NCBI GenBank assembly: GCA_964016885.1
Contig: OZ024748.1
Coordinates: 32,922,001-32,986,000 of the forward strand
Length of the DNA stretch: 64,000 nucleotides
Reading direction: 5' to 3'
Source: Eledone cirrhosa
Lineage: Eukaryota
Every line of letters starts with the position of its first letter. Position 1 is the stretch's first letter. Below the pieces are notes generated by a model, which was not told the origin of the DNA, ran no database searches, and saw only the letters and a program-made list of their open reading frames with translations. Positions 1-64,000 of the stretch are shown one piece after another. Both the position numbers and the translations under genes were made by a program.

Positions 1-236
1 CATTTCCTACTCTTAGTATGGCTGTTACTTAAATATAAGTATGTATACTTACATACATATATGTATACAGACGTACAGTAGTATGTATATATACATACAT
101 GCACACATATATATATGTACATATGGATTCACCGAACATTTATTATAATGCTCGGTGTGTTTGTAAACAAACATCCCGTATTAAGCCGTAGTGTCTAGCA
201 ACCATCGTTGCTCGTTTGTTCAACACTGACAAAGGA

Positions 237-279
237 ACGCTGTACTAGTTTCAAGCTTATTAGCTATCGTCAGCAACGT
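237..279 (-). ncRNA. Minimal type I hammerhead ribozyme (family E)
   Basis: Minus strand reads acgttg-CTGACGA-t-agct-aata-agct-t-GAAA-ctag-TA-cagcgt. Stem I is 6 bp, stem III is palindromic, and the site is GUA. Confidence 0.8.
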
Positions 280-596
280 ATACCTTCCTGCCAGATGATT
301 GAACGTCCAAAAGTATATACTTTCCTTATGCATATTAACGGCTGAGTAGCCCAATTTGCATATCGAGTGGGTTAATCGGCCGGGTGCACCGAAAACGATA
401 AACGGAAAAAATGAAACGAAATTTCATTTCCTACTCTTAGTACGGCTGTTACTTAATTATAAGTATGTATACGTACATGCATATATGTATACAGACGTAC
501 AGTTGTATGTATATATATATACATACATGCACACATATATATATGTACGTATGGATTTTATTATAATGCTCGGGATGTTTGTAAACAAACATCCCA

Positions 597-633
597 TTGC
601 TGATGATAGCTAATAAGCTTGAAACTAGTTCAG
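597..633 (+). ncRNA. Hammerhead ribozyme (family E), stem I clipped by the inversion junction
   Basis: ttg-CTGATGA-tagctaataagctt-GAAA-ctag-TT-cag. Confidence 0.65.
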
Positions 634-999
634 CGTTCTTTTGTCAGTGTTGAACAAACGAGCAACGGTGGTTGCTAGACACTACGGCTTAATACGGGAT
701 GTTTGTTTACAAACACACCGAGCATTATAATAAATGTTTGGTGAATCCATACGTACATATATATATATGTGTGCATGTATGTATTTATATACATACTACT
801 GTACGTCTGTATACATGTATGTATGTACGTATACATACTTATATTTAAGTAACAGCCGTACTAAGAGTGGGAAATGAAATTTTGTTTCATTTTTTCCGTT
901 TATATATATATATATATATACATTTATATATTACGAGCGTATACATTAGTTGTGGAGGTACAAGTTAATTTATTGTCTATTATGGATAATGTATAGATC

Positions 1000-1377
1000 A
1001 TCATCATCATCATCTTTTCATTTTACGTCCGCTTTTCCCTGCTTGCAAGGGTCGGACGGGAACTGATTTTGGGTTGATTTCTACAGCTGGATGCCCTTCC
1101 TAACACCAACCTCATTTACAGTGAGGGCTGGGTGCTTTTTTGCTGTGGCACCTCCACGACCACTTTGCAGTGGAATGATAGAGACCCCAGTCCTATCATC
1201 TCATTTCTACAGCTGAGTAAACTGGAGCAATGTGAAATAAAGTGTCTTGCTCAAGGAAACAACACATCACCCGGTCTGAGAATTGAACTGACATCTTTTC
1301 GATTGTAAGCTCTAACCACTTTGAGCTCACAACCTTTCGATTGCAATGCTCTAACCACTAAGCCATGTGCCTCCACA
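1000..1377 (-). mobile_element. SINE / RTE-tail-derived repeat fragments with a tRNA-like head
   Basis: (cat)n tail and ctacagctggatgcccttcctaac motif recur at ~40700, ~41650 and ~48370. The head matches 26659-26727, 32040-32200 and 53500-53660. Confidence 0.6.
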
Positions 1378-1669
1378 TATATGTATTTTCTTTCTAAACA
1401 TTATCCATGTATATATATATATATTTGACATGTGTATATAATCTCATTTGTATATTTAATTTATATTTCCTAGCTTGGTATGAATAACAATTTCTAGACG
1501 GTTTATAATGCAAAATATAGAAAAGTTAGAAATATTTAAAAAATAAAACATAATACATTAGTGAATAAAACGTAATAATGATAAAAATTGTTGAATTACC
1601 TTGAAAATATTTATTTATTACCTTGAAGATATTTATTTAGCCAGAGATATGATGGGAAATATTTATATA

Positions 1670-2581
1670 CTAGCAGTGGTACCCGGCGTTGCCAACAGAT
1701 CTAATCGTAGAAAAACTGTATGCATGGACAATATGTAAAGAAAATAAACCGAATACTTTGATGGCTGGATAATCTTTAAGATTTTCCTGGAAAAATGCAG
1801 GTTTTCATCAAACGCGGGGCCTAGGGGATCAAGAAATTGAATTTTTTTAATGTGCATAATATGCCTTGAAATTTCAGGAAAATCGGCTAGACGTAACGCC
1901 TCAAAAAAAGCCTAAAAAAGCTGAAAAAATGAAGTTTTTCACCTAATGCGAGCCCTAGACCATAAAAAAGTTGGATTTTCTTTGCTCACCGTATGAAGAA
2001 GAGACTGACTAATACATAGTTACAATTTCAAGGAAATAAGTCTGACGTAACGACTCCAAAAACCTGAAAAAACGCAGTTTTTCAACTAATGGATCAACTA
2101 GTGGATCAGTGTTTCAACTATTGTATCAACTAGGGGATCAAAAAGTTGAATTTTTTTATGTGCATAACACTCACTGAAGCATAAGTAATACACATGTAAA
2201 GTTTGAAAAAAGTCGGTTGGGTACTTCTCGAGTTTTAGGGATTCAAACTCAGAGACACACACACACACACACAGACATCCTCAGGGAAGTGACGTAATGC
2301 AGACAGTCAGACATACAGACAGATATTATAAGGCCGCGATGTTATATGTATGTATCTATCTAAAAAGAGAAAGACTAAGAATTATAGAGAGAGATCGCTA
2401 AATCGCCTAATGCGGTCCCTAGGGCATTGAACATTTGAATTTTATTTTTGTTCAGAACACTCCCTGAAACATAAGTATTATATGTGTAAAGTTTGAAAAC
2501 AGTCGGTTATGTAGTTCTCGAGTTTTAGGGATTCAAACTCACACACACACAGACAGACATCCTCGATTTTATATATATAGA
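1670..2581 (-). mobile_element. Non-autonomous Helitron
   Basis: Minus strand starts TCTATATATATAAAA at 2581 and ends gcaacgccgggtaccactgCTAG|T at 1670. Its termini resemble those of 16751-17671. Confidence 0.65.
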
Positions 2582-3120
2582 CTAGCAGAAAACCACCCAA
2601 TGGGCGGTTTTTGGCTAGCAAATCTAGTGTATATACTGATATTGTTGAGAAATGTTTTCGGCACCACATGTTCACCGTCTCTCGGTGTGTCTTTTATGCA
2701 TGTATAAATATATATGTTATCTATACGGTGAAATCTTTGAAATAAATATATGTTAAAACGAAAAAGGAGAAAAAGAGATTAGTGATGGAAATATAAACGT
2801 TATGATACATAAACGTTATGATATAACAATGGAAATATATCTTCAAATGGTCCTTGGCATGGTGTCAAGTCAGAACCGCCTCGAACTGGTTACTTCTGGC
2901 TTGTGCAAGGTGTCTCTATAGCAACCAGCGATTCCCTCGGCCTCAGTGACCAAAGTCAGTGGAGAGGGGATGGTAATGTTTCTATAGCGACAGTGGGGAC
3001 AGTGTTTCTCTTGGTAGTACCAAAGTGGAGAAAGGAAGGGGAAGGTGAAATTTCTGTAGCACCTAGATTTGAGTTTTAGGGAAGGACAGACAGACAAACA
3101 GAGAAATGCCCATATATTTC

Positions 3121-3150
<30 letters not shown>
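2582..3150 (-). mobile_element. 3' part of a second Helitron abutting the first
   Basis: CTAG at 2582-2585 lies next to the hairpin aaaaccaccca/tgggcggtttt. It may continue at 14590-15956 beyond the nested insertions. Confidence 0.45.
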
Positions 3151-3153
<3 letters not shown>

Positions 3154-3154
<1 letters not shown>

Positions 3155-3797
3155 GTTTTAATATAGATGAGATTCTACAGGACTAGAACTGTTTCATTCA
3201 TTAGAAATCATCAGGAATCTGGGTATCAAAAAATAAAAATGGTATTTATAGGTCTCTACAAGTGGTAGGAGAGGGTGGGGAGTGGGATGGGTGTAGGTCA
3301 TTGGTTGATAGAAAAGGGAATTCATTAAAAGCTAATTCTACAAAGCTATAGTTTATTTTTATTTATTTATGTTTTTAGAGTAACAAGGGCAGACAGAATT
3401 CTATAAACAGGTTCCGGATGGCATACCATTCCTTGTCATTAAGTTTCTCTTAAGCAAACAGATGTCTATAAGATCAGTGGGGGGTCAGTCATGGTCGATA
3501 GAATTAAAGAAAAGGGAGATTCTTTAAAAGCTAAAATCATTAAGGTTCTACTAAGTGACAAAGGTCTAGAGAATTCTGTAGACAGATTCAAAATACTGAG
3601 TGCATATCTTACAATTATTTTCGAACTTCTCTTAAACTAATCAACTATATGCCAAAAATCAACAGACACATTCACAAAAAAACATACTCACTCACACACT
3701 CTCGCGCAACCATAAACACACACACAAACACATATACACACATAAAAACACACACACATGTATATAAATATATTCACATACATACATATACATACAC

Positions 3798-3860
<63 letters not shown>

Positions 3861-4085
3861 TATATATACATACACACACACATACATATATATACACTCA
3901 CACACACATATATACACATATAAATACACTCACACACATACATACAAACACAAATATACATGTGTATACAAATGCACACAAATACATATAGATATATATA
4001 CATATATATACACAGATATATACATATATATACACATATACACACATATATATATATATATATATATACATACATACATACATAT
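3154..4085 (-). mobile_element. Family C HHR-bearing pLTR-like element, left arm of a long inverted repeat
   Basis: Near-exact reverse complement of ~13620-14515, including the microsatellite part. Confidence 0.8.
3170..3220 (-). ncRNA. Type I hammerhead ribozyme (family C)
   Basis: Reverse complement of the motif at 14450-14500. Confidence 0.8.
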
Positions 4086-4223
4086 ATACCTATATATATA
4101 TATACATACACACACATATATATATATATATAAAAAAACACATACACACATATATACATATACGCACACATACACACAAACACACACACACATATATATA
4201 CACATATACATATATATATATAT

Positions 4224-4276
<53 letters not shown>

Positions 4277-4313
4277 CAAACAAACATATACACATACAAA
4301 CACACACATACAT

Positions 4314-4358
<45 letters not shown>

Positions 4359-4384
4359 TATACACATATATAAGGAAAAAGAAC

Positions 4385-4486
<102 letters not shown>

Positions 4487-4546
4487 CACCATTCATACAT
4501 ATATTCATATATATATACACATATATATACACACACATATATACAC

Positions 4547-4611
<65 letters not shown>

Positions 4612-4678
4612 TATACATACACATATACACACACACATACACATACATACATATATACACAAATACATACACACATAT

Positions 4679-4709
<31 letters not shown>

Positions 4710-4758
4710 CATATATACACATACATACATATATATATATACATAAATATATATATAT

Positions 4759-7093
4759 ATATTGTTATATTTGGGGAGGGTCATATTTGCGTAATATTGC
4801 CAGAATTAATAACAGAACACACTCACTGTTTGGTTGGTTTTCGCTTCTCGCTGTCTTTTATATATATATATCTGCGATCTAACTTACTCGGTCCTCAATG
4901 TTGCCATTGACTGACCGGCGGTCAAAAATAATACAGATACAATATAGACAAACACATATATATATAGTTTACATAAATCTTTCGTTGCACATCTGCAACA
5001 TCGTCAGTGGTGTTATATTCATTGTTCCTCCTGTTGTGTTGTATGTCTACGCCATTTTTTTTTTTGTTCAGTCTGTCTATATATTTATTTATTTATTTGC
5101 TTGTTTGTTTATCTTATTTTATTTTGTCTTCTTTGCGCATGCGTTTGCGTGTGTGTATAGTGTTATGTGTGATGTGTGACTAGTGTGTATAGTGTTGTGT
5201 CTGCTGGGTGACTAGTGTGTGTTTATGTGCTTGTGTATGTATTTATTTATCTTATTTTATTTAATTTAATTTACTTATTTATTTATACTTCTCTTAGGTC
5301 AGTGTTGTTTGTTTGGGTGTTGTTGTTGTTCCACTCATTCTTTCTGTTTAGCTTTGGTCTTCTAATTTCTATTTCACTGGCCTCTCTGATTTGCCTATCT
5401 GCTGGGTCATTCCTATGTTTAGATATTATTCTAATTTCTATGTTGTCTATGTTACCGTCATGATGTTGTCTAGCATGTTCGTATAGTACTGACCCGTTTT
5501 TTCGTCCTTTTAGTTCCCCCCAGTGTTGGTCTATCCTTTCACCTATGCTACGAGCTGTCTCACCTATGTATGTTGTTGTCGTGTTTCTGCAAGTACCCTC
5601 TGTACATCTTATGCTATAGACTACGTTTCTAGTTTTACAGTTTATCCGGGGGTTCACCTTACATATGATACATTTCCTATTGGTACAGTGGGTTTTCTTA
5701 AAAGGGTAGGTTTTGCTGATCAGGGATTTTATGGTGGTTCCTGGCTTTTCTACCACCTTTATTTTTAAGTGGGTCTTTCTCAGGGCCTTTCTACACTGGT
5801 TAGCTAATTTCCCTCCAGGGGTGGCGTCCACAAACATGACACTCTGATATCTCTGGTTGTCGTACCATGATGTGGCCTTCCCTATCTTATGTCTAGCCCT
5901 ATCTAAGCTATTCCATGATTTGCTCCTGTATAGTGGGCAAATTCCTTTCATGTCCAGTTCTATGAGGGTCTTATACTTTTCCATGGCTCCTTCGTATACT
6001 CTGACTCTGTCTCTTTGGTTGTAGCCAGAGAACTGCATGCGGTTGATGAAGTGTTGGATGTGTCCTTCCATTTCTGTTGGGTCGCACATGCTGGACACAT
6101 TCTTCATCACTCGTACCAAATCTGCGATCAGAATATTAAACTTAGCACTACTGGACATTGCTGAGTTTTTGAGTATCAGGTATTTGGAGGCCATGGGTTT
6201 AGCATAGTGTGAGTGGAGAATTTGGGCTCTCTCGTCTATAGTGTTAATCCAGAGTTCTGTGTCTAATACAGGTAGTCTATTGTTAGGGTGTTTGGAAGGG
6301 AAGTCTATAGTTACAGTTATACTCTGGTGTATGGAATTAGCTATCTGCTGGATGCTTTCCATCGTGCTACGTTCTAAATCAAACTTGTTAGTGCTCTCTA
6401 GTGGGGGTGTTCTTATAACTATATTGATATCGTCTACATAACGAGAGTACATGATGAGGTCTATGGAGCTTTCATTAAGGAGATCTTTAAGTCTCCTTTC
6501 CCACCATACCATGAAAAGGTTGGCAACATCGCCAGCTATGCTGACGCCGATGGCTGCTCCCTCATTTTGGGTGTAGATTTTCTCATTGAACTTAAATATG
6601 TGGCCCTTTAGGGTAGTTTTGATACTAGCCCCTATTGCATGTGCGACCATTTTTCTTACCTGATCAGTGTTTTGGGGGGTCCGTATAGCTTTGGTCCACC
6701 CAATCCACCTTCCTATGGGAGTCTTTTTAGCCATTGAGGTTATGGTGGGGGGTCTACCTCTTATAGGTCTACTAGGGCAGAAACATCTAAGGTCATGGCT
6801 GTCTAGGTAGTCAGTGTCGTAGGTAAGTCTAAGTAGGAGGCCCAGTTCGTCTGTGTCGACGTCGCAGAACTCCACCTCACTCTCAATGATCATCTCCACA
6901 CATCTTTTCACAGCAAAATCAATGTTAATGGATGGGTACAGTGACACCACATCCATGCTGCCTATTATGCAGTTGGATAGGCTCCTGTTTTTGTTGCACT
7001 CACTGATTCTGCTGAGAAGGTCCTCTGTACTTTCACATACATCTGGGGACATCTTGATTATGGGGCGTATAACCATTGAGAGGAAGTAGGAGA
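4759..7093 (-). mobile_element. PLE-A, 5'-truncated inverted copy (RT core, GIY-YIG, 3' UTR/pLTR, first 8-9 codons of the next ORF)
   Basis: Reverse complement of ~10371-12707. ORF 5283-7121 matches the C-terminal ~600 aa of the 1210-aa ORF. Confidence 0.95.
4971..5011 (-). ncRNA. HHR-like core (PLE-A pLTR)
   Basis: Reverse complement of 8322-8362. Confidence 0.5.
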
Positions 7094-8548
7094 GACGAGA
7101 GAGCCCAAATTCTCCACTCACACTATGCTAAACCCATGGCCTCCAAATACCTGATACTCAAAAACTCAGCAATGTCCAGTAGTGCTAAGTTTAATATTCT
7201 GATCGCAGATTTGGTACGAGTGATGAAGAATGTGTCCAGCATGTGCGACCCAACAGAAATGGAAGGACACATCCAACACTTCATCAACCGTATGCAGTTC
7301 TCTGGCTACAACCAAAGAGACAGAGTCAGAGTATACGAAGGAGCCATGGAAAAGTATAAGACCCTCATAGAACTGGACATGAAAGGAATTTGCCCACTAT
7401 ACAGGAGCAAATCATGGAATAGCTTAGATAGGGCTAGACATAAGATAGGGAAGGCCACATCATGGTACGACAACCAGAGATATCAGAGTGTCATGTTTGT
7501 GGACGCCACCCCTGGAGGGAAATTAGCTAACCAGTGTAGAAAGGCCCTGAGAAAGACCCACTTAAAAATAAAGGTGGTAGAAAAGCCAGGAACCACCATA
7601 AAATCCCTGATCAGCAAAACCTACCCTTTTAAGAAAAACCCACTGTACCAATAGGAAATGTATCATATGTAAGGTGAACCCCCGGATAAACTGTAAAACT
7701 AGAAACGTAGTCTATAGCATAAGATGTACAGAGGGTACTTGCAGAAACACGACAACAACATACATAGGTGAGACAGCTCGTAGCATAGGTGAAAGGATAG
7801 ACCAACACTGGGGGGAACTAAAAGGACGAAAAATCGGGTCAGTACTATACGAACATGCTAGACAACATCATGACGGTAACATAGACAACATAGAAATTAG
7901 AATAATATCTAAACATAGGAATGACCCAGCAGATAGGCAAATCAGAGAGGCCAGTGAAATAGAAATTAGAAGACCAAAGCTAAACAGAAAGAATGAGTGG
8001 AACAACAACAACACCCAAACAAACAACACTGACCTAAGAGAAGTATAAATAAATAAGTAAATTAAATTAAATAAAATAAGATAAATAAATACATACACAA
8101 GCACATAAACACACACTAGTCACCCAGCAGACACAACACTATACACACTAGTCACACATCACACATAACACTATACACACACGCAAACGCATGCGCAAAG
8201 AAGACAAAATAAAATAAGATAAACAAACAAGCAAATAAATAAATAAATATATAGACAGACTGAACAAAAAAAAAAAAATGGCGTAGACATACAACACAAC
8301 AGGAGGAACAATGAATATAACACCACTGACGATGTTGCAGATGTGCAACGAAAGATTTATGTAAACTATATATATATGTGTTTGTCTATATTGTATCTGT
8401 ATTATTTTTGACCGCCGGTCAGTCAATGGCAACATTGAGGACCGAGTAAGTTAGATCGCAGATATATATATATAAAAGACAGCGAGAAGCGAAAACCAAC
8501 CAAACAGTGAGTGTGTTCTGTTATTAATTCTGGCAATATTACGCAAAT
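7093..8548 (+). mobile_element. PLE-A partial upstream tandem unit (extended pseudo-LTR)
   Basis: Nearly identical to 11227-12682. A +1 A near 7638 splits the ORF into 7076-7654 and 7674-8048. Confidence 0.95.
8322..8362 (+). ncRNA. HHR-like core (PLE-A pLTR)
   Basis: CTGACGA-t-gttgca-gatg-tgcaac-GAAA-gatt-TA-tg. Core and 6-bp stem II are clear; stems I and III are weak. Confidence 0.5.
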
Positions 8549-11500
8549 ATGACCCTCCCCAAATATAACAATATCTGTTTCGACACACGATTTCATATAA
8601 AAAACCTCGCAAAACTAATTCATCGCCGCTATGGCATTAGCTTGTGCCAAACTGAAAGGTTATTGAAAGACACTGTTTTCTGTTATATAAAAACTACAAT
8701 AACAACAGAACAAATCCGCTTCTTAAAACACTGTGTTTCCTCCAAAACATACACAACAAACATATCAAAACAAGTAAATAATTTATTATTGAACAAAACA
8801 CAAGCTGAACGGCTAAAACACACAATAACAGTTAATATGAAAAGAACAACATACACAAAAGTCAACGCACTCTACAGACAAAAACGCATCAACGGTAAGG
8901 AAATCCGAAATCTCATCACAGCAAACGAGAGAGATGACTTCATGAGCGTCATCCGACGCGAAACGAAATATGCTCAAAACGAATGCTGTAGGCATTTCAA
9001 GAAGAAATTAGAATGGATGAATAAGAAAAAACTACAAGAAAGGAAAATCGAATATTCTCAAAAATACCCAGATAACATCGACAACATCCGTATGAGTGAT
9101 GTAAAACTACCGGAAGAATTTACCAATGACCACACAGTAAATATCTATGGGAACACTTTAATCAGTGAACAAGAACAACAAATCCTAAAGTTACCACCAA
9201 AATTTGCCATCTACAAAAAGATTAACCCTATGGAATGCAAAACGGAACTGGAAAAGTGTTTCACAAAAATACGTTGGAATGCAAAGGTAAACAACAACAA
9301 CAATAATAACGGTAGTAGTAATATAAACAATAACTCTGGGTATAGAAATAACAGCCATAACCATAACAATGGCAGGAAAGTGAGAAATAGTGATAATGGT
9401 AATAATACTAGCGATAGACAGAACAACAACAACCACAATAATAATAATAATAGAAACGTTAACCACAGACACAGCAACAGTGACCACAGTAGTAATAACG
9501 GTAACAATACGAACAACAACAACAACAATAACCACAGTGGTAATAATGGAAATAGTACATGTAGCAACATCAACAAAAACAAGAAACATAATAATAGTAA
9601 CAACCACAATGGTAGAAATAGCAGTAACAACAACAACAATAACGGTGAAGTAAACAACAATACATCTAGCAATCATAACAATAATAATATTAATGCTAAT
9701 GATAGAAACAACAACAACCACCATGATAATAATAATAGCAACACACACAACTATGACGATAGAAATAACGACAACCCCTTAGAGAAACTATTTTTCAACC
9801 CAGCTGACAAAACATATAAGATGGGTAATATCTATCCTACGAGGTTACCCTTTAATAAAAGAGTTTGCATACCACAACAAATAGATGACGAGACGGAGGC
9901 ACAGTTCACCATAGCTAGAAATAAGATTAGACAAGTAGTAGACAGGTACACTATGAGACAGAGCAGACCAGAGGCCCAACAACTTGGGATAAAACCTGTA
10001 GAAGGCTTGGTTAGCCTCAAGCAGCGCACAAGGGATGGTGAGGTAGTGTGTCTACCCACAGATAAGTCTGGTAGGATGTCAATAGATAGCATGCCGAACT
10101 ACATCGAGGCAATGCAACCCCACATCACCAACACGAGCGAAGTTGCACAACTAACACACGATGGGAGAGAAAAAATCCTCAACGCTCACATGATGATGTG
10201 GACTGACATCCTAAAGCCAAGCAGACGCACTGCCAACAACTTCCAGGCGTCTAACAATGGCATACCACCCTTGTATGGGCTCCGCAAAGACCACAAGACA
10301 GTCGACGACCCGACAACAGGACCACCAACAAGACCTGTATGCGGAGCTAATATAGCTAGCAACTACAGGATCTCCTACTTCCTCTCAATGGTTATACGCC
10401 CCATAATCAAGATGTCCCCAGATGTATGTGAAAGTACAGAGGACCTTCTCAGCAGAATCAGTGAGTGCAACAAAAACAGGAGCCTATCCAACTGCATAAT
10501 AGGCAGCATGGATGTGGTGTCACTGTACCCATCCATTAACATTGATTTTGCTGTGAAAAGATGTGTGGAGATGATCATTGAGAGTGAGGTGGAGTTCTGC
10601 GACGTCGACACAGACGAACTGGGCCTCCTACTTAGACTTACCTACGACACTGACTACCTAGACAGCCATGACCTTAGATGTTTCTGCCCTAGTAGACCTA
10701 TAAGAGGTAGACCCCCCACCATAACCTCAATGGCTAAAAAGACTCCCATAGGAAGGTGGATTGGGTGGACCAAAGCTATACGGACCCCCCAAAACACTGA
10801 TCAGGTAAGAAAAATGGTCGCACATGCAATAGGGGCTAGTATCAAAACTACCCTAAAGGGCCACATATTTAAGTTCAATGAGAAAATCTACACCCAAAAT
10901 GAGGGAGCAGCCATCGGCGTCAGCATAGCTGGCGATGTTGCCAACCTTTTCATGGTATGGTGGGAAAGGAGACTTAAAGATCTCCTTAATGAAAGCTCCA
11001 TAGACCTCATCATGTACTCTCGTTATGTAGACGATATCAATATAGTTATAAGAACACCCCCACTAGAGAGCACTAACAAGTTTGATTTAGAACGTAGCAC
11101 GATGGAAAGCATCCAGCAGATAGCTAATTCCATACACCAGAGTATAACTGTAACTATAGACTTCCCTTCCAAACACCCTAACAATAGACTACCTGTATTA
11201 GACACAGAACTCTGGATTAACACTATAGACGAGAGAGCCCAAATTCTCCACTCACACTATGCTAAACCCATGGCCTCCAAATACCTGATACTCAAAAACT
11301 CAGCAATGTCCAGTAGTGCTAAGTTTAATATTCTGATCGCAGATTTGGTACGAGTGATGAAGAATGTGTCCAGCATGTGCGACCCAACAGAAATGGAAGG
11401 ACACATCCAACACTTCATCAACCGCATGCAGTTCTCTGGCTACAACCAAAGAGACAGAGTCAGAGTATACGAAGGAGCCATGGAAAAGTATAAGACCCTC

Positions 11501-12181
11501 ATAGAACTGGACATGAAAGGAATTTGCCCACTATACAGGAGCAAATCATGGAATAGCTTAGATAGGGCTAGACATAAGATAGGGAAGGCCACATCATGGT
11601 ACGACAACCAGAGATATCAGAGTGTCATGTTTGTGGACGCCACCCCTGGAGGGAAATTAGCTAACCAGTGTAGAAAGGCCCTGAGAAAGACCCACTTAAA
11701 AATAAAGGTGGTAGAAAAGCCAGGAACCACCATAAAATCCCTGATCAGCAAAACCTACCCTTTTAAGAAAACCCACTGTACCAATAGGAAATGTATCATA
11801 TGTAAGGTGAACCCCCGGATAAACTGTAAAACTAGAAACGTAGTCTATAGCATAAGATGTACAGAGGGTACTTGCAGAAACACGACAACAACATACATAG
11901 GTGAGACAGCTCGTAGCATAGGTGAAAGGATAGACCAACACTGGGGGGAACTAAAAGGACGAAAAAACGGGTCAGTACTATACGAACATGCTAGACAACA
12001 TCATGACGGTAACATAGACAACATAGAAATTAGAATAATATCTAAACATAGGAATGACCCAGCAGATAGGCAAATCAGAGAGGCCAGTGAAATAGAAATT
12101 AGAAGACCAAAGCTAAACAGAAAGAATGAGTGGAACAACAACAACACCCAAACAAACAACACTGACCTAAGAGAAGTATAA
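8549..12181 (+). CDS. Penelope-like element polyprotein (PLE-A): N-terminal domain with Asn-rich insert, reverse transcriptase, Cys linker, GIY-YIG endonuclease
   Basis: Uninterrupted 1210 aa with TDKSG, KDHK..RPV, motif A GSMDVVSLYPSI, B' QNEGAAIG, C YSRYVDD, LPVLD, Cys linker CTNRKCIIC, and VVYSIRC..C..YIGET.R..ER..QH. Confidence 0.95.
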   Translation: MTLPKYNNICFDTRFHIKNLAKLIHRRYGISLCQTERLLKDTVFCYIKTTITTEQIRFLKHCVSSKTYTTNISKQVNNLLLNKTQAERLKHTITVNMKRTTYTKVNALYRQKRINGKEIRNLITANERDDFMSVIRRETKYAQNECCRHFKKKLEWMNKKKLQERKIEYSQKYPDNIDNIRMSDVKLPEEFTNDHTVNIYGNTLISEQEQQILKLPPKFAIYKKINPMECKTELEKCFTKIRWNAKVNNNNNNNGSSNINNNSGYRNNSHNHNNGRKVRNSDNGNNTSDRQNNNNHNNNNNRNVNHRHSNSDHSSNNGNNTNNNNNNNHSGNNGNSTCSNINKNKKHNNSNNHNGRNSSNNNNNNGEVNNNTSSNHNNNNINANDRNNNNHHDNNNSNTHNYDDRNNDNPLEKLFFNPADKTYKMGNIYPTRLPFNKRVCIPQQIDDETEAQFTIARNKIRQVVDRYTMRQSRPEAQQLGIKPVEGLVSLKQRTRDGEVVCLPTDKSGRMSIDSMPNYIEAMQPHITNTSEVAQLTHDGREKILNAHMMMWTDILKPSRRTANNFQASNNGIPPLYGLRKDHKTVDDPTTGPPTRPVCGANIASNYRISYFLSMVIRPIIKMSPDVCESTEDLLSRISECNKNRSLSNCIIGSMDVVSLYPSINIDFAVKRCVEMIIESEVEFCDVDTDELGLLLRLTYDTDYLDSHDLRCFCPSRPIRGRPPTITSMAKKTPIGRWIGWTKAIRTPQNTDQVRKMVAHAIGASIKTTLKGHIFKFNEKIYTQNEGAAIGVSIAGDVANLFMVWWERRLKDLLNESSIDLIMYSRYVDDINIVIRTPPLESTNKFDLERSTMESIQQIANSIHQSITVTIDFPSKHPNNRLPVLDTELWINTIDERAQILHSHYAKPMASKYLILKNSAMSSSAKFNILIADLVRVMKNVSSMCDPTEMEGHIQHFINRMQFSGYNQRDRVRVYEGAMEKYKTLIELDMKGICPLYRSKSWNSLDRARHKIGKATSWYDNQRYQSVMFVDATPGGKLANQCRKALRKTHLKIKVVEKPGTTIKSLISKTYPFKKTHCTNRKCIICKVNPRINCKTRNVVYSIRCTEGTCRNTTTTYIGETARSIGERIDQHWGELKGRKNGSVLYEHARQHHDGNIDNIEIRIISKHRNDPADRQIREASEIEIRRPKLNRKNEWNNNNTQTNNTDLREV

Positions 12182-12753
12182 ATAAATAAGTAAATTAAAT
12201 TAAATAAAATAAGATAAATAAATACATACACAAGCACATAAACACACACTAGTCACCCAGCAGACACAACACTATACACACTAGTCACACATCACACATA
12301 ACACTATACACACACGCAAACGCATGCGCAAAGAAGACAAAATAAAATAAGATAAACAAACAAGCAAATAAATAAATAAATATATAGACAGACTGAACAA
12401 AAAAAAAAAAAATGGCGTAGACATACAACACAACAGGAGGAACAATGAATATAACACCACTGACGATGTTGCAGATGTGCAACGAAAGATTTATGTAAAC
12501 TATATATATATGTGTTTGTCTATATTGTATCTGTATTATTTTTGACCGCCGGTCAGTCAATGGCAACATTGAGGACCGAGTAAGTTAGATCGCAGATATA
12601 TATATATAAAAGACAGCGAGAAGCGAAAACCAACCAAACAGTGAGTGTGTTCTGTTATTAATTCTGGCAATATTACGCAAATATGACCCTCCCCAAATAT
12701 AACAATATCTGTTTCGACACACGATTTCATATAAAAAACCTCGCAAAACTAAT
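12182..12753 (+). repeat. PLE-A 3' UTR/pseudo-LTR plus a ~70-nt tail into the next ORF start
   Basis: Matches 8049-8619. The ATG recurs at 12683, giving a unit length of 4134 bp. Confidence 0.9.
12456..12496 (+). ncRNA. HHR-like core (PLE-A pLTR)
   Basis: Same motif as 8322-8362. Confidence 0.5.
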
Positions 12754-12795
12754 ATATATATATATATAAAAATATACACAGATATACATACACAT

Positions 12796-12850
<55 letters not shown>

Positions 12851-12908
12851 AACATACATACAAACATACATATACACATATATATAAATATATATATATA
12901 TACGTACG

Positions 12909-12946
<38 letters not shown>

Positions 12947-12949
12947 TAC

Positions 12950-12980
<31 letters not shown>

Positions 12981-13062
12981 CATACATATACACACACATA
13001 TATATACACGCACACACATACACACATATATATATACACACACACACATACACATGCATATG

Positions 13063-13127
<65 letters not shown>

Positions 13128-13326
13128 ATATATATACAAATATACACACACATACACAGACCTATACATAAGTATACACATATATATATACAGACATATA
13201 ACGCATATATACACACATATATATATATATATATATACACACACGCATACACACATACACACACGCACACACAAATATATATACACACACACTCTCTCTC
13301 ACGCACATATATATATATACACATAT

Positions 13327-13377
<51 letters not shown>

Positions 13378-13393
13378 CATAATATATATATAT

Positions 13394-13427
<34 letters not shown>

Positions 13428-13483
13428 CATATACATACACATACACACACATATATATATATATACGCCCCTGCCCACACAAC

Positions 13484-13514
<31 letters not shown>

Positions 13515-13554
13515 GTACACACATACACACACACACATATATATATATACACAC

Positions 13555-13614
<60 letters not shown>

Positions 13615-13619
13615 ACATA

Positions 13620-13823
13620 TATATATACACATATATATATATATATGTGTATATGTGTATATATATGTATATATCTGTGTATATATATGTATATATATCT
13701 ATATGTATTTGTGTGTATTTGTATACACATGTATATTTGTGTTTGTATGTATGTGAGTGTATTTATATGTGTATATATGTGTGTGAGTGTATATATATGT
13801 ATGTGTGTGTGTATGTATATATA

Positions 13824-13870
<47 letters not shown>

Positions 13871-14587
13871 GTGTATGTATATGTATGTATATGAATATAT
13901 TTATATATATGTGTGTGTGTGTTTTTATGTGTGTATATGTGTTTGTGTGTGTGTTTATGGTTGCACGTGAGTGTGTGAGTGAGTATGTTTTTTTGTGAAT
14001 GTGTCTGTTGATTTTTGGAATATAGTTGATTAGTTTAAGAGAAGTTCGAACATAATTGTAAGATATGCACTCAGTATTTTGAATCTGTCTACAGAATTCT
14101 CTAGACCTTTGTCACTTAGTAGAACCTTAATGATTTTAGCTTTTAAAGAATCTCCCTTTTCTTTAATTCTATCGACCATGACTGACCCCCCACTGATCTT
14201 ATAGACATCTGTTTGCTTAAGAGAAACTTAATGACAAGGAATGGTATGCCATCCGGAACCTGTTTATAGAATTCTGTCTGCCCTTGTTACTCTAAAAACA
14301 TAAATAAATAAAAATAAACTATAGCTTTGTAGAATTAGCTTTTAATGAATTCCCTTTTCTATCAACCAATGACCTACACCCATCCCACTCCCCACCCTCT
14401 CCTACCACTTGTAGAGACCTATAAATACCATTTTTATTTTTTGATACCCAGATTCCTGATGATTTCTAATGAATGAAACAGTTCTAGTCCTGTAGAATCT
14501 CATCTATATTAAAACTTTTATACTCTGCTATGTATTGAGTACCTTACTTACTGTGGTTACCTCCGATTCAACCCGGAATAACGTACA
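13620..14587 (+). mobile_element. Family C element, right arm of the inverted repeat, with a ~70-nt extra tail
   Basis: Reverse complement of 3154-4085. Tail 14516-14587 is absent from the left arm and ends in (TA)n. Confidence 0.8.
14450..14500 (+). ncRNA. Type I hammerhead ribozyme (family C)
   Basis: agattc-CTGATGA-t-ttc-taat-gaa-t-GAAA-cag-ttctagtc-ctg-TA-gaatct. All three stems close and the site is GUA. Confidence 0.85.
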
Positions 14588-14589
14588 TA

Positions 14590-15506
14590 TATATATATAT
14601 ATATATATATATTACACACACAGAAATGTATATATATTTCTGTGTGTGTATATATATATATTACACACACAGAAATGTATATATATTTCTGTGTGTATAT
14701 ATATATATTTCTGTGTGTATATATATATATATTACACACACATAAATGTATATATATTTCTTTGTGTATATATATATATTACACACACACAAATGTATAT
14801 ATATTTCTGTGTGTGTATATATATATATATTACACACACAGAAATGTATATATATTTCTTAGAACAAAATTATTATTAATGTTTTGCTGTTCATAACAAT
14901 TGGAATTGAAAAATTACTTTTGAAATTATTAGTTATTTTACTAATGCTTAGATATGTAAAAATGAAGCAATGTTTCTAATAATTGTTTCTACTATTGGCA
15001 CAAGGCCAGCAAATACCCAGTACATTACTGGTACTTTATTTTATCGACCCCGTGAGGATGAAAGGCAAAGTTAACCTCGGCGGTATTTGAACTCAGACCG
15101 TAAAGGGACGTAACTCCATGCTATGAAGCATGGTGTCCGACTCTCTACAGATTCTGCCAATGCACCGCCCTAATGTCTGTACGTAATGAGGGAGTGAGAG
15201 GGGAGAGAAAGAAAGGCAGAGGTGAAGTGACGAAGTGACTCTCTCTTCCTCCTCCTCCATCTCCCCATTCGTCACAGCGATAGAGGGGAGGAATGTTTGT
15301 ATGTTACAAAGAGAAAGACTGAGAGTGAGAGAAACGGACAGACTAAAAGAGAGGGATAGCTGGAGAGAGAGAGAGAGATAGCAACAGATACAGTACAGTA
15401 GCTAAGGGATGTATATATATTTCTGTGTGTATATATATACATTTCTGTGTGTGTAATATATATATATATATACACACAGAAATATATATACATTTCTGTC
15501 TGTGTA

Positions 15507-15539
<33 letters not shown>

Positions 15540-15557
15540 GAAATATATATATATTTC

Positions 15558-15590
<33 letters not shown>

Positions 15591-15785
15591 TACACACACA
15601 GAAATGTATATATATTTCTGTGTGTGTATATATATATATATATATATTACACACACAGAAATGTATATATATTTCTGTGTGTATATATATATATATTACA
15701 CACACAGAAATGTATATATATTTCTGTGTGTATATATATATATATATATATTACACACACACAGAAATGTATATATGTTTCTGTA
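14590..15785. repeat. Palindromic ~45-55-bp minisatellite in two blocks (14590-14860 and 15410-15785), interrupted by a SINE
   Basis: Unit ttacacacacagaaat-gtatatat-atttctgtgtgtg-(ta)n. Confidence 0.8.
14980..15170 (-). mobile_element. SINE (CORE/MIR-like); other copies at 25395-25515, 37485-37655 and 55400-55610
   Basis: Shared gagttcaaat.ccgccgagg...tttgcctttcatcct..ggggtcgataaaataaagtaccag with a B-box-like gagttcaaat. Confidence 0.7.
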
Positions 15786-16127
15786 GCGCTCCTCAATTCC
15801 CGCCTCTCTCCCTCCCGATATCCCCCTCTTGTAGTCTGTCTCTTTCTTTCACTCTCTCTCTCTCTACGCGTGCGCAAAAAACATTCGCGTGCGCGCACGT
15901 GTTTCCACTGTCGGGCAGACAGACAGAGAAATTGCTGGTTATATATTATAAGGAGATTAGGTTGATATGTGGTCTAAAATATATATATTGTCTATAATTG
16001 ACTGACAGCAGATGTTCTGGTGAAATAGTAGTTTTACTACTATAGATTGTAATGGAACTCTTAGTAGACACAATTGTTAAGTAAGAATAGATATGACAGT
16101 GTAAGACTGATGTCGGGGAATTAAAAT

Positions 16128-16164
<37 letters not shown>

Positions 16165-16172
16165 GTTACACA

Positions 16173-16232
<60 letters not shown>

Positions 16233-16750
16233 GTTACACAAGATATAATTGGATTAATTTAAGTTATAATGAAGACAGCAGGTCTTTGAGAATGTTTCAA
16301 CTCTCTTACCGGTGTCATACGTTATAAAATCCCTGATATAATTTAATACATTCAGACACAGTTCCAATCGTATTTAATTAATTGTAAATCAGAAAGTATC
16401 ACTCATTAAAATATCAATTATATATCAATAAGAGAACCGCTACGTAGTCTCTCTGACTGCTAGAAATAGCAGCGATATTATCCATTACAACTTAGTTTTT
16501 TTGTTTAAAATCTCCAAACTTTAGTTATACAATCAACAGCAAGACTTTTGTACAGACTTCAGAATAAACTTGAAGACCGTCAAAATATCATTCTCCTTCT
16601 CTCTCTCTTTAAGCAAAGAATCGTTGCTTTGACCCTTAACGGTACCTTCTGAAATTCTTTTAATAAACAGTTGCTCTATGGCTTATATATACATATATTA
16701 TTCTAATCGAGCCCCCTCTGGATTTTGGTCTTAACATTTATATATATATA

Positions 16751-17671
16751 CTAGCAGTAAAGCCCGGCGTTGCTCGGGGTCGCTCAGTAGCTGTGTTAAA
16801 GTTACAATGTTAAGTTTCTTTCTTGGCTTAAAAACTGTAGTGTCTACTGTGCAGACTTGCATGTGGTGTTTTTGATTAATATTCCCTCAACCAACAATAT
16901 GCCTTATGAAGTTAAGAAAACATAACGATAACCCGAATGTTATAACAAAAGAGGATGCTGGGGATAGAAACTGCACTGGTTATTTATTAACAAAGATCGA
17001 AAATGTAAACACTGCAACGCAGAGAAAAACATTAGCGTAACCAAATTATCAGTTATGTCTGTCTGCACGCCTATATCACCTCTCTGCACGACTGTCTGTC
17101 TGCACGCCTATATCACCTCTCTGCACGACTGTCTGTCTGCACGCCTATATCACCTCTCTGCACGACTATCTGTCTGCACGCGTATATCACCTCTCTGCAC
17201 GACTGTCTGTCTGCACGACTGTCTGTCTGCACGCCTAACGACGAAATATTTGCTTGTTTTACGTAGTCTTTAAATAGACTTGTTTTCAAGTAAAAATATT
17301 GTTTTAAAATGCTTTTAAATGGAAATGAAGCAAAACGGAAGCTTAGTGTTCGAACTGATGAATTTTGTTCGTGTATTGTGTTAATGTCATTTTAAACGCT
17401 GAGAAAGCCAGCGTAATTTTTTACGTAAGACGCTCAATGTAAACAGAACAAAGGGAAATAACTGATAACTTACGCTCAAAAATCGATACATTATATTCGA
17501 TTTCGTCACATAGGGTGAGTCAATTTGAAATTTTTTTTTTTTTCCGATGTCTTCGCTAGGGCTCAATGTACAAGTATAGCAATTTCGGTGCAATTCCGTG
17601 AGAGATTCTAAGAGGAGATGTATGCCAAAAATCGATAGACAGACAGACAACCACAGTTTTATATATATAGA
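16751..17671 (-). mobile_element. Non-autonomous Helitron with an internal 37-bp minisatellite
   Basis: 5' A|TCTATATATATAAAAC, 3' hairpin cccgagcaacgccggg followed by CTAG|T. Unit tgtctgtctgcacgcctatatcacctctctgcacgac repeats about 4.5 times at 17056-17235. Confidence 0.75.
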
Positions 17672-17887
17672 TATATATATATTTATATATGTAGATAAAT
17701 CTACCAAGAGTTTACGGTAGTGTCCAATCCGTATGAAGAACTCAATGTAATCCGGATATCATGGAAAGAAGAGATGCAATGAAAAATCACTTTCGGTGAA
17801 AGATAAACGGAATACAGAGTCAAGATAAAATATTTAAAAAATAATGAATAAAACAATGAAACAGTTCCTTATATTAAACAAAAAAAG

Positions 17888-18042
17888 TTCATTATTTAAC
17901 GATCGTTTCTAGGATATATATGTGTTAGAATTGGCATGCATATTCAACAGATCTATGTACAAAATTATACAAAATTATACAAACTATCAAAATTAAATAT
18001 ACATACCAAACACATATATATGCCGTCTTCAGAAATAATGAA
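17888..18042 (-). ncRNA. HHR with 116-nt stem II (PLE-B)
   Basis: Reverse complement of 24104-24258. Confidence 0.75.
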
Positions 18043-18626
18043 ATATATTTATTGATAATAACAACAATTCAAAATTTCAGGTCTGTTTGGGAACAAAATT
18101 CAAATTGACCAATGAAAATACAAAAAGTTTATACAGTTAGGTGTGTGTATATACATTTAAGTAACTTCGTTCACAGATATGCATAAAGATATATGTTCAC
18201 ATGCATACGCATGCCAAAAAGATGTATGTAAATACAAAAATTCAAGGCTAATGTCTCTGTAAGTTTATAATCTACAGATAAAATGCGTATACACACATAA
18301 ATATAAATAAATATATACACACATTCATATACTCACACATATTCGTACATTCACACACACACGCGCGTATACGCATAAACATACACACAACCACGAACAT
18401 ACATATACACATACACCCCCACACACATATATATGTGTATATACTATTATCATAAGCATATGGACATTAATGCACGCACATAAACACTGCCACACACATT
18501 TAGATCCAGATACAGAAATTAGGTGGGGGGGGGGGGCAGTATTCAACGGTGTCAGCAGACTGCCTATTTATAAATGTATCTATAAACTTAGAAATAAAAA
18601 GAAAAAGAAAAAAGAAATATATCAAG

Positions 18627-18672
<46 letters not shown>

Positions 18673-18719
18673 CACACACACACACACACACATATATATA
18701 CATATATATATATACATAC

Positions 18720-18764
<45 letters not shown>

Positions 18765-19153
18765 CATACACACATATATATATATATATAAACAAGTAAA
18801 ATATAAAATATACATCGATATACATACATATACATATATATATATATATATACACACACATAGACACACATACATATACATACATATACATACACATATA
18901 CACAAACATATAGATACACCTACATATACATACACATACCATATAAATACACATACACATACACACACGCATACATATAGAGGCACATACATATACACAT
19001 ATAAATACATAGACATATACACATATACACACATATATATATATATTTATATATATATACACACATACACGCATACACATATATATATATATATATACAT
19101 TCACAACACACGTATACATATACATACATATACACATATATATATATATATGC

Positions 19154-19186
<33 letters not shown>

Positions 19187-19301
19187 GACACATCTACACA
19201 CATATATATAAACACACTCATATATATACACACATACACATACATACCCACATATAAATATATATACATATATATATATACATACACACACATACACATA
19301 C

Positions 19302-19350
<49 letters not shown>

Positions 19351-19458
19351 CATATATATATACATATATATACACACCCACATACATATATATACACACA
19401 CACATACACATACACATATATAAAGATATATATACACACACATACAGATATAATAAAT

Positions 19459-19489
<31 letters not shown>

Positions 19490-19491
19490 CA

Positions 19492-19523
<32 letters not shown>

Positions 19524-19865
19524 CATATATACATACACACACATATACACACATACATACATATACACACACATACATACACACACATACATACTCATAC
19601 ATAGACATACATATATACTCACACACACATACACACTTACATATACGCATATATACAAATACATACACATCCATACATGCGTATATACATACAAACACCA
19701 CCACACGCTCACACAACTCGGACATACAAAGAAAAAGGTATATACATACATATATATACATATATAAATAGAGATACATATACATATATAAATATATACA
19801 CACGTACACACATAAACACACATACATACACATACATACACACATACATATATATACACACACAA

Positions 19866-19910
<45 letters not shown>

Positions 19911-20173
19911 TATATAAACATATACACATATATACATATACATACACATACATATATACATACATACACATACACACACACATATATATATATAAAAAAA
20001 TAAAGAAATAAGATAAATAAATTAATTAATTAATTAATACACACAGTCAGACAAATATGCACACACATACATATATATATACATACACATATATATATAC
20101 ACATATATACACATATATATATACATATACACACATATACATACACATATAAATACACATACACACATCAACT

Positions 20174-20208
<35 letters not shown>

Positions 20209-20420
20209 TATATATATATATAAATAATATATATATATATATACATATATACACACTCACATATATATGCGCACATACGTACACATATACACATACACAT
20301 ATATACATAGACATATACATGTGCATACATGTACATACACACATATACCCACATAGATACATAGATACACATATATATAGACATACATATACACACACAT
20401 ATATAGACACACATATACAC

Positions 20421-20457
<37 letters not shown>

Positions 20458-21636
20458 CACACAGTCATACACCCTTATTTGCATGCGCACATATGTATTT
20501 TTATACTCACATACAAACACCCAAACATACATACCTACCTACATATACATACATACATCCAGGCTTACAAATAATAATAGTAGGGGGGGGGGGGGGGGGA
20601 TTATAGTAAATATATATTTCAAGAAACATAGAATATTAATCTGCATTTAGATCATAATATGTGTTTACATAGTTTCAGTATTAGGAAATGTAAGAAAGAA
20701 GGCAAAATTATGCATTTCAATATAAGTATACCATTAATTATAGGTTAACTAAACTAAAGATAGTTAATATATTGATTTCTAAGGTGTATACTACTTAGGT
20801 TTATAATATTTGAAGCAGAAATTTGAAGTTAAATAGTAGTAGAGTATTAATTATAGTATAACTAAATTAAAATTATTAACGTTATGGTATCAATATTAGG
20901 AAACGAAATTAGTAATAGGGAAAAAACAAATAAAGTATTACATCGGTAGTAGAATATAAATTATAGGTTAACTAAATTAAAAATTATATATTAATTTCTA
21001 TAGTATATGTTAATTAGGTTTATAATAATTAAAACAGATATTGTATTTTATCTATATTAGAATATAATTATAGGTAAACAGAAATTAAAATTAATACATA
21101 CACATATACATATACATATATATATACATATATATATATATACACATACATATATATACACATACATATACATATTTTTTCAAAAATTGCAAAGAATATA
21201 TTAACTAGGTATACATCCAAAACCTATCTCATTCTATGATTACATGACACTCTGCAATCCATCTGTATTAGGATACTAATTTTAAGCCTATTAAATTAAA
21301 TTTTTAGGTTGACCAAATTTAAAACCAAATTATAAATATATTTCTAAAATGTACATTAATTAGGTCTATAATACTAAAAATTATTTCTCTGTCATTGAAT
21401 ACACGATATTTTGTTATATTTTATCTGTAAAGGAATTTTAATAAAAGGTTAAATAAATTAAAATTAATCTATAAATTAATTTATTAAGTATATATTAGTA
21501 ATATTTAAAAGTCTTTCGCAATTTATGATTACACAATATTTTATAATCTCATCTGTAGTAGAATTTTAATTAAATTAAATTTATAGGTTAACTAACATTT
21601 AAATTAAATTATATATTAATTTCTAAAATAATGTTA

Positions 21637-23386
21637 TTAATTAGGTTTATAATATTTAAATGTTTTTCTTAGTTTATGATTACACGATATAATTAATTCC
21701 TGTCGTTTATTTAATAGGATATCCTTAGATTTCATTATTTCAAATAGTTCTTGGGAACATAATCTACATTCATTTCTATTATTTTGATAAGGGGTGGCTC
21801 TTTTGAGCACACTCCAGGTCAAATCATATTCTATATTCTTATTTTTATAACTATTGATTTTTTCTGCTAGAGATGTTGTATTAGCCAGTGCGGCATTTTT
21901 AAAACTATGTTTGTGGGTATTAAACCTTGCCTTAAAATTGTTAGAAGTAGCTCCTATATATGAGCAAATAGAATCTTTAGTTTTAACATTACATTTATAA
22001 ACTATGTTGTTAACAAGACAATTTCCTTTTAATGGGCAGTTTGCTTTGTTTCTACAGTTACAACCTTTCGTTAATACTGTATTTGAGGAGATATTATGGT
22101 TAGTTTGATGTATTGGTGGTATACTTATGGTTTTCTTACATTTATATGCATTATAGGCACTTATATTTTGTTTTATGTTATTTGTTGTTGAGTATGAGAA
22201 TTTAACTGTAGACCTATTTAAGATTTGATGGTATTTGTGGTTTGGCGGGAAGTTTTTCTCTAGGATATAAACAAATTTTTTAGCAATATTATCCTTAATT
22301 TGTAAATTAAATGGAGCATTATACCAAGTAACCCGTCTATTACGGTTTCTATGTTGTTTATTATTTTTATAGGTTGTATCGTGATGTTTACTAGGAGGAT
22401 TAATGTTAATGATCTCACCACGCACATTTTTAGTTATATTTGTAGGTTTAGGTGTTTTATCTTGTTTATTAGGAGTTTTATTATTAACATTTATTAGAGT
22501 TGTATGATGAGTAGTTTTTTGAGAGTTACTATACTTTATATTAGAAGATTTGGTATTTTGGGGTATAGTGTGGGTGGCATTTAGGTGTGTACTTTTCATT
22601 TGGTGTTTGTTGGTAATATTAGGTTGTATGTTTTTAGTATTTTTAGTAGAAGGTATATATTCTAATCTATTTTTGTGGCCACTTCTATCTAGAGCTTCGT
22701 TATAGAAGGTCGCATTTTTATCAAATACATCTTGGTTAGAAGAAAGGTTAGAAATTCTAAGTGATATATTATATGCAAGGTTTTTAAGGATAGATTTAGG
22801 GTGATTAGATTGTGAGTGTATGTAGTGTAAGTTTTGGTTGGGTTTATGGTAAGGTTGGTAGATACCCGTAGCTAAGTCTAAAGTTATATCTAGGAAATTT
22901 ACTACTTTACTTGTTTTTTCAAAAGTAATATTGAAGACTATAATAGTCTTTAAGGAAAGTTCTAATATGCTTTTTGTTTTTTTCTATTTCTGAAAGGCTA
23001 AGGTTGTTGGAAAGAAGAAGACAGTCATCACGATATAAACCACCTTTAAGGTGGGGAAAGGAGGCATTTATGTTGAAAAGGAGAAATAGGCCCACAAGAT
23101 CAGTAATTTGGGCGGAATCGCTTGAACCCATAGTAATATCAAATAGATTACTATATGTGTTTCTGGTCCAGTATTCATTCTGAAATTCAATAAGTGTTAG
23201 TCTAGCATGTGTAATAATATTAATGTCATCCAAAGTTAAGTTAGATCTATTTTTAGCAAATATCAATGCTTTGTTCAGGAGTATAGGTGATATAGAAGAA
23301 TAGTAATTATCTATATCAAATTGTAGAAATGAGGCAGAAGATTTACAGAAGATTTACATTTAATATTTTTAAACCAGTTAATTACC
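21637..23386 (-). pseudogene. PLE-B RT/GIY-YIG ORF remnant
   Basis: Fragments 21637-22599 and 22919-23266 match the ORF at 57079-59532. There is a +1 insertion near 22931 and an 11-bp duplication near 23335-23356. Confidence 0.9.
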
Positions 23387-23457
23387 ATATATATATATGT
23401 GTGTGTATGTATATGTATATATATATATATATGTATATGTATGTATATATATATATG

Positions 23458-23488
<31 letters not shown>

Positions 23489-24321
23489 ATGTGTGTATAT
23501 ATATATATATAATTTTCTTGATATATTTCTTTTTTCTTTTTATTTTTATTTCTAAGTTTATAGATACATTTATAAATAGGCAGTCTGCTGACACCGTTGA
23601 ATACTGACCTCCCCCCCCCACACCTAATTTCTGTATCTGGATCTAAATGTGTGTGGCAGTGTTTATGTGCGTGCATTAATGTCCATATGCTTATGATAAT
23701 AGTATATACACATATATATGTGTGTGGGGGTGTATGTGTATATGTATGTTCGTGGTTGTGTGTATGTTTATGCGTATACGCGCGTGTGTGTGTGAATGTA
23801 CGAATATGTGTGAGTATATGAATGTGTGTATATATTTATTTATATTTATGTGTGTATACGCATTTTATCTGTAGATTATAAACTTACAGAGACATTAGCC
23901 TTGAATTTTTGTATTTACATACATCTTTTTGGCATGCGTATGCATGTGAACATATATCTTTATGCATATCTATGAACGAAGTTACTTAAATGTATATACA
24001 CACACCTAACTGTATAAACTTTTTGTATTTTCATTGGTCAATTTGAATTCTGTTCCCAAACAGACCTGAAATTTTGAATTGTTGTTATTATCAATAAATA
24101 TATTTCATTATTTCTGAAGACGGCATATATATGTGTTTGGTATGTATATTTAATTTTGATAGTTTGTATAATTTTGTATAATTTTGTACATAGATCTGTT
24201 GAATATGCATGCCAATTCTAACACATATATATCCTAGAAACGATCGTTAAATAATGAACTTTTTTTGTTTAATATAAGGAACTGTTTCATTGTTTTATTC
24301 ATTATTTTTTTAATATTTTAT
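23387..24321 (+). repeat. Inverted copy of the PLE-B 3' end (inverted pLTR)
   Basis: Reverse complement of ~17825-18780. Confidence 0.9.
24104..24258 (+). ncRNA. Type I HHR with 116-nt extended stem II (PLE-B)
   Basis: ttcattattt-CTGAAGA-[116-nt hairpin]-GAAA-cgatcg-TT-aaataatgaa. Stem I is a perfect 10 bp and stem III is the palindrome AACGATCGTT. Confidence 0.8.
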
Positions 24322-24357
24322 ATATTTATATATATATTTATTAAAATAACAGATTAA

Positions 24358-24408
24358 AGTTTAAGCAAAGAATCGCTGCTTTCACCCTTAACTGGATCTT
24401 CTGAAACT
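24358..24408 (-). ncRNA. HHR variant with CAGAAGA core (family F)
   Basis: Minus strand reads agttt-CAGAAGA-tccagttaagggt-GAAA-gcagcgattctttgc-TT-aaact. Confidence 0.55.
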
Positions 24409-25201
24409 AAAAAAATCAATCTGTGAACGCAGAAGTAAATATTTTGACAACGTTGCAACCGAAGGAAGACAGGAAGACGATACTTTGGTTCGTGGAAACT
24501 TTCCAAGGCAAAGAACGGAAAAAAATCAAGATAATACGTCGTTATGTTGAGCGGAGAAACAATTACACGCAGACAAAACCACGTTTATGGTATAACTGAA
24601 GTCGTAGACTAATATTCTATTTAGGAAACCAAATGAGTCTCGACTTCAGAGTTCAGAATAATGTAAATAAATTATGGAGGTTATTGAAATCGAACAATAA
24701 TTAAATATATACATGCATGTATCCATCCATCCATATACGTACATACACATGCATACGTGAAAACACCCGCCATGGGTATGCAAATACAGGCACGTACACA
24801 AAAACACGCGCACACATACAAAACCCATGCAACGCCTGTACCTGCACCCATACGAACGTATACACCAAATACACATAAACCATATATAAAAAATATATAC
24901 ATGTGTGTGCGTGTGCGCGTATATACATATAATTATATAAACGTATATAAATATACACACATAAATACGTATATAATGCGCGCACACACACACCTACATG
25001 TAAATACACATGTTCGCTAAACGTACGTCAACCAAAACACAAAGTACACATATACACACACCCTATATACGTGCAAACCCACATTTTTATCCGTTCTTTG
25101 TCAGGGAACGTTTCAACGAACCAAAGTATCGTCTTCCTGTCTTCCTTCGGTTGCAACGTTTTTCGAATTATTTACTTCTGCGTTCACAAATTGATTTTTT
25201 T

Positions 25202-25251
25202 AGTTTCAGAAGCTCCCGTTAAGGGTGAAAGCAGCGATTCTTTGCTTAAAC
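25202..25251 (+). ncRNA. HHR variant (family F) with A9 changed to C
   Basis: gttt-CAGAAGC-t-ccc-gttaa-ggg-t-GAAA-gca..tgc-TT-aaac. Confidence 0.45.
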
Positions 25252-25518
25252 CTTTATCTGTTATTTTAATATTTGCTCTATGGTTCTTATATATATGATA
25301 CATATTTATCCTTACTGAGCCCTCTTTCGATTTTAGTCTTCAAATTTATTATTATTACTATATATATATATATATTACTATATATATATATTACGATCTG
25401 AGTTCAAATCCCGCCGAGGTTGACTTTGCCTTTCATCCTTACGGGGTCGATAAAATAAAGTACCAGTAATGCACTGGGTAATTGCTGGCCTTGTGCCTAA
25501 AGTAGAAACAATTATTAC

Positions 25519-25573
<55 letters not shown>

Positions 25574-25802
25574 AATGGTAGCTATGATGTCGGACACTTG
25601 CAATAATTTCGGAACAAATTTTCTCACTAAGAAAATTTACACATGTGTGTGCATGTGTGCGACGAACCTGCAGTTCTGGAATCAGACAGATCCATACAAT
25701 GATCGTGTCTTAAGCTGTCTGCCGGCGAAACAATTGTAACACACAATAAATTGAGTCCAGATGCATCACTGATTTTTCGTTTTATATTATATATATATAT
25801 AT

Positions 25803-26503
25803 ATATTGTTATACTTTGGGAGGGTCATGTTGCCAATAAGAAACACACGAACCAGTTGCTTTCACTCCAATTTATTATAAATTGAATTATAAATTTAAAA
25901 AATTTATAAATTTCCGATTGATTGGTTGGTTCCACAACCGGACGGTTGTTCATATATTGTCAAAGTTCTTTCGTCACATTTTCTGTGACCTCATCAGTGA
26001 CCGGGTGTTCTTTTCTTTGTTTTGTACCTCTCCTTTGCTCTGTCCTATGCCATCTTGTTTTTGTGTGTGTTGTGTGCTTAGTTTGCGCATGTGTTACATC
26101 CTGGTGTCTGTGTGTTTTTATTTGTTGATTTACATGTTACTAGTTGGTTGTTTGTTCTATGTGTGTGTGCTTTCATTTTGTCCTTAATTGTAAGTTGTGA
26201 TGTTGCTATTCCATTCATGTTTTCTATTTAATTTTGGTTGGAGTTCATTTATGTTTATTGCCTCTGTGATTTGTCTAAACATTGCGGATGTAACACATGT
26301 GCAAACTAAGCACACAACACACACAAAAACAAGATGGCGTAGGACAGAACAAATGAGAGGCACAAAACACAGAAAAGATGATGAGGTCACATAATGTGTG
26401 ACGAAAGAACTTTGACAATATATGAACAGCCGTCCGGTTGTGGAACCAACCAACCAACCGGAAATTTATAAACTTTCTAAATTCATAATAAATTGGAGTG
26501 AAA
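25803..26503. mobile_element. PLE-A2 (sister family of PLE-A) remnant: minus-strand EN C-terminus and pLTR plus an inverted arm
   Basis: Minus strand encodes RQITEAININELQPKLNRKHEWN (PLE-A has RQIREASEIEIRRPKLNRKNEWN) and ends atgaccctcccaaagtataacaat (MTLPKYNN). 26288-26500 is inverted relative to 25860-26100. HHR-like core at ~25958-26000 (-). Confidence 0.8.
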
Positions 26504-26541
26504 TATATATATATATATACATATATACATACATATACATA

Positions 26542-26593
<52 letters not shown>

Positions 26594-26626
26594 CACATAT
26601 ATATACATACATATATATATATACAC

Positions 26627-26657
<31 letters not shown>

Positions 26658-27841
26658 AAGGCGCATCGCTTAGTGGTTAGAGCATTGGGCTTGCAATCGA
26701 AAGGTTGTGAGTTCAATTCTCGGACCGTATGAGTAAGACAAGGTCAGCCGACCGGACACTGCCCACAACAGGACAACCCGTCTAATACATTCTAGTGTGG
26801 AAGAACGGACATAAAACGGCGATGATGATAATGATATATATACGTGTATATATTATACATCATCACAGTTTAAGTTCCATTTTACATGCTAGCATGGATT
26901 GGACGAGTTGTCCTGTTGTGTGAAAAGTTAGATCAAATGACCATGTCTGGCTCATCCAAGAAACATTTCTGGTTTGATTTCTACGGCTGGATGTCCTTCC
27001 TAAATCTAATCACATTTACAGGGAGGACTTGGTATTTATTGTTGTGTTGGTAACATGACCAACCTACAGGGTGGACTGGGTGCTTTTCGTTGTGTCACCA
27101 TCAAGACCACCACCTAACAGAGCAGACTGGGTGCTCTTTATCATGTCACCAATTTGACTACTTTGAAGGGTGCACGTGTGCCTTCAGTCTTGCCACTAGC
27201 ATGACCACTTTATAGAGAGGGCTAGGGGCCTCCTGTCATGTCTACATCACAGGGTGGACTGGGTGCTTATTTGTCACGTCACCAGCATGACTACCTTGCA
27301 GGGAGGGTTAGGTGCTCTTTTGTCATATTACCTAATAGAGAGGACTTGGTGCTCTTTTGTCATGACACCTCAGGGCTTTTAACCATTTAAGCAGCATTGG
27401 AGGAGAGCATGTTAAGCTTTCCATACATGTATACATGGGTTGGTCAAGAGAGGTGTATCAGATGTGAAAGTGGGGGTGGAGCTGTGTGTATGTAGGGTGG
27501 GGATTGGAGAGATATGTTAGGGTGGTGTACTTAGCTGGTTATTTGGTGGAGTGTTAAGATGTGGAGAGGTGGAAAATTGGAGTACACTTCAAACCACTAA
27601 ATGTTGCTTCATCCCGTGGACATTAGAATGCAGGTCTCCTGCAGTACTGTACAACGCCAGAGATTTCGATTCATGTTTTCTATTTAATTTTGGTTGGAGT
27701 TCATTTATGTTTATTGCCTCTGTGATTTGTCTAAACATTGCGGATGTAACACATGTGCAAACTAAGCACACAACATACACAAAAACAAGATGGCGTAGGA
27801 CAGAACAAATGAGAGGCACAAAACACAGAAAAGAACACACG

Positions 27842-27884
27842 GTCACTGATGAGGTCACATAATGTGTGACGAAAGAACTTTGAC
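27842..27884 (+). ncRNA. Minimal HHR (PLE-A2)
   Basis: gtca-CTGATGA-g-gtcaca-taatg-tgtgac-GAAA-gaac-TT-tgac. Confidence 0.6.
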
Positions 27885-28079
27885 AATATATGAACAGGTC
27901 TTCCTCTTCCATCAATTTCAAGCAGTCAACCTTTTATACATCTTTACCTACATACACATCACATGTCCATAACACAGCAATCTACACTCCTGCATACTGT
28001 ATCTTATCCCTCTCATGCCCAGGTTCACTCTCAGTTTATTTACACTTTGCTCTTCATATATATTACTATTACACATCAA

Positions 28080-29335
28080 TCGGAGAATTCAAGCTTCATT
28101 TCTATCCAATCTTCTGAGGTCCTCTGCACACACCGCCCACATCTCACTGAAATGCTGCATTGCTGTTCATATGCACACATCAATTAAATGAAACAACCTT
28201 TTGTAGCTAGCAGCAGTAGTAGCACCCTAAACCATCTTGTTCTTACTCTGGTTTCTGTACTTCAGAACACCTACCTACACTGCTAATTTGGTCACCCTGG
28301 TAACAGAAACTGTAAACTGCTTCTATGGAACCCTTTAAATATTTGATAGAGCTTGTCTCCTAAATGTGATTGCGTCTCACTGCTCCAGTGCAATGACCCC
28401 TTGTAAAACATACGTTCTTAGCTAACTTACCATGTATTCCACTAAATCTCTTGTGTACCCATAGTCTACTTAGTATAAATAATGCTTCATATCCATAACA
28501 TGTATGTGTGACCACTTATGGCCACCACTGTTTATTAGGGGAGGCACTTCCAAATAGACCCTTCGTTAGGCATGCTGACAAATATATTAAAAGTCCTTCC
28601 CTCCAACAATTTTCACCCCAAACAGAAGAGAATTTCATTTTGTCAAAAAGGGATGTAAATCCTTCATGGTGAAATTGTCAGGCTTAATTATATATGTAAT
28701 TAGATACACATAGAAGTAGTTGATTGCTTTTACAAGCTAGGTAACTTAATTAGCAGTGGGGGGGGGGGGGCTTCTCTGAAAGATGAATAGCTAGAATAAG
28801 GATAGGATGGAAAAAGTTTAGAGAGCTACTGCAACAGTTGACCACAAAAAGTTTCTCTCTCTGCACAAAAGGATGACTTTATGACGCCTGTCGGTGATGT
28901 GCAATGATGCATGGTAACGAAACAAGGGCTGTGACAGCAGAGGATATGAAGACCGGAGAAGAATGAAACAACCATGTTTTGTAGGATATGTTGTGTAAGT
29001 GTGAGAGAAAGGCAGAGCTTGGACAAGTTCAAGAAGAAGCTGGGTTAAAGAGTGATCTGAAGTGGCGTGTAAGAAAGAAGACTGTGTTTGTATGGACATG
29101 GGATGCACTGGGTGATGAAGTGTCAGGAAATCCCAGTAGAAGGAAGACATAGTAGAGGTAGACTAAGAAAGACCTGGACAGAGTCTGTGTGAACTGACTT
29201 CAAATAACTGACTCTCAAAGAGGAGATGACAAAGGAACATGACAAGTGGAAAGATGCCATGTTGAGAAGGACCTGTCCAAGCCAAGGAAGCATGGAAAAA
29301 CAGATATAAAAACAGTGATGATGTTGATGAAGATG
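28080..29335. mobile_element. Two degenerate RTE LINE 3' fragments in opposite orientations; paralogous block at 42520-43800
   Basis: Similar to 39662-40440 (e.g. ggatggaaaaagtttagagagctact), with many stops. Confidence 0.65.
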
Positions 29336-29989
29336 ACGTACAAATACACACATACATAATAAATAAATCAAATACTTATATGATGATGATGATATGCAAA
29401 CATAGATACAAACATATACATGGACACAAATTTCTACACACATACATTCACATATATATAGCGTATATAAATTCTGAACCATACAGTTTTGTCAGCACAA
29501 GTCTTGGTTACAACTTCTACAAATAAAAAGGAAAATAATTTCTTAGTAAAACAGTTTTATTCAAAATATTAACAACATTGGTGGCACTATTTTGGGTGAG
29601 TAACATGATTTTTATCTTGTCTGATTGTGTTGCATTAAGTAATCTTTACAAGAGAAGGATTTACCACAGACATCACAGTGATATGGTTCTTCTCCTGTAT
29701 ATGTTAGTGTGTAGTGAAGCCACAACATTTAGACAATGATTTATCACAGACATCACAGTGATATGGTTCCTCTCCTGTATATGTTAGTGTCTAGTGAAGC
29801 CACAACATTTAGAGAATGATGTACCAAATATATCAAAGTGATATGGCTTCCCAGCTGTATGTATATGTTTGTGTGTAGTTAATGTAACATTCAAAGAGAA
29901 TGATTTCCCTCAGATGTCACAATGATATGTATTTGTATTCTCATTAAATCACAAATTTGAGGGAATGATTTATCACTGATGTCAATGCG

Positions 29990-30865
<876 letters not shown>

Positions 30866-32204
30866 TCAGTTAATATCTGAAGATAATACAAACTTCTTTT
30901 TCATCCAAGTTTAGTTAAAATACAAAACCATCTGATAGTGAAGAATATAAACTCAGTTTTGAGGAAACATTTCATAGTAATACGACAAGAGATTCATATA
31001 AACAGTGTTATATAAGTTCTGTTTAGAAAGTTTTAGTCTTAAAATGATGATAAATCGAGGTGATGTATCCAAGATTGAAAATAATAATTTATCCCAATGT
31101 CATCTGATATTCTGAAATAAGAAAGAAACAGTATGAGAATACTTTAGAAGCAAAGATAGATTTAACAGTGGAAATTTTATATTTCTATATTGGTAAACTG
31201 TAGATATCAACTTTCCCGTCCAGAGCAATTCTCTCCAATGTAAGCAGTGGCATTCCAGCATGCTATATAAATTATTTCCTTCTATCTCTTGGGAGGTTTG
31301 CTCTATGGCACTTTAGCAAAAAATTCATTCTTATAGGACTTATAAGAAAGAAACAGTATAAGATTATAGAGAATACTTAAAATACAGAGATAGATTTAAC
31401 AGTGGAAATTTTACATTTTAAACATATTTCCCAGCGTCGAAGACGTTACTTTTTCCCTAATAGTTGATTTCTCAAAAATCAACTATACGTCCTGGAGGCC
31501 GAAGGTTGTTTATTATTTTTTTTCAAAAATGTTGACGACTTTGGCACTGGTAAAAACGGTACATTGGTAAACTGTAGAAATATACCTGTGTTTATTTATA
31601 TAAACCAAGGCTATATTTATGTCCCACATGGACACCAATACACATCTATATATACACACCTAACATATCGAAGACCCCCACGGTCAGTCACAAATGACCA
31701 TGTGATTTGCAACTAGAAAGTTCCCCTCTGAGGCACAAGTTCAGTTGTTTGAGGAAGACCAGCAGTCACCCAAGTATACCAGTCTACCCTCTCCACGCCA
31801 CCGATGTTGTTCAAGGGAAAGGTAATGGCTGATACAGCATGGCACCAGTGACAACACAACATATATATATACACCATATATATTATACAGTATATATACA
31901 CTATATATATGTCCAAGAGAAAGGCTATGGCCTATAGAGCTTGGTATCTGTGACATCACAACATATATATATATATACTATATATATTATACAGTCTATA
32001 TACACTATATATATATGTCCAAGAGAAATGCTATGGCCGGTACAGCTTGGCACCAGTGACATCACAACTCATTTCTACAGCCGAGTAAACTGGAGCAACG
32101 TGAAATAGACTGTCTTGTTCAAGGACACAACACATCACCCGGTCCGAGAATCGAACTCACCACCTTTTGATAGTAAGCCCAATGCTCTAACCACTAAGCC
32201 ATGA

Positions 32205-32781
32205 TATGTTCCAGAACCAACCGTGTTATAGAGAGACAATAAAGACAACTATTGTTTTCATAGTTTAAGCCTTAAAATACCTCTCATACATGCTTTAAGT
32301 ACATATAAACTCATTAAAACACACTTTTGTATTTAAGCAATAAAAAACAGCCAGTAACGATCGTATAGAAAATGCCACCAACTATCATACCACTAGTTAC
32401 CAATGAGGACCATTGCCAGCCACGGTAGCCACTTGGTAATACACTGCACATCTCCCATCAATCTATGAAGGGTTTGTAGTAAATTAGAGAAAAACACAAT
32501 CAGTAAAACAGTAATGGAATGAAAAATAAAAACATTTTTTCATAGTTAAAGCCTTAAGATGTCCCTTTATACACTTTAATAACATTGAAACTTATTTAAT
32601 AAGTTTAAAATTTAAACACATTTTATTCAGACATACCGTGATAAGAAAATAGATATGTTCTAACGAAAAATCCGTGATGTGGCGAGGATTACCGCGATAG
32701 AAAATTAGATATGTTCCAAAGAAATATCCGCGATGTAACGGGACCCCTAAAAGTGAACCGCGATATAACGGAGGATTACTG
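32205..32781. mobile_element. Tigger/pogo-like DNA transposon remnant; copies at ~36010-36523 and ~53665-54165
   Basis: Terminus CAGTAATCC.CCG.TATATCGCGG (minus strand) next to TA. Confidence 0.5.
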
Positions 32782-33640
32782 TATATATACACACACAACA
32801 TACATCTATCTATATACACTCATAATATTTATTTCGATTTTTGACTTTAAAATGTTGACTGCAACAACTGTTTCTTGTTTGAGGTTGTTCCAGTGGTTGA
32901 AATATAGACGGAGGTATTTTAAATAATAAAGACAGTCATAATAACAATATATTTTATATCAAATGTAACAGTGGAATCTGGTGATTGAAAAATAACACAT
33001 CAACATTTCAGTTTGGAAGTTTTTTCTATATATAAGAGTGGAGGAAGAAATATATTTTTCTAATGTTATATATATTTTCACTTGTATATAATTACTGGAT
33101 ATCTATAAATTTACCATTATTTCTTATGTTCTTCAATTTTGTACCTTTGTTGTTGTTGAATTATTTAATGCTTACCTCATAAAGAAGTTTCTATGCAGTC
33201 TGCTCTACCTGCGAGAAATTCCAGTCAAATATCCTTTATAACTAGTCAACTTACGCTCTTCAGAAGTAAACAGTGCATCATTGTGTTTTTATAAAACTAC
33301 GAAAGAATTAATCTCGTTGTTTTTAACTGTTTTAAATCAATAAATCAGCCGGCTCCAGAACTGTGGGGGATATTTACCTGAGCCAGGGCCGCTTTGATGA
33401 TCAGGTTTAACTCGGTTTTGGATGTCATTCACATCTAGCTGAAATTTATAAATATGCCTTGTTTATATGATAAATATAAATTAACCATATTGATAAATCC
33501 ACTGAAGTAGCTGATGTATTTTAATTAAGAATTAATGCTGATGTGTTTCAATTAAGAAGCTACTGAACGCACATATAAACAGAATGGTTAGCTGGTTAAA
33601 TCTATGTTCTTGCCATCTAGTGATTCTCTATGACCAGTTC

Positions 33641-33686
33641 TTGTCTGATGACTCTGTAATAAACAGACAAAACTCCAGAGTAACAA
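33641..33686 (+). ncRNA. HHR with G12A core mutation (probably inactive)
   Basis: ttgt-CTGATGA-c-tctgt-aataa-acaga-c-AAAA-ctc-ca-gag-TA-acaa. Confidence 0.55.
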
Positions 33687-34859
33687 CACTCACGTTCTAG
33701 TCTTACAACCTCTGCCGCGTTCAAATGAACAACAGTTACAAGCCGAAAGGAAAACAAACGTGTGTACAAATTCGACACCAAACGAGGTAAATATTTTCAA
33801 CTTTTCCCTTTTTTCGCATGAGTGTATGCTTTGTCTGAGACAACTTCAAAATATTCTTCAAGGAACTGGATTTTACCATTCCGTTGGATCACTTAACTTC
33901 CAGAGACATTCGAACGGATTTTACTATTTACAACCTACAGAGAGGAATAACAGATCTTCGGAGGAAAAAAAAAATTTATAAAGGATTGGTTGTGGCAACA
34001 ACGCAGGGAACCAGCCTGGAGCAATTGTATCACACAATTATACATTCCTCCTTAACATACACTTACAATTTTTCAAAAACAAACCCCCCAAATATAAAAT
34101 TAAAATAAATATATTTAAATGGCAAGGAACCACCACTAGCTTCACAAGAAGAGATTACACATGGCACCATCCCATCTCCCTCTTGAAATAACCTGAATCT
34201 ATTTATAGTCAGGTGTGACTGAAAGGTCAATCCATACTTCCATTCTATTTCACTGAATTAGAAGCTTTGACCACTTGATAGAATTCAGGACCAATAATGT
34301 AATCACTCTGTAATTGTAAACATCTTGTATCACTATCATTCAGGTTTTGATTTTACTGAAGTCTTGCCCATGTATTTTTTTTTTTTCTTTTTTTCACACA
34401 AACTCACAATTTCGGTTTTTACTGCGGATTTACCCATGCGAAATTTTACGCAAACTCACAGCCTTATATTTTGTATTTCTAGCATTTTTATTTTCCTTCT
34501 CTTTGCATGTTCAGTGCTCTTTCTCTCCCACTTTATTTACCTGCCTCTCACATGACCACAACCTTCTCCACTTTCTATCCCTCCCCTTGCTCACCCCTTA
34601 CTTCGTCCTCGCACACAGCCCACCTAGGCATTCGTTCAACCCGTCAGTGGCCTGATGTTTCGATCGAACTATCATCAGCGATTGCCAATTGCTAAAGTTG
34701 CCACCACTTTAACCTAGTCCACTCTAGGTGGCGGTGGCATGCGTCGAACGACCAAGAAACCTGCTTGGTGGAACGATTATGTGACAAACGGTCAGCCTTC
34801 GACCTCTCATTCTCCACCAACTGCGGCACGCACGAGAGGAGCTAACTTGCCCCCATCTA

Positions 34860-35270
34860 CCCCTCCTCCGCTTCACCCAGCTGGGGGTGGGTACAAGGTT
34901 GGGATGTGAGGCTGCTGTCCACGCTGCCATAACATTTACCAACTTGCCCTCCTCGTCCCCCAAGGTCATCCTCAAACTTAACCTCAGGAATGACTTCAAC
35001 TCCGTCAGCCGCGACATCGTCCTCGGCTCAGTAAGAGAGAGGGTCCCACAACTCTACCACTTTGCTTGGCAGGCTTATCGGGAACCCTCCTACCTCTCTT
35101 TCGGTGACCAGATCATCACCTCTGCCTCAGGAGTCCAACAGGGTGACCCACTCGGGCCCGCACTGTTTTCACTGAACATTGATGACGTCAGCAAGATAGT
35201 GGTTGAGTTGGACCACAATGTCTGGTACCTCGACGACGCCTGTTTGGGGGGAACTCCAGATATGGTTCTC
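34860..35270 (+). pseudogene. Non-LTR RT fragment (CRE-like)
   Basis: QLGVG..GCEAAVHA, LKLNLRNDFNSVSR, SGVQQGDPLGPALF, WYLDD. Confidence 0.75.
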
Positions 35271-35559
35271 GCCTGGCCTGATTGGCTCTCACCTTCTCTG
35301 CCACAGACTACACCACCAGAAAAGAGACACCGAAGCAGCAGTCCTTGAGAGAAATAACAAATACTAAGGATACACACACACTCATGTTTCATTATACTGT
35401 TTACATCTGTGTTTTATCTATTCTTTCGTCTTCCTGTTGAATCACTTCTATTGTATCGTTGTATTGATACATACATGCTAGCTCGAAGTAGCTAGTCAGC
35501 AAATTGATGTAGTGATAATCCTGTTACAATTTTTATTACTTGATCTTCAATGTAGCAAC

Positions 35560-35790
35560 AAGTGAATATTGTTATTGTAAAATAAATATTGTCAACATCA
35601 CAATTCTGGCATTATTCTTTTTATCATTCATACACAAAAGAATACATTCATCCACTACATATGCAACAAACAAAAGGGGTCCAAGAACAGATCCCTGTGG
35701 TACACCAGATGACATCTCATACAGTGAAGAATCCTGTCCTAGAACCCTGACTACCTCTCTTCAACTGAGAATGAAGGATTTCAACCAGTT
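35560..35790 (-). pseudogene. CR1/L2-type RT fragment
   Basis: Minus strand reads SGVPQGSVLGPLLF at ~35670-35710. Confidence 0.6.
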
Positions 35791-37802
35791 AAAAACTATA
35801 CACTATGTACAGTATATATACACTATGTACAGTATATATTATACACTATATATGATGTTGTCCAAGGGAAAGCAATGGCTGATACAGCTTAGCACCAGCA
35901 ACATCACAATATATACACTATATATATATATACACTATGTACAGCATATACACACTATATATGATGTTGTCAATTGCAAGCCCAATCATCTAACCACTAA
36001 GCTATGATACGTTCCAGAACCAACCGTTGTTTTCATAGTTTAAGCCTTAAAATACCTCTCATACATGCTTTAAGTACATATAAACTCATTAAAACACACT
36101 TTTGTATTTAAACACCAAAAAACAACCAGTAACGATCGTATAGAAACTACCTCCAACTATCATACTAGTTACCAATCAGGACCATTGCCAGCCACGGTAG
36201 CCACTTGGTAATACACTGCACATCTCCCGCCAATCTATGAAGGGTTTGTAGTAGATTAGAGCAAAACACAATCAGTAAAACAGTAATGGAATGAATAATA
36301 GAAACATGTTTTCATAGTTAAAGCCTTATGATATACACTTTAATAACATTGAAACTTATTTAATAAGTTTAATAACTTATTTAATAAGTTTAATAACTTT
36401 TTATTCAGACGTACCGCAATAAGAAAATAGATATGTTCTAACGAAAAATCCGCGATTGGAAATTAGATACGTTCCAAAGAAAAATCCGCGAAAAGTGAAC
36501 CGCGATATAGCGGGGGATTACTGTATATATACACACACAACATATATCTATCTATATACACTCATAACATTTATTTCGATTTTTTACTTTAAAATGTTGA
36601 CTGAGGGTGTGACAACTGTTTCTTGTTTGAGGTTGTTCCAGTGGTTGAAATATAGACGGAGGTATTTTAAATAATAAAGACAGTCACGATAACAATATAT
36701 TTTATATCACATGTAACAGTGGAATCTGGTGATTGAAAAATAACACATCAACATTTCAGTTTGGAAGTATTTTTTCTATATATAAAAGTGGAGGAAGAAA
36801 TATATTTTTCTAATGTTGTTATATATATTTTCACTTGTATATAATTACTGATCGTGTAGGTTTCACATAATTATATTATTTACACATATTAATATAGACA
36901 TTAAGTAAATCTTTGTCAACTTACCTCCTTCAGATATAATCAATGTGTCGTGTTGTTAGAGTTTACTAAACAACCATAGAAATAATCTCTTTGTTATCAA
37001 ATTAGAAGTTCCAAAGATGTTATCAGATTTATTTCACGACATTAACGTTGGTGTATCTTCTTCATCTTTAGTCATAAATTGGTATCTTGTTAGAATGAAG
37101 TAGTGAGGATGACTTTATGTCTTTAGCTACAGATTTGATAGGAAATATATATATATTAGGTTGATATGTGGTCTAATATATATATATATATATTGTCTAT
37201 AAATGACTGATAGCAGATGTTCTGGCGAAATAGTAGTTTTACTACTACAGATTGTAATGGAACTCTTAGTAGACACAATTGTAAAGTAAGAATAGATATG
37301 ACAGTGTAAGACTGATGTCGGGGAAAGAAAATTGTGTGTGTGTGTATATAATTGTTACACAAGCGATATAATTAGATTAATTTAAGTTATAATGAAGACA
37401 GCAGGTATTAGGTGTCGTTGAGAATGTTTCAACTCTCGTACCGGTGTCATAAGTTAAAAGTCCCTGATATAATTTAATAACTGTTTCTACTTTAGGCACA
37501 AGGCCAGCAATTACTGGTACTTTATTTTATCGACCCCGTAAGGATGAAAGGCAAAGTCAACCTCGGCGGGATTTGAACTCAGATCGTAAAGAGACGTAAC
37601 TATGCTGGAAAGCATGGCGTCCGACCCTCTACCGATACTGCCAATCCACCTTTAATAACTTCAGACAGTTCCAATCGTATTTAATTGATCGTAAACCAGA
37701 AAGTATCACTCCATAAAATATCAATTATATATCAATAAGAAAATCTCTACGTAGTCTCTTTCACTGATGAAAAATAGCAGCGATATTATCCAATACAACT
37801 GT

Positions 37803-37833
<31 letters not shown>

Positions 37834-38089
37834 TAGAAAGATCGAGTATCGAAAAATCGGCGCACGAGTTCACGATAAACAAAATTCGAAATGAGCGGCA
37901 GAGGGCTCAATAATTCAGATGAATCAGAGCTATAACTATCGTTAAAATACCGTCACATATAGAACAAGTCTACAATCAACCATACGATAAAAAATCGATA
38001 ATAGAAGATTCGGGACAAACAGATAAAAAATATCAATAAAACAATACATCAATAATTTAAATGAATGTAAAATATATATATATAAGAAT

Positions 38090-38580
38090 AGAGTGAGAAA
38101 CGAAATTTCGTTTCATTCTATTCCATTTATCATTTTCGGTGTGCTCGGCCGACTGAACTCACTCGATATGCAAATTAGGCTGCTCAGCCGTTAATATGCA
38201 TAAGGAAAGTATATACTTTCAGACGTTCAACCATTTGGCAGGAAGGTATACGATGCTGACGATAGCTAATAAGCTTGAAACTAGTATATCGTTCCTGTGT
38301 CAGTGTTGAACAAAAAGGTGACGTGGTTGCCTAAACACTGTACAGCGTAATTCGGGCTGTTTGTTTGTTTACAAACAAACAAACCGAGCATTATAATAAA
38401 TGTTCGGTAAACCGATACGTGCATCTATATATGTGTGCATGTATGTATATATATACATACTACTGTACGTCTGTATACATATATGTATGTACGTATACAT
38501 ACATACATACATACTTACATTTAAGTAAGTGCCGTCCTAAGAGTGAGAAATGAAATTTTGTTTCATTCTATTCCATTTAT
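38090..38580 (+). mobile_element. Family E monomer (450 bp) with ~41-bp terminal redundancy, inserted in (TA)n
   Basis: agagtgagaaa.gaaattt.gtttcattctattccatttat occurs at 38090 and 38540. Homologous to 1-903. Confidence 0.75.
38250..38292 (+). ncRNA. Minimal type I HHR (family E)
   Basis: acgatg-CTGACGA-tagctaataagctt-GAAA-ctag-TA-tatcgt. Stem I differences from the 237-279 copy keep base pairing. Confidence 0.8.
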
Positions 38581-38639
38581 ATATATATATTTATCTATAT
38601 ACAAACACATATATGTACGTATGTATACGTATAAACAAC

Positions 38640-39215
38640 TATTTTATGGAGAGTTAGTTAAAGGAAAATGACCGTCACATAAACCAAAAAAGAGGTATAA
38701 GGATTCATTGAAACCCTCTTTGAAAGACGCTAACTTCTCTGCTGATACATCGGAAAATGTTGCTGCTGATCGTAATATACAGAGAAAGACTGTATATGAG
38801 GGGAAAGTTGCCTTTGAGGCATCTCAAATCGCATACGAGAAAGTAAAGCGGGACGTGGGGAAGGGCATTGCTGTTGCACTTCCAGACGGCGAGGGTCCTC
38901 CTATGGTGCTGACATGCAGCGTCTGTGCGAGACTTTGCCTCAGCAAAGCTGGACTCGAAAGTCATCGTCGCAGTCATAAAGTAAGACCAGTGGTTGACTA
39001 CCAGGTGCTGTTGGAGATGCGTCTCATCATGCTTGCCAAGCATGTGGTAGAGAATGTAAATCAGCAGGAGGGCTCAAACGACATGCAAAAGTACATGAAC
39101 TCCAACCACAGCCGGCTATTGCCAGTGAATGTTTTGGTTGCCGACTCTGTGCAAGACATTTTAGATCATTGGCTGGGCTAAAAAGCCACATTCGATCACA
39201 GCGCTGTTAACTGCT
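38640..39215 (+). pseudogene. LINE ORF2 3' end with C2H2 motif(s), degenerate
   Basis: CSVCARLCLSKAGLESHRRSH, preceded by an RT C-terminal-like G.Q.KRYKDSLK motif. Confidence 0.5.
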
Positions 39216-39227
39216 ATCACGCGGGCA

Positions 39228-39284
<57 letters not shown>

Positions 39285-39319
39285 TATTATTGTTGTTGTT
39301 GTTGTCATTATTATTATAA

Positions 39320-39360
<41 letters not shown>

Positions 39361-39661
39361 TATTATTGTTGTTGTTGTTGTCATTATTATTATAATGGTT
39401 TTTTTTTCTCGTGCAATGGCCATACTCGATAACGAGGGGGCAGCCATCATATATGTACGTATGTATGTATATGTGTATATACATACGTATATGTATGCAT
39501 ATGTGTGTTTGCACGTATGTCTGGTGTGTATATAAGTACATAGGGTTTTGGTATATGTATGTTTGGTGAACATATGTGTATTTACCTGTAGGTATGTGTG
39601 AGTGAGCGTTCTATATGCATTTATGCGCATATATTTATATATGTATATATAATTATATATA

Positions 39662-40823
39662 GTGTGTAGGAAAGGAGTAGGTAGAAACTCCATTTTATGT
39701 CCCAAATGCAAAGTATGGGTACATAAAAGATGTAGTGGGATCACAGGTAAACTATCTAAGAATATAGATTTTATATGTGGCCGGTGCTCTGGTGCAATAA
39801 GTAGCGGCAAGTGCCCACAGAATACTAACTCATTCCATTGCACAGATGGTTCTATAGAAATAGTGGACAGCTTCCGTTACCTGGGTGATAAAATCAGCAG
39901 TGGGGAGGGTGCTCTGAAAGTACAGTAGCTAGGGTCAGAACGGGATGGAAAAAGTTCAGAGAGCTTATACCACTATTGGCCGCTAAAGGGTTCTTTCTAA
40001 AAATGAAAGGCAGGCTGTATGATGCCTGCATACGAACAGCAATGTTACATGGCAGTGAGACCTGGGCATTGTGTGCAGAGGATATACGCAGACTGGAGAG
40101 AAACGAAGCTTGCATGCTCCGCTGGATGTGTAATCGTAAAATACGTGAACGGCAAAGCATAAACGTACTAAGGGAGAAATTAGAAATAAGAGGAATCAGA
40201 TGTTGTTTACTCGAGAGAAGACTACGTTGGTATGGTCACGTGATGCGCATGAAAGACGACAGCTGTATAAAAAAGTGCAGAGCAATAAAAATAGACGGTA
40301 GCCACGGAGTAGGCAGACCCAGAAAAACCTGGGACGACTTGATAAATTCCGACCTCACACACTTACACCTCTCCAAGGCAATGTCACTGGACCGAGAGCT
40401 TTGGCGCTACACAGTAATAGAGAAGACCCGCCTTACCTAAGTAGAAAGTGAAACCTACTACAGTCAGTAGGCACCTCTAACAAAATACACCCCATCCCAC
40501 TATCCCCACCCCATCCACACCACCCCTTCAATGTAAAGTGATGTTGGTGTCACAACATCCAGCCCGAAACAAATGAGGTCGTGTAGGTGTCACGACAAAA
40601 AAACACACAGTCCACGCTGTAATGTGGCCGTGTAGGCAACACGGTAAAAACCTCCCAGTTCCACACTGTAAATTTGGTTGGTGTTAGGAAGGGCATCCAG
40701 CCGTAGAAAACCCGCCAGACAGTCCTATGCGAGCAAGACAACCACTCTTGCCTCAAGTGGGAAAACCCCCGTCCAAACCCATGCAAACGTGGAATATGGA
40801 CGTTAAACGATGATGATGATGAT
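39662..40823 (+). mobile_element. RTE-clade LINE, 5'-truncated
   Basis: CRKGVGRNSILC..C..WVHKRCSG, FRYLGD, LHGSETW, RRLRWYGHV.R, GRPRKTW. Frameshift near 39905 and a (tga)n tail. Confidence 0.85.
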
Positions 40824-41334
40824 ATATATATACACACACACACTAACGTATATTTACATGTGTAGCTGGTGTATACGTTCGAACGTGTGTGGGTATATGT
40901 CTCATGCCGGTTTACGTCCGTGTGCGCGTGTTTATGTGTACGTACATGTATATGTATGCATGGCGTGTTTTTTCGCATATACACGTGTATAAATGTGTGT
41001 ATGTATATATTTAATTATTATTAATTTTATGATTATAATAACCTCTGTCATTTTCGTTCAACTAATTTATTTACATTATTCTGAACTCCAAAGCCAAGAG
41101 TCATTCAGTTTCCTAAATAATATATTAGTCTAATACTCCATTTATACCATAAACGTGGTTTTGTCTTACGTGTAATTGTTGTCACCGCTCCACATAACAA
41201 CGTATTATCTTCGCTTTTTTCCGTTCATTGCCAGGGAACGTCATCATGAACCAAAGTATCGCCTTCCTGTTTTCCTTCGGTTGCAACGTTTTTCGAAATA
41301 TATACTTCTGCGTTCACAGATTGATTTTTTTTTT

Positions 41335-41385
41335 AGTTTCAGAAGATCCAGTTAAGGGTGAAAGCAGAGTTTCTTTGCTTAAACT
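41335..41385 (+). ncRNA. HHR variant with CAGAAGA core (family F)
   Basis: agttt-CAGAAGA-tccagttaagggt-GAAA-gcagag-ttt-ctttgc-TT-aaact. Stem I is 5 bp and stem III is 7 bp. Confidence 0.6.
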
Positions 41386-44300
41386 TTAATCTGTTATTTT
41401 TATATATATATATATATACATATATCTTAAGGGCGGTGTCCCTGCATAGCCTCAACCAGATGGCTGGAACAGGTATAAGAACAAAAGAATATAATATATA
41501 TGTGTATATTCATATACTGTATTTATACTCATCACAATTTAAACTCCATTTTACATGCTAGCATGAGTCAGATGAGTTGTCCTGTTATGTGAAAACCTAG
41601 ATCAAATAACTATGTCTTGGTGATGCAATAACCATTTCTGGTTGGTTTCTACAGCTGGATGCCCTTCTTAACTCCAACCACATTTACAGGGTGGACTTGG
41701 TATTTATTGTTGCGTTGCTAACATGACCAACCTACAGGGTGGACTGGGTGCTTTTCATTGTGTCACCATCATGACAACCACCAGCTAAGAGAGCAGAGTT
41801 GGTGGTCTTTGTCATGTCACCAATTTGACAACTTTGAAGGGTGGTTCGGGTGCCTTCAGTCTTGCCACTAGCATGACCACTTTACAGAGCGAGCTAGGAG
41901 CCTCCTGTAATGTCTACCTCACAGGGTGGACTAGGTGCTTATTTCTCATGTCAACAGCATGACTACCTTACAGGGAGGGTTAGGTGCTCTTTTGTCATAT
42001 TACCTAACAGAAAGGCCTTGGTGTTCTTTTGTCATGACACCTGCATGACCACCTTACAGGGTTTCCTGGGGGCTTTTAGCAATTTCAACCACATGGAGTA
42101 GAGCATGTTAAGCTTTCCATACTATACATGGGTTTGTCAAGAGAGGTGTATCAGATGTGAAAGTGGGGGTGGGTTGTGTGTATGTAGGGTGGGGATTGGA
42201 GAGATATGTTAGGGTGGTGTACTTAGCTGGTAAGGGGGTGGAGTGTTAATATTTGGAGAGAAGGAAAATTGGAGCATACTTCAAGCCACTAAATATTTCT
42301 TCATCCCGTGGACATGGGAATGCAGGTGTCCTGCAGTACTGTATAACACCAGAGATTTCGATCCTGTGTCATCACCTTTGAGGGGTACAATGGTGTCAGG
42401 TCCGTTTTTACCTCCTCATTCCAAGGTCTTCCCCTTCCATCAATTTTCAGAGGTCAACCTTTGATACAGCATCTCTACCTTTGTATTTTGTTCTTCATGT
42501 ATATTACTATTACACATCCATCGGAGAATTCAAGCTTCATTTCTGTCCAATCTTCAGAGGTCCTCTGCACACACCGCCCATATTTCACTGCAATGCAGCA
42601 TTGCTGTTCATATGCAGACATCAATTTGATGAAACAACCTTTTGTAGCTAGCACCCTAAACCTTTGCCATCTTGTTCTTACTCTTGTTACTGTACGTTCA
42701 GAACACGTACCTCCACTGCTAATTTGGTCACCCTGGTAACAGAAACTATCAACTTATTCTATGGAACCCTTTAAATAGTTGATAGAGCTTGTCTCCTAAA
42801 ATCAATAGCTTCTTACTGCTCCAGTGCAATGACTCCCATATAAAACCTACATTCTTAACTAACTTACCTTGTATCCCACTAAATCTCTGGTGTACCCATA
42901 GTCTATTTAGTGTAAATAATGTTTCATACACATAACATGTATGTGTGATCATTGGTTTCCAAGTCCACTTATTGCCACCACTGTCTATTGGGGTGAGGCA
43001 CTTCCAAACAGACCCTTCATTGGGCACGCGGACAAATATATTAAAAGGAAGTTCTTTCCTCCAACAATTTTCACCCGAAACAGACGAGAGTTTCATATTG
43101 TCAAAAAGGGAGGTAAATCTTTAGTGGTGGAATTGTCAGGCTTAAATATATATGTAATTAGACATACATAGAAGTGGTTGATAGCTTTTGCAATCTAGGT
43201 GACTTAATTAGCAGTGGAGGAGGTTGCTCTGAAAGATGAATAGCTAGAATATGGATGGGATGGAAAAAGTTTAGAGAGCTACTGCAACAGTTGATCACAA
43301 AAGGTTTCTCTCTCTGTACAAAAGGACGACTGTATGACACATGTGGGTGATGTGCAATGATGCATGGTAACGAAACAAGGGCTATGACTGCAGAGAATAT
43401 GTAGACTGGAGAAAAAAGAAACACCCATGTTTTGTAGGATATGTTGTGTAAGTTTGAGCGAAAGGCAGAGCTTGGACAAGTTCAAGAAGGAGCTGCGTTT
43501 AAGAGTGATTTGATGTGGTGTGTAAGAGAGAACACTGCGTTTGTACGGACATGGGATGCACATGGATAATGACCACTGGGTGATGAAGTGCCAGTAAATC
43601 CCTGTAGAAGGAAGCCATAGTAGAGGTAGACCAAGAAAGACTTGGACAGAGGCTGTGTGAACTGACTTCAAATCACTGACTCTCACAGAGATGACAAAGT
43701 AACACAAGTTGAAAGATGCCATGTTTAGAAGGACCTGTCCAACCAAGCAAGCATAAAAAAAACGGACATAAAAACAGTGATGATGTTGCTGAAGATGACG
43801 TACATATACACACAGACATACACAAATAAATCAAACACAGATATGCACATACTTATATACAAACATATACATGGACACAAATTTCTACACACATACATTC
43901 ACATCTATATAATGTATGTAAATTCTGAATGCTACTGTTTTCTCAGCAAAACTCTTGGTTACAACTTATGAAAGGAGAAGAATTTCTCAGTAAAACAGTT
44001 TTATTCAAAATATTAACAACATTGGTGGTACTATTTTGGGTGAGTGATATGGTTTTTATCTTGTCTGATTGTGTTGCATTAAGTAATCTTTACAAGAGAA
44101 TGATTTATCACAGACATCACAGTAATATAGTTCCTCTCCTGCAGATCTTAGTGTCTAGTGAAGCCACATTTAGAGAAGCATTTACCACAGACATCATAGT
44201 GATATGATTCCTTTCCTGTATGTGTTAGTGTGTAGTGAAGCCACAGCATTTAGAAAATGATTTACCACAGACATCACAGTGATATGGTTCCTCTCCTGCA

Positions 44301-44502
44301 TATGTGTGTCTTGTGAAGACAACATTTAGAGAATGATTTACCAAATATATCAAAGTGATATGGCTTCCCAGCTGTATGTATACGTTTGTGTGTAGTTAAT
44401 GAAACATTCAAAGAGAATGATTTCCCTCAGATGTCACAATCCCCACATATATTCTTCTGTTTTGGCTTTGTCAATGCTTGTATACTATGTATTTACTCTT
44501 TA

Positions 44503-44548
44503 TGCTCTGAAGAGTCCCACTTCTAGTGTGGACGAAACACTGTTAGCA
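44503..44548 (+). ncRNA. Type I HHR inside a ~240-bp insertion (44441-44680)
   Basis: tgct-CTGAAGA-gtcccac-ttcta-gtgtggac-GAAA-cactg-TT-agca, with a canonical G10.1-C11.1 pair. Confidence 0.75.
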
Positions 44549-44744
44549 ATTAAAGATATACCTATGTTCTAAGCGCTCTTTGTTGTTAATTGTATTACGG
44601 CTCTGTCCTCTGACAATGAGCTAACCATATACTGACTATTTGATAAGTGGAGTGTTACACACTCCCAATTCTCTCCCTTATATATTTGTATTCTCATTAA
44701 TTCACAAATTTGAGGGAATGATTTATTACTGATGTCAATGCGTT

Positions 44745-46876
<2,132 letters not shown>

Positions 46877-48410
46877 TCAGTTAATATCTGAAGATAATAC
46901 AAACTTCTTTTTCATCCAAGTTTAGTTAAAATACAAAACCATCTCATAGTGAAGAAAATACTTCACAGTAATACGACGAGAGATTCATATAAACAGTGTT
47001 ATATAAGTTCTGTTTAAAACGTTTTAGTCTTAAAATTATGATAAATAGAGGTGAAGTCTCAAAGATTGAAAATAATAATTTATCCCAATGTCATCTGATA
47101 TTCTGAAATGAAAAAGAAACAGTATGAGATAATAGAGAACAATTTAGAAACAAAGATAAATATAACAGTGGAAATTTTATATTTCTATATTGATAAACTG
47201 TAGATACCGACTTTCCTATTAAGAATAATTCTCTCCAATGTAAGCAGTGGTATTCCAGCATGCTCTATATATTATATCCTATCACTTCAGAGGTCTGCTC
47301 TATGGTGGTTTAGCAAAAAATTCAATCTTATAGGACTTATAAGAAAGAAACAGTATGAGATAATAAATAATACTTAAAATACAGAGATAGATTTAAGAGT
47401 GGAAATTTTACATTTTTACAGTATTTCCCAGCATCGAAGACGTTACTTTTTACCTAAAATAAGTCTCAACAATCAACCATTCGTCCTGGAGGCCAAAGAT
47501 TACTTATTATTTTTTTCAAATTTTTGGTTGACAAAATTAGGTTGCGTCCTCGAGGACGAAGTACCTTTGGCGCCGGTAAATATTGTACATTGGTAAACTG
47601 TAGAAATATACCTGTGTGATGTTTATTTATATAAACCAAGGCTACATATATGTCAAACTACAGCTACACCATCACTATAGCGGTGTCATCTAGTACAGGG
47701 CCCCAAAACTATGGTAACCTTGTGAGATGGGTTTGACGCAGCCAACTGGCCACCCCTCCTCATAGTGGTGCCACCCAGTAGCAGGCCCCAAAACTATAGT
47801 AACCTCGTGAGATGGGTTCGGCGCAGCCGACTGGCCACCCCTCCTCATAGTGGTGCCACCCAGTACCAGGCCCCAAAACTCTATGGTTCCAATGTGAGAC
47901 AGGTTCAGTGCAGTCAACTTTCCTGTCCCTCCTCATAACGGAGCATCCAGTTCCACACTGTAAATGTGGTTGGTGTCAGGAAGGGAATCCAGCTGTAAAA
48001 TACCCAGCCAAATTTAGTCTCACCGGAGCAAGATGCGACACATGGCCAAACTTGCCTCCTGGCATGGATGACCCGTCTAACCCATGCAAGAATGGAAAAA
48101 TGGATGCTAAATGGTGATGATACATGCATATATATATATCCCACCCACATCCCAGGCCACACTGTAAAGTGGATGTGTAAAAGACACAACAAAAAGAACC
48201 CAGCCCACACTGTAAAGTGGATATGTAAAAGACACAGCAAAAAGCACCCAGCCCACACTGTAGAGTGGATGTGTAAAAGACACTGCAAAAAGCACCCCTC
48301 CCACACTGGAATTGTAAAAGACACAGCAAAAAGCACCCGACCCACACTGTCAATGTGGTTGGCGTTAGGAAGGGCATCCAGCTGTAGAAAACCAGCCGGA
48401 AACACCCCTG

Positions 48411-49238
48411 GGCGATATCCAATTTTAATGGACTAAATGCTGCTTACGTGCTGTAGTTGCTGCTTACTTCAATGTATGAGGCTATTCCAACAAATTTACA
48501 TTCCCCTTTTTTTAGCCGTTAAAAGAAATATAGATTTATTTACTGTTTTTTTTTGCGATTTATTTGCCACTGGGGCATAGATTTCTTTATTTGCCACGTT
48601 TTTGTTTGTTTGTTGTTTTTTTTGCCGATCTGTGGGGATATGTCGCCGGGCAACAAATGGTCCTCTTCTTCCCGATACCACTTCGAAAGAAGGATCAAGG
48701 TGGAGAGAAAGGCACTCAGTCCCAGCCAATTCCATGAAAGATGGGTGATAGTAGCAATAATGGCCCGTGTAAGTGGCCCATCTCTCTATATCGGCTTGTA
48801 CAGGTAAGAGAAGAAGGGAGCACCCCCATCTCTCTGTGCTCCCTGGCAGAAAGGTCGCACACTTTCTACGGGGGTGTGTGTGACCCCAAAAGGCTGCCTC
48901 TCTATTGAGGACTTAATGTTTTATATTCCTTTTTAATCACTCGTTAAATGTTTGTACTTGATTTTTGTAAAAACTTCCCCCGCCTAATGCTCTAGTGGCA
49001 AATAAATCGCAAAAAAAACAAACAAACAAACAAACAAACAAACAAAAACGTGGCAAATAAAGAAATCTATGCCCCAGTGGCAAATAAATCGCAAAAAAAA
49101 AAACAATAAATAAATCTATATTTCTTTTAACGGCTAAAAAAAAGGGAATATAAATTTGTTGGAATAGCCTCATACATTGAAGTAAACAGCAACTACAGCA
49201 CGTAAGCAGCATTTAGTCCACTAAAATTGGATATCGCC
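48411..49238. mobile_element. MITE, Merlin-like (GG-starting TIRs of ~215 bp, 8-bp TSD)
   Basis: GGCGATATCCAATTTTA...TAAAATTGGATATCGCC flanked by cacccctg at 48403-48410 and 49239-49246. Confidence 0.8.
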
Positions 49239-49549
49239 CACCCCTGTATGAGTTAGTCATAGTCACCCGACCCAACTTGCCTCTAGATGGGACCCGTCTA
49301 ACCCATGCTAGGGTGGAAGATGGACGTTAATTGATGATGATGATGATATATAATAGAAATTTAGTTTGCTTGAAGGATTCTATATCATATATAACGTTGA
49401 AAGAGATAGAAGGCTAAACAATGCAAAATGGACTGTAAATTGGGGTAACGAAAAGTAAAAGTTACCTGGTAATCTTTGTTTGTTTCTTGTTGTTTTTTTA
49501 TGTGTCCATTATTTCAGGACCTAAAAGTCCCTTCTTCGATGTTTAACAC

Positions 49550-50092
49550 ATTAGCATTTACATTACTCTATATATACTATTATATTTCCATGGTAATGTC
49601 TTTACCTCACATAACATTTACATTACTCTATATATAATATTATATTTCCATGGTAAAGTATTTACCTCACATAACATTTACATTACTCTATATATAATAT
49701 TATATTTCCATGGTAAAGTATTTACCTCACATAACATTTACACTACTCTATAAATACAATTGCATTTGCATGTTAAAGTCTTTATCTCACATAACATTTA
49801 CATTATTCTATATATACTATTATATTTCCATGGTAAAGTCTTTATCTCACATAACATTTACATTACTCTATATATACTATTATATTTCCATGGAAAAGTC
49901 TTTATCTCGCATAACATTTACATTACTCTGTATATACTATTATATTTCCATGGAAATGTCTTTATCTCACATAACATTTACATTACTCTATATATACTAT
50001 TATATTTCCATGGTAAATTCTTTACCTCACGTAACATTTACATTGCTCTATATATACTATTATATTTCCATGGTAAAGTCTTTACCTCACAT
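49550..50092. repeat. 60-bp minisatellite, about 9 copies
   Basis: Unit cattactctatatatactattatatttccatggtaaagtctttatctcacataacattta. Confidence 0.95.
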
Positions 50093-50629
50093 TTGTCACA
50101 TAATATCGAATCTATGAGATTTTGATATTATTTATATTGACAACAATACCTTAACCGTAAGAGTGGCCAGTTACGGCTGGTTTGAACAGAAAAAGGGGAC
50201 ATAATTCTGGCCGGTTTAAATGCTAAATAATTAAGCAAAATTCAGTGGATAATGTTCCAATTTCCTCTTTTCATGATTAAATTTTGATTTTGATGAAAAT
50301 CTTTTCTAAGTTGTTTTCAAGCATTTTATAAAATTGATGGAAGCCGTGAAGTAGGAAGACCTAGGATGAGGTGATAAAAGCTGACCTGACACAATTGATG
50401 GAAGCTATGGAGTAGGAAGACCTGGGATGAGATGATAAAAGCTGACCTCGAAAAACATGGGCGGATGTGGTGAGAACAGATCTCAGATCACTGAAACTCA
50501 TGGAGATGAAGTAGGACTGTGACAAGTGGAGAGATGTTGTGCTGAGTAGGACCTGTCCCACCCTTGCAAGCAAGAAAAGTGAACGTAAAATGATGATGAT
50601 AATATACACTATGTACAGTATATATTATA

Positions 50630-50702
<73 letters not shown>

Positions 50703-50738
50703 AAAGATTTGAATGGATACAGTTTAGTTGAAAGGAAT

Positions 50739-50859
50739 TTATTGACACGTGTTTCTATAACAGTTACATAACCTGAAAACAGCTGCTATCTACAAAGTAT
50801 TAGTTATGCAGACATTCAATATTTCAATATTATTATTTACTGGCATTTCATCAGAATAA
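50739..50859 (-). ncRNA. HHR with 92-nt stem II (PLE-D)
   Basis: Reverse complement of 53030-53150, with one stem II mismatch. Confidence 0.7.
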
Positions 50860-53029
50860 TATTACTGGGGACCTGTTTGGTTTTTATAGAGAATATTAGG
50901 AGGGAGGGGTGAAGTTGTTAGAAGAATAGTTGAGGGAGTGGTTTGTTGATAGCAGTAAGAATTTTTGGTGGCAGTGAGTAATTAGATTCCCATCTGTTGT
51001 TTTGACATTTTTATAGAATATATTATTGGTTATTTTTCTAAATCTATAGAAGGATTAGAGATAGTAAAGATATGCGTGGTTGGTTTTGTGTTTGCACTTA
51101 ATTAACATTCAGACTTAAATTTTTCTTTCAAGTGTACGTATCCTTTCACCCACGCATTCACACACAAACATATTTGCATACCTCTACAAAATACATATAC
51201 TCACATTCACATAGTAACATGTTCATACTTACATACATATACACATGCATACATATATATACACACATGTATTCATGTACATACATACGCGTTCATGTGT
51301 ATACATTTTTATACTCAACTTATCTTTATATACACACGTATAGACACACATATATACATACATACTCTAGTCTATGTGTTTATATATACATATACATATA
51401 TATCTATATATATATATACATATATATCTATATATATATATACATATATATCTATATATATATAAGCACTTTAATACATGAATACACTTACATCTAACTA
51501 TACACATCAAACATATATATATATATTTACTTATTTATATACATTTTCACATATATATACATACTTATGGTCGCTTTTAGACACATTCATTATCGCATTT
51601 TTGCACCTATTCTCATCAGCATATCTTTCCATTATTAGTGTGGTAATTTGAGGTTATTAATATACATATATATGTTGAGAAGAGATTGTTTTTATATTTT
51701 TCTAACTAGATTGAGGTTTATATAGTTGGGGGGATGTCCCTCTTTTATGTAATATTCGGCTTGTAGTGGGAAAAAAGGGTTTTAGTTCGGTGACGGCAGA
51801 ATAATGTTCGTTCAATTCTGTTATTCAGCAATTTCTTCTTGTGTGTGATTATGTAATAAATCTCAAGATTACACAATTTGCAGAAATTTTGGCTCCTGGA
51901 AAAGCGTTGGGGTTTAGCTAATTTCTCCCATTTTAGGGTAAACTTTTTATCGCTATCCCTGAGCGTCCAAGCTTTTTCTGCTAAAGTTGTTACATTTCTT
52001 TGGCTCTAGTGTTTTATTGAGTAAGAATGCCTATATAATCGAGATTTAAACGATGTTGCCGTTGATCCCACATAATACCACTCGTTGCCTCCGGATTTAA
52101 TGGTACACTTATAAATAATATTTTTTTCCAGGCAGTTATTAAAAAACCCTTTTTTCCCACTACAAGCCGAATATTACATAAAAGAGGGACATCCCCCCAA
52201 CTATATAAACCTCAATCTAGTTAGAAAAATATAAAAACAATCTCTTCTCAACATATATATGTATATTAATAACCTCAAATTACCACACTAATAATGGAAA
52301 GATATGCTGATGAGAATAGGTGCAAAAATGCGATAATGAATGTGTCTAAAAGCGACCATAAGTATGTATATATATGTGAAAATGTATATAAATAAGTAAA
52401 TATATATATATGTTTGATGTGTATAGTTAGATGTAAGTGTATTCATGTATTAAATATATATATATGTATATATATATATAGATATATATGTATATGTATA
52501 TATAAACACATAGACTAGAGTATGTATGTATATATGTGTGTGTCTATACGTGTGTATATAAAGATAAGTTGAGTATAAAAATGTATACACATGAACGCGT
52601 ATGTATGTACATGAATACATGTGTGTATATATATATGTATGCATGTGTATATGTATGTAAGTATGAACATGTTACTATGTGAATGTGAGTATATGTATTT
52701 TGTAGAGGTGTGCAAATATGTTTGTGTGTGAATGCGTGGGTGAAAGGATACGTACACTTGAAAGAAAAATTTAAGTCTGAATGTTAATTAAGTGCAAACA
52801 CAAAACCAACCACGCATATCTTTACTATCTCTAATCCTTCTATAGATTTAGAAAAATAACCAATAATATATTCTATAAAAATGTCAAAACAACAGATGGG
52901 AATCTAATTACTCACTGCCACCAAAAATTCTCACTGCTATCAAAAAACCACTCCCTCAACTATTCTTCTAACAACTTCACCCCTCCCCCCTAATATTCTC
53001 TATAAAAACCAAACAGGTCCTCAGTAATA

Positions 53030-53150
53030 TTATTCTGATGAAATGACAGTAAATAATAATATTGAAATATTGAATGTCTGCATAACTAATACTTTGTAGA
53101 TAGCAGCTGTTTTCAGGTTATGTAACTGTTATAGAAACACGTGTCAATAA
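53030..53150 (+). ncRNA. Type I HHR with 92-nt extended stem II (PLE-D)
   Basis: ttatt-CTGATGA-a-atgacagt...actgttat-a-GAAA-cacgtg-TC-aataa. Stem III is the palindrome ACACGTGT and the site is GUC. Confidence 0.8.
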
Positions 53151-55643
53151 ATTCCTTTCAACTAAACTGTATCCATTCAAATCTTTCTATTTTTCTCCTG
53201 ATTACTTTTGGAACTACAACTGGAACCGTCGAGCAAACTCTACGTGAGCTGTCAATCTACTGTGTGTAATATTTATATTACAACACAACGGAAAATACTG
53301 TATATATATATTATATATACACTATGTACAGTATATATACACTATATATATACACTGTGTACAGTATATATTATACATTATATATATATTATATATATAC
53401 ACTGTGTACAGTATATATTATACACTATATATATATTATATATACACTGTGTACAGTATATATTATACACTATATATGATGTTGTCCAAGAGAAATGCTA
53501 TGGCCGGTACAGCTTGGCACCAGTGACATCACAACTAATTTCTACATCTGAGTAAACAACGTGAAATAGAGTGTCTTGCTCAAGGACACAATACATCACC
53601 CGGTCCGAGAATCGAACTCAGCACCTTTTCATAGTAAGCCCAATACTCTAACCACGAAGCTATGATACGTTCCAGAACCAACTGTGTTATAGAGAGACCA
53701 TAAAGACAACCATTGTTTTAATAGTTTAAGCCTTAAAATACCTCTCATACATGCTTTAAGTACATATAAACTCATTAAAACACACTTTTGTATTTAAACA
53801 CAAAAAACAGCCATTAACGATTGTATAGAAACTACCACCAACCATCATACCACTAGTTACCAATGAGGACCATTGCCAGCCACTTGGTAATAAACTGCAT
53901 ATCTCCTGCCAATCTATGAAGGGTTTGTAGTAGATTAGAGCAAAACACAATCAATAAAACAGTAATGGAATGAATAATAGAAACATTTGGTCATAATTAA
54001 AGCCTTAAGATGTTCCTTCCTTACAATATACACTTTCGATGAGAAAATAGATATGTTCTGACGAAAAATACGCGATGTGGCGAGGATTACCGCGATACGT
54101 TCCAAAGAAATATCCGCGATATAACGGGACCGCAAAAAGTGAACGGTGATATAGCGGGGGATTACACGCACAACATATATCTTTCTATATACACTCATAA
54201 TATTTATTTCGATTTTTTACTTTAAAATGTTGACTGAGGGTGTGTGACAACTGTTTGAGGTTGTTCCAGTGGTTGAAATATAGACTGAGGTATTTTAAAT
54301 AATAAAGGCAGTCATGATAACAATATATTTAATATCACATGTAACAGTGGAATCTGCTGATTGAAAAATACATCAACATTTCAGTTTGGAAGTTTTTTTC
54401 TATATATAAAAGTGGAGGAAGAAATATATTTTTCTAATGTTGTTATATATATTTTCACTTGTATATAATTACTGGATCGTTGTAGGGTTCCCATAATTAT
54501 ATTATTTACACACATTAATATAGACATTAAGTAAATCTTTGTCAACTTACCTCCTTCAGATATAATCAATGTGTTGTGGTGTTAGTTTTTACTAAACAAC
54601 CAAAGAAATAATATCTTTTTTTATCAAATTAGAAGTTTCAAAGACGTTATCAGCTTTATTTCACGACATTAACGTTGGTGTATCTTCTTCATCTTTAGTC
54701 ATAAATTGGTATCTTGTTAGAATGAAGTAGTGAGGCTGACTTCATGTCTTTAGCTACAGATTTGATAGGAAATATATTAGGTTGATATGTGGTCTAAAAT
54801 ATATATATTGTCTATAAATGACTGATAGCAGATGATCTGGTGAAATAGTAGTTTTACTACTACAGATTGTAATGGAACTCTTAGTAGACACAATTGTAAA
54901 GTAAGAATAGATATGACAGTGTAAGACTGATGTCGGGGAATTAAAATTGTGTATATATATATAATTGTTACACTAGATATAATTAGAGCAGGTACGCGGT
55001 GTTGTTCAGAATATTTCAACTCTGTTACCAGTGTCATACGTTAAAAGTCCCTGATATAATTTAATACCTTCAGACAGTTCCAATCGTATTTAATTGATTG
55101 TAAATCAGAAAGTATCACTCAGTAAAATATCAACTATACATCAATAAGAACACCTCTACGTAGTCTCTCTAACTGCTAGAAATACCAGTGATATTATCCA
55201 TTACAACTTAGTTTTTTGTTTAAAATCTCCAAAGTTTAGTTATACAGTCAACAGCAAATCTTTTGTACAAACTTTGGAATATACTGGAAGACCGTCAAAA
55301 TATCATTCTCCCTCTTGTGTATATATATACAAATATTAGGGAGAGCACTCGACGTAATTCTATATTTCAGGTTATTGTTATCATGACTGTCTTTATTATT
55401 TGGCACTATCGGTAGAGAGTTGGGCGCCATGTTTTCCAGCAGAGTTACGTCCCTTTACGGTCTGAGTTCAAATCCCGTCGAGGTTAACTTTGCCTTTCAT
55501 CCTTACGCGGTCGATAAAATAAAGTACCAGTCACGCACTGGGGTCGGTTTAATCGTCTTTCCCCTCCTCCCAAATTACAGGCCTTGTGTCTATATAAGAA
55601 ACCATTATAACTTTAATTAATCTAATTATATCTCTTGTGTAAC

Positions 55644-55714
<71 letters not shown>

Positions 55715-55718
<4 letters not shown>

Positions 55719-56802
55719 GATAAATCTACCAAGAGTTTACGGTAGTGTCCAATCCGTATGAAGAACTCAATGTAATCCGGATATCATGGAAAGAAGAGAT
55801 GCAATGAAAAATCACTTTCGGTGAAAGATAAACGGAAAACAGAGTCAAGATAAAATATTAAAAAAATAATGAATAAAACAATGAAACAGTTCCTTATATT
55901 AAACAAAAAAAGTTCATTATTTAACGATCGTTTCTAGGATATATATGTGTTAGAATTGGCATGCATATTCAACAGATCTATGTACAAAATTATACAAAAT
56001 TATACAAACTATCAAAATTAAATATACATACCAAACACATATATATGCCGTCTTCAGAAATAATGAAATATATTTATTGATAATAACAACAATTCAAAAT
56101 TACAGGTCTGTTTGGGAACAGAGTTCAAATTGACCAATGAAAATACAAAAAGTTTATACAGTTAGGTGTGTGTATATATGCATATAAGTAACTTCGTTCA
56201 CAGATATGCATAAAGATATATGTTCACATGCATACGCTTGCCAAAAAGATGTATGTAAATACAAAAATTCAAGGCTAATGTCTGTATGTTTATAATCTGT
56301 ATGTTTATAATCTACAGATAAAATACGTACACACATATATAAATATAAAATAAATATATACACACATTCATATAGTCACACATATACGTACATTCACACA
56401 CACACGCGCGTATACGCATACACATACACACAACCACGAACATACATACACACATACACCCCCACACACATATATATGTGTGTATATACTATTATCATAA
56501 GCATATGGATATTAATGCGCGCACATAAACACTGCCACACACATTTAGATCCAGATACAGAAAGTAGGTGGGGGGGGGGGAGAGGTCAGTATTCACCGGT
56601 GTCAGCAGACTGCCTATTTATAAATGTATCTATAAAATTAAAAATAAAAAGAAAAGAAAAAGAAAAAAGAAATATATCAAGAAAATATATATATATAATA
56701 TATACATACACACACATATATATATATATATACACATATATATATACATACACACATATATAAACAAGTAAAATATAAAATATACATCGATATACATACA
56801 TA

Positions 56803-56836
<34 letters not shown>

Positions 56837-57030
56837 CATACATATACATACATATACATATACATACACATATACACAAACACATACATACACATACATA
56901 TACATACACACACCATATAAATACACATATACATACACACACGCATACATATAGAGACATATACATATACACATATAAATACATAGACATATACACATAT
57001 ACACACATATATATTTATGTATATACATAT
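55715..57030 (-). repeat. Inverted copy of the PLE-B 3' end with 135-nt tail; HHR at 55913-56067
   Basis: Reverse complement of ~61960-63141 and directly similar to 17690-19050. Confidence 0.9.
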
Positions 57031-57099
57031 ATATGTATGATTTTGTAAACCCATATACATTTAGTTGAGCTCTTTCAATTGTCCATCATCCATATCACA

Positions 57100-59532
57100 A
57101 TGGAAAAACAATATTTGGGAACCTCTTTAAAGAACATACCAATACCTTCTAAGGATGATTTCTTACTCCTTATGATTCAAAAAACTAACCAATTTATCAG
57201 AAGAGTTAGATGGAGGGCCTACCACTTCGATAAAAAATCTAAATATGCAGATAGGAAATATATGTATGATTTCAATACTTACAAGAATCCAGCACACAAC
57301 TCTTTGCTTGAAGACTTTGAGAAAGACCTTTTTAATTTAATTAAACACCTCAAATTTAAAAAGTATAAATCTGTCTTTCAAAAGGACCTTGATTCTACCC
57401 TATTGGACCTAAAAAAGTCTAAAAAAATCCATGTTCACTCGGACAAAACTGGTAACTTGTATCACATGGATATTGAAGATTATAATGAGTTCATATATAA
57501 AGAACTCAGGAAAAATTATAAAAAATCTAATAATGCGTCACTCACCAACATCAACAACAAAACACACAACATAGTAAAAAAAATAAACATTGAAGATAGA
57601 ACTGAACCTTTGGCATTGAAAAGACCACACTTCAACCTGAAGGATCATAAATCAAACTTTAACTCAAATCCTTCTATAAGACTTATATGTCCCTCCAAAT
57701 CTGATATTGGAATAATTAGCAAAAAAATTTTGGATAGAGTCATCCCACAAATAAGAAAACGCGTTATTTTACCACTCTGGGAAAACACTTCCCAGGTAAT
57801 TAACTGGTTTAAAAATATTAGATGTAAATCTTCTGCTTCATTTCTACAATTTGATATAGATAATTACTATTCTTCCATATCACCTATACTCCTGAACAAA
57901 GCATTGATATTTGCTAAAAATAGATCTAACTTAACTTTGGATGACATTAATATTATTACACATGCTAGACTAACACTTATTGAATTTCAGAATGAATACT
58001 GGACCAGAAACACATATAGTAATCTATTTGATATTACTATGGGTTCAAGCGATTCCGCCCAAATTACTGATCTTGTGGGCCTCTTTCTCCTTTTCAACAT
58101 AAATGCCTCCTTTCCCCACCTTAAAGGTGGTTTATATCGTGATGACTGTCTTCTTCTTTCCAACAACCTTAGCCTTTCAGAAATAGAAAAAAACAAAAAG
58201 CATATTAGAACTTTCCTTAAAAACTATTATAGTCTTCATATTACTTTTGAAAAAACAAGTAAAGTAGTAAATTTCCTAGATATAACTTTAGACTTAGCTA
58301 CGGGTATCTACCAACCTTACCATAAACCCAACCAAAACTTACACTACATACACTCACAATCTAATCACCCTAAATCTATCCTTAAAAACCTTGCATATAA
58401 TATATCACTTAGAATTTCTAACCTTTCTTCTAACCAAGATGTATTTGATAAAAATGCGACCTTCTATAACGAAGCTCTAGATAGAAGTGGCCACAAAAAT
58501 AGATTAGAATATATACCTTCTACTAAAAATACTATAAACATACAACCTAATATTACCAACAAACACCAAATGAAAAGTACACACCTAAATGCCACCCACA
58601 CTATACCCAAAAATACCAACTCTTCTAATATAAAGTATAGTAACTCTCAAAAAACTACTCATCATACAACTCTAATAAATGTTAATAATAAAACTCCTAA
58701 TAAACAAGATAAAACACCTAAATCTACAAATCTAACTAAAAATGTGCGTGGTGAGATCATTAACATTAATCCTCCTAGTAAACATCACGATACAACCTAT
58801 AAAAATAATAAACAACATAGAAACCGTAATAGACGGGTTACTTGGTATAATGCTCCATTTAATTTACAAATTAAGGATAATATTGCTAAAAAATTTGTTT
58901 ATATCCTAGAGAAAAACTTCCCGCCAAACCACAAATACCATCAAATCTTAAATAGGTCTACAATTAAATTCTCATACTCAACAACAAATAACATAAAACA
59001 AAATATAAGTGCCTATAATGCATATAAATGTAAGAATACCATAAGTATACCACCAATACATCAAACTAACCATAATATCTCCTCAAATACAGAATTAACG
59101 AAAGGTCGTAACTGTAGAAACAAAGCAAACTGCCCATTAAAAGGAAATTGTCTTGTTAACAACATAGTTTATAAATGTAATGTTAAAACTAAAGATTATA
59201 TTTTTTCATATATAGGAGCTACTTCTAACAATTTTAAGGCAAGGTTTAATACCCACAAACATAGTTTTAAAAATGCTGCACTGGCTAATACAACATCTCT
59301 AGCAGAAAAAATCAATAGTTATAAAAATAAGAATATAGAATATGATTTGACCTGGAGTGTGCTCAAAAGAGCCACCCCTTATCAAAATAATAGAAATGAA
59401 TGTAGATTATGTTCCCAAGAACTATTTGAAATAATGAAATCTAAGGATATCCTATTAAATAAACGACAGGAATTAATTATATCGTGTAATCATAAACTAA
59501 GAAAAACATTTAAATATTATAAACCAAATTAA
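57100..59532 (+). CDS. PLE-B polyprotein (Hydra-clade-like): RT plus C-terminal GIY-YIG, 810 aa from the first ATG
   Basis: SLKNIP, RRVRWRA, SDKTGN, LKDHK, QFDIDNYYSSI, ITMGS, GLYRDD, NFLD, WYNAPF, CPLKGNCL, IVYKC..YIGAT..FKARF..H. The clade label comes from recall of motifs, not from a tree. Confidence 0.92.
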   Translation: MEKQYLGTSLKNIPIPSKDDFLLLMIQKTNQFIRRVRWRAYHFDKKSKYADRKYMYDFNTYKNPAHNSLLEDFEKDLFNLIKHLKFKKYKSVFQKDLDSTLLDLKKSKKIHVHSDKTGNLYHMDIEDYNEFIYKELRKNYKKSNNASLTNINNKTHNIVKKINIEDRTEPLALKRPHFNLKDHKSNFNSNPSIRLICPSKSDIGIISKKILDRVIPQIRKRVILPLWENTSQVINWFKNIRCKSSASFLQFDIDNYYSSISPILLNKALIFAKNRSNLTLDDINIITHARLTLIEFQNEYWTRNTYSNLFDITMGSSDSAQITDLVGLFLLFNINASFPHLKGGLYRDDCLLLSNNLSLSEIEKNKKHIRTFLKNYYSLHITFEKTSKVVNFLDITLDLATGIYQPYHKPNQNLHYIHSQSNHPKSILKNLAYNISLRISNLSSNQDVFDKNATFYNEALDRSGHKNRLEYIPSTKNTINIQPNITNKHQMKSTHLNATHTIPKNTNSSNIKYSNSQKTTHHTTLINVNNKTPNKQDKTPKSTNLTKNVRGEIININPPSKHHDTTYKNNKQHRNRNRRVTWYNAPFNLQIKDNIAKKFVYILEKNFPPNHKYHQILNRSTIKFSYSTTNNIKQNISAYNAYKCKNTISIPPIHQTNHNISSNTELTKGRNCRNKANCPLKGNCLVNNIVYKCNVKTKDYIFSYIGATSNNFKARFNTHKHSFKNAALANTTSLAEKINSYKNKNIEYDLTWSVLKRATPYQNNRNECRLCSQELFEIMKSKDILLNKRQELIISCNHKLRKTFKYYKPN

Positions 59533-60937
59533 TAACATTATTTTAGAATTTAATATATAATTTAATTTAAATGTTAGTTAACCTATAAATTTAATTTAAT
59601 TAAAATTCTACTACAGATGAGATTATAAAATATTGTGTAATCATAAATTGTGAAAAACTTTTAAATATCACTAATATATACTTCGTAAATTAATTTATAG
59701 ATTAATTTTAATTTATTTAACCTTTTATTAAAATTCCTTTACAGATAAAATATAACAAAATATCGTGTATTCAATGACAGAGAAATAATTTTTAGTATTA
59801 TAGACCTAATTAATGTACATTTTAGAAATATATTTATAATTTGGTTTTAAATTTGGTCAACCTAAAAATTTAATTTAATTGGCTTAAAATTAATATCCTA
59901 ATACAGATGGATTGCAGAGTGTCATGTAATCATAGACTGAGATAGGTTTTGGATCCATACCTAGTTAATATATTCTTTGCAATTTTTGAAAAAATATGTA
60001 TATGTATGTATATATATGTATATGTATATATATATATGTATATATATATATGTATATGTATATGTGTATGTATTAATTTTAATTTCTGTTTACCTATAAT
60101 TATATTCTACTATAGATAAAATACAATATCTGTTTTAATTATTATAAACCTAATTAACATATACTATAGAAATTAATATATAATTTTTAATTTAGTTAAC
60201 CTATAATTTATATTCTACTACCGATGTAATACTTTATTTGTTTTTTCCCTATTACTAAATTCATTTCCTAATATTGATACCATAACGTTAATAATTTTAA
60301 TTTAGTTATACTATTATTAATACTCTACTACTATTTAACTTCAAAATTCCGCTTCAAATATTTTAAACCTAAGTAGTATACACCTTAGAAATCAATATAT
60401 TAACTATCCTTAATTTAGTTAACCTATGGTTAATGGTATAATTATATTGAAATGCATAATTTTGCCTTCTTTCTTACATTTCCTAATACTGAAACTATGT
60501 AAACACATATTATGATCTAAATGCAGATTAATATTCTATGTTTCTTGAAACCTATATTTACTATAATCCCCCCACCCCCTCCCCCTCCCCCCCCCTACTA
60601 TTATTATTTGTATTTGTAAGCGTGGATGTATGTATGTATATGTAGGTAGGTATGTATGTTTGGGTGTTTGTATGTGAGTATAAAAATACATATGTGCGCA
60701 TGTAAATAAGGGTGTATGATTGTGTGTATATATATATGTATATATGTATATGTGTATATGTATATATGTGTGTATATATATATATATATGTATATGTGTG
60801 CGTATATATATGTATATATGTATCTATGTATTTATGTGGGTATATGTGTGTATGTATATGTATGCACATGTATATGTCTATGTGTATATGTGTGTATGTG
60901 TATATGTGTACGCATGTGCGCATGTATATGTGAGTGA

Positions 60938-61019
<82 letters not shown>

Positions 61020-61206
61020 TTGTAGTCGATGTGTGTATGTGTGTGTATGTATATATTTATGTGTATGTATATGTATATATATATATATATATGTATATGT
61101 ATGTGTGTATGTATATATATATATGTATATGTATGTGTGTGCATATTTGTCTGACTGTGTGTATTAATTTATTTATTTATTTATTTATCTTATTTCTTTA
61201 TTTTTT

Positions 61207-61237
<31 letters not shown>

Positions 61238-61258
61238 ATATATATGTATATATATATA

Positions 61259-61297
<39 letters not shown>

Positions 61298-61631
61298 ATG
61301 TGTGTGTATGTGTGTGTATATATATGTATGTGTGTATGTATGTGTATGTATGTGTGTTTTTGTGTGTGTACGTGTGTATATATTTATATATATATATATG
61401 TATCTCTATTTATATATGTATATATGTGTATGTATATCCCTTTATTTATGTATGTCTGAGTTGTGTGAGCGTGTGGTGGTGTTTGTATGTATATACGCTT
61501 ACATGGATGTGTATGTATGTGTATATATGCGTATATGTATGTGTGTATGTGTGTGTGAGTATATATGTATGTCTATGTAAGAGTATGTATGTGTGTGTAT
61601 GTATGTGTGTATATATATGTATGTGTGTATA

Positions 61632-61694
<63 letters not shown>

Positions 61695-61778
61695 TATGTG
61701 TGTGTGTGTGTGTATATATATCTTTATATATATGTATGCGTATGTGTGTGTATGTGTGTGTCTATATATATATATATA

Positions 61779-61819
<41 letters not shown>

Positions 61820-61881
61820 TTATATGTGGGTATGTATGTGTATGTGTGTATATACATGAGTGTGTTTATATATGTGTGTAG

Positions 61882-61929
<48 letters not shown>

Positions 61930-62158
61930 GTGTGTTGTGAATGTATGTGTATATATATGTATGCGTATATGTGTATATATATATATATGTGTGTATATGT
62001 GTATATGTCTATGTATTTATATGTGTATATGTATGTGTCTCTATATGTATGCGTGTGTGTATGTATATGTGTATTTATATGGTGTGTGTATGTATATGTA
62101 TGTGTATGTATGTGTTTGTGTATATGTGTATGTATATGTATATGTATGTATATGTATG

Positions 62159-62215
<57 letters not shown>

Positions 62216-63134
62216 ATCGATGTATATTTTATATTTTACTTGTTTATATATGTGTGTATGTATAAATATATGTGTATATATATATATGTGTGTGTGTATG
62301 TATATATATTATATATATATATTTTCTTGATATATTTCTTTTTTCTTTTTCTTTTCTTTTTATTTCTAAGTTTATAGATACATTTATAAATAGGCAGTCT
62401 GCTGACACCGGTGAATACTGACCTCTCCCCCCCCCACCTACTTTCTGTATCTGGATCTAAATGTGTGTGGCAGTGTTTATGTGCGCGCATTAATATCCAT
62501 ATGCTTATGATAATAGTATATACACACATATATATGTGTGTGGGGGTGTATGTGTGTATGTATGTTCGTGGTTGTGTGTATGTGTATGCGTATACGCGCG
62601 TGTGTGTGTGAATGTACGTATATGTGTGACTATATGAATGTGTGTATATATTTATTTTATATTTATATATGTGTGTACGTATTTTATCTGTAGATTATAA
62701 ACATACAGAGACATTAGCCTTGAATTTTTGTATTTACATACATCTTTTTGGCAAGCGTATGCATGTGAACATATATCTTTATGCATATCTGTGAACGAAG
62801 TTACTTATATGCATTTTATACACACACCTAACTGTATAAACTTTTTGTATTTTCATTGGTCAATTTGAACTCTGTTCCCAAACAGACCTGTAATTTTGAA
62901 TTGTTGTTATTATCAATAAATATATTTCATTATTCCTGAAGACGGCATATATATGTGTTTGGTATGTATATTTAATTTTGATAGTTTGTATAATTTTGTA
63001 TAATTTTGTACATAGATCTGTTGAATATGCATGCCAATTCTAACACATATATATCCTAGAAACGATCGTTAAATAATGAACTTTTTTTGTTTAATATAAG
63101 GAACTGTTTCATTGTTTTATTCATTATTTTTTTA

Positions 63135-63141
<7 letters not shown>
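59533..63141 (+). mobile_element. PLE-B 3.6-kb 3' region (degenerate repeats, microsatellite tract, pLTR)
   Basis: Colinear with 17825-21636 on the minus strand. Confidence 0.88.
62926..63080 (+). ncRNA. HHR with 116-nt stem II (PLE-B)
   Basis: As 24104-24258, with a T>C change at the core-proximal stem I pair. Confidence 0.72.
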
Positions 63142-63170
<29 letters not shown>

Positions 63171-63173
<3 letters not shown>

Positions 63174-64000
63174 GGTGCTGACGATATGTGTTCGCAATTT
63201 TCAACTGCTACTCTTATGCAAATTTTTTTAACTTCCGTTGTCAGTCTTGTCTTCATAAAAACAGTGACTATATTTCCATTATTTATTTTCAAAATAATTG
63301 ATTATGAATAATTTTGAACCTCCAAATTTGTGGAAGAGACACGGACTTCTTCTTGGAATCCGCGCCGAGAGGACAAATAAGGCCAGAAGATCAACTCCCA
63401 GAACAACAGGTGGCTCGCTGTCTCATCCAAAGACGTGCCCTGAGTCATGCAGACAAAGTTTCCAGCGACAACATTGGTCTTAGGTGTCATCAGCGGTCAA
63501 GTTGACGTCGTGCCACCTCACTTCTTCCCTGAGGGCCTCAAGCTGAACACCAATGGCTACATCCGCGTTCTGAGCGAGGTAGTAAAGCCCTGGATCGACG
63601 AGGTAGCTGCAGGTTAGCCGTACGTATGGCAGCAAGACTCAGCGCCCTGCCATACCAGCCGAAAGACCCAAGCCTGGTTGTCAGAGAACTTCGTCGACCA
63701 CACTTCACTTGACATCTGGCCTCCCAGCTCGCCTGACTGCAACCCCCTCGACTTCTTTGTGTGGAGCGCAGTGGAACGGGACACTAACAGATCTAGGTGC
63801 AATACGAAAGACGATCTGAAGGCCAGGATCACAAGTGCCTTTAGGGGCCTAAGTCGGGGGACAGTGACGAAGGACTGTAGCCGGTTCCGAGGCCGCCTTG
63901 AGGCCATCACTAAAGCCAATGGTGGGTTTATCGAGTGAGATCGAAAGAACAAGTCATGAAGACAAACTGACCCGAGTTTGATAAATAAATCTTAAAAAAT
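63171..64000 (+). mobile_element. Tc1/mariner DD37D (maT) transposon, internally deleted and degenerate
   Basis: TA|CAGGGTG terminus. WQQDSAPCH...WPPSSPDCNPLD has 37 residues between the last two catalytic Asp. In-frame stops are present. Confidence 0.85.

Follow-up and report, generated by a model that had tools for sequence, protein, structure and literature searches.

Penelope-like elements (PLEs) carry type I hammerhead ribozymes in their pseudo-LTRs. In the window, by which we mean the whole 64,000-nt stretch of Eledone cirrhosa DNA analysed here, one such motif has its two core halves 116 nt apart. Is this still a hammerhead, and is the RNA of its host element cut by it or copied whole?

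A hammerhead core with a 116-nt stem II

The features in and beside the motif are:

24093–24098 (+), AATAAA directly 5′ of the ribozyme, retained in most subfamily copies; a possible poly(A) signal
24104–24113 (+), stem I, 5′ strand (sequence; double-sided changes in 5/10 pairs among 20 copies)
24114–24120 (+), 5′ half of the catalytic core, C3–A9, CUGAAGA (sequence; 20 aligned copies)
24121–24236 (+), stem II, the 116-nt rod (folding and sequence)
24140–24145 (+), putative splice-donor-like GTATGT within the rod (sequence)
24237–24248 (+), 3′ half of the core (G12–A15.1), palindromic stem III and GUU triplet (sequence)
24249–24258 (+), stem I, 3′ strand (sequence)

The core at 24104–24258(+) is intact, with its two halves split by the 116-nt insert. 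An initial annotation, made from the sequence, had described it in these terms, with a perfect 10-bp stem I and a palindromic stem III, and every part is in place. Stem I (24104–24113 with 24249–24258) has 10 bp without a mismatch, G12 is 24237 and the palindrome AACGAUCGUU occupies 24239–24248. The core segment that follows the insert reads GAAACGAUCGUU and the predicted cut lies 3′ of 24248 (GUU), a position we infer from the hammerhead consensus. H17 is U in this copy and A in most sister subfamilies. Folded alone, the 10-nt palindrome gives a duplex of −11.8 kcal/mol and no hairpin.

The insert folds into a rod without branches (−42.4 kcal/mol and z −6.94, with none of 200 shuffles equally stable), and the opposite strand of the insert folds more weakly (−21.4 kcal/mol, z −3.45). 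The fold-back described beforehand is exact: a 16-bp helix has precisely three G-U pairs, which favour this strand, and tgtataa pairs with ttgtaca in a 7-bp helix with one G-U. The proximal helix consists of 13 perfect pairs plus GG/CC flanking a bulged C, and the small apical hairpin (∼24158–24196) is the portion best retained between subfamilies. The insert is AT-rich and holds a 10-nt internal duplication. Two features had been overlooked, namely the predicted loss of stem I with ∼40 nt more 3′ sequence (see below) and the stem II–core junction, which is non-canonical (C..UA, without a G10.1–C11.1 pair beside G12). Such a closing pair is a usual rather than a required feature, since natural hammerheads that lack one are reported (PMC3088659).

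The motif has the type I core (CUGANGA … GAAA … UH), three helices with an open and covarying stem I, and a Watson–Crick 3–8 pair. It has the self-complementary short stem III of the dimer-type PLE hammerheads, whereas their helix II of 4–8 bp is replaced by the 116-nt insert. With the PLE hammerheads of Cervera and de la Pena (2014; PMC4209133) it shares the type I topology, the pseudo-LTR location, a stem III that is short and palindromic, one additional base after A9, the U3–A8 variant and the low activity expected without a partner; it differs from them in the length of helix II (4–8 bp, with a conserved G10.1–C11.1) and in having no such pair beside G12. By sequence and structure, the long-armed motif is a type I hammerhead outside the short-helix-II norm, with cleavage predicted.

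The expectation that length-limited motif searches would miss this class was borne out. Rfam gave no hammerhead match over 23950–24400 at E values up to 10, and the best 150 of 283 matches contained no hammerhead, only AT-repeat microRNA noise; the published core descriptor has a spacer of 7–17 nt (PMC8557442). The same topology with a stem I of at least 10 pairs occurs three times in the 64-kb window and in none of 100 dinucleotide-matched random windows.

The host element

Four copies of the ribozyme had been announced, and the parts of the two insertions that carry them are:

23387–24321 (+), inverted 5′ arm (pseudo-LTR copy) that holds the 24104 ribozyme and ends in (TA)n (sequence)
17888–18042 (−), ribozyme in the 3′ pseudo-LTR of the first insertion, identical to 24104–24258; tail at ∼17824–17691 (sequence)
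55913–56067 (−), ribozyme in the second insertion's inverted 5′ arm, identical to 24104–24258; tail at ∼55849–55715 (sequence)
62926–63080 (+), ribozyme in the second insertion's 3′ pseudo-LTR, which differs from 24104–24258 only by U24113 to C (sequence)
21637–22983 (−), open 3′ portion of the first insertion's PLE ORF, 448 codons from stop to stop (ORF list)
57100–59532 (+), 810-aa ORF for RT and a GIY-YIG-type endonuclease with Hydra-clade motifs (motifs compared with PMC8557442)

All four copies (17888(−), 24104(+), 55913(−) and 62926(+)) are present and form the termini of two insertions from a single family (17825–24321 and 55850–63143). Both insertions combine a 3′ pseudo-LTR with an inverted 5′ arm; the 24104 ribozyme sits in the inverted arm of the first. 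Three are identical, but the stem I of the 62926 copy is not perfect, because the change of U24113 to C breaks the core-proximal pair. The assignment as a type I hammerhead with a palindromic stem III in a PLE pseudo-LTR stands.

The ORF at 57100–59532 has RWR near residue 40, DKT at 115–117, YRDD and a C-terminal endonuclease region with YIG; no CCHH was found in its endonuclease by eye or by motif scan. The CxCX5C linker is whole (CNCRNKANC) in the 21637–22983 copy, and its first C is altered in the 57100 copy. Pfam matched no family to either ORF. The ORF has 118 homologues, the best of them 39% identical over the full length, and one ORF copy carries a stop codon. The published account of Hydra-clade PLEs, which are C-terminal EN+ elements (Craig et al., 2021; PMC8557442), describes the same RWR in place of RWK, the DKT, the CxCX5C linker, the lack of CCHH, the (TA)n targets, the inverted 5′-truncated arm and the one-sided tail. 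By its motifs and its match to this description, the host is a Hydra-type PLE. It departs from the clade in two respects that are descriptive rather than defining: Hydra-clade elements are generally < 3 kb with a canonical hammerhead, whereas the units here are 6.7–6.9 kb with a long stem II. In File S2 of that work all 26 Hydra-clade hammerhead rows have a short stem II (Hydra-1_oBim, 7 bp and an 8-nt loop).

The insertions end in (TA)n, some with and some without the ∼135-nt tail. This is a young, abundant family, with 96–100% identity in all 150 endonuclease matches that were scored. The 6.7–6.9 kb units also occur head to tail, three in a row being seen, and in the tandem the ORF begins ∼500 nt 3′ of the ribozyme and inferred start. 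Metazoan non-LTR retrozymes (PMC7229834; bioRxiv 10.64898/2026.07.22.740005) share the type I topology, a 2-bp stem III and a palindromic tetraloop. They are short non-coding tandem units, each with a hammerhead, unlike the 24104 locus, where the ribozyme flanks an ORF-bearing, autonomous element.

The window holds other repeats. A different PLE (8528–12181(+), 14456(+), 3214(−)) has 1,217 codons, an asparagine-rich insert and inverted arms; its endonuclease motifs look Neptune-like by eye, and it carries a short-stem-II hammerhead candidate with a longer stem III. A third family (273(−), 600(+), 38256(+)) has short hammerheads with a 14-nt stem II and the palindrome ACUAGU. Two C2H2 zinc-finger arrays, related to each other and built of 84-bp repeats, lie at 29625–30865 and 44569–46876(−).

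Retention of the paired structure

Covariation was assessed on 20 untruncated copies from three subfamily groups, 5′-truncated and unrelated loci being excluded. Position 3–8 is CG in 12 of the 20 copies, UA in the other 8 and unpaired in none; stem I is paired at 92.5%, with both-sided changes at 5/10 pairs, and slid controls are paired at 29–58%. The two stem III pairs are invariant across the 20 copies. At the level of single pairs, the number of pairs with double changes does not exceed shuffles (66/500). The independent events are few, the U3–A8 swap representing one lineage. GAAA and stem III are unchanged over the three subfamily groups, versus only 51 of the 116 insert columns. We take the hammerhead fold to be under selection because a sister subfamily swaps C3–G8 for U3–A8 and compensates its stem I. 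The U3–A8 core pattern has 2,733 genome matches against 857 for the control, and at one such locus (L181) an ORF 60–75% identical to the 57100 ORF lies directly 3′ on the same strand. The variant has also been published for Schistosoma PLEs (PMC4209133).

The rod behaves differently. A column-wise alignment of it was not possible, and only its apical hairpin survives in the consensus fold, but where the proximal part of stem II has been replaced it still pairs (L047 and L050; L055 and the L166–L184 group, folded singly). By folding, the rod is conserved as a paired structure rather than as a sequence.

A large class of long stem II hammerheads

The window contains a second family of this type:

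53030–53150 (+), long-stem-II hammerhead with a 92-nt insert, palindrome ACACGUGU and GUC triplet (sequence and folding)
50739–50859 (−), its inverted twin (sequence)

The element of the 92-nt family is related, its protein being ∼45% identical to that of the 57100 family (locus L082). The genome was searched, as had been suggested, for longer forms of stem II, with a pattern made of the core 5′ half, a spacer and GAAAC-N4-GUH, and with the reversed pattern as control. Spacers of 40–130 nt lie far above the control. With A before G12 the matches number 2,381 versus 226 for 40–70 nt, 10,651 versus 455 for 71–100 nt and 9,674 versus 312 for 101–130 nt; with another base before G12 there are 8,801 versus 440 for 71–100 nt. 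Together these four long bins hold 31,507 matches versus 1,433 in the controls. At 131–160 nt the count is near background (498 versus 246), and spacers of 10–39 nt with any base before G12 give 8,143 versus 2,752. These are counts of pattern matches in which overlaps are possible and some nested short hammerheads are included; two of the bins lack the non-A forms, and short forms whose stem III differs in length are not counted.

The 61 loci sampled fall into 26 clusters, a non-random sample since the loci were hand-picked from listings. Eleven clusters have a stem I of at least 4 contiguous pairs and a palindromic stem III; one was dropped as nested, which leaves ten, one of them a sister of the 24104 family. 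The other 15 of the 26 lack the stem I pairing, the palindrome or both. L065 is among these, a tandem Hydra-type element with a full ORF, a 90-nt rod, a palindromic stem III and almost no in-register stem I, its three copies being identical. The stem II insert is 47–116 nt across the sampled families, and Hydra-type ORFs 30–52% identical to the 57100 ORF adjoin long-stem motifs at L065, L066, L068, L082, L083, L220 and L224. Given the pattern counts and the roughly ten sampled families, the earlier suggestion of a class is upheld: long-armed motifs form a large class in this genome, unseen by the standard RNA-family scan.

Several candidates were set aside. A 65-nt insert beside a Neptune-like ORF (the L072 group) and L171, taken at first for a second U3–A8 family, each contain a nested short hammerhead, and the loci with 131–160-nt spacers (L078, L079, L103, L104) appear to have arisen by chance or at junctions. 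No relatives were confirmed in metagenome contigs. A tandem array of ∼660-bp units, each with a hammerhead with a 48–49-nt stem II and the palindrome ACCAUGGU, lies at G000:C1:92,987,298–93,013,748 (L073 is its start) and looks like a long-stem retrozyme by its sequence.

In PMC8557442, core spacers of 35–50 nt appear only as ‘half cores’ in Naiad elements, and the longest listed stem II is that of the spike-moss PLE-X1_sMoe (9 bp and a 34-nt loop, 52 nt), which is flagged there as deviating. Among the sources available, the Naiad half cores and this 52-nt stem II region are the nearest precedents. The literature searched, in which subscription papers and the supplement of Craig et al. were thinly covered, holds no description of PLE hammerheads with a stem II of 80–116 nt.

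The probable start of the element RNA and the RNA that is copied

Genomic copies were counted by their first non-native base upstream of C3. This base is at −7 in 489 copies, at −8 in 3,036 and at −9 in 249, and 6,715 copies are native at −8. From the non-native and native counts at −8, ∼31% of the copies that reach −7 stop at A24107:

24107 (+), sharp 5′ boundary of many genomic copies in the context TCATT; putative transcription start (genomic ends)

We take TCATT to be an initiator-like context. Read from the DNA ends, 24107 is likely to be the transcription start of the element RNA, which would then hold only 24107–24113 of the stem I 5′ strand. The end could also arise by cleavage downstream of the AATAAA at 24093. 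Among 30 loci that end at −7, six belong to one amplified chimera; at the other 24 the ribozyme abuts an inverted arm, (TA)n or other DNA. A G at −8, as expected from a cap, is found at 7 of the 30 loci, in 4 independent places. The chimera (L110, L114–L118; 6 of the 30 junction loci) consists of one other repeat fused to the ribozyme exactly at −7 and then amplified. At inverted junctions (L105/L106, L107/L108, L119/L120) the first 7–13 bases re-start repeatedly, in some cases after a G, a pattern like repeated template jumps at an RNA 5′ end. In the 92-nt family no 5′ boundary is seen at the ribozyme; none of 30 loci has its end at the TCAGT of this family, and the ends found are one at −5, one at −28 and two at −44.

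There are 37 junctions at the cut site, and of 30 that were inspected 11 fold back through stem I; the control position at G12 has 19. Genomic copies that begin at the cut site show no excess, and the near absence of such copies argues that uncut RNA is copied. At L137, L138, L142, L143, L148, L150, L151, L154, L157–L159 and L162 an inverted ribozyme leads, at stem I, back into the downstream sequence, which suggests that the cDNA end primed on its own stem I complement. PAc, a Poseidon element of the green anole (Frangieh et al., 2024; PMC11167929), is alike in its uncut insertion RNA, its lack of cut-site reads and a tail that comes from two RT start sites. It differs in that its hammerhead overlaps the ORF start, whereas here the ORF lies ∼500 nt past the inferred start.

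Predicted folding of the element RNA

In an RNA that begins at 24107 the core halves are predicted to zip onto the base of the rod (P 0.75–0.94). The probability of stem I is ≤ 0.01 at all seven lengths folded and the active fold lies 9.2 kcal/mol above the minimum. An RNA that begins at 24090 is predicted to form stem I with P 0.82–0.91 through 24280 and ≤ 0.01 from 24295 on, and from 24041 stem I is predicted to be absent at every length. The idea of a kinetic window is therefore context-dependent, since the RNA from 24041 never forms stem I. The competing structure is:

24249–24307 (+), downstream hairpin that captures the stem I 3′ strand, with 24286–24295 or the perfect repeat 24298–24307 as partner (folding)

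Capture of this strand by the hairpin is likewise predicted for those related subfamilies that were folded, with stem I surviving in L174 (0.99) and L061 (0.57). In the best fold of two copies, rod strands are swapped and the palindrome is unused. Three points go beyond the initial annotation: the motif is likely to lie at the RNA 5′ end, the genomic copies are likely to come from uncut RNA and the ground state is predicted to be an inactive fold.

A-to-G changes in run X5

Contigs of two sequencing runs, X5 and X1, were compared on locus L012 (window position = L012 + 22539). The runs have the same species label and study and different sample labels, and the kind of X5 is not on record; we take X5 to be RNA because of its size and its A-to-G signal. 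X5 is likely RNA and X1 likely DNA. The run-specific sites are:

24153, 24215, 24229, 24236 and 24240 (A15.1) (+), A-to-G in X5 (contigs on L012)

At these sites A-to-G reaches 41, 34, 18, 17 and 20% in X5 versus 0–0.016% in X1; each site has 17–41% of the depth in 6–27 contigs. All five lie in the rod or core and none in the deeper-covered tail at a 10% threshold, and four of the five, 24236 and 24240 included, are paired in the zipped fold. The ten changes listed for X5 comprise six A-to-G and one T-to-C. A single highly expressed copy with five A-to-G differences may explain the signal. The proposal that the rod is an ADAR substrate gains from these changes, which come from one run of unrecorded kind.

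Inosine at A15.1 lowers cutting at a UH site; no paper on this effect was found in the literature searched. A15.1 is usually considered essential (PMC3088659). No description of editing in a natural hammerhead core was found in the literature searched, which covered subscription papers thinly.

At the donor-like site (L012:1598) a single contig of X5 departs from the element and runs on for at least 255 unrelated letters; this is possibly a splice into host sequence, and the loose end was not found in the genome. At L012:1569–1869 the family is abundant under a second organism label (X4; runs X4, X6, X7 and X12 were examined). Single low-depth, near-identical contigs under three other labels may be contamination. 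A search across sequencing runs listed no RNA run that contains the sequence, a result that carries no weight on expression.

Discussion

On balance, and without great confidence, we think it probable that this is a PLE pseudo-LTR hammerhead with a 116-nt rod, likely at the RNA 5′ end, and likely a slow, conditional dimer-type cutter that is mostly held off, with cleavage predicted. Its mode of action is most likely that of a dimer-type PLE hammerhead whose activity is normally suppressed. Transcription from 24107 would leave only 7 bp of stem I in the RNA, the core halves would zip onto the base of the rod and the downstream hairpin would take the stem I 3′ strand. We propose that a single copy would stay uncut and serve as template because its core is zipped and its stem I strand captured. 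Reverse transcription would begin from the tail on this uncut RNA. The long duplex would draw A-to-I editing, which on reaching A15.1 would disable the core further. Cutting would need two copies that pair via the 10-nt palindrome; or else read-through RNA with the full 10-bp stem I would cut briefly before the downstream hairpin is made. In vitro, the anole PLE inserts mainly from RNA that has not been cut (PMC11167929). A likeness in position is offered by the Pr77/HDV-like dual system of L1Tc, in which ribozyme and internal promoter occupy the first bases of a retrotransposon RNA (PMC3383444). The L1Tc ribozyme is of another class, whereas a hammerhead cut here would strip the RNA of its own 5′ end, ∼142 nt.

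Two other readings are unlikely, though each deserves weight. The long-armed form may be the main hammerhead of the PLEs of this genome and an ADAR-gated switch at the RNA 5′ end, such that editing decides whether the RNA is cut or copied whole; if true, a natural ribozyme would be under the control of host RNA editing and the cut would remove the capped end. Alternatively, and in our view with no better prospects, the motif no longer cuts and is kept as a folded handle for an element protein or as part of an internal promoter, the rod having been free to grow because nothing catalytic constrains it. The lack of excess copies starting at the cut site, the non-canonical base of stem II with the GUU triplet, the inactive predicted fold and the L065 family, nearly without stem I, would all fit a motif that does not cut, as would the anole PLE, whose insertion in vitro was unaffected by catalytic mutants (PMC11167929). 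Yet the U3–A8 swap preserves a pair of the catalytic fold and also occurs in Schistosoma PLEs (PMC4209133), and GAAA and stem III are constant in the three subfamily groups where the insert keeps 51 of 116 columns.

Less probable again is that tandem-unit RNA is cut as a dimer, circularized and reverse transcribed by rolling circle into tandem arrays, as proposed for retrozymes. The three head-to-tail units of ∼6.7–6.9 kb and the ∼660-bp-unit array with a 48–49-nt stem II hammerhead in each unit speak for such a route, which PMC4209133 proposes; but the ∼30% of copies that end at 24107 point to a linear template with that 5′ end, and insertion into (TA)n beside old copies also yields tandems. 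It is very improbable that slippage and fold-back in AT-rich DNA with TA repeats gave rise to the rod as a neutral by-product. The AT-rich insert with its 10-nt duplication, the opposite strand, which also beats shuffles (z −3.45), and several sampled families that fold no better than shuffles are consistent with this origin, against which stand the G-U pairs that favour the ribozyme strand (−42.4 versus −21.4 kcal/mol), the pairing retained by lineages with replaced sequence, the recurrence of long inserts among families without shared sequence and counts that fall to near background past 130 nt (498 versus 246). We give hardly any credence to the idea that the rod hides an intron, spliced from the donor at 24140 either to the AG at G12, so that the hammerhead becomes compact, or to an acceptor 5′ of the ORF, so that the coding RNA loses half of the ribozyme. 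The donor-like hexamer is retained across subfamilies, PLE pseudo-LTRs bear introns, one of which in Drosophila virilis ends at the hammerhead (PMC4209133), and one X5 contig exits the element right there. In the contigs of seven runs, however, no joint that skips 24140–24237 or runs from 24139 to the ORF is listed, the 92-nt family has no donor able to rebuild the core and the loose end of the X5 contig was not located in the genome.

The family bears on the role of these ribozymes in PLEs. Tens of thousands of long-armed motifs are invisible to the usual descriptors. The genomic ends of the family probably record the RNA start and uncut copying, with a possible signal of host editing on a catalytic base. 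Natural stem II lengths from ∼11 to 116 nt within one genome form a ready series on the function of the arm.
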